Shown piece by piece: positions 1 to 64,000 of a stretch of DNA of 64,000 bases. The stretch covers positions 320,001 through 384,000 of the forward strand of contig CAVQUB010000015.1 of NCBI GenBank assembly GCA_963716725.1. The letters are read 5' to 3'. This DNA comes from an uncultured delta proteobacterium. Lineage in GTDB: Bacteria; Myxococcota_A; Polyangia; Polyangiales; Polyangiaceae. The position numbers were made by a program, and so were the translations under genes. A model generated the notes under the pieces. That model saw only the letters and a list, made by a program, of their open reading frames with translations. It was not told the DNA's origin and ran no database searches. Each line of letters begins with the position of its first letter. The first letter of the stretch is position 1.

Positions 1-606
1 ACCGGGCACGCCGCCGTGTTCGCCGTGTTTGGCATCGCAGGCAAGCGCGTCCAGGTGGTCGCACGATCGCGCTCCCCGTTGGTCGACGTCGGTGCGTTGG
101 TCTCGGCGGTCGGGGGTGGGGGACACCACGGCGCGGCGTCGGGGGCGCTCAAGCGCGAGGACTCGTTGGTCGTGATGGCGGAGCTGCAGGCGGCGGTTCG
201 AGCGAACCCGCCGCAGGCAAGGCGCGTCTCAGATCTGATGTCGAGCCCCGTTCGAACGGTGTCGTCGACGACAACCCTGCGGGAGCTTGCGCGCTCGTTG
301 ACCAGCTGGCGACACACCGGCGTGCCGGTCATGAAGGACGGCCAGATCGTGGGCATCGTCTCGCGTCGCGACATCGCGAAGGCCACGCGCAACGACAGCC
401 TGTCGCTCCCGGTCTCGGGGGTGATGACGCACAAGGTCCATACGGTCGACTCCGAAGAGGCGCCGGAGCGCGCGCTCTCCCTGATGCAGAGTCAGGACGT
501 CGGCCGGTTGCCCGTGCTCCGCGATGGCCGTCTCGTCGGCATCGTCACGCGCTCCGATCTGCGGCGCATGCTCTACGGAGAGAGCTCCCGGCCCCGCCAG
601 GATTGA
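1..606 (+). CDS. DHHA1 plus tandem CBS domain protein, 5'-truncated by the window edge
   Basis: GGGGHHGAASG (DHHA1-type motif), then two CBS repeats (VGIVSRRDI; LPVLRDGRLVGIVTRSDL). Confidence 0.8.
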   Translation, partial: TGHAAVFAVFGIAGKRVQVVARSRSPLVDVGALVSAVGGGGHHGAASGALKREDSLVVMAELQAAVRANPPQARRVSDLMSSPVRTVSSTTTLRELARSLTSWRHTGVPVMKDGQIVGIVSRRDIAKATRNDSLSLPVSGVMTHKVHTVDSEEAPERALSLMQSQDVGRLPVLRDGRLVGIVTRSDLRRMLYGESSRPRQD

Positions 607-649
607 GGGCCGCTGTCGCCGATCGCGGAACTGCCCTATCCTAGCCCGG

Positions 650-1555
650 GTGACCACGCCATCCGATCTCCCGCCGTCTCGCCGGGCGCCGCAGTCCCTC
701 GCCAGCATGCAGGTCGACGTGACCACGCGAATGGGCGCGCTGCATCCGGCGACGGCCACGGGCTTGCCCATCCTCGATCGCATGCTGGCCGGGGGGCTCC
801 GCCGGGGCGCGCTGATCTCGGTGGCCGGAGCCCCGGGAGTGGGCAAGACGGCCTTCGGTCTCCTGATCGCGTACATGGCCGCCCGCGCCCGCGCCGGGAC
901 GGTGTTCGTGAGCCCGGTGCTCGACGAAACGGAGCTGGTGGCTCGCCTCGCGGCCAGGGCGCTGCACCGCGAACATCCGGACAGCCGGGTGAGCTACGGC
1001 GCGCTGTGGACCGGACAGGCGTGGCAGGACGAGGCGACCCACGCCGCAGTGAGCGCCGCCGTCGACACCGTGGTCAAGAAGGTCGGCAGCATGTTTCACG
1101 TCCACAAATGCGAGCCCTTCGAGTCCACGGAGAGCATCAAAGCAGCCGTGGCCCACCTCTGGGGTCGTCACGAGCGCGTCGTCCTCGTGGTCGACGGCAT
1201 CGAGTCCTTGAGCGCGTCGACGGGTGGCGATCCGGCTCGAGCCGCGACGGCAAACTCCGGGATCGAGAGCCGCGTCAGCCAAGTGGCGCTCGAGCTGCGC
1301 CGTATTGCCGAGGGCGGATGTGCCGTGGTGGTCAGCGCGCAGGCGTGTCACGCGGATCTGGTAGCTCCCGCCGCGACCGTGAGCGCGGAGCTTCGAAACG
1401 TCGAGGGCTCCCCCTCGCCGCTGACCGAGCGGCAGCTCGCCCTCGGTGCACGACCGGTGGAGCTGGTGATCCGCAAGAATCACGTCGGGCCCACGGGCAT
1501 CGTTCCCTTGCGTTTCATCGCGGGCGCGGCGACCTTCGAAGAGCGCGCGCCGTGA
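650..1555 (+). CDS. Stand-alone DnaB C-terminal/RecA-fold ATPase
   Basis: TGLPILDRMLAGGLRRG, Walker A GAPGVGKT, Walker B LVVDG, and ELVIRKNHVGPTGIVPLRF resembling the last DnaB motif; start uncertain (GTG 650 or ATG 707). Confidence 0.7.
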   Translation: MTTPSDLPPSRRAPQSLASMQVDVTTRMGALHPATATGLPILDRMLAGGLRRGALISVAGAPGVGKTAFGLLIAYMAARARAGTVFVSPVLDETELVARLAARALHREHPDSRVSYGALWTGQAWQDEATHAAVSAAVDTVVKKVGSMFHVHKCEPFESTESIKAAVAHLWGRHERVVLVVDGIESLSASTGGDPARAATANSGIESRVSQVALELRRIAEGGCAVVVSAQACHADLVAPAATVSAELRNVEGSPSPLTERQLALGARPVELVIRKNHVGPTGIVPLRFIAGAATFEERAP

Positions 1556-2067
1556 GCCGGCGGCTGCGCGTGCAGCTGATCCACGGCCTGGAGGGCAGCC
1601 CCACCGGCGCCAAGGCCCAGGTCCTCGCGCGGCACTTCGAGCTCTCGGCCCCGGCCATGGACACGGGCGACTTCGAGGGCGCCTTGAGCACCCAGTCGGA
1701 GGCGATCACGGCCTTCAGGCCCGACGTGCTGGTCGGCTCATCCTTCGGGGGTGCCGTCGCGCTGGCCCTCCTGCAGCGGGGCCTTTGGCGAGGGCCCACC
1801 CTGCTCTTGGCCCCCGCACAGGCGCACTTCGGCGTCGAGTCGAGCGTCCCCGAGGGCCTCCGGATCACCGTCGTGCACGGCACCCGCGACGACATCTGCC
1901 CCCTCGAGCACAGCCGTGCGCTGGCCCGGAGCGCGTCCGTCGAACTGATCGAGGTGGACGACGATCACCGGCTCAGCTCGCTGCTCGAAGGCGACGCGAT
2001 CGCAGATTTGGTGCGAGGGCTGGAGCGGGCGGCGATCGCGGCTAGACTCCCGGCGAGGCTTCGATGA
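1552..2067 (+). CDS. YqiA-like alpha/beta hydrolase
   Basis: IHGLEGSP, nucleophile elbow GSSFGG, HGTRDD, DDDH; GTGA overlap with upstream stop. Confidence 0.8.
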   Translation: MSRRLRVQLIHGLEGSPTGAKAQVLARHFELSAPAMDTGDFEGALSTQSEAITAFRPDVLVGSSFGGAVALALLQRGLWRGPTLLLAPAQAHFGVESSVPEGLRITVVHGTRDDICPLEHSRALARSASVELIEVDDDHRLSSLLEGDAIADLVRGLERAAIAARLPARLR

Positions 2068-3185
2068 AACGCGCTTTCCGTTTGCTCGCCGTGTTTGCCG
2101 TCGGTGCTGCCATGAGCTTTGCCTGTGGGTCCGAGGCGGACGACGCACCCGGCTCCGGAGGTGATGGCGGCAGCGGTGGCAGCGGCGGGCTCAACGTCGG
2201 TGGCGGAACCGGCGGCAGCGGCGGCACAGTGCTCGACACCGGGCTCAACGACGCCCTCGATCCGGACGGTGGCTGCTTCTACACCAAGGAAGTGGGCAAG
2301 AACACGCCGCTCCAACTGTTCATCGCCCTCGACAAGTCCAGCAGCATGCTGGGCTTCAAGTGGGACGCCGCCAAGGCCGGCCTCATCTCCTTCGTCAAGA
2401 ACCCGACCTCGGCGGGCATCCACGTTGGCCTGAAGTTCTTTCCGCGAGCGGGCGACGGCACGCCGGTCTGCGATCAGAAGCCGTACTCGACGCCGGACAC
2501 GCCCTTCGCGCTCCTGCCGGGCAACGCCGCGGCCATCGAGGCCGCGATCAACGCCGCCGCTCCGGATGGGCTGAGCACGCCCACCTATCCCGCGCTCGGA
2601 GGCGCGATCCTGAAGGGCATCGAGATCGGCAAGAACAACCCCGGGCACACCGCGGCGGTGCTCTTGGTGACCGACGGCGCGCCGGCCGGCCCGGCCCCTC
2701 TTTGCCAGGGCGTCGACCCGACCTCCACCGCAGAGATCGCCAAGCTCGCTGCGAGCGGCCTCTCGTTCTCGGTGCTCACCTTCGTGATCGGCTTGCCCGG
2801 CGTCGATCAGGCTTTTGCCAACGCCGTCGCCAAGGCCGGCGGCAGCAATAGCGCCATCCTGGTCTCGAACACCAACGTGCAGAAGGAGTTCGAAGACGCG
2901 ATGGGCAAGGTGAGGGGAGAAGCGCTGCCCTGTGAGTACGAAATCCCCGAGAAGGTCCAGAAGGGTGAGATCTCGTACAACCTGGTCAACGTGGCGCTCA
3001 CGCCCGGTGGCGGTGCGCTTCAGATCTTGAAACAGACCACGGACTGCAACGCCGGCGGCGATTGGATCTACAGCAACACCACGCCGAAGAAGATCCTGCT
3101 CTGCCCCAGCGTCTGCGCCGCGGTGAAGAAGGACTACTTGGCACAGATCGAGATCCAGATGGGCTGCGCCACGGTCATCAAGTGA
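2064..3185 (+). CDS. vWA-domain lipoprotein
   Basis: Lipobox SFAC, Gly-rich linker, MIDAS DKSSSM, TPT, LVTDG. Confidence 0.8.
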   Translation: MKRAFRLLAVFAVGAAMSFACGSEADDAPGSGGDGGSGGSGGLNVGGGTGGSGGTVLDTGLNDALDPDGGCFYTKEVGKNTPLQLFIALDKSSSMLGFKWDAAKAGLISFVKNPTSAGIHVGLKFFPRAGDGTPVCDQKPYSTPDTPFALLPGNAAAIEAAINAAAPDGLSTPTYPALGGAILKGIEIGKNNPGHTAAVLLVTDGAPAGPAPLCQGVDPTSTAEIAKLAASGLSFSVLTFVIGLPGVDQAFANAVAKAGGSNSAILVSNTNVQKEFEDAMGKVRGEALPCEYEIPEKVQKGEISYNLVNVALTPGGGALQILKQTTDCNAGGDWIYSNTTPKKILLCPSVCAAVKKDYLAQIEIQMGCATVIK

Positions 3186-3589
3186 GCGGCTACCGGCAGG
3201 CGCGCGACCCGCGCGAGATCGCCGCCGAGCTCCATCAAGAGGCACTAGAGGGGGAGGCCCGGGCGACGTCGAAGAAGCACGGCGCCGAGGCGGGGCTGCT
3301 GATCGCCCAGCACGAGCGCGAGATCGCGCTGACCACCCGCGGTTCCCGGGTGGAGATCCTCCGTCACCTCAGGGCGCTGGTGACCGCCGAAACGTCCCCT
3401 CGGCCCGAGCTCTCCCGCCAGATCGAGGCGCTCGAGAGCGAAATCGTAGCCGCGGACGCCGCCGTTGTCGTCGCCGAGGTGCGCATCGCCGAGGCCCAGG
3501 TCGAGCTCAAGCGGAGCCTTGAAGGACTGGGCGAGGCAATGCGCGTGGTCCGAGAGCGCAAGGAAGAGCTGCAGCGAAGCCTGCGCTGA
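3182..3589 (+). CDS. Hypothetical coiled-coil protein
   Basis: GTG overlapping the upstream stop; helical, Glu/Arg/Leu-rich. Confidence 0.5.
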   Translation: MSGYRQARDPREIAAELHQEALEGEARATSKKHGAEAGLLIAQHEREIALTTRGSRVEILRHLRALVTAETSPRPELSRQIEALESEIVAADAAVVVAEVRIAEAQVELKRSLEGLGEAMRVVRERKEELQRSLR

Positions 3590-3614
3590 GCGCGAAGTGC
3601 GCGCGGCGCCGTCT

Positions 3615-6600
3615 CTAGCCGCGCCGGCGTCGGCGGGATGCCGCGAGCAGGCCGGCCAGGCCCAGCGCGATCCAGCTGCCCCGAGGCGTTGGCGCGCTCG
3701 AGGCCGCGCGGCAGTCGCAACCGCCGGCGGGGTACACGGGCACGGGCTTGGCTTTCGGTGTGATGCTCAAGCTGGACGTGGTGCTGTTGTTAGCGGTGGT
3801 GGTCTCGCAGTCGAGATCGCTCGAGAGCTGAGCGGTCACGGCGAGGGTCTGCGAGTCGGTGCCCGCCCGCACGGTCGCGGTCACGGTCACGGTGCTGCCC
3901 GGGGCCATCTCGCCGAGCGCGCAGTCCAGCTCGCCCTTGCCGTCGCACTTGCCTTGGCTGGCGGCGGCGCTCACGACGGAGCCGCCCGTGGCGCTGCCAG
4001 TCAGCTTCACCGATTCGACGCTGAAGGGACCGGAGTTCGCGACGGTGAAATGCAGGTCGGTGGTCGCGCCGGCGGCGACGCTGCTCTCCCACGCGACGCC
4101 CAGGCCCAAGTCGCCCGAGACGCTCGGCGCGAGGCTCACGACCTCGAAGCGTGAGCCGGCGACGTTGGTGTGGTGCAAGAGCAAGAGATCGAGCGGAAAG
4201 CTGCCGGTTCGCCCTTCTTCCGACACGCCCACCAAGATCGGGCCCGGACCGACGAAGAGCGGCAGGCCGTCCGTGCCGTATTTCGCCGTGTCGAGCAGGG
4301 GTTTGCCGGCGTCGAAGCGCGCCCAGGCGGTCGCTTCGCCCAGGGTGAGATCCTTCGGATCCTCGATGACCGCGGAATAGGAGAGCACGGGGCTGTCCGC
4401 CGACACTCCCAAATCGCTCAAGAGCGCGGTGAAAACCAGCACCGAGTTGTTGAACACGTGGGTCTGGGCCACGTCGGGGGTCACCAGATTGAGCGGGAGG
4501 CGCCGAATGCGTTGCTCGCTGCCCTTGGCGTAGGTGGAGGAGGCCAGCGCATCCCGGAAGAAGAAGCTCTTGTTCCGGGCTTCGGCCCGGATCTCGAAGT
4601 CGGCGTTGCCATCGTCGTCGGAGTCGACGTTGATGCTCACCACACTCAGGGGTCCGCGGGCGGGCGTGGTCCAATCGCCGCTGACGGCCACCGCGAAGAA
4701 GATCTGCGCCTCGTCGAACGACGCCGCCGTGGCTAGATCCGTCGCCGCGCCGATGGCACGCAGATCCACCATGGCGACGGTGGGATTGGTGGCTGACTCG
4801 GCTCGTTCGTCGTCGAGGGCGCCGAGCTGGAAGGCCGTCACCACGGGTTCGGGGTGTGCCGAGTCGCCGTCGAGCGCGACCTTCACGGTGGACTCCACGC
4901 CGGGGCCGCAGTTCTTGGGTGCAATGCCTCGGCGGTTGGCCCCGGCTCGCACGCTGCCCTGATAGGGCACGAGCACGTCCTGGCCGCCACCCCCGCTGTG
5001 AACGAAGCGAACGTTGCCGCTGGCCTCGTTCAAATAGTGCCGAGCTTGCTGGCTGACGATGGCCGCGGTGCCAGGGTCGGGGCCGGGGCTGCCGAGCGCG
5101 AGCGAATCCAAGCTCAGCGCCACGGTGACGGTCGCGCTCTGTCCCGCCGCGACTTTCACCGAGGTCGGTGCGACGCTGACCGTGACGCCGGGCAGGGTGT
5201 GCGTGGGAAGGACCGTGGCGTCGAGCACGGCCTCGCTGGTGGCGTGATTGGTGAGCGTGATGCTGCGCTCGACCGTGGTCTTGGTGTCGCTCACCACCGA
5301 GCCGAAGGCCACGCCGATCTCGCCGCCGGCGACGTCGGCGCCGGCCGTTATGAGCTGCTCGACGGCACGCTCCACGGCGACTCGTCCGCTGCCCACGATG
5401 GACGTCTGGTAGCGCTGTGACGTCAGATCCTCGAGGGGCTCCGTGCTGTTCATCAGCGCCGCCTTGACCTCCATGGGCGAGAAGGCCGGTCGCGCTTGCC
5501 GCACCAGCGCCGCGGCTCCCGCCACCACCGGCGACGCCTGGCTCGTGCCCTGGGAACGACGCGGCTCGTTGCCGGAGCCGACGCGAGCCGAGTCGATGGA
5601 GAAGCCCGGCGCGGCGATCTCGGGCTTGAGCCGCCCGTCGTCGGAGCTGGGGCCCCGGGAGCTGAAGCCGGCCAGCAGCTCGGCGCCGACCCCGGTGTAC
5701 GGGTCGCTCGGATCGAGGCCCGCCGTGAGGCTTCCCTGCGCCAGGGCTTGCTTGACCTTTCCCCCGTCGACCAGGCGGATCATCACGCCGGGGATGGGGA
5801 CAGATCCGGGATCGCCACCGCCCATGGCGAAGGGCAGGGGCTCGTCCTCGTCGTCCACGATCACCACGGCCGCGGCCCCTGCGGTCGCGGCGTTGTTGAA
5901 CTTCTGGATGAACGAGCACACTCCGCGGTCGATGAGCGCGATCTTGCCGCTGATGGCGGCGGCGTTGGAAAGCGCCGAACACCCATTGGCCGGCACACTC
6001 GCGATCAGCGGACCGCTGATGGGTCCCGTGTCGACCAAGCGCTTGCTGAATCCGCCCTCTGCGGCGGCGTATTTTTCGGTGCCCGCGGTCGACGTGACGC
6101 TGAGGGCCAAGAACTCGTTGTCGGCGCTGGCGGCGACGGCGAGCGATTGGGGGACCGAGGCCGGCGACGCGACCACGAAGAAGGTCTGACCGTCGTTGCC
6201 CGCGGCGGTGACCAAGAGCGTGCCGACCTTGGTGAGGTTCTCGACCATCGTGGTGGTGACCGGTGAGTTGAGGGCGTAGCCGGTGCCGAGGGAGCCGTTG
6301 ACCACATCGAGGCGATCCGCGAAGTTGCCGTCCTGGTTCGGATCCGAGGCGCGTTCGAGGGCGGCCGCGAGCATGCTGGTCGACCCATCGCAGCCGAAGA
6401 TCCGCAGCGACCACAGCCTGGATTTCGGCGCGACCCCGGGCGCGATGCGGAACGCGGTGGGCACGAAGCTCACCGAGTAGGGGCCGAGGTAGGCGCTGCC
6501 GTCCTGCTTGACGCCATTTCCGCCTGCGATGCCCGCCACATGAGTGCCGTGGCCCCCGGCGACCGCCGTGCTCTCGGGCTTGGTGCAGTCGAGCGGATCG

Positions 6601-7289
6601 GGATCCGGGCTCGGCACGTTCACGTTTGCGGTCGGGTTGTAGTCGTCGCCCACGAAGTCCCAGCCGCCGACCACCCGAGCGGTGGGGAAGCTGCCCGCTT
6701 CGATGATCTTGGAGTTGTTGCTGGTGTAGGCCGCGACCGTGCCGGGACCGCCGAAGTCCGCGTGCGTGTAGTCGATGCCCGAGTCGATGACGCCGATGGT
6801 GACGCCGTCCCCATCGAGCGGCGTGCTCTTGGCCCAGACCTCGGGCGCTCCGACCACCGGCAGCAGCGAGGCTAGCTGCGGGTACAGCAGCGGGACCTCT
6901 TCCACGCGCGCGACGCCCGGCAAGCGACGGAGCCGCTCCACTTGGGGCCGAGTCGCGACGACTTGGATCACGTTGGCGAGGCGGCTCAGCTCTGCGATGA
7001 CGACGGCGCCCTGCTCTTCCAGGGCGGGGCGCAGCGCGGCGTGCTCGGTGTCGATCTCGCGCAGTCGGCTCTGTGCCGCCGCCGCCGCCTGAGCCGAGCG
7101 AGGATCGACGCCGTCGGGGATCCGGCTGACCGCCGCCGGGCCTTCGAGCACGACGAAGTACGACGCGAGGGGCCCGGAGGTGCTGACCGCAGCACCGCTC
7201 CGCGCGAGCGGTTCGGGCGGATTCGACGCGGCGCAGGCCGCGATGAGAAGACCGGCGCCGAGGGGGAGGGCAGTCCAGGGTCCACGCAT
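3615..7289 (-). CDS. Subtilisin-like S8 protease with PA domain and MYXO-CTERM-type tail
   Basis: Catalytic motifs IDSGID, HGTHVAG, GTSQASP; PA insert (GKIALIDRGVCSF); C-terminal GGCDC, TM segment, RRRRR. Confidence 0.9.
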   Translation of the reverse strand: MRGPWTALPLGAGLLIAACAASNPPEPLARSGAAVSTSGPLASYFVVLEGPAAVSRIPDGVDPRSAQAAAAAQSRLREIDTEHAALRPALEEQGAVVIAELSRLANVIQVVATRPQVERLRRLPGVARVEEVPLLYPQLASLLPVVGAPEVWAKSTPLDGDGVTIGVIDSGIDYTHADFGGPGTVAAYTSNNSKIIEAGSFPTARVVGGWDFVGDDYNPTANVNVPSPDPDPLDCTKPESTAVAGGHGTHVAGIAGGNGVKQDGSAYLGPYSVSFVPTAFRIAPGVAPKSRLWSLRIFGCDGSTSMLAAALERASDPNQDGNFADRLDVVNGSLGTGYALNSPVTTTMVENLTKVGTLLVTAAGNDGQTFFVVASPASVPQSLAVAASADNEFLALSVTSTAGTEKYAAAEGGFSKRLVDTGPISGPLIASVPANGCSALSNAAAISGKIALIDRGVCSFIQKFNNAATAGAAAVVIVDDEDEPLPFAMGGGDPGSVPIPGVMIRLVDGGKVKQALAQGSLTAGLDPSDPYTGVGAELLAGFSSRGPSSDDGRLKPEIAAPGFSIDSARVGSGNEPRRSQGTSQASPVVAGAAALVRQARPAFSPMEVKAALMNSTEPLEDLTSQRYQTSIVGSGRVAVERAVEQLITAGADVAGGEIGVAFGSVVSDTKTTVERSITLTNHATSEAVLDATVLPTHTLPGVTVSVAPTSVKVAAGQSATVTVALSLDSLALGSPGPDPGTAAIVSQQARHYLNEASGNVRFVHSGGGGQDVLVPYQGSVRAGANRRGIAPKNCGPGVESTVKVALDGDSAHPEPVVTAFQLGALDDERAESATNPTVAMVDLRAIGAATDLATAASFDEAQIFFAVAVSGDWTTPARGPLSVVSINVDSDDDGNADFEIRAEARNKSFFFRDALASSTYAKGSEQRIRRLPLNLVTPDVAQTHVFNNSVLVFTALLSDLGVSADSPVLSYSAVIEDPKDLTLGEATAWARFDAGKPLLDTAKYGTDGLPLFVGPGPILVGVSEEGRTGSFPLDLLLLHHTNVAGSRFEVVSLAPSVSGDLGLGVAWESSVAAGATTDLHFTVANSGPFSVESVKLTGSATGGSVVSAAASQGKCDGKGELDCALGEMAPGSTVTVTATVRAGTDSQTLAVTAQLSSDLDCETTTANNSTTSSLSITPKAKPVPVYPAGGCDCRAASSAPTPRGSWIALGLAGLLAASRRRRRG

Positions 7290-7378
7290 GACCGGGCGGG
7301 TATATGCCGAGTCGCTTGCCGGCGCGAGCCGTGATGCGTTGACGGAGGTCCGGGACCGAGGAACGCTCCGTACCCGGC

Positions 7379-8620
7379 ATGGCCGAGCGCTGGATCCTGC
7401 ACGCCGACATGGATGCGTTCTTCGCCTCCATCGAGCAGCGGGATCGGCCTGAGCTCCGAGGAAAGCCGGTCATCGTCGGCGCAACCAGCCCCCGGGGCGT
7501 GGTGGCCGCGGCCTCCTACGAGGCCCGGATCTTCGGGGTCCGGTCGGCGATGCCGGGCTTCCGCGCGCGGGAGCTGTGCCCCGACGGGATCTTCGTCGCC
7601 AGCGACATCGAAAAGTACGCAGGCGTCAGCGCCGAGGTGCACGCGGTGTTCGCCGAGGTCACGCCGGAGATCGAGCCCGTCGCGCTGGATGAGGCCTTCT
7701 TGGAGATCACGGGCTCGGTGGGGCTGTTCGGTGGTCCGGTCGAGCTCGCGCGGTTCTTGAAGCGTCGCGTGCGCGAGGCGGTGGACCTGCCCATCAGCGT
7801 GGGCCTCGGGCCCACCAAACAGGTCGCCAAGATCGCGTGCACCCTGGGCAAGCCCGACGGGCTCTTGTTGGTCCCGCCCGAGGCCGTGCGGTGGATGCTC
7901 GATCCGCTCTCGGTGCGGCGCATCTGGGGTATCGGTCCAGTGCTCGGCGATAAGCTCGAACGCTTCGGCATCCGGACCATCGCCCAGCTCGCCGCCTTCG
8001 ACCCGCGCACGCTCGAGCGTGAGCTGGGTGCGCGGGGCCAGGAGCTCCAGGCTCTGGCCCGGGGCGAGGATCCGCGGGCCGTGGTCAGCGAGCGCGATCC
8101 CAAGAGTTACGGTGAGGAGAACACCTTCGAGCGCGACGTGCTCGACCGCGAGATCGTGAGCGCCGCGCTCACCTCGCACGCCGAGGCCGTCGCTCGACGC
8201 CTGCGTCACGACGGCTTCCGCGGGCGCGTGGTCACGCTGAAGGTCAAGCTGGGCACACGCAGCGGACTGCGCGCGCCGCGGGTCGCGGGACAAGACGCGG
8301 AGCCCGTCTATCCGCTGCTCACGCGCCGGAAAAGCCTGTTGGACCCCACCGACGACGGAGCATCGATTCGGCGGACCGCCCTCGAGCTGTGGGACGCGCT
8401 CGCTCTCGACGAGCCCGTGCGGCTCCTCGGCGTGTCACTCTCGGGCCTCGAGGCGACGGACCGAGCGCAGCTCGATCTGTTCGCGTCGCCTCGCGCGCCC
8501 GACCGGCTCGGGCCCGCGCTCGACGCCATCCAGGAGCGGTTCGGGCGCGGCGCGATCCACCGGGCGGTGGACGATCCGGGCAAGATCACGCCGGGTATGC
8601 GTAAGAAGCGCGGGCAGTGA
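7379..8620 (+). CDS. dinB: DNA polymerase IV
   Basis: ILHADMDAFFASIEQRD, AASYEAR..GVRSAMP, ALDEAFL, KPDG. Confidence 0.95.
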   Translation: MAERWILHADMDAFFASIEQRDRPELRGKPVIVGATSPRGVVAAASYEARIFGVRSAMPGFRARELCPDGIFVASDIEKYAGVSAEVHAVFAEVTPEIEPVALDEAFLEITGSVGLFGGPVELARFLKRRVREAVDLPISVGLGPTKQVAKIACTLGKPDGLLLVPPEAVRWMLDPLSVRRIWGIGPVLGDKLERFGIRTIAQLAAFDPRTLERELGARGQELQALARGEDPRAVVSERDPKSYGEENTFERDVLDREIVSAALTSHAEAVARRLRHDGFRGRVVTLKVKLGTRSGLRAPRVAGQDAEPVYPLLTRRKSLLDPTDDGASIRRTALELWDALALDEPVRLLGVSLSGLEATDRAQLDLFASPRAPDRLGPALDAIQERFGRGAIHRAVDDPGKITPGMRKKRGQ

Positions 8621-8664
8621 GGCCCTCTTCGCTTCCGGCGCGCGAGCCGCTATGCTCCGCGCAA

Positions 8665-9459
8665 ATGCGCGCCGTTCGCTCCGTGTCGTTCATCGCAGTC
8701 GTCGGTCTGCTCCCAGCTTGCGCCACCCAGGGCGTGCTCTTCGACGGCCACGCCGAGCCGCGCATTGCGCGCCCGGCCGAGCTCGGGGAGGTCGAGACCC
8801 TGCCCGCCGGATACGACCGCATCGGTCGGCTCCGCGCGAGTTGCACCTTGGTCGAAGGCGCGCACCCCGGCGATGGCGCCAAGCTCGTCGATGTCGACTG
8901 CACCGAGAGCCGTCTGATGGCAGCGTTGCGCGAGCGCGCCGCCGAGGTGGGGGCCGAACTCTTGGTGGACCGCCGCTGCCAATCCCGGATCGCCTCGCAG
9001 AGTGACACGTCGAGCGAACTCGACATTTCGTGTGACGCGGATGTCGCGCGACCGAGCGGAGATTCGATGGCGCGGCGCCCCCTTGTCTCGGGGGTGATGG
9101 CCGACGACGCTGCGCCGCGTGCCCAGGAAGCCTGGGCCATCCGCGTGCACTTTGCCGCGGCGCAGGGCGTACCGCAGCGGCCTCCGCGGCGCGCGGACAT
9201 GGTGCGCGAGGTGCCCTACATGCCCGGCGCGAACCTGCGACTGGGGGACATCGTCACGCGCTGCAGAGAAGGCTGCACCAAGGACGGCGCCCGCCTGGGC
9301 CTGATGGCAGCAGCGGGTCGATTTGGCGCCTTCGACGTGGTGGACCTGAGCTGCGTTGCCAAGGGCAAGGGCTACCAGTGCAGTGGGGTTGCGACCGCTC
9401 CGGAGGTCAACCCCGAGCTCGAATCCCAGGGCGCGCTGAGCCGAGACCGGGTGCCGTCG
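8665..9459 (+). CDS. Cys-containing lipoprotein; reads in frame into the downstream phosphatase
   Basis: Lipobox LLPAC and paired Cys; no in-frame stop before 9460, so the end is approximate. Confidence 0.55.
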
Positions 9460-10125
9460 ATGGACATCCTGCTGGTTCGCCACGGGGAGACCGATGCCAA
9501 CGCCCAGGGCCGTCTCCAGGGCTGGCTCGACACCTCGCTGTCCGAGCGAGGTCGCGCTCAGGCGCGCCAGCTCGCGCGTTGGCTCCGCGACGCGCAGGTC
9601 GGGTGGGACGTGGCCTACGTCTCACCGCTGGCGCGCGCGCGGGAGACCGCGGAGATCGTTTGCGCCGAGACCCCGGGACCGCCTGCGGTCGTCGATCCCG
9701 ATCTGACGGAGCTGAGCGCGGGTTCCCTCGAAGGGCTGACGCACGAGGAGATCGCAGCGAAGCATCCGGAGTGGATGACGCGCAAGGTGACCGAGCTCGG
9801 CGACTTCTCCGAGTTCGGTGGCGAGAGCTACGACGATCTGCAGCTGCGATCGTCGCGCTTGATCGAAGGCTGGACACGGAAGCACGGCCAGCAGTCCTCT
9901 CGCGTCTTGGTGGTGGCTCACGGCGGGATCAACTTCCAGCTGCTCAAGCGGCTGATCTGCCTGCCGGTGCCCCGCGTCTGCATCGTGCGCATGGGCAACT
10001 GCAGCGTGACCCGAGTGAAGCTCCGCGAGCGCCGCGGGACGCTGATGGGCGAGCTGGTGTTTCACCTGCCCATCGAGATGATGGGGCAAGTGACCTCTGC
10101 GGATACCGGCGTCCTGTTTCGCTGA
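9460..10125 (+). CDS. Histidine phosphatase (phosphoglycerate mutase family)
   Basis: MDILLVRHGET, SPLARARETA, GES, VAHGG. Confidence 0.9.
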   Translation: MDILLVRHGETDANAQGRLQGWLDTSLSERGRAQARQLARWLRDAQVGWDVAYVSPLARARETAEIVCAETPGPPAVVDPDLTELSAGSLEGLTHEEIAAKHPEWMTRKVTELGDFSEFGGESYDDLQLRSSRLIEGWTRKHGQQSSRVLVVAHGGINFQLLKRLICLPVPRVCIVRMGNCSVTRVKLRERRGTLMGELVFHLPIEMMGQVTSADTGVLFR

Positions 10126-10167
10126 GCGGGTTGCCGATCACCCGGGCGCGCCCTAGGCTTCGAGCGG

Positions 10168-11115
10168 ATGCTGGGACGCGCTCTACTGTTGCTCGCACTG
10201 GTAGGGTCCGGCTGCGGCGGCGGCGAGGCCGACTCCAAGGCGGGCGGCACGGGCGGCGGCGGAGCCAGCGGGACCGGCGGCACCAGCGCGACCGGCGGGG
10301 GCGCCGGCAAGGGCGGCCCCTGCGCCGACGATCCTGGACCCGGTTCGGTGTGCGTGATGCACGTGTTGGGGCGGGTGGTGGACGGCGCGGGCCAGCCGCT
10401 GCCCCAGCTCTCGACCAGCGTCTGTGGCGAGGTGTGCTGGTTTGGCGAGTCCGACGCCAGCGGCGAGTTCAGCGTGGCCATCGGCGAGCGCATCCTCCCC
10501 GGCCTGTTCTCGGTCTTGCCGCACGGTCGCCCGAAGCACACGAGCTTCTACTTCCCACTGCCTGCGGCGCTCTCGGCGAGCATCGACGTCGGCGACCTCT
10601 CGTTGCTCGAGCTTCCTGCCAGCGGCCCTGCGCTCGTGGTGTGGTCCGACAAGCAGGGCGCGCCGGCCCAGACGGTCGACAGCGGCGGTCTGCGTCTGGA
10701 GGTGAGCGCGGGCACTCAGGTGAAGCTCGACGTCGAGGACGTCGCACAAGACGTGCTCGGCAGACAGTTCCGCGTGCTGCCGATCCCGGCGGCGCAGCGC
10801 GATCACTTCGCCGATGGGGCGCTGGGTCTCGCGGCGTTGTGGGCGCTGATGCCCTTCGAAGCCGCCATCGTGCAGGAGAGCGGCGGCGCGCCGGCGCTCG
10901 CGCGGATCAGCGCCGACAACAGCGCGGTTCTCCCGGCGGACACCGCGGTCGAGTGGTTGGCGCTGGGCAGCTATTTGTTCGCGGACTGGGTGGCCCCGGC
11001 CCAGTTCGAGGTCGTCGCCACCGGCAAGGTGAGCTCGGATGGCCTACGCATCGAAATGGACGCTGGGCAGGGGACCCCGTACCTCACGTGGATCGGAGTG
11101 CGAAAGAAGCCATGA
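10168..11115 (+). CDS. Lipoprotein with carboxypeptidase-regulatory-like beta domain
   Basis: Lipobox GSGC, Gly-rich linker, GRVVDGAGQPL; stop overlaps the next ATG (ATGA). Confidence 0.65.
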   Translation: MLGRALLLLALVGSGCGGGEADSKAGGTGGGGASGTGGTSATGGGAGKGGPCADDPGPGSVCVMHVLGRVVDGAGQPLPQLSTSVCGEVCWFGESDASGEFSVAIGERILPGLFSVLPHGRPKHTSFYFPLPAALSASIDVGDLSLLELPASGPALVVWSDKQGAPAQTVDSGGLRLEVSAGTQVKLDVEDVAQDVLGRQFRVLPIPAAQRDHFADGALGLAALWALMPFEAAIVQESGGAPALARISADNSAVLPADTAVEWLALGSYLFADWVAPAQFEVVATGKVSSDGLRIEMDAGQGTPYLTWIGVRKKP

Positions 11116-11843
11116 CACCCAAGCACCTGCGGAGCATTTCGATCGGTCTCGTGCTCGCCCTCCAAGTGGGCTCGGGCGCGTGCGGTTCCGATGACGCGTC
11201 GGGTAACGGTGGCAGCGGCGGCCTCACGCAATCCGGTGGCAGTGGCGGTCTCACCGCGGGCGCGGGCGGGGTCGCCACCGGAGGCTCGGCCGGGGTGGGG
11301 CTCGATGCCAGCGCGGACGCTCCCATCGACTACGGACCGTACCCGGCCGGGCCCTACGGCAACGCGGTGGGCGACACCATCGCGAACCTCGCCTGGCAGG
11401 GCCACGTCAACCTCAGCGCGGCGGTTTCGTCCGACACGCTGCCCTCCAGCGACTATTCGACCGACGACATGCGCAAGAGCGGCAAGTCGTACGGGCTGAT
11501 ACACCTCTCCGCCTTCACCTGACCCGGCTGCAAGAAGGCCGCCCAGGTCTTGGGCGGGAGTCAGCAGAAAGGCAAGGCGGCCATCGAGGCGGGCGGTCTG
11601 GTGGTGGAGATCCTGCACTCCGGCGACGTGCTCGCGTGGATCAAGGCCGAAGACCTGCACGTGACGGTCGTCGAACCGAAGGACCCGCAGACCTTGGCGG
11701 CGCTCGTCTCCCGCGAGTGGACCTACGTGATCGATCTGAAGACCATGAAGATCGTCTGGAAGGGCTTCGGCAGTTACGATGGCAGCAAGGCCTCGAGCGT
11801 CGACGCGGGCCTGAGTGAGCTGATGACCCTGCTCGGCAAGTGA
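11112..11843 (+). CDS. Selenocysteine-containing thioredoxin-fold (redoxin) lipoprotein, UxxC, 243 aa, Sec at codon 137
   Basis: ATG 11112; lipobox Cys24; TGA 11520-11522 inside LIHLSAFT-U-PGCKKAA; the same frame stays open to 11843 (WTYVIDLKTMKIV); hairpin directly downstream of the TGA. Confidence 0.85.
11523..11565 (+). promoter_or_regulatory. Bacterial SECIS-like stem-loop
   Basis: Perfect 7-bp stem CCGCCCA (11539-45) / TGGGCGG (11551-57) with GGTCT loop starting 24 nt after the UGA; possible lower stem GCTG (11527-30) / CAGC (11562-65). Confidence 0.75.
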
Positions 11844-11994
11844 ACGCCCGGGTCCACGCTCAGCCCGCCCCGACGCCGGACAAAAACGCGGCCAAGGCTG
11901 CTCGCTCTCCCGGGAGATCTTCGTGCGCGATCCGCTCGTGTCCCGAGATCGGCGTGGACGCCAGCGCGCTCTTCGGCGCTTACTGGGGCGGTTG

Positions 11995-13356
11995 ATGTTG
12001 AAGCTCGGCTTTGCCTTCGGCACCCTCGAACTCCGGGATCTGCCCGAGGGTCTCACGCTCCCACCGCCGGTGCGCTGGGATGCCCGGGCGCGCTGTCACC
12101 GCGCCCCGGCCCACGCCTACGCCGAACTCGTGCTCGGGCTCACCCGCGACCAGGTGCCCTTCGACGATCAGGCCCGCCGTTACGAGGAGCTGCGCGAGGG
12201 CCTGCGCGTCCGCCGCGAGCCTCGGCCCTTTCAGGAGCGGGCTCTAGAGGCCTGGCGCAAGGCGCAAGGCCGCGGCGTGGTGGTGCTCCCGACCGGGGCT
12301 GGCAAGAGCCACGTGGCGGTGCTCGCCATCGCGGACAAGAAGCGCAGCGCGCTGGTGGTCGCGCCCACCTTGGATCTCGTGCGTCAGTGGTACGACCTGC
12401 TGCGCACCAGCTTCGGCACGGAGGTCGGCATCGTGGGCGGTGGCGAGCACACGGTGCTGCCGCTCACGGTCACCACCTACGACAGCGCGCACCTGCACAT
12501 GGAACACTTCGGTGCTCGCTTCGGGCTCGTGGTCTTCGATGAGTGCCACCACCTGCCGGGGGCCACCTACCAGCTCGCCGCCGAACAGTGCCTCGCCCCC
12601 TACCGCCTCGGGCTCACGGCTACGCCCGAGCGGAGCGACGGCCGCGAGGCGACCCTCGACGATCTAATCGGACCGATCGTGTGCCGGGTCGAGATCGGGG
12701 AGATTTCTGGCAGCTTTTTGGCTGAATACGAGACAGTTCAGCTCAGCGTCGAACTCAGCCCGAGCGAACGCCAAGAGCACGACGAAGAGCGCGCTATCTA
12801 CCTGCAGTTCCTCCGATCCAACGGCATTCGCATGGGCACGCCCCGGGGCTGGGGCGAGTTCGTGATGCGCTCGGCGCAGCGCACCGACGGCCGGCGCGCG
12901 ATGCGAGCCTACCGCCGGCAGCGCGAGATCGCGTTTGCTTCGGCGGCGAAGCTAGACTTCGTCGAGAGCCTCTTGGAACAACATCGTAAGGATCGCGCGC
13001 TGGTCTTCACGCAAGACAACGCGACGGCCTACGCGGTGGCGCGCCGCTGTCTGGTGCCGGTGATCACCCACCAGACCAAGGTGAGGGAGCGCAGCGAAAT
13101 CCTGGAGCGCTTCGCGCGCGGCGACTACGGCGCGGTCTCCACCAGCAAGGTCTTGAACGAGGGCGTCGACGTGCCCGACGCCAACGTGGCCATCGTGATC
13201 AGCGGCTCGGGATCGGTGCGCGAGCACGTGCAGCGGCTGGGCCGCATCTTGCGCAAACGCGAGGGCAAACAGGCCATCTTGTACGAACTGGTCAGCGGCG
13301 GCACGGCAGAGACGGGCACCAGCGAGCGCCGCCGCGAGCACGAGGCCTACCGCTGA
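11995..13356 (+). CDS. XPB/Rad25-like SF2 helicase
   Basis: LPTGAGKS, DECHH, LGLTATPER, VLNEGVDVP, QRLGRILR. Confidence 0.9.
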   Translation: MLKLGFAFGTLELRDLPEGLTLPPPVRWDARARCHRAPAHAYAELVLGLTRDQVPFDDQARRYEELREGLRVRREPRPFQERALEAWRKAQGRGVVVLPTGAGKSHVAVLAIADKKRSALVVAPTLDLVRQWYDLLRTSFGTEVGIVGGGEHTVLPLTVTTYDSAHLHMEHFGARFGLVVFDECHHLPGATYQLAAEQCLAPYRLGLTATPERSDGREATLDDLIGPIVCRVEIGEISGSFLAEYETVQLSVELSPSERQEHDEERAIYLQFLRSNGIRMGTPRGWGEFVMRSAQRTDGRRAMRAYRRQREIAFASAAKLDFVESLLEQHRKDRALVFTQDNATAYAVARRCLVPVITHQTKVRERSEILERFARGDYGAVSTSKVLNEGVDVPDANVAIVISGSGSVREHVQRLGRILRKREGKQAILYELVSGGTAETGTSERRREHEAYR

Positions 13357-14588
13357 TGCTGGGCCCGGACCACGTGCGCGTGCGGCGCCAAGGCGATCTG
13401 CTGATCTTGCCGCCCTTCGACAAGAAACGCCGGGCGACGGCCCTGAGCTTGGCCACCGAGGTCATCGCCATCGCGGCGGAAAGCCAGGGACAGCGCCGGC
13501 GGGCGCTGGAAGAGGCCGTGGCCGCCATCGAGTGCCGGCCCAGCGAGCGTCGCATGGTCGAAGGGCTCGCCAAGCTCTTGCTCGATGCTTGCGACATCGA
13601 GTCGCCCAGCGTCGTGGACGTGCCGGCCTTGCGTCGCGCCATCTTCGAACGCGCCGCGGAAGAACGCCGCACGCTGGCGCCGGGCACGAACCTCGACCGC
13701 AGCGTGGTGCTGAAGGAAGTCGGCGCCAGCTTTGGACTGTCGCCGGAGGCTGCCGACGAGGCGCTGTTCTCGGATCTGCCGAGCGAGGCCCGGCTGACCC
13801 GGGTGCCGGCCTTGACGCCCGAGGTGCTCGCGGACGACTACGAGCGCTCGTCCCGGCAGGCCATCCTGCTCAAGGCCGTGAGCATCACCGCGGACGTGGT
13901 GTGTCGTTCACCGAGCGCGTACCGGGTGCTCTTCGGGAAGCTGAAGTTCCGACGGCTGCTGCATCGCATCGAGCGCACCGAGCGCGGCTATCGGATCGTG
14001 ATCGACGGTCCCCACAGCCTCTTCGACTCGGTCACCAAGTACGGCCTCAGCCTCGCGCTCATGTTGCCGGCGCTCGAGGCCGTGGACGAACTGCGCCTGT
14101 CGGCCGAACTCCGCTGGGGCCGCCGCCGCGAGCGCCTGACCTTCAGCTACGAGACCCAGGGGCCCGGGGGCGCGGGCGGAGACGCCGTCGAGAACGACGA
14201 CGTTCGAGCGCTGGCCGAGGCGATTTCGTCCCTCGACACGCCCTGGCGGGCGGCGCCCGCCGAGCGGCTCTTCGACGTGCCGGGCCTGGGTGTGTGTGTG
14301 CCCGATCTGACCTTCACCCACGCCAAAACCGGGCGGGCGGTGCACCTCGAGGTGCTCGGCTATTGGAGTCGCGACGCGGTGTTCCGCCGGGCGGAACTGG
14401 CCGAAGCGGGCCTGCCGGAGCCAGTGGTCTTCGCCGTCTCGAGCCGGCTTCGAGTCAGCGAAGAGGTCCTCGACGACCGGACCGCGAGCGCGCTGTACGT
14501 CTACAAAGGCGTGATGAACCCCCGGGCCGTCGCCCGGCGCCTCGACGAGGTCCACGCCCGGCTTTGCTCGGGGCAGGGCCTCGTGTAG
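13356..14588 (+). CDS. DUF790/Bax1-family nuclease
   Basis: IDGPHSLF...TKYGLSLA, PD-(D/E)xK-like VPDLTF...LEVLGYW; coupled to the helicase. Confidence 0.85.
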   Translation: MLGPDHVRVRRQGDLLILPPFDKKRRATALSLATEVIAIAAESQGQRRRALEEAVAAIECRPSERRMVEGLAKLLLDACDIESPSVVDVPALRRAIFERAAEERRTLAPGTNLDRSVVLKEVGASFGLSPEAADEALFSDLPSEARLTRVPALTPEVLADDYERSSRQAILLKAVSITADVVCRSPSAYRVLFGKLKFRRLLHRIERTERGYRIVIDGPHSLFDSVTKYGLSLALMLPALEAVDELRLSAELRWGRRRERLTFSYETQGPGGAGGDAVENDDVRALAEAISSLDTPWRAAPAERLFDVPGLGVCVPDLTFTHAKTGRAVHLEVLGYWSRDAVFRRAELAEAGLPEPVVFAVSSRLRVSEEVLDDRTASALYVYKGVMNPRAVARRLDEVHARLCSGQGLV

Positions 14589-14598
14589 AACTGCGAGC

Positions 14599-15012
14599 GT
14601 GGTCGGGACCCGCGCCAAGCACTTACTGGTCGAGTACGAAGGCTGCGACTGCGCCATCTTGGACGATCTCGAATGCGTCAGATCGTTGATGCGAGAGGCG
14701 GCCGTGGCCGCAGGTGCCACGGTGGTCGCCGAGGCCTTTCATCGCTACCGGCCCCAGGGGGTGACGGGCGTCCTGGTGATTGAAGAGTCGCACTTCTCCG
14801 TCCATACCTGGCCGGAACATGGTTACGCGGCCGTCGACTTCTACACCTGCGGCGAGTGCCGGCCAGAGCTCGCCGATCAGGTGCTCCGCCGGGGTTTCGG
14901 GGCAAAACATGCCGAGGTCGCCTTGGTCGAGCGCGGCCTGCGCCTCGCGTCTGGATCCATGCAACTGGTCGAACGGCGCAGCGAGCCGGTGGCATTTCAA
15001 GCGGAGACCTGA
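14599..15012 (+). CDS. speD: S-adenosylmethionine decarboxylase proenzyme
   Basis: PQGVTGVLVIEESHFSVHTWPEHGYAAVDFYTCG. Confidence 0.9.
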   Translation: MVGTRAKHLLVEYEGCDCAILDDLECVRSLMREAAVAAGATVVAEAFHRYRPQGVTGVLVIEESHFSVHTWPEHGYAAVDFYTCGECRPELADQVLRRGFGAKHAEVALVERGLRLASGSMQLVERRSEPVAFQAET

Positions 15013-15036
15013 GGGCGTCCGGGGGTTGGGGAGGCG

Positions 15037-16263
15037 GTGACACGACGGCGATTCGCGACGCTCACCGCATGCCTGGCGCTGCTGGCGCCGGCGGCGGCGG
15101 CCGAGACCCTCGGTGGCAAGGTCGACAACCACGTGGACAGCCACTTGCCCAGCGGAAGGGGCAAGAAGAAGCCGAAGGGCAAGAAGCAGAACAGGTCGCA
15201 CCAGCCGTCGTCGCGTCCCATTCACTCCGGTCCCGCGCCGGCGCCCGGGCCGCGACCCAAGGCCAAGCAGACGGATCTTCCGCACCGCGTCTTCGGCAAG
15301 TCGTTCCAGCTCGATCCGTCCACGGGGCTCGCGTATCGCGGTTGGCGCCCGCAGAACTATCAGGGCATGGACGTCTCGTCCGAGAACGCGCTGACGTGGC
15401 AAGTGGGCGCGCGGGCCAAGCTCTTCTTCATCGCGGTCAACCACGCGCACTACGAATCCAATGGCATTGGCTCGCCGCGCCGTGCCGGAGCGAGCGTCGC
15501 GACGCGGGCCGCGGCGGCGACCCCGGTTGCGGCGTGGTTCTTGGGCGCCATTGGTTTCCCCTTCAACTGGGTGCTCGAGCCGATCATCCGCTACGAAGCG
15601 CGGGCCTTCCAGAGCACGCTGAAGCCGGGCGCGCCGGTGCGCATCATCCCGCAGTCGGCCAGCAAGAACGACGACCTGTCCAGCTTTCCCGCGACCACCT
15701 CCGAGCTGCTCTTGACCAGCGCCTTCGAGACCTTCGTCGTGGGGCTGCGCTACCACCACGACAACGATCCCTCCGGCATCATCAGCAACGAGTCGGGCTC
15801 GTTCCCCAAGCTCTACTTCGGCGTCGGCCTCACCCAGTACAGCAAGCCCTATCAAGTGCGCGTCGGCGACGAGGTGCTCGCGGATCTCTTGTTCGACGCC
15901 CGCATGCGCGGCGCGGGCCTCGCCCTCGGCCTCGAGACGGGGCAGAAGCCCGAGAGCTTCTTCCTCGACGTCTCGAGCCAGGTGGGCATCGGCGAGGTGC
16001 GCCTGACCCACGACTTCACCGTCAACGAGACCCTGCCCAAGGGTTGGCTCATCGGCTACGCGCAGGGGGAGGTGACCGGGGGCTACCTGCACCCGATCCT
16101 GCGCACGCGTCCTACGCTGCTCGCCGGCCTCTCCGCATCGGTGGGCGGGGCGACCTTCTTCTACTTCAAGCCCTTCACGACCTCGGAGGAGGACCGCAGC
16201 ACACCCGCGCTCAACTGGGATCTGCTCTGGGGCCTCCGGGCGTTCGTGGTCCTTCCGCTCTAG
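15037..16263 (+). CDS. Exported hypothetical protein, probable outer-membrane beta-barrel
   Basis: Signal peptide (AAAAE), basic low-complexity N-terminus, amphipathic beta strands. Confidence 0.55.
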   Translation: MTRRRFATLTACLALLAPAAAAETLGGKVDNHVDSHLPSGRGKKKPKGKKQNRSHQPSSRPIHSGPAPAPGPRPKAKQTDLPHRVFGKSFQLDPSTGLAYRGWRPQNYQGMDVSSENALTWQVGARAKLFFIAVNHAHYESNGIGSPRRAGASVATRAAAATPVAAWFLGAIGFPFNWVLEPIIRYEARAFQSTLKPGAPVRIIPQSASKNDDLSSFPATTSELLLTSAFETFVVGLRYHHDNDPSGIISNESGSFPKLYFGVGLTQYSKPYQVRVGDEVLADLLFDARMRGAGLALGLETGQKPESFFLDVSSQVGIGEVRLTHDFTVNETLPKGWLIGYAQGEVTGGYLHPILRTRPTLLAGLSASVGGATFFYFKPFTTSEEDRSTPALNWDLLWGLRAFVVLPL

Positions 16264-16294
16264 GCGGCGCTGGTCGGCTTGGGCGAGTCGCCGC

Positions 16295-17665
16295 TCAGCG
16301 AGTCGCCGTGAACACGTCGAAGTCGGTGGCAGTGTCGGCGTTGGTCGAGAAATAGAGCGAGCAGAAACCGGGGTTCAGCGACGGCGTGCGCAGCGCGAAG
16401 CTCGTCTTGCTGTAGGTCGCGGCCAGCGAGGCGCGCACGCTCTTGATTTCCTTGGCAACGCCGATCTGCTGCCCGGTCGCCGGGTCCATGTAAGTGTAGA
16501 AGAGCGCGCGGTTGCCGCCGTCGATGGCGTTGGCGCAGTTTGGCGTCTCGTGGCGCGGCGAGCTGAAGAAGAGCACCGTGCCGTCGGGCGTCACCCAGGG
16601 CTCGACGTCTTCGACCGTGACCGCGCAGCCGCTCTCGAGCGTCAGCGGCACGTTTGAAACTGGGCCCCCAGCCTTTATCGCTTGCGTGTAGAGGCCCGGC
16701 TTGCCGTTCCGATCGCTGCTCCAATACAGCTGGGCGGTCGCGCTCAGATAGGCGTAGGCCGGGTTGTAGTCGTGGGTGCCCGAGGTGCCTTGGTTGATCG
16801 GGGAGGCGAGCGGTGCGGGCGACAGCGTCGACTTGAACAGCGCGCTGGAGAAGATCTGGTGTTTGCCGCTGTCGCGCTTGCTGTCGAAGAGGATGAAGGG
16901 CTCGGTGGCGACCGAGCCGTTGGATGGATTGACGGCGCCGGTCGGGATGATGACCGGGCCCGAGTCCTCGGCGTTCGGGTAGTTGACCAAGTTGCCCAGG
17001 TTGTTGGTCAGCGTGGTCCAACCCGAGCCCTGAACGGTCGCCGTGTACAGGTCGAGTTCGCTCGAAGCGGTCTGACGGAGCACGACCCGGTCGATGCTCG
17101 AGAGCGTGGTGATGCGCGGGTAAAGCGCGTTGCTCCCGCCGCTCAGCCCAGCCACCTTGGTCACCGGATCGCCGAACGCGAGCCACGACAGATCGGTGCA
17201 CGGAGCGCAGAGCTGCAGGCAGGGATTGAAATATTGGCCGACCGCGCAGCCCGCGTCGGGGGCCGGACCGGCGTCTGCGGCCGGCACGCAGTTGCCGGCG
17301 TCCGGTCCGCTGTCGACCGGCGAATCGATCGCCACGTCGCTGGGCGAGTCGACGGAGGCATCTCCACCCACCCCCGCGGCTCCACCGCTGCCGCTGGCGC
17401 CCCCGGTTCCTCCGCTAGCGCCGCCGCCACCGCTGCCGCTGCTGCCGCCCGTGGCGCCGGTAGCGCCGCTGCCACCGCTGCCGCCACCGGTGGCGCCCGC
17501 GCCTCCGCCGCCGCCGCCGCCGAAGCCGCCGCCGGTGCCGCCCTGGCCCCCCGTGCCCCCGGTGTTCTTCGGCTTGTCGTCGGCGCTGTCGCCGTCCGCA
17601 CAACTGAAGACAGCACCTGCCACGAGCAGGCTCGAGAAAGCTCCGAAGACCACGCGGTTACGCAT
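16295..17665 (-). CDS. Lipoprotein with TolB/PD40-like repeats
   Basis: Lipobox VFSC, Gly-rich linker, LYWSSDR, PWVTPDGTVLFFSS. Confidence 0.7.
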   Translation of the reverse strand: MRNRVVFGAFSSLLVAGAVFSCADGDSADDKPKNTGGTGGQGGTGGGFGGGGGGGAGATGGGSGGSGATGATGGSSGSGGGGASGGTGGASGSGGAAGVGGDASVDSPSDVAIDSPVDSGPDAGNCVPAADAGPAPDAGCAVGQYFNPCLQLCAPCTDLSWLAFGDPVTKVAGLSGGSNALYPRITTLSSIDRVVLRQTASSELDLYTATVQGSGWTTLTNNLGNLVNYPNAEDSGPVIIPTGAVNPSNGSVATEPFILFDSKRDSGKHQIFSSALFKSTLSPAPLASPINQGTSGTHDYNPAYAYLSATAQLYWSSDRNGKPGLYTQAIKAGGPVSNVPLTLESGCAVTVEDVEPWVTPDGTVLFFSSPRHETPNCANAIDGGNRALFYTYMDPATGQQIGVAKEIKSVRASLAATYSKTSFALRTPSLNPGFCSLYFSTNADTATDFDVFTATR

Positions 17666-17767
17666 GGGGCGAAGTCTCGCCCGAACCGGGTGCGATCCGC
17701 AATTGTCGCCTGCGCGGGAAGGGTGGCGACCTGCCTGCCGTACACGGGGACTCCGAGGAGGTAGTGG

Positions 17768-18718
17768 GTGAGGTCGTCATCGACTCGACTGGCGTTTGGC
17801 ACTGTGCTTCTGGCTTCCTTGTCCCTTGGGTCGGCGGCCAGCGCTGACGCTCCCAAGCCCATCGGCGCCACCCCGCGGACCACCGGCGCGTGGAGCGAGA
17901 TCCGCGCCGACGTCGGCGACGACGTTCGGGCCGGCAAGCCGCTCGTGATCGAGGTGTTCGTCCCGCTCTGCTCCGACGACAAGGGGGGCCCCTGCGGCAA
18001 ACACCCTGGCGCTGGCGATCCGAAGAACCTGGAAGACAACCTGTACTGGGGCGCGGTGTTCGGCGCACGCCGTTACCTCGCGCGCAGAGACACCGGCTGG
18101 AGTCGCGTCGAGTCCGGCTCCGCGGACGGCTTCGAGATCGAGCGCGCGACCTTCAAGCGCAGCGTCTCGGGGGCCCGCTGGGGCACCAGCGGCAGCGTCG
18201 ATGTGTTCGTGGTGATGCACGCCATCGACGGTGATTCCGGGCAAGATGCCCTCGAGCGATTCCTCCGGGTCGCGAGCGGCGGTGGCCGCGTGAAGTTCAG
18301 CGACGGTGGCGAGACGCGCGAGGAGCGCGTGCACGCCGTTGGGTTCATGGGGCGCAATCCGCTGCTGAAGAACGGGCGGGTTCCAGAGAAACTGGAGCTC
18401 CCAGCCACCGCTGCCGGCGCGGGCATCCCCGCCTTCACGACCATGGCGCACGCCCGCGAGACCATCGGGGGCTGGCTCCGCCGCGCTGGCGCGACCGAGA
18501 TCCTCTTGCCGCGCGGTCCGGTCGCTTCCGAGGGCTACGTGCTCGACGCGGTGCTGCAGGGCCTGGCTGGCAATGAAGCGCGCTGGAGCATTCGCAAACG
18601 GGTCGTGAAGTCCTACACGCGCTGGCACAAGGGAGTTCCGGCGTCGCTGGCGGCGATCTACTTCGAGCCTGTGCCGCCGAAGGCCTGGAAATTCGGCGCG
18701 AACAAGCCGACCGGCTGA
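17768..18718 (+). CDS. Exported hypothetical protein
   Basis: Signal peptide (ASADA), NLYWGA motif, GC-rich third positions. Confidence 0.7.
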   Translation: MRSSSTRLAFGTVLLASLSLGSAASADAPKPIGATPRTTGAWSEIRADVGDDVRAGKPLVIEVFVPLCSDDKGGPCGKHPGAGDPKNLEDNLYWGAVFGARRYLARRDTGWSRVESGSADGFEIERATFKRSVSGARWGTSGSVDVFVVMHAIDGDSGQDALERFLRVASGGGRVKFSDGGETREERVHAVGFMGRNPLLKNGRVPEKLELPATAAGAGIPAFTTMAHARETIGGWLRRAGATEILLPRGPVASEGYVLDAVLQGLAGNEARWSIRKRVVKSYTRWHKGVPASLAAIYFEPVPPKAWKFGANKPTG

Positions 18719-18720
18719 GG
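18660..18720 (+). repeat. Direct repeat copy 1 (3' end of gene 17768-18718)
   Basis: 51/61 identical to 20129-20189 by manual alignment; shared core CCTGGAAATTCGGCGCG. Confidence 0.8.
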
Positions 18721-19226
18721 TCGCCTCGGTCTTGCTCGGTAGTCGGGCCGGACGCGCGCAAGAAGCGACGCATCGACGATCGTCGCCGCAGCCCCGGACG
18801 CAGTCGTCGAGTACTCGCCCGGAGGCCGGTTCACGAAGCCGCCGATGCCGACGCGGCTCGCGGATCTTGCGGCACGCCGCGGGACAAGAGACGTCGGTCC
18901 GGTACATCTCCAGAGAGCTCGGGGGGTGCGTGCACGAGACGAGGGTGCGGGTCGCTGCTGACGTTACGTTCGGCGGCCTCTTCCGACCGACCGGGTGCGC
19001 CAGACCGAGAAATTGACCATTCTCGAACGCGGTCCGCCGTGGAATCCAACCAGCTGATGAAAGACCCGACGGAGGACGGGAGCTGATGCTCGTCGAGATC
19101 CCCGCAGTCGGACCGAGCTCGTCGCCCTCTGTTCCAACAGCGGGACCGTCGCCCCGCTCTGCCCCAGCCTTCCCCTCAGTCGCTGATCTCGAACCCGCTG
19201 TCCGAGGTCACGACGTTGATCGGTCG

Positions 19227-19793
19227 CTACTCCTTCACCAGCGCGTCCAGCAGCTTCCTCGCGGCGCCGGGTGCGTCTTTCATCAGGTTGATGGCAATGA
19301 GCACGTTTGCAGGCTCGTCAAAGCGGATCGCATTCTTCGCGCCCGGGGCTTCCGCCGACGCTTTCCACTTCGCAAAATCCTCTTTCAAAGGCGCCGCCTT
19401 GCAGTCGTCCGGCTTCGCGGCAGGGCGCTTGATGATCACGAGTCCCACTGGCTTGGCGTTGCGCGTGACACTCAGCTGAAGCGTCTCGATCTCACCACAA
19501 GTCACGATCTCCTCTGGCCCGATGGCAGCGTAGCCGGCTTTTTCGAGCGCCGCCTTCACCGTCGGTACGTCCACGCTGCTCAGGTCCGTCCCCTCGATCT
19601 TCCACGTCGATGCCACCTTGCCGGAGCTCGCCGGCGGCGCGCTCTCGGGCTCCGTCGGGTCGCTCGCGTTCGGTGCGACTGTCGGCGCAGCGACAGGGCC
19701 CGTCTCGGGCTTCGGATCTACGGCGGGCGGTGAGGTCCCGCCACAGGCGCTCAGCAGGACTACGAGAATGGAGACCGGCGACAGTGAACTCAT
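19227..19793 (-). CDS. Hypothetical lipoprotein
   Basis: Lipobox LSAC, Pro-rich linker. Confidence 0.7.
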   Translation of the reverse strand: MSSLSPVSILVVLLSACGGTSPPAVDPKPETGPVAAPTVAPNASDPTEPESAPPASSGKVASTWKIEGTDLSSVDVPTVKAALEKAGYAAIGPEEIVTCGEIETLQLSVTRNAKPVGLVIIKRPAAKPDDCKAAPLKEDFAKWKASAEAPGAKNAIRFDEPANVLIAINLMKDAPGAARKLLDALVKE

Positions 19794-19891
19794 CCCGCGC
19801 TGGATACACCAAGGTCCGGCCGCGAGGAAGGCGGTTCGCGCAGTCGCGCCTGCGTTCTTGGGTTGGGCTCCCAGCGCTGCAACAACGCCCG

Positions 19892-20065
19892 ATGACCGTC
19901 CGGATCCTGTGGGCTGCGATCTTTGCCTCGACGGTCATCTTCTTCGTCATGGCCTTCGTCGTGAAGGACCCGCAGCCGATCCCGCTGCTGGTCATGCCCG
20001 CAGCGCTGGCCTTCGTCGCGCTCGTCTTGGCGATGATCGGCTTCGTGCTTCCCGCGCACTGTCGG
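19892..20065 (+). pseudogene. Truncated membrane-protein fragment
   Basis: Two hydrophobic helices (MTVRILWAAIFAS...LAMIGFVLP), then the sequence loses protein-like character just before repeat copy 2. Confidence 0.45.
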
Positions 20066-20128
20066 CGGCCAACGCGCCGCCCGCGCCAAGCGGAGCTGGG
20101 GCTGCCCGTCCCAGCCTCACCCGGAGGC

Positions 20129-20189
20129 ACTTCGCGCCGGCGCCGCCGAAGACCTGGAAATTCGGCGCGGACCACCCGATTGGCTGGGG
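20129..20189 (+). repeat. Direct repeat copy 2 (orphan gene 3' end)
   Basis: Encodes HFAPAPPKTWKFGADHPIG versus YFEPVPPKAWKFGANKPTG in copy 1. Confidence 0.8.
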
Positions 20190-20239
20190 CGGTGGCCCCG
20201 CGTTGGCGCCAGGTGCTCGCCGCCGCTATCCTTCGCGAC

Positions 20240-21394
20240 GTGAGCGTTGGGCAGCGCCGACCGGCGAGCGTGTGGTTGCTGATGGCGGCGGGGATCGCCA
20301 CCATCGTCGCCGCGTCGTGTGCGGAGTCCGAAGGCATCGACGGCTCGACGCCGGTGGGCGGCGCCGGCGGCGGCACGGGGGACGCGAGCGTCGGTGGGAG
20401 CGGTGCCTTCGGAGGCGCGCCGACCGGGGGCGCGGCGGGCGCACCAATCGGAGGCAGCGGCGGAGCCACGGGTGGCGGCGGCAGCGGCGGAGCGACCGGC
20501 GGCAGCGGCGGCACGACCGGCGGCAGCGGCGGCACGACCGGCGGCAGCGGCGGAGCGACCGGCGGCAGCGGCGGCACGACCGGCGGCAGCGGCGGAGCGA
20601 CCGGCGGCAGCGGCGGCACGACCGGCGGCAGCGGCGGAGCGACCGGCGGCAGCGGCGGCACGACCGGCGGCAGCGGCGGAGCGACCGGCGGCAGCGGCGG
20701 AGCGACCGGCGGCACTGGCGGCACTGGCGGCACCGGAGGCAGCGGAGGCTGTCCCATCAAGAGCTACGACTTCACGGATTGCACCGGATGGACGGCGTCG
20801 GGCGCCAAGAGCGATTGGCAGTGCGGTGTGCCGTCAGTGGGTCCACCGAACGGGGACCACACTGGGGGAGGCAAGTGCTGGGGCACCAAGCTCACCGGCA
20901 ACGCCACCAACTGCCAGGACTCCACGCTGACTTCGCCGGTGGTGAACCTCTCGGCCGACAGCGGCAAGGCTCTGCGGCTCAGGTTCTGGCACTACTACGA
21001 CTTCCGGGCCTGTGTTCCGGGCAGTCTCTGCGGCTTCGTCTGCGCCCTCGAGAAGAGCACGTACTCCGGTGGCGTTGTCGAGGTCACGACCAACGGTTCG
21101 ACCTGGACCAAGGTCGCACCGTCCGGCGGCTACAACGGCCCGGCCATCGAGTGCTACTCGACGGACTCGGACGGCGGAACGACCTGCGCGCCCTGCGCCC
21201 TCGATGGACAGGTCGGCTTCGGCGGCAAGGCGGCGGGCTGGGAGTTGGTCGAGATCGACATCTCGAGCTACGCCACCGCCACCTTCCAAGCGCGGTTCCA
21301 CTTCGCGAGCTACGGAACCGAGTTCCTCTGCCATCCGGACAAGCCGGGTTGGTACGTCGACGACGTGTCGATCGTGAAGCTCAGCTGTCCGTGA
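20240..21394 (+). CDS. Lipoprotein with Gly-rich tandem repeat and C-terminal beta-sandwich domain
   Basis: Lipobox AASC; LTSPVVNL, GWYVDDV motifs; start uncertain. Confidence 0.7.
   Translation: MSVGQRRPASVWLLMAAGIATIVAASCAESEGIDGSTPVGGAGGGTGDASVGGSGAFGGAPTGGAAGAPIGGSGGATGGGGSGGATGGSGGTTGGSGGTTGGSGGATGGSGGTTGGSGGATGGSGGTTGGSGGATGGSGGTTGGSGGATGGSGGATGGTGGTGGTGGSGGCPIKSYDFTDCTGWTASGAKSDWQCGVPSVGPPNGDHTGGGKCWGTKLTGNATNCQDSTLTSPVVNLSADSGKALRLRFWHYYDFRACVPGSLCGFVCALEKSTYSGGVVEVTTNGSTWTKVAPSGGYNGPAIECYSTDSDGGTTCAPCALDGQVGFGGKAAGWELVEIDISSYATATFQARFHFASYGTEFLCHPDKPGWYVDDVSIVKLSCP
20477..20707 (+). repeat. 21-bp coding tandem repeat, 11 units (GGSGG[A/T]T)
   Basis: Units GGCGGCAGCGGCGGAGCGACC and GGCGGCAGCGGCGGCACGACC. 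Confidence 0.9.
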
Positions 21395-21398
21395 GCGA

Positions 21399-21815
21399 TC
21401 AGCTCCGGGACGATCCGCGCTTCACCGTGCGGCGTTCAGTGGCCGCCCGACGTTCCACCCCGCCTGGTGGCGGCGGCTTCGTCGCCGTCGGCGCCGCGGT
21501 CCGTCTGCGTTCCGTGTGTCGGCGATCAGAGGTTCGCCGCTCTGCCCCGGCGCGGCGATCGCCTGGGGGGGCGCACTCGGCGCATAGATCGGTCAGCGTG
21601 AGCGACCGCCGTCCGGCGATCGCGGCGTGGTTCGCGCACAGCACGACGAAGCCGTCGCGCAACTTGTGCCGGCGCAGCACGCGCAGATCGGCGATGCCGC
21701 ACACCGCACAGGGCTTGGCGACAGCGTGACCGCGCTGCGCGCGGCGGTAGCACGCCGGACAGCAACCGCGGCGTGGTCGGTCGGTGGGTCGTCCGCAGGA
21801 CGCGCAGGCTTGCAT
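21399..21815 (-). CDS. Small Zn-finger-like protein with (D/E)RR repeats
   Basis: ATG at 21815; CASC, CCPAC, CAVC, CANH, CAEC; six DRR/ERR motifs. Confidence 0.6.
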   Translation of the reverse strand: MQACASCGRPTDRPRRGCCPACYRRAQRGHAVAKPCAVCGIADLRVLRRHKLRDGFVVLCANHAAIAGRRSLTLTDLCAECAPPGDRRAGAERRTSDRRHTERRRTAAPTATKPPPPGGVERRAATERRTVKRGSSRS

Positions 21816-21866
21816 GGCCCCTCGATCTATCGCGGAAACTGCCGCCGATCTCAAGTCCTTCGCGGG

Positions 21867-21902
21867 GTGCCCAGAGTCGGAATCGAACCAACGACACGCG
21901 GA
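21867..21902 (-). repeat. att-like duplicate of the tRNA-Phe 3' half
   Basis: 36/36 identical to 22843-22878. Confidence 0.95.
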
Positions 21903-22020
21903 GGGGGTGACTCGGACTTCGCCTTGGCTCCCGGAGACGGCTCGGGGCGCGCTAGAAAACCGCTGGACTTCACCGGTGACTTGCGTTTTCCTCAACCCGC
22001 GACCACGCTTGGAGGGTGAC

Positions 22021-22305
22021 TTGGCACACCGACTCGACCCGACGGAGGCGATCGACGCCGCGCGCACCGCGGTGCTCACGGGCCGGACGCGCGTGTCGGA
22101 TGTAGCCGAGGACCAGATGGCGCGGCTCTTCTGGACTGCGGCGGACGTGGAGCGCGCGATCCGCAACGCAACGGCCGCCGAGGCCATCGCGCCGCCTGAG
22201 TGCTGGCGTCTCGCCGGAGGCACAACGCCCGACGGTGAACCGGCGGTGATCGAGATCGATGTAACGGACCGCTTCGTTCGCATTCTCAGCGTGGCGCGGG
22301 CGTAG
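22021..22305 (+). CDS. Putative toxin (DUF4258-like)
   Basis: GGAGG before a TTG start; 94 aa; pattern QM...ADVERAI...W.L.GG..DG....I.I....RILSV; directly upstream of an HTH gene. Confidence 0.5.
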   Translation: MAHRLDPTEAIDAARTAVLTGRTRVSDVAEDQMARLFWTAADVERAIRNATAAEAIAPPECWRLAGGTTPDGEPAVIEIDVTDRFVRILSVARA

Positions 22306-22314
22306 GAGGCACAC

Positions 22315-22710
22315 ATGGCAAAGAAGATCACCAAGGTTGGGCGATACCGCGTCGAGGATGCATCGCGCCCGTACACGGCCGGCGAGGAGCTTTCGCTGCG
22401 CCAGCTTGCCGGCTACGAGCGACGGGCCGCGCGCACGATTCTGCGGGACGTGAAGGGCGTCGAGCCCGAGGTGCTCCGCTACGCGCGCAAAGCCATCGGG
22501 CTCACGCAACCGCAACTGGCCGAGCTCTTCGGGGTCAGCCCGGAAACAGTCTCGCGCTGGGAAACCGGCGCCGACCCGTTCAAGCCCTTCGTGCAACTGG
22601 CGCTCGCCACGCTTGTTGACGTGGCAGAGGCGGCCGGCGGCGAAGACCTCGGATCTCGGCTACAGCGCCCGGTGCCGGCCGATGGCACGATCACGCTGAA
22701 AGCGAGCTGA
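22315..22710 (+). CDS. XRE/Cro HTH protein, MqsA/HigA-like putative antitoxin
   Basis: AGGAGG RBS; LRYARKAIGLTQPQLAELFGVSPETVSRWETG. Confidence 0.85.
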   Translation: MAKKITKVGRYRVEDASRPYTAGEELSLRQLAGYERRAARTILRDVKGVEPEVLRYARKAIGLTQPQLAELFGVSPETVSRWETGADPFKPFVQLALATLVDVAEAAGGEDLGSRLQRPVPADGTITLKAS

Positions 22711-22843
22711 GCAAGCAAGCGCCCCGCAGGCTGGCAGGCCCCGGGGCGCGAACAGGGAAGGCGATCCGATGCCGCGGTGCCGGAACTCGCTGACTCGGGG
22801 TCACCCGCGGGGCAGAACTGCCCCACAGCTGCCCCACCGATCG

Positions 22844-22916
22844 TGCCCAGAGTCGGAATCGAACCAACGACACGCGGATTTTCAATCCGCTGCTCTACCA
22901 ACTGAGCTATCTGGGC
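22844..22916 (-). tRNA. tRNA-Phe(GAA), CCA not encoded
   Basis: GCCCAGATAGCTCAGTTGGTAGAGCAGCGGATTGAAAATCCGCGTGTCGTTGGTTCGATTCCGACTCTGGGCA; full cloverleaf. Confidence 0.97.
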
Positions 22917-23050
22917 GGCGGGAGCGAGCTATTAGCGCACCCGGGGCGGGCTGTGCAATCTCTCGAGGCGCCCCAGGCGCGATTTGTGGTGATTCTCGGC
23001 GCTTCGATGCGCGTCTGAAAAGGGCGTCGTTCTGGTATCCTGCCGTTCCC

Positions 23051-24127
23051 GTGGCGAGCCTTGCACCTGGATCTGGCGGAAACCCGTATTCGAGCGAGTC
23101 CTATCTGCACCAGCTCCTGGCGAAGGCGGTGGCAGCCGGCGCCCGGGACGTTCACCTGAAGGTCGGCCAGCCGCCGGGGGCCCGGGTGAGGGGCTCGCTG
23201 GTGTATTTCCGCCTCGATCGCATCCGCCCGCAGGACACCGAGGCCGCGGCGCGCCACATCATCCGCGACCCGGCGTTGCGCGACGATCTGGACCACCTGA
23301 CCGAGTTCGACACCTCGTACGCGGCGCCTGACATCGGCCGCTTCCGCGTCAACATCTACCGGCAGCGCGGCACCCTCGCCATCGTGATGCGCGCCATCCC
23401 CTTCGAGATCCCGTCGCTGGAGGACATTCGGGCGCCTAGCGCGTGCAAAGAGCTCGCGGAGCGCGACCGCGGGCTCGTGCTCGTGGTCGGTGCGGCCGGC
23501 AACGGCAAGAGCACGACGCTGGCGGCGATGATCTCCCACATGAACCACAACATGTCGCGGCACATCGTCACCATCGAAGATCCCATCGAATACCTGCACA
23601 ACGACGATCGCTGCTCGGTCAGCCAGCGTGAGCTGAACCTCGACACCGCCAGCTTCGCCGATGCGCTTCGCGCATCGCTGCGCCAAGATCCCGACGTGAT
23701 TCAGGTCGGCGAGATCCGAGATCCGGAGACCATGGAAATCGCACTCAAGGCGGCGGAGACCGGCCACTTGGTGCTCTCGACCCTGCACACGCCCGACGTG
23801 TCGCGCACGGTCAACCGCGTGATCGCCCTCTCCGGAGGGGATCCGGCGGAGGTCCGCGAGCGCCTCGGCGACGCGCTCCAGGGCGTGATCGCGCAAAGGC
23901 TTCTGCCGCGGGCGGACGGGCAAGGCATGGTGCTCGCCGCCGAGGTCTTGATCGCCACGGGCATCGTGCGCGAGGCCATCAAGCGCCCAGCGGGCAACCC
24001 CGCGCTCAAGGATCTGATGGAAGGCGGCGACATGTACGGCATGCAGACCTTCGAGATGGCGGTGAAGGCCATGCTGCGCGAGAACGTGGTGGACAAAGAG
24101 ACCGCCCGCTCGGCCATCGGCTTCTGA
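23051..24127 (+). CDS. PilT/PilU-family type IV pilus ATPase paralog
   Basis: RFRVNIYRQRG, GAAGNGKSTT, TIEDPIEY, LRQDPDVIQVGEIRD, AETGHLVLSTLHT. Confidence 0.9.
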   Translation: MASLAPGSGGNPYSSESYLHQLLAKAVAAGARDVHLKVGQPPGARVRGSLVYFRLDRIRPQDTEAAARHIIRDPALRDDLDHLTEFDTSYAAPDIGRFRVNIYRQRGTLAIVMRAIPFEIPSLEDIRAPSACKELAERDRGLVLVVGAAGNGKSTTLAAMISHMNHNMSRHIVTIEDPIEYLHNDDRCSVSQRELNLDTASFADALRASLRQDPDVIQVGEIRDPETMEIALKAAETGHLVLSTLHTPDVSRTVNRVIALSGGDPAEVRERLGDALQGVIAQRLLPRADGQGMVLAAEVLIATGIVREAIKRPAGNPALKDLMEGGDMYGMQTFEMAVKAMLRENVVDKETARSAIGF

Positions 24128-24131
24128 GAAA

Positions 24132-24212
24132 TTGGTGCACCGCAACAAATCGGCTTGACGTTGGCCGTAGCGTGTGGGAAATTGGCTGCGGAAGCGTTGT
24201 TGCGCCGCAATA
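24132..24212 (+). promoter_or_regulatory. Candidate promoter flanked by two TGC-N3-GCA boxes
   Basis: TTGGTGCACCGCAACAA (24132-48) and TTGTTGCGCCGCAATA (24197-212) around TTGACG (24155-60). Confidence 0.5.
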
Positions 24213-24228
24213 CGCCTGGAGGAGAGCC

Positions 24229-24897
24229 ATGCAGCCCGAGAGCCCGCCGACGGCGCCGCCGTCGCCCACCCTGTCCTTTGCGGATCCCACGCCCCTCGGC
24301 CTAATCGCCCTGGCCATGGGCTGCGCGGCGCTATTGCCGCTGGCCTTCGGCGTGACGACCAGTCGCGCGGCGCTCGAGACCGGCGCAGTGTTCTGCATCC
24401 TGTTCGGTTGCGGCGGCCAGTTGCTCGCGGGCGTGTTGAACTTGGCGAACAAGAACCTGCTCGGCGGCACGGTCTTCACGGCGTTTGCGTTCAACTGGGC
24501 GGTCAACGCCTGGGTCTTGTGGTCCTTGTCGCGCGGGGCGCCGCCCGACCACCACGTGCTGTTGGCCACCGAGGCGGCGTCACTGGTCTTGTTCCTACCG
24601 CTGACCTACGCCTTTGGCTTTCACTCCAAGATCTTGTTCGCCTTCCTCCTGGACATCGACCTGCTCTACGTCTTCAAGCTCGCACGCGGCTACGGGCACG
24701 TGACGGGGCTCGAGACGCCCATCGCGCTGGCCACCCTGGGTCTGGGCGCGATCTCGCTCTACATCGCCCTCGCGATGCTGGTGAACCCCACCGCCGGACG
24801 CGCCGTCTTCCCGATCCCGGGGCCGCTGTTCGGGGCCAAGTCGCCGCTGCCCAGCGCCGGCGATGCCGCCAGCGTGGCGACGCGCGCCGTGGCCTGA
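24229..24897 (+). CDS. GPR1/FUN34/YaaH (SatP-like) acetate transporter
   Basis: GGAGG RBS; FADPTPLGL, GGQLLAG; about six TM helices. Confidence 0.85.
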   Translation: MQPESPPTAPPSPTLSFADPTPLGLIALAMGCAALLPLAFGVTTSRAALETGAVFCILFGCGGQLLAGVLNLANKNLLGGTVFTAFAFNWAVNAWVLWSLSRGAPPDHHVLLATEAASLVLFLPLTYAFGFHSKILFAFLLDIDLLYVFKLARGYGHVTGLETPIALATLGLGAISLYIALAMLVNPTAGRAVFPIPGPLFGAKSPLPSAGDAASVATRAVA

Positions 24898-24948
24898 GAT
24901 CCCGGGTCTTCTGGACCCGCTGGCGGTCCTGGTCTATGGCCACGCCCG

Positions 24949-25905
24949 ATGTCCGACGGTCTTCGCCACGACTACGCTCGCGCCGAGGTGCGCGCGATCC
25001 ACGACCTGCCGCTCTTCGAGCTCATCGACCGTGCGCGGGCGGTGCACGTCGCTCATCACCCGACGTCCGAGCTTCAGCTCTGCACCCTGCTCAGCGTGAA
25101 GACCGGCGGCTGTCCGGAAGACTGCGCCTACTGCCCTCAGTCGGCCCACTACAAGACGTCCGTCGATCGCGAGCAGCTGCTGGAGGTGGACGAGGTCATC
25201 GCAGCCGCCAAGCGCGCCCGCGAGGTCGGCGCGACGCGCCTGTGCATGGGCGCGGCCTGGCGCGAGGTGAAGGACGGACCAGCCTTCGAGCAGATCCTAG
25301 AGATGGTGCGCAAGGTGAAGTCCGAAGGGCTCGAGACCTGTGTGACCTTGGGCATGCTCACGGCGGAGCAGGCGCTCCGCCTGCGCGAGGCCGGGCTCGA
25401 CGCCTACAACCACAACCTCGACAGCTCGCCGGAGTTCTACCGATCCATCATCACGACGCGAACCTTCGATCAACGACTGGACACCCTGAAGCACGTGCGC
25501 GCCGCGGGCATCACGGTCTGCACCGGCGGGATCATCGGGATGGGCGAGGGCGTGGAAGATCGCTGCGCCATGCTGGTGGAGCTGTCGCGCCTCGACCCGC
25601 ACCCAGAGAGCGTGCCCATCAACGCGCTGGTGCGCGTCGCCGGCACGCCCCTGGAGAACATGCCGCCGGTCGATCCGCTGGATCTGGTGCGCATGGTGGC
25701 CACGGCGCGCATCCTGATGCCGCGCTCGCGCGTGCGCCTCTCGGCCGGGCGCACCGAGCTGGCGCGCGAGGCTCAGCTCTTGTGCATGTATGCCGGCGCC
25801 AACAGCATCTTCTACGGTGAGACGCTGCTCACCACGCCGAACCCCGGTCCGGACGCCGACGCCGAGCTGATGCGCTCGGCCGGGCTCAGCGCGGCTCCGG
25901 GCTGA
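24949..25905 (+). CDS. bioB: Biotin synthase
   Basis: [43 protein letters not shown]. Confidence 0.97.
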
Positions 25906-27407
25906 GCGAAGGCGGCAGCCCCGGTCTTCTCCAGGTGCGTCACCCAGATGGTGCGCACGACCCGGCCGCCGCGGACGACGTTGACCTGGGACACGTCTCG
26001 CAGGACGCGACCCGGGAGATCTCGCTCGGGATCGACCCGGAACCGGCTGTCGTGCACGAAGATCAGGTGCCGAACGTCGGCCCAGTGGTCGCGCGGCAGC
26101 CAGTCGTCGAAATCGTCGCGGCGCGGGCCGTTGCAGCCCACCCGCACGCGACGCCCCAGGTGCGCCTGGACCTGGGCGCAGATCGTCCAGTGCGGTCCGA
26201 CCACCACCAGACCCTCGGCTTCGGCGGCCGAGCTCCGCGCGATGACGGCGTCGAGCAGCTCGCGGCCGGGCCCCCAAGCGTAGAGGTCGTTGGCGATGTC
26301 GTAGCGCGGGCGATAGGACTCGCCGAGCCAGCGCGGCGCGAGCGGCGTGCGGATCCAGAGCCAGGCGAAGGCGACCACCGCCACGCCCGTGATCACGCTG
26401 CCGCGGGCGAGCCGCGGCCCGACGATTTCTGTGCGACCGACCTGGATGGCCAGCGCGAGGTAGGTCGGCGCGAACCAGTGAGGTTCGGCGACGCGGGACC
26501 ACAGGCAGAGCAGTGCCAAGGGCAAGGTCGTGACGACCAAGCAAGTGAACAGCATGGCGCTCACGGCGTCTTCGCGACGTCGTCGGATCAGATCTCGCGT
26601 CACCAACACCGCGCCGAGCAAGAACGGCGGCGTGACGTAGGCGACTTGCCCGCCCACGAAGGCTCCCAAATTCCTGAGCGAGAAGCCGGCGGCGCTCTGG
26701 GTGGAGATCAGGCGGTGGCGCGCCATGGGCCAGCCTTGGCCCAGCTCGAAGAGGACCAGCGGTGCGATCAGGATCAGCGCGACGGCGAGGGCCGCCCACG
26801 GGGCCAGGGTGCGAAAGCGAGGGCGCAAATCCCGATGAAACGCGGCGGCGAGCAGGCTGATGCCGAGCAGCGCTCCGCTCAGCTTCGACAAGGTCGCGAG
26901 TCCTACCAGCGCGCCCACGCCGAGGGTGCAGATGAAGGCGGTGAAGCTCTGAGCGGGCGAGCGCGCCGCCCGCGCAAAGAGCCCGAGGGCGCCGAGCCAG
27001 GCGAGCGCCAGCGGCAGGTCTGGCGTCAGACCGAACAGGCCGATCGCGAGCTCGGGCACCCAGGTCAAGGTGAGCGCGACGGCGAGCGCGCCGCGCAGAC
27101 GTGCTCCCGCTGCAAGGCTCGCCAGCGCCCCGACCCAAGGCACCGCCGCCGCGAGGCAGGCCGTGAGCAGGTGAGTCGACAAGGGTGTCGGCGCCGCGCC
27201 ACGCCCGATCAGCCGCGCGATGGATCCGATGAGCCCCGGGTGATCGAGGTACGCTGGCTGCGGGAAGAGCGCGTAGCTCGCGTACAGCGCTTCGGAGTCG
27301 CCGAAGCCGGTCCCCACCGCCACGTGCGCGCGCAGCGCGAACAGCACCAAGGTCGAGACGATGGTCGCCGTCCACAGAGTCGTTTCGGTTGCACGACGCG
27401 GGGTCAT
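25812..27407 (-). CDS. GT39/ArnT-like polytopic glycosyltransferase
   Basis: [26 protein letters not shown]; many TM helices; ATG overlaps the lpxB stop. Confidence 0.8.
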
Positions 27408-28512
27408 GACAGCCACGGTGCGAGCAGGCGAGCGACGTGTTTGGAGCTCTCGGTGGCTCCGTCCGGGCACACCATCGCGCGGACGTCGCGGCAGGCGCGG
27501 ACGAAGGTGGCTCGATCGTCGAGCAAGCGTCCGGCCTCTTCGGCCAGCGCTTCGGCGCTGAATCGCCCTTGGAGCAGCTCGGGGAATACCGCCTCGCCGA
27601 GCACCAGGTTCGGCAGCCCGATGGTCTCCAGCGAGACGAGCCGTCTCGCAACCAGCTCGGTCAACGGTCCCACCCGGTAGCCGATCACCGGTGGGACCTC
27701 CGCGGCGACGCACTCGAGAGTCACGGTGCCGCTGGCTGCCAGCGCCGCGTCGAAGGCCGACAGCACGCTCGGAGCGCTCGACTCGACCACCGACACGCCG
27801 GCTGCGGTCGCAGCCCGTCCGATCCGATCGGCCACCTTGCGCGCCAGGGACGAGGCGACGATCACCCGCGCGTCGAGGGCGCCTCGGTCCGCGCGCAAGA
27901 GGGCTACCGCGTCGAGCATTGGCTCCAGGTGGCGGCCGATCTCCTCGGGGCGGCTGCCGGGAAGGATCGCGACGTACTCGGCCCAGGGCGCCAGCCCGAG
28001 GCGCTGCCGAACCGCGTCGCGCGGCGGTGCGGCGCGCTCGAAGGCGGGGTGCCCGACGTAGCTGGCGTCGACTCCATGGGCTTGCCAGAGCGCTTGTTCG
28101 AAGGGCAGCACGACCGCCATGCGATCGACGCTGCGGGCCAGGCTCGGGGCTCGACCGGGGCGCCAGGCCCAAACCTGGGGAGGCGCGTACCAGAGCACGC
28201 GCACGCCGCGCGATCGCAGCCGGGGAGCCAGCCAGGCGTTGAAGTCGGAGTAGCCGACGAGCAGCGCGGCGCGAGCGTGCCGGCTCTTGGCCTCGGACAG
28301 GAGCAGGTGCGCGGCCCGGGCGATGGCCGGTGCGCGCGCCACCACCGCGCCGACGCCCATGCCGGTGAGCGAGGGAGATCCACCAGCAAATCGACGCCCG
28401 CGGCCGCGAGGGCCCGACCGCCCAGTCCGAAGGCTGCCACGCCGAGCTCGCGCATGACCGGGGCCGCCATCGCGTCCCCGGAGCCCTCGCCCGCGGAGAC
28501 CAACAGCGTCAC
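27404..28512 (-). CDS. lpxB: Lipid-A-disaccharide synthase (frameshift near 28375)
   Basis: VSAGEGSGD in one frame; PPQVWAWR, VLPFE, VGHP, LPGSR, ASGTVTLE, LPN, PELLQ in the next. Confidence 0.9.
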
Positions 28513-28546
28513 GAGCGTGCTCCGCCCGACAGGCGGCGAGCGAGCA

Positions 28547-29701
28547 TCACTTCTTCGGCACGTTCGGACGGATCTGGTGGACGTTCACCGTGTTTGCGAA
28601 GATCTCCACGCTCTTCTCGGCGAACTTCACGGCCTCGGTGTCGCTCTCGCTGAGGCGGCCCCAGTACTCGATTCGGTACTTGTTGCCGGCCTTGGGCTGA
28701 CCGGCAGCGTTCGATGGGGCGTTGGCGATGACAAAGAGCGACTGGCGATAGTCCGTGTAAGCGCACTTCACGTTGGGCAACGAGCCGTCGAAGTAGACGT
28801 AGCGCACGTCGCGCTCGCAGCTGCCTGGTTCGAGCTCTTTGGTGGCGTCCTCGTCGAAGAACTTTACCCGAGCGCCGCCGACGTCGTCGCCGACGCAGTC
28901 GCGGATCGGGCCGGTGATCACGGCCAGATCTTCCGGCGGGCTCCAGCCGGCGAGGGTCACGACCGCGCTGGTGAGCTGCGCGTAGGTGTCCGGCGTGAGG
29001 GTGGCGCCCTCGACCTTCCCGGGCGCTGCTGGCACGTCGTAGCCGAAGCCGACGAACTCCTTGGCGACGCCGGGCTTCTCTTTGACGCGGTACGAGAGGT
29101 ACTTGCCCGCCGGGTGAGGGAAGTAGAACTCGCCGATGTTCAGGCCCGGTTCGCTCGTGTGGTGATCGGAGCCCTTGGTGAAATCGGTGAGGAAGGGCGT
29201 CTTGCCGAAGATCGTCTCGCCGTCGAAGAGCTCGACCTCGATGTCGGCCACGCCCTTGTCGCTCGAGAAATCCAGCACGGCGAACTTGTTCTTGTCGGCG
29301 TTGCTGCCCGCGTCGGTATCGCCTCCGTCGGTATCGCCCGCGTCGGAGGCTCCGCCGCCGGCGCCTGCGCTGCCGCCTGCTCCGCCGGTGCCACCGGTGC
29401 CGCCGGTGCCGCCGCCGCCCGTGAGGCAGGACCAGTCCGGGGCGATCAGCTTGTCGTTCGTGTCGCGCTTCTTCATCACCGGCAGCGTCGTGCCGCAGCA
29501 CTCCGGCGGAGCGCCGCCCTTGCAGGTGCCGGGGAAGCCCAGCGGCGTCGGCCCGCAGGTCCCGCCTTCGCTGCCGCCCTTGCCGCCGGTGTTGCCCCCA
29601 CCGCCGCCGCCGCCGCCGTCTTCGTCACCGCCGCATGCGTATGCCGCGAGCGACAGCGCGCCGGCCAGAACCACCCCCACCACCTTAGCTGCACGAATCA
29701 C
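28547..29701 (-). CDS. Hypothetical lipoprotein
   Basis: Lipobox AYAC, Gly-rich linkers. Confidence 0.7.
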   Translation of the reverse strand: MIRAAKVVGVVLAGALSLAAYACGGDEDGGGGGGGGNTGGKGGSEGGTCGPTPLGFPGTCKGGAPPECCGTTLPVMKKRDTNDKLIAPDWSCLTGGGGTGGTGGTGGAGGSAGAGGGASDAGDTDGGDTDAGSNADKNKFAVLDFSSDKGVADIEVELFDGETIFGKTPFLTDFTKGSDHHTSEPGLNIGEFYFPHPAGKYLSYRVKEKPGVAKEFVGFGYDVPAAPGKVEGATLTPDTYAQLTSAVVTLAGWSPPEDLAVITGPIRDCVGDDVGGARVKFFDEDATKELEPGSCERDVRYVYFDGSLPNVKCAYTDYRQSLFVIANAPSNAAGQPKAGNKYRIEYWGRLSESDTEAVKFAEKSVEIFANTVNVHQIRPNVPKK

Positions 29702-29797
29702 GCTGATGCCTCCGCGTTGTGCGAGCGACGAGCCCGCCGTCGCCCACGACGCTGAGGGTTCTAACAGATGCGCTGAGGTTCGGCACGCGCGCGATTT

Positions 29798-30700
29798 TTA
29801 CCTACGCCGGGCCGGCCTGCATCGGCGACGCCGCGCACGGGCGAGGCCGAGCGCCCCGAGCCCGAGCCCGAGCGCCCAGCCCCCGGCGGTCCCGGCGCTG
29901 CCCGGCGCGGTGCTGCAACAGCCCGTGTCTTCCAGGGGTTCACCGCAGTCGATGGAAAAGCCGTGGCGCGGCGTCGGATCGCAAGAGCTGGTGTCCTTGC
30001 CGGGAGGGTAGATGGCGCAGATGCCAGCCACGTCGTCGGCCTCGAGGGTACGCAGGCCCGTCTCGCCGAACTGGTAGCTGGCGTACATGGTGGCGAGCTT
30101 GTCGCACGAGTGGGACAAGCCCAAGAAGTGTCCGGCTTCGTGCGCGATGATCGACGAGAGATCCGCCTGCACCTGGGTATCGCCGACCGTGAGCGGCACC
30201 TCGATGGAATTGATCTCGACGTCCGAGTCGTAGATCTCACCGGTCTTGACGTTGTAGGTCACGGTGGTCAGCGCGAGCGTGGAGCCGCTGCCGGCGTAAG
30301 GCCAGGCGTCGTCTCGGTACATCCAGACGTTCGCGTTGGGCGAGTCTTGGTTGTACTCCTGCTGGCCGCAGACGACCTCTTGGGTTCGGTAGATGTCCAG
30401 GGACGGCGGTGCGCCGCCGCAGTCCACCGCGATCCATTGGGCGAGGGCCTGCTCGACCAGCTGTCCGGTGGTCGCCGCCGAGATCCCGCGCAGCGTCGTT
30501 CCCGACACCTGCGTCGAGAACGAGGTGCAGCCGCCCGGCCAGTACAGCGGCAAGCCCCCGGTCAAGCAGTACGCGCACTCGGGTGCGGCCTGGCACTGAC
30601 CGGGGCTGCAGGTGGTCGTGCGACAGAAGGCTCGAGCGTGCTCCGCGGCCAGCGACAGCCCGAGCCCGAGCCCGAGGCAGAGCCAGCGACTAGCGCGCAT
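29798..30700 (-). CDS. Matrixin-family Zn metalloprotease with MYXO-CTERM-type tail
   Basis: HEAGHFLGLSH, Met-turn ATMY, GCCS...TM...RRRR. Confidence 0.9.
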   Translation of the reverse strand: MRASRWLCLGLGLGLSLAAEHARAFCRTTTCSPGQCQAAPECAYCLTGGLPLYWPGGCTSFSTQVSGTTLRGISAATTGQLVEQALAQWIAVDCGGAPPSLDIYRTQEVVCGQQEYNQDSPNANVWMYRDDAWPYAGSGSTLALTTVTYNVKTGEIYDSDVEINSIEVPLTVGDTQVQADLSSIIAHEAGHFLGLSHSCDKLATMYASYQFGETGLRTLEADDVAGICAIYPPGKDTSSCDPTPRHGFSIDCGEPLEDTGCCSTAPGSAGTAGGWALGLGLGALGLARARRRRCRPARRR

Positions 30701-31250
30701 TCCACGCCTTCCGCACCACGCCCGTCGCCTCGGAGACCCGCCGGCCCGACAGCTCCTTCACCGCGCCATCGCCCAACAGCTCGGAGAGTCGCGGGCTCGG
30801 CGCCGTGCGATGTTCACCCGACGGATCCCGTTGAATCGGGTAGTGACCTTGGGCCAGGGCGGTGACCGCAAAGACGCCCTCGGCCGTGGGCGTCAGGAAC
30901 ACGAGCATCGGCTGGTTCAGGAGCAAGACCGCCTCGCCGTGCACCACCTGTCCGATGTCCCCGACCTGCCCGCCGAGGGTGCGGACCATGATCTCGGCTC
31001 CGTCAGCGGGGCCACCGACCACCTCGTCGATACGCAGACGACTGGTCGTGACGATGCGGCGGCGCCCGCCGACGTGTTGCCAGCGGCCCTCCGCCGACAG
31101 GGTCGTGGCGACCAGGCAGCGGTCGCTGGCCCGGACCAGCTCGCGCAGGCTCAGCGCCCGGGCGACGCCGGCGGTGGCGGGTCGCCCCGGCAGCGTGAGC
31201 GCGGTGCTGGTCGCGCCCATCAGCCACAAAAACCGCCGCCGTCCCAGCAT
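30690..31250 (-). CDS. Exported protein upstream of the matrixin, possible Tat signal
   Basis: MLGRRRFL signal; VRTLGGQVG; overlaps the protease start. Confidence 0.6.
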   Translation of the reverse strand: MLGRRRFLWLMGATSTALTLPGRPATAGVARALSLRELVRASDRCLVATTLSAEGRWQHVGGRRRIVTTSRLRIDEVVGGPADGAEIMVRTLGGQVGDIGQVVHGEAVLLLNQPMLVFLTPTAEGVFAVTALAQGHYPIQRDPSGEHRTAPSPRLSELLGDGAVKELSGRRVSEATGVVRKAWNAR

Positions 31251-31320
31251 GTCGCGGGAGCCTAGCACGCCCCCCCGCTTTCGCTCGACTGCGCTATAAG
31301 AGACGGCCTCGCACGGCTCG

Positions 31321-34008
31321 ATGACGACCTCCTCTTCCACGCCCTCAGTGGGCCCGTTGCTCACGCGTGTGTCTCCCGAGCTCGGGCCGGAGCTCGGCCG
31401 CTACGTGGTTCGTCACCGCGCCGAGGTCGAAGCGATGATCCGCACGGGGGGGCGCGAAGCCGGGCTGCCCGCGGCCCGTCGCTACGCCAAGGTCTTCGAT
31501 GGCCTGCTCGGTGCGCTCTTCGGAGCCGTCGAAGCCACGATGCGAGGGTCCGGCGGGTGGCAGCCGGTGGCCCTGGCGGCGGTGGGCAGCTTCGGGCGCG
31601 GCGCGGTGGCCTTCGCCAGCGATCTCGACGTGCGCCTGCTGCCCGTCGGCGGCGTGCCCGAGCGAGCCCAGCCCATCGCCGAGGCGCTCTTGTATCCGCT
31701 CTGGGACACCGGGCTGTCGGTGGGTCACCAGGTCGTCGCGCCGGACGACGTGATCGATCTGGCACGAAGCGACTTGCCGACGGCAACGAGTTTGCTCGAC
31801 TGGCGCCATGTCGCCGGTGATCGCGACGCCAGCGCGCGGCTGCTCGAACGCGTCTTCGAAGGGCTGTTCGGGATCGGCGAGATCCGCGCGTTCTTGGAGC
31901 GGCTGGGGGCGCGCGCCCAGGATCGTCGCGACAGATTCGGTGGCTCGGTCTATCTGCTCGAGCCCGACGTCAAGAACGGTCCCGGCGGCATCCGTGATCT
32001 CGATGTGGCGCACTGGGCCGCGCGGGCGCGCTGGCGCATCACCGAGCTGTCGGACCTGGTGCGCCTCGGCGTGTTGGTCCCCCGCGAATGGCAGCAAGTC
32101 GACCAAGCCCACGAATTCCACTGGCGAGTGCGAAACCTGCTGCACGCCTACGCGGGTCGGCGCGCCGACCGGCTGAGCTTCGACCGCCAGGAGCAGATCG
32201 CCGAAGATCTGGGCTACGGCGGCGGTGGCCCGGCGGTCGAACGCTTCATGAGCGACTACTACCGCCACGCGCGGGCCATCGAGCACGCCCGGGACATGAT
32301 CCTCTCCCGGGCGTTGCCGCCACCGACCCGCAAGCCCCACGCCGTCGGCATCGGTCGCGGGCTCACGCTGGTCAACGGCGAGGTGAGCATCGCGCACCCG
32401 GGCGCCCTGGACGCCGAGCCCGCGCTGGTATTCCGCCTCTACGACGAGGCCCTGCGTCGCGACGTGCCGGTCTACGAGTTCGCGCGGGACTTGGTGGCGC
32501 GCAGCGCGAGCTCGCCCGCCTTTGCCGAACGCCTTCGGTCCAGCGACGAAGCCGCCGGGCTCTTCGTGCGCCTGGTGATGACCGTCCAGAGTTCACGTCT
32601 CAGGTACGAGTCGGTGCTGGCCGAGCTGCACGACGTCGGGCTCTTGGTGGCGATGATCCCCGAGTTTTCACCGGTGGTCGGTCGGGTGCATCACGACGTC
32701 TACCACGTGTACACCGTTGACGCGCACTCGGTGGCTGCGGTGGACCGGCTGCGCGCGCTCACGCGGGGAGATCTCGCCGCCGAGTACCCGCTGGCGTCAC
32801 GTCTCGCCGCCGAGATCGCGCGACCCAAGGTGCTGTTCTTCGCGACGCTGCTGCACGACGTCGGCAAGGACATCGGCGGCAAGAACCACTCGGAGCGCGG
32901 CGCCGAGATGTGCGCGGGCATCCTGGAGCGAATCGGCTTTTGTGCCGAAGAAATCGCTGAAATTAGCCACCTGGTCGCCCAGCACCTGCGCATGTATCAC
33001 GTGGCGACCCGGCGCGACATCGACGATCCGGCGACGCTCGAGGACTTCTGCCGCGACGTGCACGGCAGCGAAGGACTCCGAGAGCTCTATCTGCTCACGG
33101 TCTCGGATGTGTCCACCACCAGCCCCACCGCCATGACGAGCTGGAAGGCGCGCATGCTCGACGAACTCTACGTCGGCGCCATTCGACACCTCGACGCGGG
33201 GTCCGAGCCCTTGCGGGGGCTCGACCAGCGGGTGGCGGCCATCGTCTCCGAGTCGGACGAGGTCCAGCTCCGGCCCTTTCTACAGCACTTCGTCCGGGCC
33301 ATGCCCGAGCGTTATCTGCACGCAAACTCGGCAGAGGACATCCGGACGCACGCCCGCTTCGCGCGCGCCGCAGCCGAGCGTCCGCTCACGGTCGACCTTC
33401 TCACCACGGACGATCTGCATCATCAGCTCGCGTTCGTCTCGGACGACCGTCCGGGCCTGCTCGCGATCTTCACCGCCACGCTGGCCGCCGCACGTCTGCC
33501 GGTGGTGGGCGCTCAGATTTACTCGTGGACGGATCAGAGCGGCCGCGTGCGAGCGCTGGACCTGTTTTGGGTCAAGAGCGGACGCGACGCGCAGGAGACC
33601 CGCTCCATGCTCCCGCGCCTCGAGCGTGATCTGGCGAGGCTCCTCGCAGGGGAGGTCACGCCGGCCGAGCTCGTGGCCGGGGGCCGTGCGGTTCCTCGCT
33701 ATCAGGTCGGGCATACGCCGCACGTCGCCACCGAGGTCAGCGTCGACCACCGTGCGACCGCCCACACGGTCATCGAGGTGACCACCCGAGACCGCCCCGG
33801 CCTGCTCTTTTGGCTGTCCAATACCTTGCAAGAGGCGGGGCTCGGCATTTCCCTGGCCAAGATCAACACCGAAGGCACCCGGGTTGCCGACGTTTTCTAT
33901 GTGACGGATGCCTCGGGAGCCAAGCTCGAGGACCCCGCTCGCATCGAAGAGCTGAGGCGCCGTATCCTCTCGACCGTCGCGCAGCTCGAAGCCCTGGAGA
34001 CTCGATGA
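31321..34008 (+). CDS. glnD: [Protein-PII] uridylyltransferase
   Basis: AVGSFGR...SDLD, LEPDVKNGPGGIRD, YHVYTVDAH, LLHDVGK, two ACT domains (DRPGLL). Confidence 0.95.
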   Translation: MTTSSSTPSVGPLLTRVSPELGPELGRYVVRHRAEVEAMIRTGGREAGLPAARRYAKVFDGLLGALFGAVEATMRGSGGWQPVALAAVGSFGRGAVAFASDLDVRLLPVGGVPERAQPIAEALLYPLWDTGLSVGHQVVAPDDVIDLARSDLPTATSLLDWRHVAGDRDASARLLERVFEGLFGIGEIRAFLERLGARAQDRRDRFGGSVYLLEPDVKNGPGGIRDLDVAHWAARARWRITELSDLVRLGVLVPREWQQVDQAHEFHWRVRNLLHAYAGRRADRLSFDRQEQIAEDLGYGGGGPAVERFMSDYYRHARAIEHARDMILSRALPPPTRKPHAVGIGRGLTLVNGEVSIAHPGALDAEPALVFRLYDEALRRDVPVYEFARDLVARSASSPAFAERLRSSDEAAGLFVRLVMTVQSSRLRYESVLAELHDVGLLVAMIPEFSPVVGRVHHDVYHVYTVDAHSVAAVDRLRALTRGDLAAEYPLASRLAAEIARPKVLFFATLLHDVGKDIGGKNHSERGAEMCAGILERIGFCAEEIAEISHLVAQHLRMYHVATRRDIDDPATLEDFCRDVHGSEGLRELYLLTVSDVSTTSPTAMTSWKARMLDELYVGAIRHLDAGSEPLRGLDQRVAAIVSESDEVQLRPFLQHFVRAMPERYLHANSAEDIRTHARFARAAAERPLTVDLLTTDDLHHQLAFVSDDRPGLLAIFTATLAAARLPVVGAQIYSWTDQSGRVRALDLFWVKSGRDAQETRSMLPRLERDLARLLAGEVTPAELVAGGRAVPRYQVGHTPHVATEVSVDHRATAHTVIEVTTRDRPGLLFWLSNTLQEAGLGISLAKINTEGTRVADVFYVTDASGAKLEDPARIEELRRRILSTVAQLEALETR

Positions 34009-34988
34009 CCAAGCTCACGTCGCTCACGTTCGTTCTTCTCCTGTCCGCCTGCGCGGGCGGAACGCCGGCCAAGAACCCCGACGGGGATCCTCCCCCCTTC
34101 GACGATCCAAAGGGCAATTCTCCGCCAACCGCTCCCGCCTCGAGCGCCAAGGTCAAGGACGGCATGGACGCGATCGCCGCGGGAGATTTTGCCAAAGCAA
34201 AAGAGATCCTGACCGCCGCCGTCAGCGAAGCCCCGAACGATCCCCAGGCGGCGTTCTACCTTGGCGTCGCCCTCGAGAACGGCGGCGACGTCAAGGGCGC
34301 TCGCGAGCACTACGAGCGGGCGCTGTCCCTGGACGGCAAGCTGAGCGAGGCGGCGGTGAACCTGTCGGCGTTGCTGCTCGACGCAAACGAAGGCAAGGCC
34401 GCTCTCGACGTGGTGCGGGCGGCGATCAAACACGCGCCGACCCACCCCATGCTGCTGATGAACCGCGCGCTGGCTCTGGAGGCGACGGGCGACGCGGCGG
34501 CGGTGGCGGCCTACGGCCAAGCGGTGAAGGCACAGCCCGACAACCTCGAGCTGCGCTACGCCCACGCGGAGCTCTTGCTCGGCGCGGGCAAGAAGGACGA
34601 AGCCCTGGCCGAGTTGCGCAAGGTCAGCGCGGGCGCCGACGGCAAGCTGATCGCGGCGGTCGCCACGCTCTTCGGCAAACTCGGAGCTTTCGCTGACTGC
34701 GTGGGCACCCTCGACAAGGTCATCGGCGCGAGCCCAAAGCCCGATCTGCTCACCCGACGTGGCGTGTGCCGTCACGAGTTGAAGGACGAGCCCGGCGCCA
34801 AGAGCGACTACGACGCGGCGATCAAGCTCGATCCCAAGTACGCGCCGGCGCACTACTACCTGGGCATGCACTACAAGACGGCCAAGAAGACCAAAGAGGC
34901 CAAGGCTGCTCTCGAGAAGGCCGTGGAACTCTCCGGGGGCAAGGGCGTGGGCGAGGCCGCCAAGAAGGAACTCGAAGACCTCAAGTGA
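34005..34988 (+). CDS. TPR lipoprotein
   Basis: Lipobox LSAC; multiple TPR repeats. Confidence 0.85.
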   Translation: MTKLTSLTFVLLLSACAGGTPAKNPDGDPPPFDDPKGNSPPTAPASSAKVKDGMDAIAAGDFAKAKEILTAAVSEAPNDPQAAFYLGVALENGGDVKGAREHYERALSLDGKLSEAAVNLSALLLDANEGKAALDVVRAAIKHAPTHPMLLMNRALALEATGDAAAVAAYGQAVKAQPDNLELRYAHAELLLGAGKKDEALAELRKVSAGADGKLIAAVATLFGKLGAFADCVGTLDKVIGASPKPDLLTRRGVCRHELKDEPGAKSDYDAAIKLDPKYAPAHYYLGMHYKTAKKTKEAKAALEKAVELSGGKGVGEAAKKELEDLK

Positions 34989-35700
34989 GCTCGGCGCGGC
35001 CGGGCGCTGTTCGGAGCTTGCGCAACATCAGCAAGTGCCCGAGCAGCGCCAGTTGGACCAAGAAGGTCGGCAGCCACACCCAAGGGAAGTAGGCGACGAT
35101 CTGGTTTTGCGGCGTGAACAGCCCGAAGGGTTTTGGGAACGAGAGCACCGCCAGCGTCACGATGGTGACGAGTAGCGCCAGTCCGATCGTGTTCCACAGC
35201 CTGAGCACGCTGGGGGACACGCCGCCGCGCCGATGAAGTACCCAGAGCACCAATGCGCTGGCGCCGGTGAGGATGTCGAAGTTCAAGCCCGCGAAGGTCA
35301 TCTGCACCGGCAGCACGCGGTGGCCGTGCAGTTGGTGGAGCAGGACCTCGAGGGGCAGCCGGAAGATCTGGACCGCGATCAAGAGGCCGAAGGGCAGCCG
35401 CTCGGCAGCCCAAGCGCCGGCGCGCGAGAACGAGAACGTCACAATCAAGACGACCATGGGCACCACGACGCGAACCAGCATCGGCGGCATGGCGTCGAAC
35501 TGGGACAGGACCCCAGCGTTGGCGAGGTACGCCGGGACGACGAGCCAGACCCCGAACCCGAGGCGCAGCAGGACCGACATCCGAGTGCCCGTGGACAGCG
35601 CGCGGAAGGCCGCGAGCACGGCGGCGACCCCCCAGGCCACGAGAGCGTAGAAGGCGTAGGTCAGCCAAGCCGGGAGCGCGGTGATCAGCAGGAGATGCAC
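34981..35700 (-). CDS. Integral membrane protein
   Basis: About seven TM helices; QIFRLPLE, NFDILTG, FPWVWLPTFLV. Confidence 0.75.
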   Translation of the reverse strand: MHLLLITALPAWLTYAFYALVAWGVAAVLAAFRALSTGTRMSVLLRLGFGVWLVVPAYLANAGVLSQFDAMPPMLVRVVVPMVVLIVTFSFSRAGAWAAERLPFGLLIAVQIFRLPLEVLLHQLHGHRVLPVQMTFAGLNFDILTGASALVLWVLHRRGGVSPSVLRLWNTIGLALLVTIVTLAVLSFPKPFGLFTPQNQIVAYFPWVWLPTFLVQLALLGHLLMLRKLRTAPGRAELT

Positions 35701-35832
35701 GCCCGACCGGGTCTACCCCGCAGAGTGGCGTCGCGTCGAGGATTTCGCCCGGGGGGATGGCGATGGTCGGTACTCCGGAATGTCCGCGCAGGGCTCGAGT
35801 CGAGTACTCTCGAGAGCGCTCGTCCCGTCACC

Positions 35833-36777
35833 ATGCCGCTTCCACCCGTCGTCATCGAGCTCAGCGCGGCTGACGCCGCTTCGGCGCACGCCGGGGTCAT
35901 GGTGGCGGCTTGCACCCAGGCGGTGGCAGACGGCGAGTGCCAAACCGCAGTGAGCGACCCGGCTGACGCGCGGGCCATTGCCATGGTCTCGTGGGACCCC
36001 GCGCGGACGAGTGTCCGCATCGAGCTCGGCGTGAAGAGTGGGGGAAGCACTCGTTGGGTCAGTCGACGGTTGGACTTCCGCGACGGGGATCCCGAAATAG
36101 AACGCTGGCGCAGCGTGGGCTTGGTGGTGGGGACCCTGGTCGGCGAAGCCGAACAGGAAGTCGAGCGGACCCGCGTGGCTGAGAGCCCGAAACCGGGACC
36201 CACGCCGAGCCCGCCGGCCGCCCGCACGATCGACGTCTCACCCACGGTCCCGCCTCCGGCGCGGCCTTCCTTGCCGCCCACGCGGTTGTGGCTCGGTGTG
36301 GAGGCGGTGGTCGGGCCGGCGCTCGACGACGGAAGCTGGCGAACCGGAGCGGGCGTGCTCGCGCTCTATGACTTTCCCCGTGCCCCGGTGCTGGGGGTGG
36401 GGGCGCTTCGGTACGTCGCGCGACCCGCCGACGATCGCGACGTCGCCGCGCGCTGGTTCGGGCTCTCGTTTGGACTCGGGCTGCACCACGCGCCGCTCCC
36501 GCAGCTGCGCCTCGAAGTCCGGGGCGAAGCGTTGGTCGAGCGGATGGACGCCTCCGTCGGGGGCAGGCGGCGGGATGACGCGGGTCGCTGGTACCCTGGC
36601 GGGCGCTTGGTGCTCGGGGCCGGCGCCAGGGTCGGGGACTGGGTCACCTTCGTATTCGCCGGTGAGTTCACGGGTTTGAGCCAGGGCACGGTGATCACTC
36701 TCGAGGACGAGGTCGTCGGTCGCGCACCTCCGCTCACATGGGCACTCGGCCTCGGCGTGCGGCTCCGCGTGTTCTGA
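35833..36777 (+). CDS. Hypothetical protein with C-terminal beta-barrel-like region
   Basis: Pro-rich linker, amphipathic strands, terminal Phe; upstream of the ECF sigma factor. Confidence 0.55.
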   Translation: MPLPPVVIELSAADAASAHAGVMVAACTQAVADGECQTAVSDPADARAIAMVSWDPARTSVRIELGVKSGGSTRWVSRRLDFRDGDPEIERWRSVGLVVGTLVGEAEQEVERTRVAESPKPGPTPSPPAARTIDVSPTVPPPARPSLPPTRLWLGVEAVVGPALDDGSWRTGAGVLALYDFPRAPVLGVGALRYVARPADDRDVAARWFGLSFGLGLHHAPLPQLRLEVRGEALVERMDASVGGRRRDDAGRWYPGGRLVLGAGARVGDWVTFVFAGEFTGLSQGTVITLEDEVVGRAPPLTWALGLGVRLRVF

Positions 36778-36807
36778 AGCTGCCTGCTGCGGGCCTCGGC
36801 GGGTACG

Positions 36808-37467
36808 ATGGTTGTGATGAGTTCTGCTCGGCGTGCAAAACCCTGGCTGCGACCGGTGCCCGACGCGCCGGCGGCCGCTCCGCCCCGGGCGCCGGTCCAA
36901 GACGCCGAGATCATCGCGGCCGTGGTCTCCGGGGACGGAGCCGTCGCGGGCGAGCTGTACGACCGACTCGTGAGCACGGTGGACCGGACGCTGTATCGAG
37001 TGCTCGGTCGCCGTGAGGCAGACCACGAAGATCTCGTGCAGTCGGCGTTCGAGCAGGTCGTCAAGACACTGGCCACGCAGCGCTTTGCGGGGGCGTGCAG
37101 CCTGCGCACCTGGGCGTCGAGCGTGGCGACCCGCGTCGCTCTCAACGCGTTGCGCTCGCGGCGGCGCGAACGTGGAGTATTCGATCGCACGGCCATCGAT
37201 GCCGAGTCGTCCACCGCCGGCCGCGACAACCCCGAGCGCGACGCATCGATGCGTCGCGAACTCGATCGTTTGCGCGCCGAGCTCGCGGACATGAGCCCTG
37301 CGCGTGCGGAGGCGCTGCTCTTGCACGATGTTCTCGGGCATGACCTCGCGGAGATCGCAGCCATCACCGGTGTGAGCATCGCAGCCGCTCAATCCCGCTT
37401 GGTGCGGGGGCGTCGCGAGCTGATGAATCGCGTGGGGCACGCACCGGCGAAAGGAACGGGTCGGTGA
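36808..37467 (+). CDS. ECF sigma-70 factor
   Basis: HEDLVQSAF, SLRTW, LAEIAAITGVSIAAAQSRLVRGR. Confidence 0.9.
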   Translation: MVVMSSARRAKPWLRPVPDAPAAAPPRAPVQDAEIIAAVVSGDGAVAGELYDRLVSTVDRTLYRVLGRREADHEDLVQSAFEQVVKTLATQRFAGACSLRTWASSVATRVALNALRSRRRERGVFDRTAIDAESSTAGRDNPERDASMRRELDRLRAELADMSPARAEALLLHDVLGHDLAEIAAITGVSIAAAQSRLVRGRRELMNRVGHAPAKGTGR

Positions 37468-38576
37468 CGGATCGACCGTCCACCCCGGACCTGCTGCGCG
37501 ACTGGGCTCGCGGGCCGATCTCGGTCGAAGACGCGGACGTGGACGACGCACGCCGGGCACGCATCGTGAGCGGGATCGCGCGGGGCATTCGCGAGGCCAA
37601 GGTCGAGGGAGATCGGAAGCGGGGAAGGGCTCGCGCCGCCATCGTCTTGGTCGCGGCGGCCGCGCTCGCGGTGCTGGTCGGCGGCCTCTGGCGCGGCTTG
37701 CGCCCCAGCGCCGAGGTGGTCGCGCGCTTGATCCCGAGCTCGACCGGCGTCCTGGTGATTCGCGGGGCGGAATCCCGGGTCTCGCTGCCGAACGCCGAGC
37801 AGCCACTCTCGGGCGGCGACGTGGTGACGACGGTGGTCGACGCCAGCGCCTCGATGCGCCTCGCCAGCGGCGCCGAGGTGAACATCGGGCCGAGCACGAG
37901 GGTCGCGCTGGCTCGCGCGCAGATCGGCGACGAGCAGATCGACCTGAGCATCGGTGAAGTCGCGCTGCGTATCCCGCCGCTCGGTGCGGGCGGCAGCTTC
38001 CGCGTGCAGACTCCGGACGCCCGAGTGGTCGTGCACGGCACCGCCTTCGTGGTTCGGGTCAGCCAGCGAGTCTCCTCCCCAGGCACGATCACCGAGGTCA
38101 GGGTGAGCGAAGGCAAGGTCTCGGTGGAGCGCCAGGGCTCGCAGCTGGATTTGCTGCCCGGGCAGAGCTGGAGCTCGAAGGAAACGCTCGCGGCCGAGTC
38201 GGTTCCTGCGGTGGTCGCCCCTGCTGCGCCCGCCGTCGAGACGGCCGAGGCCACTCCTGCGCCCCTGGCGGCCAAGCCGACCAAGATCGCAAAGAACGAT
38301 CCCTCGGCGCTCGCCGAGCAGAACCGCCTGTTCGCGGCAGCGGCTGCCGCACGCCGTCGGGGCGACGACCGCGCTGCGCTCGGGCAGTGGAACCAGCTCC
38401 TCTTGCGCTACCCCGATAGCCCGCTCGCTCCCGAGGTGCGCGTCGAGCGATTCCGGGCGCTCAAGCGCCTGGGCCGCGGCGTCGAGGCGGCGCGGGAGGC
38501 GCGGCGGTATCTGCTCGATCATCAGAGCGGCGCGGCGCGGGACGAGGCCCGCGGCGTCGCTCTCGATCCAAAGTGA
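37464..38576 (+). CDS. FecR-domain anti-sigma factor with C-terminal TPR-like region
   Basis: TM helix; FRVQTPDARVVVHGTAF, VRVSEGKVSV; YPDSPLA. Confidence 0.85.
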   Translation: MTDRPSTPDLLRDWARGPISVEDADVDDARRARIVSGIARGIREAKVEGDRKRGRARAAIVLVAAAALAVLVGGLWRGLRPSAEVVARLIPSSTGVLVIRGAESRVSLPNAEQPLSGGDVVTTVVDASASMRLASGAEVNIGPSTRVALARAQIGDEQIDLSIGEVALRIPPLGAGGSFRVQTPDARVVVHGTAFVVRVSQRVSSPGTITEVRVSEGKVSVERQGSQLDLLPGQSWSSKETLAAESVPAVVAPAAPAVETAEATPAPLAAKPTKIAKNDPSALAEQNRLFAAAAAARRRGDDRAALGQWNQLLLRYPDSPLAPEVRVERFRALKRLGRGVEAAREARRYLLDHQSGAARDEARGVALDPK

Positions 38577-38583
38577 GGCTCGC

Positions 38584-39114
38584 TCAGCCCTTGCACTCGT
38601 GCTCTGAGGGGTCGCAGCTCTGACCCTCTTTGCAGTGCCCGTCCGCCAGGCACTCGACGCACTCCGAGTCCAGGCAGTGAAGCTTGTTGCCGGAGGTGCA
38701 GTCTGCGTCGCTCGCGCATTGTCCGCACTCACCGAGCACGCACCGAGGCTTGGAGCTGCTGATGCAGTCGAAATGATCGCGACACTGGACGCACGCGCCT
38801 GTCGCCGGGTCGCAGTGCTCGCTACCCGAGCTGCAACCCGCTGCGCAGGACTGACGGCACTCGCCGTCGGGGGCACAGGCCTTGCCGGGCTCGCAGTGCT
38901 GAGACACCAAGCAACGCACGCAGCGCGCCCGTTGGGGGTTGCAGAACTGCTCTTCGCCCAAGCACTGCTGGGACGAAGCGCACGCGCCGGTGCCGCCTCC
39001 CGCACCGCCGGTCGCCGCGGCGCCGCCGCTGCCAGGCAACAGCGCCAACTCTCGATCGCCCCCGCAGGCCACCATGGCCGCTGCGAAGGCCAGCTGTGCT
39101 GACAGGGCGCGCAT
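38584..39114 (-). CDS. Cys-rich repeat lipoprotein
   Basis: Lipobox MVAC; repeated CV(E/Q/R)C...C units. Confidence 0.7.
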   Translation of the reverse strand: MRALSAQLAFAAAMVACGGDRELALLPGSGGAAATGGAGGGTGACASSQQCLGEEQFCNPQRARCVRCLVSQHCEPGKACAPDGECRQSCAAGCSSGSEHCDPATGACVQCRDHFDCISSSKPRCVLGECGQCASDADCTSGNKLHCLDSECVECLADGHCKEGQSCDPSEHECKG

Positions 39115-39227
39115 AGCGACAAACCTAGCCTCAATTGCGCCTCGAGGCAGGTTAAGCGTGCCTGCCTGATCCATCGCCGCTGCGGGTACTGTCCTGAGCG
39201 AGAACCGTTTGCTTCCTGGAGACCCAC

Positions 39228-39977
39228 ATGCACATTCACCATCCCCTGTTTGGACTCCGCGGCTTCGGCGCCGCGCTTTTGGCCCTGAGTTTCGCCTTCG
39301 CCTGCGGCAGCGACGACGACGCGGGGTTCACCGACTCGGGCAACCTGCCCCAATGCAAGACCAGCGCGGATTGCGGCGGCAACGATCCCTTCTGCCAGGG
39401 CGGGCGCTGCGTGGCCTGCCAGGCGAACGCCGACTGCACCACCGCGGGCACGGTCTGTGACGGAGTCACGGGGGAGTGCAAGGCGACGTGCGCGTCGAGC
39501 GCCGAATGCGGCAACGACACCCCGCTCTGCTCGGACAAGCGCGGGGTCTGCGTGCGGTGCCAGACCAATGCGGATTGCGGCGGCGGTGGTGACGCGCTCT
39601 GCAACACCACCATCGATCGCTGTGTCGAGTGCAAGACGAGCACGGATTGCGGCGCCACCCAGCCCATTTGCGAAGTAGTTAGGGGTGAATGCCGGGAGTG
39701 CATGCTGGATGCCGACTGCCCTGCGGCGCGCCCCAAGTGCGACGACCACGAGTGCGTCTCGACGGGCTGCACGAACAACGATCAATGCGGAGGGGACCGG
39801 CCGTACTGCAACGCCGCAGCCAAGACCTGCGTCGAGTGCCTCGAAGACGCCAACTGCGCCGGTGGCGGCGATCCGGCCTGCGACAAGGCCCAGGGCCGCT
39901 GCGTCGAATGCACCAACAACGAGCACTGCGATCAGGGCAAGACCTGCGACCTGAAGGCCCTGAAGTGCAAGGGTTGA
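39228..39977 (+). CDS. Cys-rich repeat lipoprotein
   Basis: Lipobox AFAC; repeated CVECxxxxxC units. Confidence 0.75.
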   Translation: MHIHHPLFGLRGFGAALLALSFAFACGSDDDAGFTDSGNLPQCKTSADCGGNDPFCQGGRCVACQANADCTTAGTVCDGVTGECKATCASSAECGNDTPLCSDKRGVCVRCQTNADCGGGGDALCNTTIDRCVECKTSTDCGATQPICEVVRGECRECMLDADCPAARPKCDDHECVSTGCTNNDQCGGDRPYCNAAAKTCVECLEDANCAGGGDPACDKAQGRCVECTNNEHCDQGKTCDLKALKCKG

Positions 39978-40011
39978 GCAGACTCGGGTTGGTGTATTCT
40001 CAGCGCCAGCC

Positions 40012-40431
40012 ATGCCACCGCTGCCCGCCGTCTCACGAGCGTCGCTGACCCTCGGAGCGTTCATCATTGCGGTCGTCACGCTCTCAGCCTGCATCTCGAC
40101 CCGGCAGACGCTGACGCCGGAAGCAGCGAAGGTCCGCTACGTCGAGCAGAAGATCGAGCCGGAGTGCGAGATGATCGAGGAGATCACGGTGGGGCGAGAG
40201 TGGTTCGTGACCGACGAACGACAGCCCGCACAGAGCAAGGACGACGTCGTGGTCCGCATGCGTCGGCTCGCGGCCAAGCGTGGCGGCAACCTGGTGGTGA
40301 TCCTCGAGAACGAGCCGCCGAACTCGAAGTGCTCCGGCTACAACGGCCTCGGTCGGGTCTATCGCTGCAACGCGGAGCAACTTTCGAAGCTGAGCGGCAG
40401 CGGGGAGCCCGAAGCGCCGGCGGCTCCGTGA
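40012..40431 (+). CDS. DUF4156-like lipoprotein
   Basis: LSAC, LTPEAAKVR, MRRLAAKRGGNLV, VYRC. Confidence 0.65.
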   Translation: MPPLPAVSRASLTLGAFIIAVVTLSACISTRQTLTPEAAKVRYVEQKIEPECEMIEEITVGREWFVTDERQPAQSKDDVVVRMRRLAAKRGGNLVVILENEPPNSKCSGYNGLGRVYRCNAEQLSKLSGSGEPEAPAAP

Positions 40432-40533
40432 ACGGCGAACGCCGCCTCACGCTGCCCGGTTGAAATTCTGTCGTCGGCCGTGGCAGTCTGCCGGCTCCCA
40501 GAAAGGCTGGCGCCGCGCTGACGGTGCAGTCAC

Positions 40534-42464
40534 ATGCTCGAGCGTCCCACTTCAACCTCCCACCGCGTCTTGGCGGTCAACACCCTGGCGTTCACGGTCT
40601 GCTTCGCCGTCTGGATGCTCAACGGCGTGCTGGTCACGTTTCTGGCGAGCAACAAGGTCTACGACTGGGGGCCGGTGCAGGTCGGTTGGTTGATGGGCAT
40701 CCCGGTGCTCACCGGCGCGATTTTCGGCTGCCCGCCGGCATTCTCACGGACCGCTTCGGCGGCAAGCCGGTGTTCGCGGGCTTGCTCTTTTTCTGTGCCT
40801 TGCCGCTGGTCGCCTTGTCGCAGGCCAATTCCTTTTGGAGTTTCGCGCTGTGCAGCTTCGGCTTCGGCCTGTGCGGCACTGGCTTTTCCATCGGCATCGC
40901 CTTCACCTCGGTGTGGTACCCCAAGCGCAACCAGGGCACGGCCCTGGGCATCTTCGGCGCGGGCAACGCCGGCGCGGCGGGCACCACCTTGCTGGCGCCC
41001 ACGCTGCTCAAGCGGCTGACCGACGACGGCGCGAACCTCGAGGGCTGGCGGACCCTGCCGTTGCTCTACGCGGCGCTGATGGTCGCCATGGGCGTCGTGT
41101 TCTTGGCAACGGCCAAGAACCGCAAGCCGGAGGTCACGAGCAGATCCGTCGCCGAATCGCTGAGGCCCCTGCGCCAACTCCGCGTCTGGCGCTTCGGCCT
41201 CTACTACTTCCTGGTGTTCGGCTGCTTCGTAGCCTTCTCCCAGTGGCTCGTGCCGTATTTCGTGAACGTCTACCAGACCAGTTTGGTGGTCGCGGGCGTC
41301 TTTGCCGCGTTGTTCAGCTTTCCCTCGGGAGTCATTCGAGCCTTGGGCGGGTGGCTCTCGGACAAATATGGCGCTCGCATCGTCATGTACTGGGTGCTCG
41401 GGGCCTCCGTCGTGTGCAGCGCCCTGGTCATCGTGCCCAAGATGGAGATCGTGTCACCCGGTCGCGGAGTGACCGCCACCGAGGCGGGCGTGGTGACGGC
41501 GCTCGACACCGAGTCCATCACCGTCGGAAGCGTGCGCTACTCCCTGCGGCGCCGCCCGGAACAGCTCGCAGAAGGTGACGCCCAAGCCTTGATTCTCCCG
41601 ACCAAGGACGCCTGGCATCAGCCGCTGGTCGAAGTCGGACACAGGGTTCAGAAGAAGGAGCTCTTGGCCAAGGGCGTCACTCGCATCTATTTCCAGGCCA
41701 ACGTCTGGGTGTTTGCGGTGATCGTGATCGTGCTCGGAGCCATCTGGGGCATCGGTAAGGCGGCGGTCTACAAACACATCCCGGACTACTTCCCGAACGA
41801 AGTGGGCGTGGTGGGCGGCATGGTGGGCGTGATCGGCGGACTCGGCGGCTTCGTGTGCCCGATCCTCTTTGGCTACCTGCTCGAAGGCACGGGCCTGTGG
41901 ACCAGCTGCTGGATGTTCATGTTGGCCATCTCGCTCGTCTGCTTGGTCTGGATGCATCGAGTGATCGGGAAGTTGACCAAGTACCCCAAGGGCTTCGAGT
42001 CCCAGTACGCCGACGCTTCGCGCGTGCTGCCCGGCGACCTGCTGAGACCGCTGATGCGCTGGCGCGACGACTTCAGCGTGGGTGAGCCGACCATGGACGC
42101 GCAGCATCTGAGGCTGCTCGACTTGATCAACCAGCTCGACGAGTTGGTCCAGAAGGGCGGCGACCCATCCGATCTCTCGCCCGTGCTCGACGGCGTGATC
42201 GACTACACCAAGACCCACTTCAGCGCCGAGGAGGCCTACCTGGAGGAGATCCGCTTTCCCGACCTGGAGGAGCACAAGCAAGCTCACGCGCTCCTGCTGA
42301 GCCAAGTCATGGAACTGCGCGGCGACGCACTGAGCGGTGACCCTCGCGTCATGACGCGGCTGCTGCTCTTCTTGCAGACCTGGCTGCTCGGGCACATCGC
42401 CACCGTCGACAAGCAATACGCTGCGCACGCCGCCGAGACTGCGACTGAGCCGGTCAGGGCCTGA
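40534..42464 (+). CDS. NarK-family nitrate/nitrite MFS transporter fused to bacteriohemerythrin (frameshift near 40725)
   Basis: LAFTVCFAVW, QGTALGIFGAGNAG, YFLVFGCFVAF, IRALGGWLSDKYG, GIGKAAVYK; C-terminal DAQH, HFSAEE, HKQAH, HIATVD. Confidence 0.85.
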
Positions 42465-42479
42465 GCGCCGGCGCCGCCC

Positions 42480-43091
42480 TCAAAACGCCCGGCTGAAGCG
42501 CAGTGCGATGGTGGGCAGCCAGCGCGGCATGACGTTGTCGATCTGCTCGTCCAAGAGTTTGCGATCGACGTCGGGGTCGTTCAGGATCGAATCCTCGGCG
42601 ATCCTGAGCGCGAGCAGCCGACGCACGCCGACGCCGACAGTGAAGTGATAGGTGGTGTGGAGGACCCACTTGTGGCCCGCCTCCATGAACACGTTGTGGG
42701 ACGCGACGCCGATGGCGTAGGTGTCGTTGTACAGGTAGCCGACCCCCAGATAGGGCCGGAAATCGCCGAAGTCCGGGAACAGGCGCAGCGTGCCCGTGTA
42801 GTGGCGCGCGGGATTCGCCTCGAGCCCCGCGCCCACATATAGCTCGAAGCCTGGCAGCGGCAGGTTGAGCACGCCAAGCAGCATCGCCAAGTTGCCTTCG
42901 GGGCCGGCGCCCGTCGCCACTTCCATCACGAAGCGCCGCCGGTTCTGATCCAGCACCTGGCCGAAGCGCTCGTGCGGACCGTAGATCTCCCGGCCACCCG
43001 GGGTGTGCAGGCCGAACTCCTTGGCGCGGGCCGATCCGGCGAGGGTGAGCGCACCGACCATCAGCGTGCTGGCCATCGACAGCCCCTTCAC
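42480..43091 (-). CDS. Exported, probable small outer-membrane beta-barrel protein
   Basis: Signal (SARA), RPYLGVGY, terminal Phe. Confidence 0.6.
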   Translation of the reverse strand: MKGLSMASTLMVGALTLAGSARAKEFGLHTPGGREIYGPHERFGQVLDQNRRRFVMEVATGAGPEGNLAMLLGVLNLPLPGFELYVGAGLEANPARHYTGTLRLFPDFGDFRPYLGVGYLYNDTYAIGVASHNVFMEAGHKWVLHTTYHFTVGVGVRRLLALRIAEDSILNDPDVDRKLLDEQIDNVMPRWLPTIALRFSRAF

Positions 43092-43756
43092 TCGATCTTC
43101 CTCCCGAAGACCAGCGAGACGAAGCCTTCCCACGGGCGGTCGTCGCGTGCGTCGCGCAGATCGTCCATCGCCGCGGCGTTGTTGATGCCGTTGGGATCGA
43201 TCAGAAACGAATCGAGCAGGCGCCCGGCGACGGCCACCCGCGCGCCGGCGAAGAGCTGGATGCTCCAAGAGCCGCGGTCGTAGAGCGTCGCCCCGAGCTC
43301 GATGGGAGTGACTCCGACCAGCCAGTAGTGGCGAGCCAGGCGTGCGTCGAAGTGGGCTCCGACCCCGTAGCTGAGCTCCGTGCCCCAGAGATCCACGAGG
43401 AATGTGCGGAAGCCCAAGCCGGCAAAGCCACGGGTATTCACGCCTAGATCGCCCAGGAGCAGCCGCAGGTGGGGGTTGGCCCAGGCCGCGCGAAAGCCCA
43501 CGGACAGACCGAGGAAGGTCTGTTGGATGACGTCGTCGGTGTCCACGCGGTGGACGGCGTTTTCGAGCGTGACACCCACCACCCAATGCGACTTGGGCTC
43601 GACGTTCCACGTCTCGGGGAGCAACGGACCGCGCATGACGCCATCGTCCGGAGCCGACCGGTCCAGATCCTCGGCGCGGGCGACGCCGGACGCGAGGAGC
43701 GTGAGCGCCAGCGCAAAGTTGCACCCTCTCGGCCGCCAGCCGAGCGCGGGCATCAT
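43088..43756 (-). CDS. Exported, probable beta-barrel protein
   Basis: Signal (ARAE), amphipathic strands; overlaps both neighbours. Confidence 0.55.
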   Translation of the reverse strand: MMPALGWRPRGCNFALALTLLASGVARAEDLDRSAPDDGVMRGPLLPETWNVEPKSHWVVGVTLENAVHRVDTDDVIQQTFLGLSVGFRAAWANPHLRLLLGDLGVNTRGFAGLGFRTFLVDLWGTELSYGVGAHFDARLARHYWLVGVTPIELGATLYDRGSWSIQLFAGARVAVAGRLLDSFLIDPNGINNAAAMDDLRDARDDRPWEGFVSLVFGRKIE

Positions 43757-44124
43757 GGCGGCGCGGGCAACGCCGGCTTCGTCGCCGCCGGTTCGCGCTC
43801 GCAGAGCATCGTCATTCGAGCGATGGGAAAGCCCACCAGTAGCCAATAGTCGGTGTAGAAGTCGAGCTGCGCGTGGTGGATGACCTGGCAGCCGTGGCGA
43901 CGGCGCGCCCGCTCGAGTAGCACCGCGTAATGATCGGGATCGCTGACCTGAAACACTCCCAGAATCGAGAGCCCGCTGTCCTCTTCGGTGACGAAGGTCG
44001 CATCGGCGGAGGGCGGCGCGGTGCGAGGTGACCACAGCGCCTGGCGGCTGTGGTGGAGGGTGCAGCCCGAGAGCCCGAGGGCCAACGTCAGCGCGAGGGC
44101 CCAAGAGCTGCGGTCAACGTTCAT
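43753..44124 (-). CDS. Small lipoprotein
   Basis: Lipobox LSGC. Confidence 0.65.
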   Translation of the reverse strand: MNVDRSSWALALTLALGLSGCTLHHSRQALWSPRTAPPSADATFVTEEDSGLSILGVFQVSDPDHYAVLLERARRRHGCQVIHHAQLDFYTDYWLLVGFPIARMTMLCEREPAATKPALPAPP

Positions 44125-44983
44125 GAGCGACCCTCAGGGTATCAGGGATGAGCTCGGCGGGAGCCCAGGCGATGAGCGCGCGGCGCAGCCCGTCCCGCCC
44201 GTCTGTCGGCATGCGACGGACGAGCTCCGCGAGGATCGCGGCGGGAGTGTCCGGCACGGACGCATAGGGCTCCGGCGATGAGAGCGCGCGACGGAGCTGA
44301 CGGAGCAGGTCATCGCCGCGAGACTCGACGGCGTAGAGCGCGGCAGCCAGCCCATGCCCGAGCAGATGCGGATCGAAGCTCGCAGGCGCGAGGGCCAGCG
44401 CTGCCCAATGTGCGATCTCGATCGCTGGCTGGCGGTCGAGATCGCGCACTTCGCCTCGGCCGCCAGCGACTCGGGGCGAGCCCGTGACGATGGCGGCGTA
44501 ATAGTCCGCGAACGCCTCGTCGACGACCGCCAGCAGCCGGCGACCCACCCGTCCATCGGGGCGCGGTCCGGCTGCGCTCACGTGCCCGATTTCGTGAACC
44601 CAGACCGCTCGCGGCAGCGGGCCGGCCTGATGCGCGACGAGCAGCGCTCGGCTGCCGGAGTGAAACTCGACGAGCCGCGGCGCGTCTCGCTGCGCGACCA
44701 CATGCACGTCGAGCCTGGCCGGAGCCAATCTCGCGGGCAAGGCCGCCAGCGCCGCGTGGGCCTCGATGAAGGCGCGCTGCGCCGCAGCGCTCCCGTCACA
44801 GCGACCGACGGGGCCCGGCGCGACGGACTGCGGCTCGACGCGACTGCCGACCCGCACCTTCAACGCTCCGCGCTCGAGCGTGCCGTCTCCCAGCGCCTCA
44901 CAGCGCCCGAGATCGCTGCCGCGGGCGGCGCAGCCGAGTCCGATGAGGGCAATGCCCACGGCTAGTTGGGTGCGTCGGGACAT
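44114..44983 (-). CDS. Lipoprotein with gluzincin-like motif
   Basis: Lipobox GLGC; HEIGH...DEAFADY. Confidence 0.65.
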   Translation of the reverse strand: MSRRTQLAVGIALIGLGCAARGSDLGRCEALGDGTLERGALKVRVGSRVEPQSVAPGPVGRCDGSAAAQRAFIEAHAALAALPARLAPARLDVHVVAQRDAPRLVEFHSGSRALLVAHQAGPLPRAVWVHEIGHVSAAGPRPDGRVGRRLLAVVDEAFADYYAAIVTGSPRVAGGRGEVRDLDRQPAIEIAHWAALALAPASFDPHLLGHGLAAALYAVESRGDDLLRQLRRALSSPEPYASVPDTPAAILAELVRRMPTDGRDGLRRALIAWAPAELIPDTLRVAHER

Positions 44984-45885
44984 AGGGACAGGTGCTCCGT
45001 GATGTGGGCGTCGATCTCCTGATCGACCAGCGCGTCGGGGTCGGCGACATTGGCCGCGCCTTTCAATATGCGACGCACGGCGGCCAGATAATCCTTGGTC
45101 GCGAGGCGCGCGCGCTGGGCGTGGTCGTTGAGGCAGCTCTCGACGTGTCCGGGTGAAGTGGGGTCGTTGCAGTCGCGACCCTCCCGGTAGATGGAGTCTT
45201 CGGTGGTGGTGTGGCCGATGCTGTCATCGGTGAGCCTATTGCCGTCGTCGTCGGTGGAGCCTCCGTGGAAGAGCACGGGAGTGCCGTCGGCGTAGGTCTC
45301 GTGGCCGGCGCGGCGGGGAGTGAACGACTTGACGCGGACGATGCACCACGGTCGCTCGGCGTGCTCGCGATCTCGAAAGGTGTGCGCCTCGGAGAACGAG
45401 TCCTGCAGGATGTGGTTCGCCTTGCCTAGAAACGCCAGGGCGCGGGCGCGATTCGTGATCCAGTTGCGGGCGGCGGCTTTGGTGAATTCACGGATCGCGG
45501 CCTGGGAGTCCGCGGCCGCCTCGAGGCTGCCGTTGGCGTCGGTGAGCAGGAAGTGCAGCCGTTGGACGTCGTTGCGATCGGTGTACTCGGTGACGGCGCT
45601 GATATAGGCAAATAGGCTGACGTTCAGGTGCACGAGCAGCTCCTTCGGCCAGTCGACGCGGCGGTTGCCTTCGGCGATGGCGTGGATCTCGCTTGGAGAG
45701 AAGCGGTCGTCGGCGGGCAGATCTGCGTTGCCGAAGACCGTCAGCCACTCGTGCCCCTGAAAGAACGACGAGCGCGTCATGATGCAGTCGCCCTTGGAGA
45801 AGAAGCTCAGGTCGGACTCCTGCGGCGAACAAATGTCGAGGGGGTTCGAGCAGGTGGCGGTCAGCACCGCTACCGTCATGGCCAT
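44962..45885 (-). CDS. Exported protein, Zn-dependent phospholipase C/Het-C-like
   Basis: GHEWLT, GNRRVD, LHFL, LGKANHILQDSFSEAH. Confidence 0.55.
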   Translation of the reverse strand: MAMTVAVLTATCSNPLDICSPQESDLSFFSKGDCIMTRSSFFQGHEWLTVFGNADLPADDRFSPSEIHAIAEGNRRVDWPKELLVHLNVSLFAYISAVTEYTDRNDVQRLHFLLTDANGSLEAAADSQAAIREFTKAAARNWITNRARALAFLGKANHILQDSFSEAHTFRDREHAERPWCIVRVKSFTPRRAGHETYADGTPVLFHGGSTDDDGNRLTDDSIGHTTTEDSIYREGRDCNDPTSPGHVESCLNDHAQRARLATKDYLAAVRRILKGAANVADPDALVDQEIDAHITEHLSLCPDAPN

Positions 45886-45924
45886 GGCCTGCGCGCTGCG
45901 ACGAAGCACGCGCCGAGGCTACCA

Positions 45925-46276
45925 CGCGCGGCAGCCCGATCGCACGCGGCTCACTTCTCTTTGGGCGTGTCCGACCGCGATCCCCACTCGGCCCAAGAGC
46001 CGTAGCAGAGGCGCACATCGGGGCAGCCGAGCCATCGCCGCGCGAAATAGGTGCCCGACGCGCGAGTGCCGCTTTGGCAGTGAGCGACCGCGGTCGCGGT
46101 CTTGGGCACGTTGGCGTAGAGCGCAGCGACCTTGCTCATGGGTTTCAGTACACCGCCGCTGACGTTGGTGTTCCAGTCCACGTGCTTGGCGCCCGGGATG
46201 TGACCGGCGGCGAACTCGGAGGCCATGCGCGCGTCGATCAGCACCAGCTTCGGATCGGAGAGCTTGGGCAAGATCC
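45925..46276 (-). pseudogene. Orphan duplicate of the sulfurtransferase 3' end
   Basis: About 93% identical (24 mismatches in 352 bp, manual count) to 48876-49227; no 5' part; LYDGSW changed to LCYGSW. Confidence 0.9.
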
Positions 46277-46374
46277 CCCCGCCGCGGCCAAGCTCCACCC
46301 CGCCCAGGTCGACAGCCGCGATACCGCCTCCTTTTGGCCTGGCCTTTGCCGAGAACGAATGGGAGAGTCTCCCC

Positions 46375-46665
46375 ATGGGGCGGAGCCCACCGGCAGGCTT
46401 GCGGTCGAATGTTTTGGCCCTCGCCGGGCGTCGCGTGGTCGTGTTGAGCCATCCCGTCGTGGGGGAAGCTGCCGAACATTGGACCGGCCGGCTCACTGCG
46501 GGCGAAGTCGCCGTCGCGCGCGCTCTCGAGCAGGGGCTCTCCTACGCCCGGATCGCCGAGCTCCGTGGAACCTCCCTCGGAACGGTGAAGAAGCAAGTCT
46601 CTTCGTTGTACCGGCGATTGGGCGTGCGGTCTCGAACCGAGCTCGTCGTGCGCCTGCACACATGA
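46375..46665 (+). CDS. Small LuxR-type HTH regulator
   Basis: LTAGEVAVA...GLSYARIAELRGTSLGTVKKQVSSLYRRLGVRSRTEL. Confidence 0.8.
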   Translation: MGRSPPAGLRSNVLALAGRRVVVLSHPVVGEAAEHWTGRLTAGEVAVARALEQGLSYARIAELRGTSLGTVKKQVSSLYRRLGVRSRTELVVRLHT

Positions 46666-47747
46666 GCCGACTCTCGGAGGTCCACGCTCGGGACGTCCTC
46701 GCGCTGCTGGACGCGGCCTATGATCTCTACGCCGAGGACGAGGCCTGGCTCCAAAGCGTGACGTCCGCCGCTGGACGTGTGCTCGACGATCGGCTGGGAC
46801 TCCAAGCGTTTCGCTTCGACCTCGCGGCGGGCGAGTCACGGTTAGGGTCTCCGTGTCTCGCGGGAGGTACTGACGAGTGGAGGGAGCAATGGATCGACAA
46901 CTGGTGGCGCCCCGTCATGCTCGCGATGGATGCGGCGTCTGTCGAAGCGCTCGTCCGCTTCGGACCGACGTCGGTGACGAGCGTGCTGTGGCCCGCGGTT
47001 CAGGCTTCGATCCCCAGTTTCAACGAGTTCGTCGAGGCCTTGGGACAGGGCGGCTGGGACGCCCTGGTACCGGCGGAGCAGCCGACGACGGCTGATCGGC
47101 TCTACTACCCGGACTCGTGGAACGTCGTCGGCCTCGACGTCGATGGTCACGGAGTGGCGCTGGTGGCAAATCGCGCCGCGCGTATCGATCGCGTGGACCC
47201 AGAGGAGGTGGGCCTTTCGGAACGGGTCGCCGCCCATCTCGCCGCGGCTCTGCGCTTGCGCCTGCGGCTGGGGAGAACGTCGGCCATGGCTCATGCCGCT
47301 GCGATTCTGGAGCCGACCGGACGCCTGGTTCACGCCGAAGGAGACGCTCGCGACGACGAAGTCCGCTCGTCGCTCCGCGAAGCGGTGTCTGCCATCGATC
47401 GTCTCCGTGCGTCGGAGGGGGATCATCGTTCGGCGGACGCGCTACGGCACTGGCGTGCGCTCCACTCGGGCCGCTATTCGCTGGTCGACGAGTTCGAGAG
47501 CGACGGACGGCGGTTCGTCGTCGCGCTGCCCAACGAGCCTGTGCCGCCGTCCCTGCGTGCGCTATCGGCCAGAGAGCAGCAGGTCGTTGCACTGGTGGCG
47601 ACGGGTGCCGCAAACAAGGTCATCGCGTACGAGCTCGACATCGCGACGTCCACGGTCTCCGAGTTGCTGCGCCGCGCGATGGCGAAGCTCGGAGTGGACT
47701 CGCGCGCCGCCCTCGTCCGGCGCGTGCTCAGCCAAGGTGAAGGCTGA
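46662..47747 (+). CDS. LuxR-family regulator with C-terminal HTH
   Basis: LSAREQQV...GAANKVIAYELDIATSTV...KLGVDSR; ATGA overlap. Confidence 0.85.
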   Translation: MSRLSEVHARDVLALLDAAYDLYAEDEAWLQSVTSAAGRVLDDRLGLQAFRFDLAAGESRLGSPCLAGGTDEWREQWIDNWWRPVMLAMDAASVEALVRFGPTSVTSVLWPAVQASIPSFNEFVEALGQGGWDALVPAEQPTTADRLYYPDSWNVVGLDVDGHGVALVANRAARIDRVDPEEVGLSERVAAHLAAALRLRLRLGRTSAMAHAAAILEPTGRLVHAEGDARDDEVRSSLREAVSAIDRLRASEGDHRSADALRHWRALHSGRYSLVDEFESDGRRFVVALPNEPVPPSLRALSAREQQVVALVATGAANKVIAYELDIATSTVSELLRRAMAKLGVDSRAALVRRVLSQGEG

Positions 47748-47964
47748 CGGCGCGTGGATCCGGCGGGCCGACGTAGGCAAACGGCCCATGGCGCGCTCCA
47801 TTCTGTTGCCACATCGTGGTCCGAGCTACGCCAAGTCGTGATCGGTGATGCGTGTTCGTAGCTAGAAAAAGCAGGGACAGGGTGAACGGGACGAGGAACG
47901 TGGGCAGGGGGCGCGCCGTGGTCGATTCCGGAGCCGAGGGACGCGAGCGCGGCTGGTTGACGCT

Positions 47965-48804
47965 GTGAGAACGATCGCAGGTTGGAGTTACGCACTTTGG
48001 CTGCTCGCGCTGTCGGCGTGCGGGTCGGATTCGAGCGACGGTTCCGGCACCGGGGGGACGTCGGCGGACGCCGGCCTGGGAGGCGGGGCGGCGGGCGGGA
48101 TAGGCGGAGCGGGCGGAGCCGGCGGAGCCGGTGGCTCGAGCGGCGCAGCGGGAGCTGGAGGAACGGTTTGTGAGCTGGGAGTCCCCGGCGGAGCTTGTGA
48201 CCCGCTCGCCCAGGACTGCTCGGACCCCTGCAGCAGTCGCTGCGTCCTCTACCGGGGCCCCGGCGCGGCGGGCCTAACCGAGCCGCTCTGCATCGCTCCG
48301 CGCGGACAGCGAGCGCCCTTCGAGTCGTGCCAGCGCTACGGCGGTGCCGTTGGCGATGACGACTGCGCCAAGGGGCTCTTCTGTTCGTACGGAGTAGGCC
48401 GCAAGTCGGGCGTCGTTCCCGAGGAGTTCTGCGCGCCCTACTGCCTGGCCGACGGCGACTGCACGGACGGCTTCTGTGCAGCGCTCACCAAGGTTTCGGT
48501 CACGCCACCCGCCGGCTACTGCGTCGCCACGTGCACCCCTTACGCGAACGGCTGCGAGGGAAACTACGACTGCCTGAAGTTCGGAGGGACAGACGGAAAG
48601 TTCAGGCTGACCTGCTCCGATCAATTCGGGTCCAAGCAGGCGGGCGTCGCCTGTCAGGGTGGCGACTGCGTGCCAGGCCTCAGCTGCGAACAGGTCAACG
48701 GGTTGGTTTGCACACCGTTCTGCGACGCGACCCATGCCTGCCCCAACGCTGAACCGTGCGTACCGGCGCCCGGCGGTGAGGGCTACTCCGTATGCGATCT
48801 GTGA
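47965..48804 (+). CDS. Cys-rich lipoprotein
   Basis: Lipobox LSAC, Gly linker, CDPLAQDC. Confidence 0.75.
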   Translation: MRTIAGWSYALWLLALSACGSDSSDGSGTGGTSADAGLGGGAAGGIGGAGGAGGAGGSSGAAGAGGTVCELGVPGGACDPLAQDCSDPCSSRCVLYRGPGAAGLTEPLCIAPRGQRAPFESCQRYGGAVGDDDCAKGLFCSYGVGRKSGVVPEEFCAPYCLADGDCTDGFCAALTKVSVTPPAGYCVATCTPYANGCEGNYDCLKFGGTDGKFRLTCSDQFGSKQAGVACQGGDCVPGLSCEQVNGLVCTPFCDATHACPNAEPCVPAPGGEGYSVCDL

Positions 48805-48822
48805 GGACCGTCGGAGGTCCTC
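48803..48822. terminator. Hairpin between convergent genes
   Basis: GAGGACC-gtcgga-GGTCCTC; no U-tract. Confidence 0.3.
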
Positions 48823-48901
48823 CGAGCCCGCGGGCGGAGTCTGCGCCCCCGAGTCCCTTGCGCTCTCCGAGTCTGCGCGCGGCAGCCCGATCGCACGCGG
48901 C

Positions 48902-49912
48902 TCACTTCTCTTTGGGCGTGTCCGACCGCGATCCCCACTCGGCCCAAGAGCCGTCGTAGAGGCGCACATCGGGGTAGCCGAGCCATCGCAGCGCGAAATA
49001 GGTGACCGAAGCGCGAGTGCCGGTTTGACAGTACGCAACGACGGTCGCGGTCTTGGGCACGCTGGCGTAAAGCGCGGCGACCTCGCTCGAGGGTTTCAGC
49101 GCACCGCCGCTGACGTTGGTGTTCCAGTCCACGTGCTTGGCACCCGGGATGTGACCGGCGGCGAACTCGGAGGCCATGCGCGCGTCGATCAGCACCAGCT
49201 TCGGATCGGAGAGCTTCGACAAGATCCAATCGGCGTCCACCCGGCGCTCGTCGGCGTTCGCGCTCACGGTGTAGCTCGAGGGCGTTGCGCTCGGGGCGCC
49301 GGTCTCCACCGCGCCGCTGCTCGCGGTCCACGCGGCCCAGCCGCCATCGAGCAGGCGCACCTCGCCCTGTTTGGCCCACTCCAGGGTCCAAAACCCTCGC
49401 GCCGGAGTGGTGTCGGTCTGCGCTCCCATCACGACCACGCTCTTCGTGGGGTCGAGGCCCGCGGCGCCGAGCGCGGTGGACAGCTGCGTGTTGCTCGCCA
49501 CCTGGCTGATGACGCCTGCGACCGTGGCGCGCAGCTCGTCGATGCCGACGTGCAGCGCCCCGGGCACGTGTCCGGCCTGGTAGTCATTGACCGCGCGCAG
49601 ATCGAGCACCTGGACGCTGCCCTTGCCCAGCTCTGCGCCGAGCCAGGCCGCATCGACGCGCAGGTCTGCTGCAGCGAGCCCGGCGGTGCCTCCGGTCGCG
49701 GTGCCCGCGCTTCCCCCGCTGGCGCTGCCTGCGCTTCCCCCGGTCCCGCCGCCCGCACTGCCCGCGGCGCCGCCGCTGCCCGACGAGCCCGCGGCGCCGC
49801 CGCTGCCGCACACTGCGCTGGCGGCGGTGCAGGTCTTCGGCTCGTCCTCCGAGCTCGAGCTACAGGCAACCAGCACAGCGATGCACGAGAAGAGGGACAG
49901 TCGCAATGCCAT
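48902..49912 (-). CDS. Two-domain rhodanese/sulfurtransferase with lipoprotein signal
   Basis: Lipobox LVAC; GHVPGA, LLDGGW, GHIPGA, YCQTGTRAS, LYDGSWAEW. Confidence 0.9.
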   Translation of the reverse strand: MALRLSLFSCIAVLVACSSSSEDEPKTCTAASAVCGSGGAAGSSGSGGAAGSAGGGTGGSAGSASGGSAGTATGGTAGLAAADLRVDAAWLGAELGKGSVQVLDLRAVNDYQAGHVPGALHVGIDELRATVAGVISQVASNTQLSTALGAAGLDPTKSVVVMGAQTDTTPARGFWTLEWAKQGEVRLLDGGWAAWTASSGAVETGAPSATPSSYTVSANADERRVDADWILSKLSDPKLVLIDARMASEFAAGHIPGAKHVDWNTNVSGGALKPSSEVAALYASVPKTATVVAYCQTGTRASVTYFALRWLGYPDVRLYDGSWAEWGSRSDTPKEK

Positions 49913-49980
49913 TGGCGTTGCATAGCGCCCGATGCGACGCAGGGCAATCGCGCCCCGGACAGCGTGCAGAAGATCGCGCC

Positions 49981-50916
49981 ATGCTAGAGTCCCGGCCTGG
50001 AGCCAGCGCGGTGCAGCGAGCACATTTCCTGCCCGAGGACCGGGACGTCGACGTCGAGGCCGGCGAGTCGCTGCTCGACGCGGCGCTGCGCGGCGGCATC
50101 GCGCACACGCACGTCTGCGGTGGCGCAGCACGCTGCTCGACCTGCCGAGTGAGGATCGTGAGCGGGGCCGAGGCCTGCGCGACGCGAACCCAAGCTGAGG
50201 AGCGGATGGCCAGCCGGCTCGGGTTCGGCCCGGAGATCCGCCTCGCTTGTCAGACCCAGCTCACTGGCGACGTGACGGTGCGTCGTCTCGTGCTCGATCC
50301 GGAGGATGCCGAGATCGTCGACCAGGGGCGTGTCGGCGCGAAGCCGCGGTCGGTGGGTGAAGAGCGGCGCGTCGCGATCCTGTTCGCCGACATCCGAGGC
50401 TTCACGGCCTTCGCCGAGGCGCTGCCCGCTTACGACGTGATCCACACCTTGGGGCGCTACTTCTACCGAATGGACGCGGTGATCCGGCGCCACGGCGGCT
50501 ACGTCGACAACTACATGGGTGACGGCCTGATGGCGCTCTTCGGGACCGACGACGTTCCGGATGCGGCCGGGCGGGCCGTTGCCGCGGGGCTCGAGATGTT
50601 GGCTGCGGTGGACGAGCTGGCGCCGTACTTTCACGCCGCCTATGGCAAGCGTTTTCGCATCGGAGTCGGCATTCACTTCGGCGACGTCGTGATGGGTCCC
50701 ATCGGTCCGCCGGACTACGACAAGATCACCGCCATCGGTGACGCCGTGAACCTGGCCAGCCGGATTGAGGCGGCGAACAAACACCTCGAGACCGAGTTGC
50801 TCGTCTCGGCGGAGACCCGCGCGCTGCTCGGCGACCGCTTTCGCTTCGAGGCCAAAGAGGGCGTCACGCTGCCGGGCAAGGCCGGCGTGCACACGCTCTT
50901 CGAAGTCTGCCGGTAG
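49981..50916 (+). CDS. 2Fe-2S ferredoxin fused to class III adenylate/guanylate cyclase
   Basis: CGGAARCSTC...RLACQ; LFADIRGFT, YMGDG, IGDAVNLASRIE. Confidence 0.9.
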   Translation: MLESRPGASAVQRAHFLPEDRDVDVEAGESLLDAALRGGIAHTHVCGGAARCSTCRVRIVSGAEACATRTQAEERMASRLGFGPEIRLACQTQLTGDVTVRRLVLDPEDAEIVDQGRVGAKPRSVGEERRVAILFADIRGFTAFAEALPAYDVIHTLGRYFYRMDAVIRRHGGYVDNYMGDGLMALFGTDDVPDAAGRAVAAGLEMLAAVDELAPYFHAAYGKRFRIGVGIHFGDVVMGPIGPPDYDKITAIGDAVNLASRIEAANKHLETELLVSAETRALLGDRFRFEAKEGVTLPGKAGVHTLFEVCR

Positions 50917-50932
50917 CGGCGGCGGAGCCGGA

Positions 50933-52744
50933 TCAGGACAGCGGCTCGGAGCCGTCGAGCTTGCGGGGCTTGCGGCCACCGAAGAGCGCAAGGCGGAAGT
51001 AGGCCAGCTGGCTCTTGGCCACCTCTTTGACCTGCTCCACGCGGTCCGACTGCCGGGCGCTGCGGCGCGAAATGAGCTCTCCGCGCTCGAACAGCTCTCG
51101 GGTCTTGGTGCGCTGCAGCTTGCCGCTGGAGGTCTTCGGCAAAACTCCGGCGCCCAGCGGCAGCACGTCGTCGAGCGCGAGCCCGGTGAGCTCCATCACC
51201 CGAGCGCGCACCGCTCCGGCTATCCGATCGCGATCCGCCGGATCTTCCAGGGAGGTCTCGAAGGCGATCACCGCGCCCTCGCCGGTTTCGTCGTTGCCCG
51301 CCGTGCCAAAGGCGATCACGTTGCCCTTGCGCACACCGTCGATCTGGCTCGCGGCCCACTCGATGTCTTGCGGGTAATAGTTGCGGCCGCGCACGATCAA
51401 CAGCTCCTTGGAGCGGCCGCAGACGTAGACCGAGCCGTCGGCCAGGTATCCGAGATCACCGGTGCGGTACCAGCCGCCCGCGAAGGCGCGATCCGAAAGC
51501 TCGCTGTCTTCGAAGTAGCCGTCGAACACGCTGGGTCCGCGCAGGCGCAGCTCGCCGACGGTGCGCTCGGGCAGTTGAGCCTCGCCCTTGTCGTCGTCGT
51601 GGTGGAAGACGCCGACCTCGTGGCCCTCGAAGGCGCGGCCGCAGGACACCAGTCGAAGGGTGTCGCCGTCGGCCTTGGGTACCGCGCGCCCCTCGGCCCA
51701 TAGGGCCTCGGCTTCGACCTGATCGGTGGGCAACCCGCGAGCGAAGGACACGGCGAGGGTGGACTCCGCCAAGCCGTAGGCCGGGAAGAACGACTCCTGG
51801 CGAAACCCGAGCTTCGCGAAGGTGTTGGCGAAGCTCTCGAGGGTCTCGGCGCGGATCGGCTCGGCGCCGCAGCCCGCGACGCGCCAGCGTGACAGATCCA
51901 CTCCTTCGAGCTCGCGCTCCTTGGCGCGCTTCACGCACAGCGCGTAGGCGAAGTTCGGGCCGAAGGTCATGCTCGCCTCGTAACGAGACATCGCCTGCAG
52001 CCAGACCGCCGGACGGAACAGGAACATCAGCGGGGTGAGGAAGGTGGTCTGGATGGTGCCGACGATCGGGGACAGCACGAAGCCGATCAACCCCATGTCG
52101 TGATAGAGCGGGAGCCAGGACAGCGCGGAGTCCACCGTGGGATCGATCCGCAGGCCTTCCACGTTGATGTTCTGGATGTTCGCCAGCAGGTTGGCGTGAG
52201 TGATGCGGACGCCCTTGGGCCGCGAGGTCGAGCCGCTGGTGAACTGCAAGAAGGCCACGTCGTCGGCGTTGATCTGCGGGGCCACGAGCGGGCGCTTTGC
52301 GTCCTCGAGGGAGGAGTAGGTGACGATGGTCCGAAGCGCAGGACAGCTGGCTTGCACGTTTCCGAGCACACCCTTGATGACGGGCGAGGTGATCAGCGCC
52401 TTCGCGCCGCAGCGCTCCACGATGTGCCGGGTATTGTCCAAGAAGCCCGTCAGCTGGGCCGGGCCCATGGGTGGATAGATCGGCACGGGCAGGATCCCCG
52501 CGCGCAGGGCGGCGAGGAAGGTGATCACGAAGGCCTCGTTGTCGGGCAAGACCAGCGCAACGCGGTCGCCCTTCTTCAGGCCGAGGGACTGGAGCGCGCC
52601 GCCGATGGCGTGGGTGTGGCGCTCGATGTCCGCGAAGGTGTGCGACGACTCGACCCACTTCTCGTTCTTCACGAAGCGGAACCCGCGGCCGCCGCCGCTG
52701 AGCGCGGCCAGCTCGATGGCGTGGGCCAATGACGTCGGTTTCAT
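50933..52744 (-). CDS. Fatty acyl-AMP ligase
   Basis: LQFTSGSTSRPKGV, SWLPLYHDMGLIG, YGLAESTL, RTGDLG, LPKTSSGKLQR. Confidence 0.9.
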   Translation of the reverse strand: MKPTSLAHAIELAALSGGGRGFRFVKNEKWVESSHTFADIERHTHAIGGALQSLGLKKGDRVALVLPDNEAFVITFLAALRAGILPVPIYPPMGPAQLTGFLDNTRHIVERCGAKALITSPVIKGVLGNVQASCPALRTIVTYSSLEDAKRPLVAPQINADDVAFLQFTSGSTSRPKGVRITHANLLANIQNINVEGLRIDPTVDSALSWLPLYHDMGLIGFVLSPIVGTIQTTFLTPLMFLFRPAVWLQAMSRYEASMTFGPNFAYALCVKRAKERELEGVDLSRWRVAGCGAEPIRAETLESFANTFAKLGFRQESFFPAYGLAESTLAVSFARGLPTDQVEAEALWAEGRAVPKADGDTLRLVSCGRAFEGHEVGVFHHDDDKGEAQLPERTVGELRLRGPSVFDGYFEDSELSDRAFAGGWYRTGDLGYLADGSVYVCGRSKELLIVRGRNYYPQDIEWAASQIDGVRKGNVIAFGTAGNDETGEGAVIAFETSLEDPADRDRIAGAVRARVMELTGLALDDVLPLGAGVLPKTSSGKLQRTKTRELFERGELISRRSARQSDRVEQVKEVAKSQLAYFRLALFGGRKPRKLDGSEPLS

Positions 52745-52928
52745 CTCGTGAAGCTCCGGGAGTAGGAAAGGGCGGCGCACCGTATCACGCCGCGGCCGCG
52801 CTCGAGCGGCGCCGCCGCGGCGGATCCGCGCACGAACCCCCGGCCCGCGGCCACGCGAGCCGCTAGAACGGGGCCAGAAGTGCCCGATCTGGCCGGCGCG
52901 TGGTAGGGTCTCGACCGGAGATTCGCGC

Positions 52929-54422
52929 GTGCCGGACTGGGGACCTGACTACGACATCGCCGGGCGCTACCGGCTGGTCAGTCTGCTGGGCCGCGGCGGC
53001 ATGGGCGAGGTCTGGCGGGCCGAGCACACGGCGCTCCACTCGGCCGTTGCCATCAAGCTCATCCATCAGCGCTACGCAAACGACGAGGGAGTGGTGCGGC
53101 GCTTCATGCAAGAGGCGCGAGCGGCTGCCTCGCTCCAGAGCCCCTACGTGGTTCGCACGACCGATTTCGGCGTGGTCGAAGGCACGCCCTTCCTGGTGAT
53201 GGAGTTGCTGAACGGTGAGAGCCTGGCGGAGCGGCTCGAGCGCGTCGGGCGACTCGGCCCAGCCGAGGCCGCGCGCGTGGTGCGGCATGTCGCGCGCGCT
53301 ATCGGCAAGGCTCACGAAGCCGGCTTCGTTCATCGGGACCTCAAGCCCGACAACATCTTCATTTGCTCGGACGACGAAGAAGAGATCGTCAAGGTCTTGG
53401 ACTTCGGCATCGCCAAGGCCATCTCCGGCACCCTGGGCGACAACTCGACGCACACACGAACCGGCGCGCTGCTCGGCACCCCGTACTACATGAGCCCCGA
53501 GCAGGCCCAAGGCGACCGGAGCGTGGACTTTCGGACGGATCTCTGGGCCATCGGCGTGATCGCCTTCGAGTGCCTGGTGGGCAAGCGACCCTTCGACGCG
53601 GAGGGGCTGGGGTCGCTGGTCATGCAGGTCTGCGCGGGGCCAATCCCCATCCCCTCGCAGCTCGCCCCCGTCCCGCCGGGCTTCGACGAGTGGTTCCACC
53701 GAGCGCTCTGCCGCGATCCCGAAGGTCGCTTCCAGACCGCGCGCGAACTCTCGCACGCGCTGCGCGCCGTGCTGGTCCCGTCGGCATCCACCGATGCGGC
53801 CGGGGTGAGCCGCATGCAGTGGCCCGGCCCGGCGGCACGCCAGGCTGGCACCGAGAGCATTTCGGCGGTGTTCGTCGCGCCGAGCGCGGAAGCAGCGCAG
53901 ACTGCGGACGCGACGCCCGGTGCGAGGATCCCCGAGCCGACCCCGACCCATGGGGCGTCCGCCCACGCCACCACTCCTTGGAGCAGCGCCCATCAGCGGC
54001 TCGATACCGCCGCGGGGGCCAACGCTGCGGTATCGATCCCGATGAAGAAGAGCGGGCTCGGGTGGGTCGCGCTGCTCGCGGTCGCTGGCGTCGTTGGCGT
54101 GGTCAGTCTGCTGTTGGTCGTTCGTGTCGTGAGCAAGCGGGCTGCGGTGGCCGCGAGCGCCGATCCGGCAGCTGCGAGCGCGCCGCCGCTTTCGGAGGTC
54201 GCGGCCGCGCCAAGCGCCGATCCGGAGCCGAGCGCTGCCGCCTCGGCACCCGCAGCGCCCGAGGCATCGGCGGGGCCCGCACCCAAGATCGCGACCCGCG
54301 CCGTGAAGCCACCCGTCGCCGCACCTGCCATCGTCGGCAAAGCCCCCACCATGCCCAAGCACGAGCCCGTGAAGCCCCCGGCCGCACCCCCCGCGAGCAG
54401 CAAGGGCAGACTCGGCTTCTGA
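52929..54422 (+). CDS. Hanks-type Ser/Thr kinase with TM helix
   Basis: GRGGMGEV, VAIK, HRDLKPDN, DFG, GTPYYMSPEQ. Confidence 0.95.
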   Translation: MPDWGPDYDIAGRYRLVSLLGRGGMGEVWRAEHTALHSAVAIKLIHQRYANDEGVVRRFMQEARAAASLQSPYVVRTTDFGVVEGTPFLVMELLNGESLAERLERVGRLGPAEAARVVRHVARAIGKAHEAGFVHRDLKPDNIFICSDDEEEIVKVLDFGIAKAISGTLGDNSTHTRTGALLGTPYYMSPEQAQGDRSVDFRTDLWAIGVIAFECLVGKRPFDAEGLGSLVMQVCAGPIPIPSQLAPVPPGFDEWFHRALCRDPEGRFQTARELSHALRAVLVPSASTDAAGVSRMQWPGPAARQAGTESISAVFVAPSAEAAQTADATPGARIPEPTPTHGASAHATTPWSSAHQRLDTAAGANAAVSIPMKKSGLGWVALLAVAGVVGVVSLLLVVRVVSKRAAVAASADPAAASAPPLSEVAAAPSADPEPSAAASAPAAPEASAGPAPKIATRAVKPPVAAPAIVGKAPTMPKHEPVKPPAAPPASSKGRLGF

Positions 54423-54433
54423 AGTTCAGCACC

Positions 54434-55465
54434 ATGCGCCCAAAGCAATCGATCCTCGTCGCCCTCATCGTCCTGCTCACTTCGACCTTCGCGCGGGCGG
54501 AGCCCGACGCCGCCACGAAAGAGAAGGCGCGCGTCATGGGCACGAAGGGCCTGTCGCACTACGACAACGGCGACTACGCGAAAGCGGTGGAGCAGTTCGA
54601 GCCGGCCTACGGGCTGTATCGCGCGCCGACACTCGGGCTCTACTCGGCGCGCGCATTGGCCAAGCTCGGTCGGCTGACCCAGGCATCCGCGCGTTACCTC
54701 GAGGTGATGAACTTGCCCCTGGCGAAGGACGCGCCGGCGCAGTTCGCCGAAGCGCAAAGCGCCGCCGCCGCGGAGCGCACGGAGTTGATCCAGCGAATTC
54801 CGAGGCTGCGGGTCGAGATCGCCGGCAGCGGCGAGGGCGACGCGACGGTGACCGTCGACGGAGTTGCGGTCGATTTGCAGGCGCTCTCGGCGGGCGTTCA
54901 GCTCAATCCCGGCGCCCACGAGGTCCGCGGACAGCTCGGCGACAAGCCAGCGCAGATGACCGTCCCGCTGCAAGAGGGCGAGACCCGAACCATCACCCTG
55001 GACTTCTCCGGCTCGTCGCCAGCCGCGGTCACGCCCGGATCCGGGACCGTGGGCCCGGGATCGGCGCCCGCAGCCGGGGGCTCGTTCCAGCCGGCGGGCC
55101 CCGATGGTCGCGCCCCAGTCACTCAGGGCTCCGGCGCGCGCACTTTCGGGTGGGTGCTCATCGGTACGGGGATCGTCGGGGTCGGCGTCGGCGCGGTGAC
55201 CGGTGGCTTAGCGTCCCAGAAGAAGTCGGATCTGGAGGGCGTCTGCCATCCGAATCTCGATCACTGCCCCGAGAACGAGCGCCGCGTCGTGGACGAGTAC
55301 AATACGCTACGCACCGTATCGACCGTCGGCTTCGTCGTGGGCGGCATCGGCATCGCTGGCGGCGGCATCTTGCTTCTCAGCTCGAGGAGCAAGCCCAAGC
55401 CCAGCGCGCGCGGGGTGACGCCGTGGGTGGGCTTGGCGAGCGCCGGGATGCGGGGGTCGTTCTGA
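54434..55465 (+). CDS. TPR/PEGA-like exported protein
   Basis: Signal (ARAE), TPR-like helices, VTVDG, C-terminal hydrophobic segments. Confidence 0.75.
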   Translation: MRPKQSILVALIVLLTSTFARAEPDAATKEKARVMGTKGLSHYDNGDYAKAVEQFEPAYGLYRAPTLGLYSARALAKLGRLTQASARYLEVMNLPLAKDAPAQFAEAQSAAAAERTELIQRIPRLRVEIAGSGEGDATVTVDGVAVDLQALSAGVQLNPGAHEVRGQLGDKPAQMTVPLQEGETRTITLDFSGSSPAAVTPGSGTVGPGSAPAAGGSFQPAGPDGRAPVTQGSGARTFGWVLIGTGIVGVGVGAVTGGLASQKKSDLEGVCHPNLDHCPENERRVVDEYNTLRTVSTVGFVVGGIGIAGGGILLLSSRSKPKPSARGVTPWVGLASAGMRGSF

Positions 55466-56244
55466 TGCTGCCCTGGCGTCGCGAAGCGCTTGCGAGCGTG
55501 TTGCTCGGCGCGTTCGTGGTGGTGAGCTGCGTCTTGCCTCCCGCCAAGGTCGACGAGGGAGCGGGAGGGGGCGGCGCGGGAGGGAGCGGCGCGTTCGGCG
55601 GTGGTGGCAGTGGCGGTGGCGGCGGCGATTGCTCGAACGCGGAGGAGTGCGGGGACGTTGACAGCTACGTCTGCGATCCGGCGACGGCGACCTGCCAAAC
55701 GGGGTGCACGGCGACGTCCTGCGCGGGCGACGAGATCTGCGTTCCGCAGTCGACGGGCGCCGCGGTTGGCGCCTGCTACACGTCCTGTTATCCGCTGGAA
55801 GCTTGCGCCAACGGGGGCACGTGCAACCCGAGCTTTGACGGCGCGTTCGGCGTCTGCTGGCCGGCGGGCGCGGGGGAGGAGGGGCAAGGTTGCAGCCCGA
55901 CTGACGTCAGCTCGGGTTGCGTGCAAGGCTTGCTCTGCGCTGCGGATGGCGGCCAACCGGTCTGCCGGTTTTCTTGCGATTTTTGGGGCGGGTCGCCGTT
56001 CTGCCCGCAGCCTCAACTCTGTGACGTGAGCGGTCGCTGCGTCGAGGAGGGACAGCCGGTTCCCGTCGATGAGATCTGTTACGCGGCAGGCACGCCCTGC
56101 GGCAACGGTGCCTACGCCTGGATGGGCATCTGCGCGACCGACAACGTCTGTCGAAGGGTATGCCGCGTCAACAATCCGTCGGATTGCACGGCGTCGGAAT
56201 CCTGCATCGGCGCGGCGGGCGAAACGGTCGGCCTCTGCTTCTGA
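55465..56244 (+). CDS. Cys-rich lipoprotein
   Basis: Lipobox VVSC, Gly linker, many Cys. Confidence 0.7.
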   Translation: MLPWRREALASVLLGAFVVVSCVLPPAKVDEGAGGGGAGGSGAFGGGGSGGGGGDCSNAEECGDVDSYVCDPATATCQTGCTATSCAGDEICVPQSTGAAVGACYTSCYPLEACANGGTCNPSFDGAFGVCWPAGAGEEGQGCSPTDVSSGCVQGLLCAADGGQPVCRFSCDFWGGSPFCPQPQLCDVSGRCVEEGQPVPVDEICYAAGTPCGNGAYAWMGICATDNVCRRVCRVNNPSDCTASESCIGAAGETVGLCF

Positions 56245-56251
56245 GCGCCGG

Positions 56252-57151
56252 CTACAAGATCAAATCCAACAAGCGATCGAGCTCGTCCAGCGACGAGTAC
56301 TTCACGCTGATCTCGCCCTTGCCGTCGCGGTCGCGCACCTCGCACTTGGTGCCCAGCTTGCGCTCGAGGCGCAGCTCCAGATCGCGCACCGCCGCCGTCT
56401 TGCTGCTCTTGCGCCCGCCCTTGGCGCTCTTGCCGGCGCTCTGCTTGGCGTTGCGCACCAAGGCCTCGGTCTGCCGCACGCTGAGGCGTCCGGCGATGAC
56501 CTTGTCGGCGAGGGTGGCCAGCGTGAGCTCGTCGGGGGCGCCGAGCAGGGCGCGGGCGTGTCCCTCCGAGAGATCCCCCGTGATGACGAGCTTTCGCACG
56601 CGCTCGGGGAGCTTCAAGAGCCGGAGCGCGTTGGCGACGGTCGAGCGATCTTTTCCGATGCGCGAGGCCAGGCTCTCCTGGGTGTAGCCGAGGTCGCGCA
56701 TCAGGCGGTCGAAGGCCTCCGACAGCTCGATGGGGTTGAGATCGGCGCGTTGGATGTTCTCGATCAGCGCCAGCTCGAAGGCGTCCTTGTCCGAGACGTC
56801 GCGCACGACGACCAGGACCTCGCGCAGGCCGGCCCGCTGGGCCGCGCGCCAGCGGCGCTCGCCGGCGATGATCTCGAATTCGTCGGCGGCGCGGCGGCGC
56901 ACGACCAGGGGCTCGATGATGCCGTGCTCGCGGATGCTCTGCGCGAGCTCCTCGAGGGCCTGCTCCTCGATGTGGCTGCGGGGCTGATCGCGCCGCGGCT
57001 TGATCTTCTCGACCCCACAGGTGAACACGTTGCCTTCGCCGTAGCTGCCGACCCCGTGGGACGGAGTCGGGGCAGGGGCGGGCTTGGCGGGGAACAGCGC
57101 GTCGAGCCCTCGACCCAGACCGCGCGGTGGCTTGCCCATGCCGGTGGTCAC
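56252..57151 (-). CDS. parB: Chromosome partitioning protein ParB
   Basis: GLGRGLDAL, QPR, IIAGERRWRAA, ENIQRADLNPIE. Confidence 0.95.
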   Translation of the reverse strand: MTTGMGKPPRGLGRGLDALFPAKPAPAPTPSHGVGSYGEGNVFTCGVEKIKPRRDQPRSHIEEQALEELAQSIREHGIIEPLVVRRRAADEFEIIAGERRWRAAQRAGLREVLVVVRDVSDKDAFELALIENIQRADLNPIELSEAFDRLMRDLGYTQESLASRIGKDRSTVANALRLLKLPERVRKLVITGDLSEGHARALLGAPDELTLATLADKVIAGRLSVRQTEALVRNAKQSAGKSAKGGRKSSKTAAVRDLELRLERKLGTKCEVRDRDGKGEISVKYSSLDELDRLLDLIL

Positions 57152-57912
57152 GGCGCAGCCTCGAGCAGCTCGCGCGCCAGGCTCAGGTAGCCCTGCGCGC
57201 CCTTGCTCGACACGTCGTAGAGCAGCGCGGGCAGGCCGTGGCTCGGGGCCTCGCTGAGGCGCACGTTGCGCGGGATCACGGCGTCGAACACCCGGAAGTG
57301 ACGGCGAACTTCGTCGGCCACCTGGTGCGCCAGGCGATTGCGTGGATCCCACATGGTCAGCACGATGCCTTCCACGGTCAGCTGGGGATTCAAGCTAGAC
57401 TTCACGCGGTCGATGGTGGCCATCAGGTACGTGATGCCTTCGAGCGCGTAGTACTCGGGCTGCAAGGGCACGATCACGCGGTCGGCGGCCACGAGCACGT
57501 TGAGCGTCAGCACACCGAGCGAAGGTGGTGAGTCGATGACCACGTAGCGGTAGCGGTCCAGGGCGGGCTCTTCGAGCAAGCGGCGCAGGTGAGTGCCACG
57601 TTCTTCGTCGAACAACTCGTACTCGACCGCGGTGAGATCTTGCGTGCTCGGCGCGACGTCGAGGGTCGCGATCTTGGTGTGCTGGATGATGTCAGTGAGG
57701 GTCGCGTTGCCGACCAGAGCGTCGTAGATGGTGCGCTCGACGGTGCCGGAGCCGAAGCCGACTCCGCTCGATGCGTTGGCCTGCGGGTCGAGATCGACCA
57801 GCAGGGTGGGTTGCTCGGCCGCAGCCAGGCTCGCGGCGAGGTTCACCGCCGTAGTTGTCTTGCCGACGCCACCCTTCTGGTTGGCGATGGCGATCACGTT
57901 CGGGCGGGGCAT
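57148..57912 (-). CDS. parA: ParA/Soj ATPase
   Basis: NQKGGVGKTTT, DLDPQANAS, IPRNVRLSEAPSHG. Confidence 0.95.
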   Translation of the reverse strand: MPRPNVIAIANQKGGVGKTTTAVNLAASLAAAEQPTLLVDLDPQANASSGVGFGSGTVERTIYDALVGNATLTDIIQHTKIATLDVAPSTQDLTAVEYELFDEERGTHLRRLLEEPALDRYRYVVIDSPPSLGVLTLNVLVAADRVIVPLQPEYYALEGITYLMATIDRVKSSLNPQLTVEGIVLTMWDPRNRLAHQVADEVRRHFRVFDAVIPRNVRLSEAPSHGLPALLYDVSSKGAQGYLSLARELLEAAP

Positions 57913-58046
57913 GTTGGTCGCGGTCGGTGCTTACTGCGAAAGCCGCATCGCCGGTGGTAGCAAAAAGGCAGATGCGACGGGGGCAGGCTCGCACACCGCG
58001 CCGCGGGCGTCGCCTTATCGAACTCGCTGGAAACAGCATCAGTATT

Positions 58047-58075
58047 TTGGACGGGCCCCAGGCGTGTCGTACTGT
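58047..58075 (+). promoter_or_regulatory. Possible sigma70 promoter for the small-ORF pair
   Basis: TTGGAC-N17-TACTGT. Confidence 0.3.
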
Positions 58076-58111
58076 GTGCGCAGATGTAGGTGCAGGTGGG
58101 TTGACGTAAGC

Positions 58112-58288
58112 ATGAACGCCAGTCGCAACGCTCGACATTCCCTCCGCAGCCGCCTCCGCGCGGCGCTGAGTGAAATCGAGCGCGGCGCGGCAGCGCGGCA
58201 GCGGGTGCTCGCCACGCAGTTCTACGCGAGCGCCGAGCCCGGCCCCGGCCGGGTGATCCCACTGCCCAAGTCTTTCGTTCGTCCCTGA
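58112..58288 (+). CDS. Small Arg-rich hypothetical protein (58 aa)
   Basis: ATG 58112, open to TGA 58288; no clear RBS. Confidence 0.4.
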   Translation: MNASRNARHSLRSRLRAALSEIERGAAARQRVLATQFYASAEPGPGRVIPLPKSFVRP

Positions 58289-58324
58289 GCTCTCTGCCCA
58301 CCCCGACCGAGGAGATCCGAATCG

Positions 58325-58516
58325 ATGTCCACGCCCCGCGCTTATCGAAGCTTCGCCGACTTCCAACGCGAGGAAATCCGTCCCGGCATGCGAGCCGGAT
58401 GGACCCTCGACGAGCTCGAAGAACCCGCCATGGGTGCGGAGCTCGACTTCGACGCCGATCCCTTCGAGGCGATGCTCGACAAGGCCGCCGAAGAGGATGA
58501 GGACGAAGACGACTGA
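58325..58516 (+). CDS. Small highly acidic protein (63 aa)
   Basis: GAGGAG RBS; 21 of 63 residues are Asp/Glu. Confidence 0.7.
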   Translation: MSTPRAYRSFADFQREEIRPGMRAGWTLDELEEPAMGAELDFDADPFEAMLDKAAEEDEDEDD

Positions 58517-58876
58517 GCTGCCTTGATTTCGGATTGGCCGGGGTCGGCCGTAGCGTCGCCCCCGTCCGATCCGGGTTCCCCTCCCGGAACCCTTCGGCCC
58601 CCGCGGACCTGCCTCCCGCGGGGGCCATTTTCTTGCGGCCCGCAAGGGGCCTCCCGCTGGTCGGCATCACGACCTGCCACCTCGCAGCGGGCAGCCCGCT
58701 GGTCGCCGGCACCACCGGCCGGGCCGCAAGGGGCGGCGTGGCGGAGCACCCCGATCCGAAGCCCAAGACGGGCGGCCGAAGCCGGACCCCAATTCTCTGC
58801 CTCTTCTCGCTGCCCCGCGCGGCCGGGGAGATGAGGCTTGCGGGTCGGGGACAATCGTGGAATTGAGGCCACTCCC

Positions 58877-60177
58877 ATGCAGGTTCAGGTCAACAAGCTC
58901 AGTCCCGTCTTGATCGAGTTCGATGTCGAGGTCGCTGCCGACCGCGTGAGCTCCGAGATAGAAAAGGCCTTCACGGCCGTCGCCAAGAACGCCCGCATCC
59001 GCGGCTTCCGACCCGGCAAGGCGCCGCGCGGCGTGCTCAAGAGCATGTTCGGCGCGCGCATCGCCGCGGACGTCGCCCAGCGGCTGGTCGACGAGACCTT
59101 CCCCCAGGCCGTGTCCTCACAGAACGTGCAGCCAGTGAGCTCGCCCGCCATCGAGCCGCAGACGGTCGAGGACAAGAAGCCCTTCTCCTACAAGGCACGC
59201 TTCGAGATCGTTCCGGCCATCGAGAGCGTGAAGTACGACGGCCTCGCTGCCAAACGCCCGAAGGTCGCGGTCAAGGACGAGCAGATCAACGAGCAACTCG
59301 AGCGCCTACGGCGCGAGCACTCGACCCTCGAGCCGCCGAAGACCGAGCGCGCCGCCGCCAAGGGCGACGTGGTGACCATCGACTTCACGCATCGAGGTGG
59401 ACGGCAAGGTGATCGAGGACGCCGGCGCGACGGACTTCCCGGCCGAGCTCGGCGCCGGCGTGCTGCTCGGTCGCCATTGACGAGGCGCTCGTGGGCAAGA
59501 AGCCCGGCGACGTCGCCGAGGCCAAGGACGAGATGCCAGCGCAGCATCCGCACCCCAAGCTCAAGGGCAAGACCGCGACCTTCAAGCTCACGCTCAAGGA
59601 CATGAAGGAGCGTGTGCTGCCCGATCTCGACGACGAGTTCGCGAAGGATCTGGGAGAGTTCGCCACGCTCGAGGACTTGAAGAAGGACATCACGGCCCGG
59701 ATCGAGAAGCAGCTCAAGGAGAGCTCCGACAACGCGGTGGCCGAGCAGCTCGTGGTGGAGCTGGTCCGCGCCAACCCGATCCCGCTGCCGCCGTCCTTGG
59801 TCGAGCGCCAGATGCAGCTGACCCAGCAGGAGATCATGTCTCAGGCGCGCCGGCAGGGGCAGAGCCCGGCCGGGCTCGGAGACGAGCTGCGTCAAAAGGT
59901 CCAGGCCGACAGCGAGGTCAAGGTCCGCGCGGGCTTGCTCATGGCCGAGATCGCCAAGAAAGAGCAGATCAAGATCGGCGAAGCGGAGATCGAGGAGGGC
60001 CTGGTCGAGCTGGCTGAGCAGAGCGGCAAGAACGTCGCCAAGCTGCGCGCGGAGTACCGCGACCAAAAGAAGCGCGAAATGCTGATTGGGATGATTCTCG
60101 AGAACAAGGTACTCGACATCATCGAGGCGAAGGCCAAGATCGTGGATGACGTCCCGACCGAAGAGGAAGCCAAATGA
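58877..60177 (+). CDS. tig: Trigger factor (frameshifts near 59390 and 59470)
   Basis: [32 protein letters not shown]. Confidence 0.93.
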
Positions 60178-60831
60178 CGCAGCGCCCGGAGACCCGTCGG
60201 CAAGCCATGGAGATCCTCGAGACATCCGTCGCCAACAACATCATTTACCCGCACGTCGTCGAGACGACCCACCGCGGCGAGCGGACCTGGGACATCTTCA
60301 GCCGCCTGCTCAAGGACCGCATCGTCTTTCTGGGCAGCGAGGTCGACGACGACGTCGCCAACATCATCATCGCCCAGTTTCTGTTTCTGGAGAGCGAGGA
60401 TCCGGACAAGGACATCCAGCTCTACGTGAACTCGCCGGGCGGCGTGGTCACCGCCGGTCTCGCCATCTACGACACCATGCAGTACGTGCGCTGCCCCGTG
60501 ACCACCATCTGCATCGGACAGGCCGCGACCATGGGCGCGCTCCTGCTCGGCGCCGGGCAAAAGGGCCAGCGCTTCGCGCTGCCGCACTCGCGCATCATGA
60601 TCCACCAGCCCCTGGGCGGCGCCCGGGGTCAGGCCACGGACATCGAGATCCAGGCCCGCGAGATCCGTCATGCCAAGGACGTCATCACCGACATCCTGGT
60701 GCGCCGCCACCGGCCGGAGCCGGGACGAAATCGCCAAGGACATCGAGCGCGACTTCTACATGAGCCCGGCGCAGGCCAAGGAGTACGGCCTCATCGACGA
60801 GGTCTTCGAGCCCAAGAAGAAGGGCGAATAG
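60174..60831 (+). CDS. clpP: ClpP protease (frameshift near 60710)
   Basis: [29 protein letters not shown]; shifted tail [20 protein letters not shown]. Confidence 0.93.
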
Positions 60832-60910
60832 CTCCCCGTTACTCTGCGGGGGGCCCGCCGCGGGCCTCACAATTCCGGCGAATTTCCGCAATTGTTCCGT
60901 AGGAAAAAAA

Positions 60911-62175
<1,265 letters not shown>

Positions 62176-62266
62176 GCCGGCTTCTCGCTTCCGGCGGCGT
62201 CTCGTTGCGGGACCGATCCGCGAGCGGGGCCTAGACCACGAGTCCAGAACCCGCCCGAGCCAAGCC

Positions 62267-64000
<1,734 letters not shown>

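Follow-up and report, generated by a model that had tools for sequence, protein, structure and literature searches.

The window, by which we mean the whole 64,000-nucleotide stretch of DNA analysed here, comes from an uncultured delta proteobacterium of the order Polyangiales (assembly GCA_963716725.1, contig CAVQUB010000015.1, positions 320,001 to 384,000), and carries on its forward strand two overlapping lipoprotein genes, the second of which is interrupted by an in-frame TGA that is almost certainly read as selenocysteine (Sec). The genes and features of the locus are the following:

10168..11115, forward strand: partner gene, for a predicted 315-residue lipoprotein with a Cys-containing signal peptide, a Gly-rich linker and an all-beta body
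11112..11843, forward strand: selenoprotein gene, 243 residues, true stop TGA at 11841-11843
11112..11183, forward strand: signal peptide and lipobox, with Cys24 (codon 11181-11183) as the predicted lipidation site
11184..11321, forward strand: low-complexity tether rich in Gly, Ser and Ala, residues 25 to about 70, between the predicted lipid anchor and the folded domain
11340..11360, forward strand: Y-P-A-G-P-Y-G motif, residues 77-83, opening the folded domain
11520..11531, forward strand: active site U137-P-G-C140, with TGA 11520-11522 as the putative Sec codon, immediately ahead of the first helix in the thioredoxin fold
11539..11557, forward strand: SECIS-like hairpin, arms 11539-11545 and 11551-11557 (7 bp), loop GGUCU at 11546-11550
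11712..11717, forward strand: Arg201-Glu202, invariant, directly before the beta-strand WTYVID and adjoining the usual cis-Pro site

A single in-frame TGA (11520-11522) breaks the frame opened by the ATG at 11112, and the list of open reading frames holds one that is closed at 11522 and another, of 97 residues, that starts from a TTG at 11550 in the same frame. An earlier, sequence-only reading of the window had taken this split, with no other stop in the frame, as the mark of a hidden selenoprotein with a U-P-G-C site; the split was found again on re-reading, and translation with TGA as U gives 243 residues with the junction GLIHLSAFT-U-PGCKKAA, in which the Cys24 lipobox, Gly linker, YPAGPYG motif and tail element TYVIDLKTMKIV named in that reading are all present. 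The open frame alone carries little weight, because the DNA is about 68% G+C, the frame stays open by chance already from 9378, and a 361-residue antisense ORF overlaps the gene. It is conservation, of the TGA column and of the codons downstream of it, that lifts the split above chance.

All 30 related loci, from 30 genomes, have TGA at the identical column (29 with UPGC, one with USGC), 59-61 residues past YPxGPY and followed by 101-118 conserved codons before the real stop, which is TGA in 19 loci, TAG in eight and TAA in three. By pattern match, U-x-x-C occurs at the same column in 10 of 15 further, distant TGA-form paralogue stretches, the ten coming from three families of the order; four of the remainder are unresolved by the pattern and one (L069) has Cys at the column (CGVC). 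Some residues on either side of the TGA are invariant across the 26 sequences of alignment A3, and differences from seven orthologues 3' of the TGA lie mostly at third codon positions or are synonymous (for example 12/7/26 and 22/9/47), which shows, as far as sequence comparison reaches, that the downstream part is under in-frame purifying selection. All six full-length database homologues have Cys at the TGA column, and all seven of the short ones that were aligned stop one residue before it. Among representatives of the best 150 clusters, 79 extend across the column and have Cys there in 74 cases, Asp in two, Ser in two, Glu in one and Trp in none; the other 71 are pieces, 45 of which reach their natural C-terminus immediately ahead of the column and 26 of which start after it.

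Such records bear on a different reading of the locus, as a pseudogene or truncated gene in which only the 136-residue lipoprotein is made and the downstream DNA is either a decaying remnant or a separate 97-residue gene starting from TTG 11550. Gene callers' records agree with it, since besides these 71 clusters 30 of 36 database homologues are only 134-178 residues long. We nevertheless consider it very improbable, because the break recurs at one column in every related locus and in distant paralogues of three families, and the part beyond it shows purifying selection and invariant residues. The family appears instead to be systematically mis-annotated as fragments cut at the Sec codon, as had been predicted of gene callers from the window sequence, and the cut hides from function prediction the redox proteins in the envelope of these Myxococcota of soil and wastewater. 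Less credible still is that the TGA is recoded in some other way, as Trp or by general read-through, or that it is a misassembled TGC or TGG. Trp is missing from all 79 spanning homologues, TGA serves as the real stop of the selenoprotein gene, of its partner and of the 19 orthologues counted above, and metagenome contigs from three studies cover 11520-11522 with no listed difference there, one of them being a strain variant that differs at 23 other letters and keeps the TGA. The sequence-only reading had expected Cys or TGA at residue 137 with similarity on both sides, TGA and not TGC or TGG in the raw reads, and sel genes in the genome and its relatives; the first and third expectations were borne out, and independent assemblies bear out the second.

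The machinery for Sec insertion is encoded in the window's own genome, which has SelA, SelB, SelD and tRNA-Sec, the tRNA-Sec adjoining selA/selB and the SelD being itself Sec-containing, with an in-frame TGA of its own. Across the order, the TGA form is present in 42 of 201 genomes sampled, often in several copies, and a hand cross-tally finds SelA in 38 of these 42 genomes as against 31 of the 159 others. Three of the four TGA-form genomes without SelA have SelB above the cut-off and the fourth has a fragment at a contig end; G188, a Cys-form genome that is 100% complete, has neither SelA nor SelB. This co-occurrence of the break with the Sec machinery also speaks against decay.

A SECIS, in the published wording of the criterion, is a stem-loop shortly 3' of the UGA whose small apical loop includes a G, and the hairpin at 11539-11557 is of this description. 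It starts 16 nt 3' of the UGA, within the coding sequence, and its apical loop is GGUCU in the window's clade and CGUGAUCU in most other loci. Its conservation at a spacing typical of SECIS elements is a further argument against other kinds of recoding. Paired cells make up 87.8% of the hairpin as against 31-43% in slid registers, compensatory changes occur at four of the seven pairs, and the covariation score is reached by none of 500 shuffles; with 40 sequences the figures are 87.6% paired and 13 compensatory cells, again with 0 of 500 shuffles. A fold at the same place is present in 33 of 34 distinct Sec forms and missing in Cys forms, and mean dG is -13.1 kcal/mol in Sec forms versus -8.1 kcal/mol in 14 Cys forms (z -1.29 versus -0.07), a comparison confounded by the differing peptide sequences and by kinship among the genomes. 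The 71-nt fold around the hairpin has a z-score of just -0.98, the window's clade pairs one base out of register, and the outer pairs have 13-28% unpaired cells, mostly from that clade. The hairpin is situated in conserved coding sequence. Its loop retains the rare codons CGU and GAU, CGT accounting for 16 of 223 Arg codons and GAT for 35 of 125 Asp codons in five genes of the window. Compared with Rfam at E<=10, the segment 11400-11700 gave no SECIS family, only chance-level lncRNA matches. Taken together, the comparisons indicate that SelB and tRNA-Sec decode the UGA at 11520-11522 as Sec under the direction of this hairpin; the principles of Sec decoding are unchanged by the finding.

The N-terminus of the product is, by pattern, a signal peptide of the sequence MTPKHLRSISIGLVLALQVGSGA-C. 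Every one of the 14 aligned homologues keeps Ala23-Cys24, and in 24 of the 30 loci a crude pattern recovers a signal peptide with a lipobox Cys at its end; the -3 residue of the lipobox is Ser in the window protein, which is atypical, and L, V or A in homologues. The tether varies in length among homologues, and the motif that follows it is invariant at Y77, P78, G80, P81, Y82 and G83. An AF2 model of the mature domain (pLDDT 95.4, pTM 0.91) shows a predicted thioredoxin fold of the TlpA/ResA/peroxiredoxin (AhpC-TSA) class, with a helix from residue 68 in model numbering, right behind U67. Foldseek matches it to the thiol-disulfide oxidoreductase 4nmu and to Bcp, Ahp1, CcmG and ResA (E 2e-6 to 3e-5, TM 0.55-0.65) and finds at least 500 PDB matches at E<=0.001, almost all of those among the matches listed being thioredoxin-fold redox proteins. 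Either piece of the split frame would be an incomplete thioredoxin fold and only the joined sequence gives this model, which is one more reason to discount a truncated gene. Thiol-disulfide oxidoreductases nearly always carry a cis-Pro opposite the CxxC. No Pro after the active site is invariant or nearly so in the 26 sequences, and the conserved feature nearest the usual position is Arg201-Glu202 (R131 and E132 of alignment A3). The exported lipoprotein, the thioredoxin fold and the want of an obvious cis-Pro had all been proposed from the window alone, and each finds support here in the homologues or in the model.

TlpA, ResA and CcmG(DsbE) (1su9, 2h19, 2b1k, 4nmu) resemble the window protein in the thioredoxin fold, with its N-terminal beta-hairpin and central insertion, and in a site of C-x-x-C type ahead of helix 1, with fold matches at E about 1e-5 and TM 0.57-0.64 and a sequence identity of 13-17%; like them, it is predicted to be membrane-anchored and to face the envelope. 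Unlike them, the window family carries Sec where they have the first Cys and conserves no cis-Pro, and no cytochrome-maturation or CcdA gene adjoins the window gene. The best PDB profile matches are 3lor and 3eyt (E 0.12 and 0.14), structural-genomics entries titled 'Thiol-disulfide isomerase and thioredoxins', whose L-C-P-G-C aligns with U-P-G-C, the Arg of 3eyt aligning in addition with Arg201; they carry Cys instead of Sec, and their function is likewise unassigned.

Bcp, Ahp1 and Tsa peroxiredoxins (3hjp, 3drn, 7q6a, 5dvb) belong to the same fold class (TM 0.55-0.65), and in fold-search scores Bcp, Ahp1 and Tsa2 equal ResA and CcmG. Peroxiredoxins have a catalytic Arg, and their signature is PxxxT/SxxC around the peroxidatic residue. 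In the window family an invariant Arg precedes the strand xFIVD and resembles the first of these, and since the cis-Pro is missing and this peroxiredoxin-type Arg lies nearby, the chemistry could be peroxidatic: the same Sec lipoprotein would act as a peroxidase, its selenolate reducing hydroperoxides such as membrane lipid hydroperoxides and Cys140 resolving the selenenic acid in the manner of atypical 2-Cys peroxiredoxins or of enzymes like GPx. In Pfam, too, the family's weak matches point to AhpC-TSA, which 18 of 26 members reach at E<=1 (best 2e-7), with two of ten relatives above the PF00578 gathering cut-off of 26 bits (28.8 and 27.6 bits) and eight below it; the window's own protein has no Pfam match even at E<=1. 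NCBIfam, a collection with many curated families of selenoproteins, gave for the protein, its partner and two relatives only a chance acylphosphatase match (E 0.03). Yet PxxxTxxC is absent, the residues before U being H-[VIL]-[SA]-x-[FY]-x with E, A, G or others at the Thr position (-3), the U-x-x-C spacing is of thioredoxin/TlpA type, and the field's catalogue, in the parts of it available, keeps UxxC 'Prx-like' proteins apart from TxxU peroxiredoxins. We therefore consider a peroxidase unlikely, and prefer to read the protein as a UxxC oxidoreductase.

On sequence evidence, the product of 11112-11843 is a true selenoprotein and probably a further member of the UxxC "Prx-like" kind already known. 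According to the abstracts and excerpts available, UxxC Prx-like and Trx-like selenoproteins have been catalogued since 2004-2008; the Sargasso Sea study names the group 'Prx-like protein', the GOS study names it 'Prx-like 1', and it recurs in reviews of 2022 and 2026; the same texts give no known function for any UxxC "Prx-like" selenoprotein. With the Prx-like group (pfam00578, UxxC or UxxU), as these sources outline it, the window family shares a distant AhpC-TSA similarity, first-position Sec and Cys homologues; the UxxC motif is present and the pfam00578 similarity borderline, the window protein falling on the unmatched side and the two relatives mentioned above on the other. Its own features are the lipoprotein character, the Gly/Ser tether, the YPxGPYG start, the Arg-Glu pair, the lack of cis-Pro and the coupled beta-sandwich partner, none of which is mentioned for Prx-like proteins in the available portions of these sources. 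No title or abstract listed in the literature searches concerns the family, and the Sargasso and GOS supplementary sequence sets could contain members; the accessible text of the two reviews has neither 'Myxococc' nor 'lipoprotein'. The 42 genomes that carry the TGA form add a large, lineage-centred set of predicted exported, lipid-anchored selenoproteins.

The gene directly upstream of the selenoprotein gene is the partner gene in 27 of the 30 loci. In the window the two genes share the letters ATGA, where the partner's stop and the start of the selenoprotein gene overlap, and the same -4 gap is found in 11 of 21 loci with a script-picked start; the coupling noted earlier is real, and the conserved adjacency makes the suggestion that the upstream lipoprotein is a working partner a plausible one. 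By hand tally, a partner match lies within 1 kb of 31 of the 35 best TGA-form matches, and none lies nearby for 27 of 67 TGA-form matches, which are for the most part distant paralogues; nor is there a partner match on the contig that carries the Cys-form gene of G188. The partner (model pLDDT 95.1) has an N-terminal domain of transthyretin/CarboxypepD_reg-like type, and Cys12, Cys36-x3-Cys40 and H-G-R-P (numbering of alignment A4) are invariant or nearly so. It has no Pfam or NCBIfam match and no whole-chain fold match (Foldseek TM <=0.26); in VIA-align the N-terminal transthyretin-like domain reaches a best Z of 7.9, and residues 100-265 reach 7.4 against ZU5/GAIN-like sandwiches, both domain-level matches only and in the range of a common arrangement. 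Two other neighbours were rejected as parts of the unit, a His_Phos_1 gene that lies upstream in just five of the 30 loci and an XPB helicase gene that lies downstream in just two. Scans of 9900-12100 found no promoter-like site and one terminator-like site, at chance level inside the next gene. Among 21 runs listed, no RNA run carrying the locus appeared, and the one RNA run listed had next to none of its sequence words. The conserved partner gene, together with the natural series of Sec and Cys forms, provides a handle on the role of UxxC "Prx-like" selenoproteins.

We read 11112-11843 as one gene for a 243-residue selenoprotein, an envelope lipoprotein of thioredoxin fold acting as a UxxC oxidoreductase whose client is probably the coupled lipoprotein, and we put the probability of this reading at roughly 0.85. 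A type-II signal peptide would export the product, lipidation of Cys24 would anchor it, and the Gly/Ser tether would hold the domain in the envelope. There, the selenolate of U137 may attack a disulfide (or sulfenate) of the client, with Cys140 resolving the mixed Se-S bond to leave a selenenylsulfide that an envelope reducing pathway would re-reduce; the genome has one DsbD_TM match, a DsbD/CcdA-type membrane protein, away from the locus. The likeliest client or working partner would be the translationally coupled beta-sandwich lipoprotein with its Cys12 and Cys36-x3-Cys40, and the two proteins may together serve as an envelope thiol/selenol oxidoreductase.

A bolder and, in our estimate, doubtful extension is that the pair forms a dedicated redox module of two lipoproteins in the myxobacterial envelope, where the Sec enzyme keeps the partner's Cys12 and Cys36-x3-Cys40, along with the invariant His of H-G-R-P, in a reduced state. 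If it were true, the reduced partner could bind a metal, for instance copper, and the system would be a Sec-driven analogue of the action of TlpA on ScoI/CoxB with a client of another fold. The missing cis-Pro and the invariant Arg-Glu would then define a new, selenium-tuned active-site variant of the thioredoxin fold.

Read with TGA as U, the frame that opens within the stop of an upstream lipoprotein gene yields a 243-residue product, and we hold, with a probability of roughly 0.95, that its internal UGA is decoded as selenocysteine (Sec) and that the gene is a genuine selenoprotein; the whole statement, which includes a redox-enzyme reading, we consider very likely, if a little less assured. 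The features concerned are:

10168-11115, + strand: partner lipoprotein gene, directly upstream of the selenoprotein gene
11112-11843, + strand: selenoprotein gene, ATG 11112 to TGA 11841-11843, with a lone interruption at TGA 11520-11522
11539-11545 and 11551-11557, + strand: arms of a SECIS-like hairpin, loop GGUCU, starting 16 nt past the UGA

Re-reading the window bore out what the sequence-only reading had described in proposing a hidden U-P-G-C selenoprotein: the start shares bases with the upstream stop (ATGA, 11112-11115), the ORF list closes one ORF at TGA 11520-11522 and opens a TTG ORF in the same frame at 11550, and the translation, with its one in-frame TGA, runs from a signal peptide (to Ala23-Cys24) through a Gly/Ser-rich stretch and YPAGPYG (77-83) to SAFT-U137-PGC140. 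Export and lipidation are predicted from this sequence pattern. An open frame is weak evidence in DNA so rich in G+C, where openness arises by chance (this frame is already open from 9378, and an antisense ORF of 361 aa overlaps the gene), and the case was therefore built on comparison with other genomes, along five lines that we call independent: position, Cys homologues, downstream constraint, SECIS and machinery.

When 201 genomes from the window's order were searched in six frames, 51 gave redoxin matches, and an in-frame TGA is present in 67 of the 99 match rows by hand count. All 30 fetched loci (30 genomes, the window's own included) carry the TGA in one column, 59-61 residues past the YPxGPY motif and followed by 101-118 more codons, in the motif UPGC (29) or USGC (1). 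The true stops of these orthologous genes are TGA in 19, TAG in eight and TAA in three, so that a general reassignment of TGA does not apply. Among 15 further TGA-form paralogue stretches, a pattern-based comparison placed U in the same column in ten (USAC, UGSC, USSC, UAGC, UGGC twice, UTAC twice, UVPC and URPC); four were not resolved by pattern and one, L069, has Cys there (CGVC). Redoxin copies are plentiful in some genomes, with TGA and Cys forms mixed: G010 holds eight matches, and two of these, both TGA forms, share a contig at a spacing of 5 kb (C17, 18534-25391). In the window's genome the family is represented by one match at E<=1e-5.

Homologues were expected to show Cys or TGA at residue 137, and Cys occupies the column in all six full-length database homologues (CAGC, CPGC, CPSC, CGDC); the seven that were aligned out of 30 short matches all stop one residue before it. 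A profile search over 1.84 billion representatives returned 1130 proteins at E<=0.001 (385 at E<=1e-10), and among the best 150 of these, 79 cover the column, with 74 Cys, two Asp, two Ser, one Glu and no Trp, the residue that would have spoken against Sec. Another 45 are N-terminal pieces with their own C-terminus just ahead of the column, and 26 are C-terminal pieces beginning past it. Similarity extends to both sides of the codon, as anticipated: invariant residues flank it, and relative to seven orthologues most post-TGA differences fall in third codon positions (e.g. 12/7/26, 22/9/47, 23/15/45), with many synonymous changes, the same as in the upstream part. Other sequencing data agree, in that contigs from three studies covering the codon list no difference at 11520-22, and one of them, a strain variant, keeps the TGA amid 23 other changed letters; because one run may be the window's source, at most two of the three studies count as independent.

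Steering of Sec decoding by a hairpin within the gene is strongly supported. In an ungapped alignment of 30 sequences, from related genomes that are non-independent samples, the majority register is paired in 87.8% of cells versus 31-43% when slid, four of seven pairs show compensatory changes (some via amino-acid changes on both arms), and the covariation score was matched by 0 of 500 shuffles; ten distant paralogues added to these gave 87.6% paired, 13 compensatory cells and again 0 of 500. RNAalifold recovered five of the pairs. The hairpin forms at one shared position in 33 of 34 distinct Sec-form sequences and is missing from the 14 Cys forms, with a mean dG of -13.1 kcal/mol for Sec versus -8.1 for Cys forms and a fold z of -1.29 versus -0.07. 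In the closest Cys form the peptide ARDLA is likewise present but written in different codons, and no hairpin forms. The hairpin's loop retains CGU and GAU, rare codons here. Weak points are the 71-nt fold around the hairpin, with a z of only -0.98, the lack of any Rfam match to the hairpin, the relatedness of the genomes and the shifted register of the window's own clade. In alignment A2 the window's clade (rows L008-L010, 11539-11557) has the stem register shifted by one base around its 5-nt loop GGUCU, the loop in most other clades is 8 nt long (CGUGAUCU), and rows L011-L015 form the stem with a bulged base.

The Sec machinery, which had been named for checking, is present in the window's genome as SelA, a SelB, SelD with one in-frame TGA of its own, and a 98-nt tRNA-Sec 2 kb from selB. 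SelA occurs in 69 of the 201 genomes, and in 38 of 42 TGA-form genomes versus 31 of 159 others (hand cross-tally); the four TGA-form genomes lacking it are all drafts, with SelB over the cut-off in three and a contig-end fragment in one. G188, a 100% complete genome with the best Cys-form homologue, has neither SelA nor SelB. The window's genome also holds a second, short tRNA-SeC called by ARAGORN (79 nt; contig C13, 29480-29558) and a second SelB-wing_3 match, in a 353-aa frame off the sel cluster (contig C27, 135943-136059).

That the product is a thioredoxin fold carrying U-x-x-C is likewise strongly supported. The model of the mature domain (residues 71-243; pLDDT 95.4, pTM 0.91) starts a helix directly past the Sec, and Foldseek matches it to thioredoxin-fold redox proteins of TlpA/ResA/CcmG and Bcp/Ahp1/Tsa types (E 2e-6 to 3e-5, TM 0.55-0.65); a PDB profile search adds a faint link to 3lor and 3eyt (E about 0.1, CPGC aligned). 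AhpC-TSA appears at E<=1 in 18 of 26 family members, only two of ten relatives tested pass the Pfam cut-off, and the window's own clade, with a deletion of ~10 residues past the second strand, has no Pfam AhpC-TSA match; NCBIfam has none for the selenoprotein. The main functional rival, that the protein acts as a peroxidase, is to be set beside these Bcp/Ahp1/Tsa and AhpC-TSA similarities on one side and, on the other, the signature that precedes the active residue in peroxiredoxins, absent from the family alignment. A conserved cis-Pro is also absent there, as first suspected, and the invariant Arg201-Glu202 adjoins the place where it would sit; in the PDB profile search Arg201 is paired with an arginine of 3eyt. 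In the disulfide chemistry that we favour, the U137 selenolate would attack a disulfide of a client, Cys140 would resolve the intermediate to leave a selenenylsulfide, and an envelope reducing pathway would recycle the enzyme; one DsbD/CcdA-type gene lies elsewhere in the window's genome.

The coupled partner would then be client or adaptor. In 27 of 30 loci it is the gene immediately upstream of the selenoprotein gene, and its stop overlaps the start in 11 of 21 loci with a script-chosen start and in the window itself. Its family occurs in 85 of 201 genomes (profile search). Of the best 35 TGA-form matches, hand comparison places it no more than 1 kb away for 31 and nowhere on the contig for three, and one match lies at a contig start; among the other 32, more distant paralogues, it is adjacent in only nine. 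Cys-form genes in three genomes (G158, G174, G192) also adjoin it, so the pairing is independent of Sec. Other neighbours show no conservation across related loci. Pfam and NCBIfam gave no match for the partner; its model is all-beta (pLDDT 95.1), with a transthyretin/CarboxypepD_reg-like first domain and generic matches only for the second sandwich, and Cys12, Cys36 and Cys40 are nearly invariant, His69, Arg71 and Pro72 invariant (alignment A4). Hand comparison also found two paralogous loci (genome G041, contig C25, 18087-19671, and G154, C196, 10359-11682) in which the redoxin and partner genes adjoin each other in an altered layout, redoxin first in one locus and convergent in the other. 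A second, partial match to the partner family (C-terminal part, 131-aa frame, E 4e-15) lies in the window's genome at contig C2, 201918-202250.

Published catalogues have long included UxxC selenoproteins with distant peroxiredoxin similarity, and under the usual practice in the field of classing by domain and motif this family would be placed there as a distant subfamily. Particular to it are the lipid anchor and tether, the YPxGPYG start, Arg-Glu without cis-Pro, the coupled Cys-bearing partner and, likewise, the scale of mis-annotation of this UxxC lipoprotein family.

Elsewhere in the window, a DinB/IMS-family polymerase gene (7379-8620, + strand) overlaps the start of a gene for a 502-aa protein (region 7379-10125) in which His_Phos_1 matches the C-terminal 190 residues only, the first ~280 being without a match. 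A helicase of XPB/ERCC3 type that carries a damage-recognition domain (11923-13353, + strand) was rejected as part of the selenoprotein unit, being downstream in only two of 30 related loci; it is followed by a DUF790 protein (13356-14585, + strand; stop and start reported as overlapping), and the two look like a helicase-nuclease pair.
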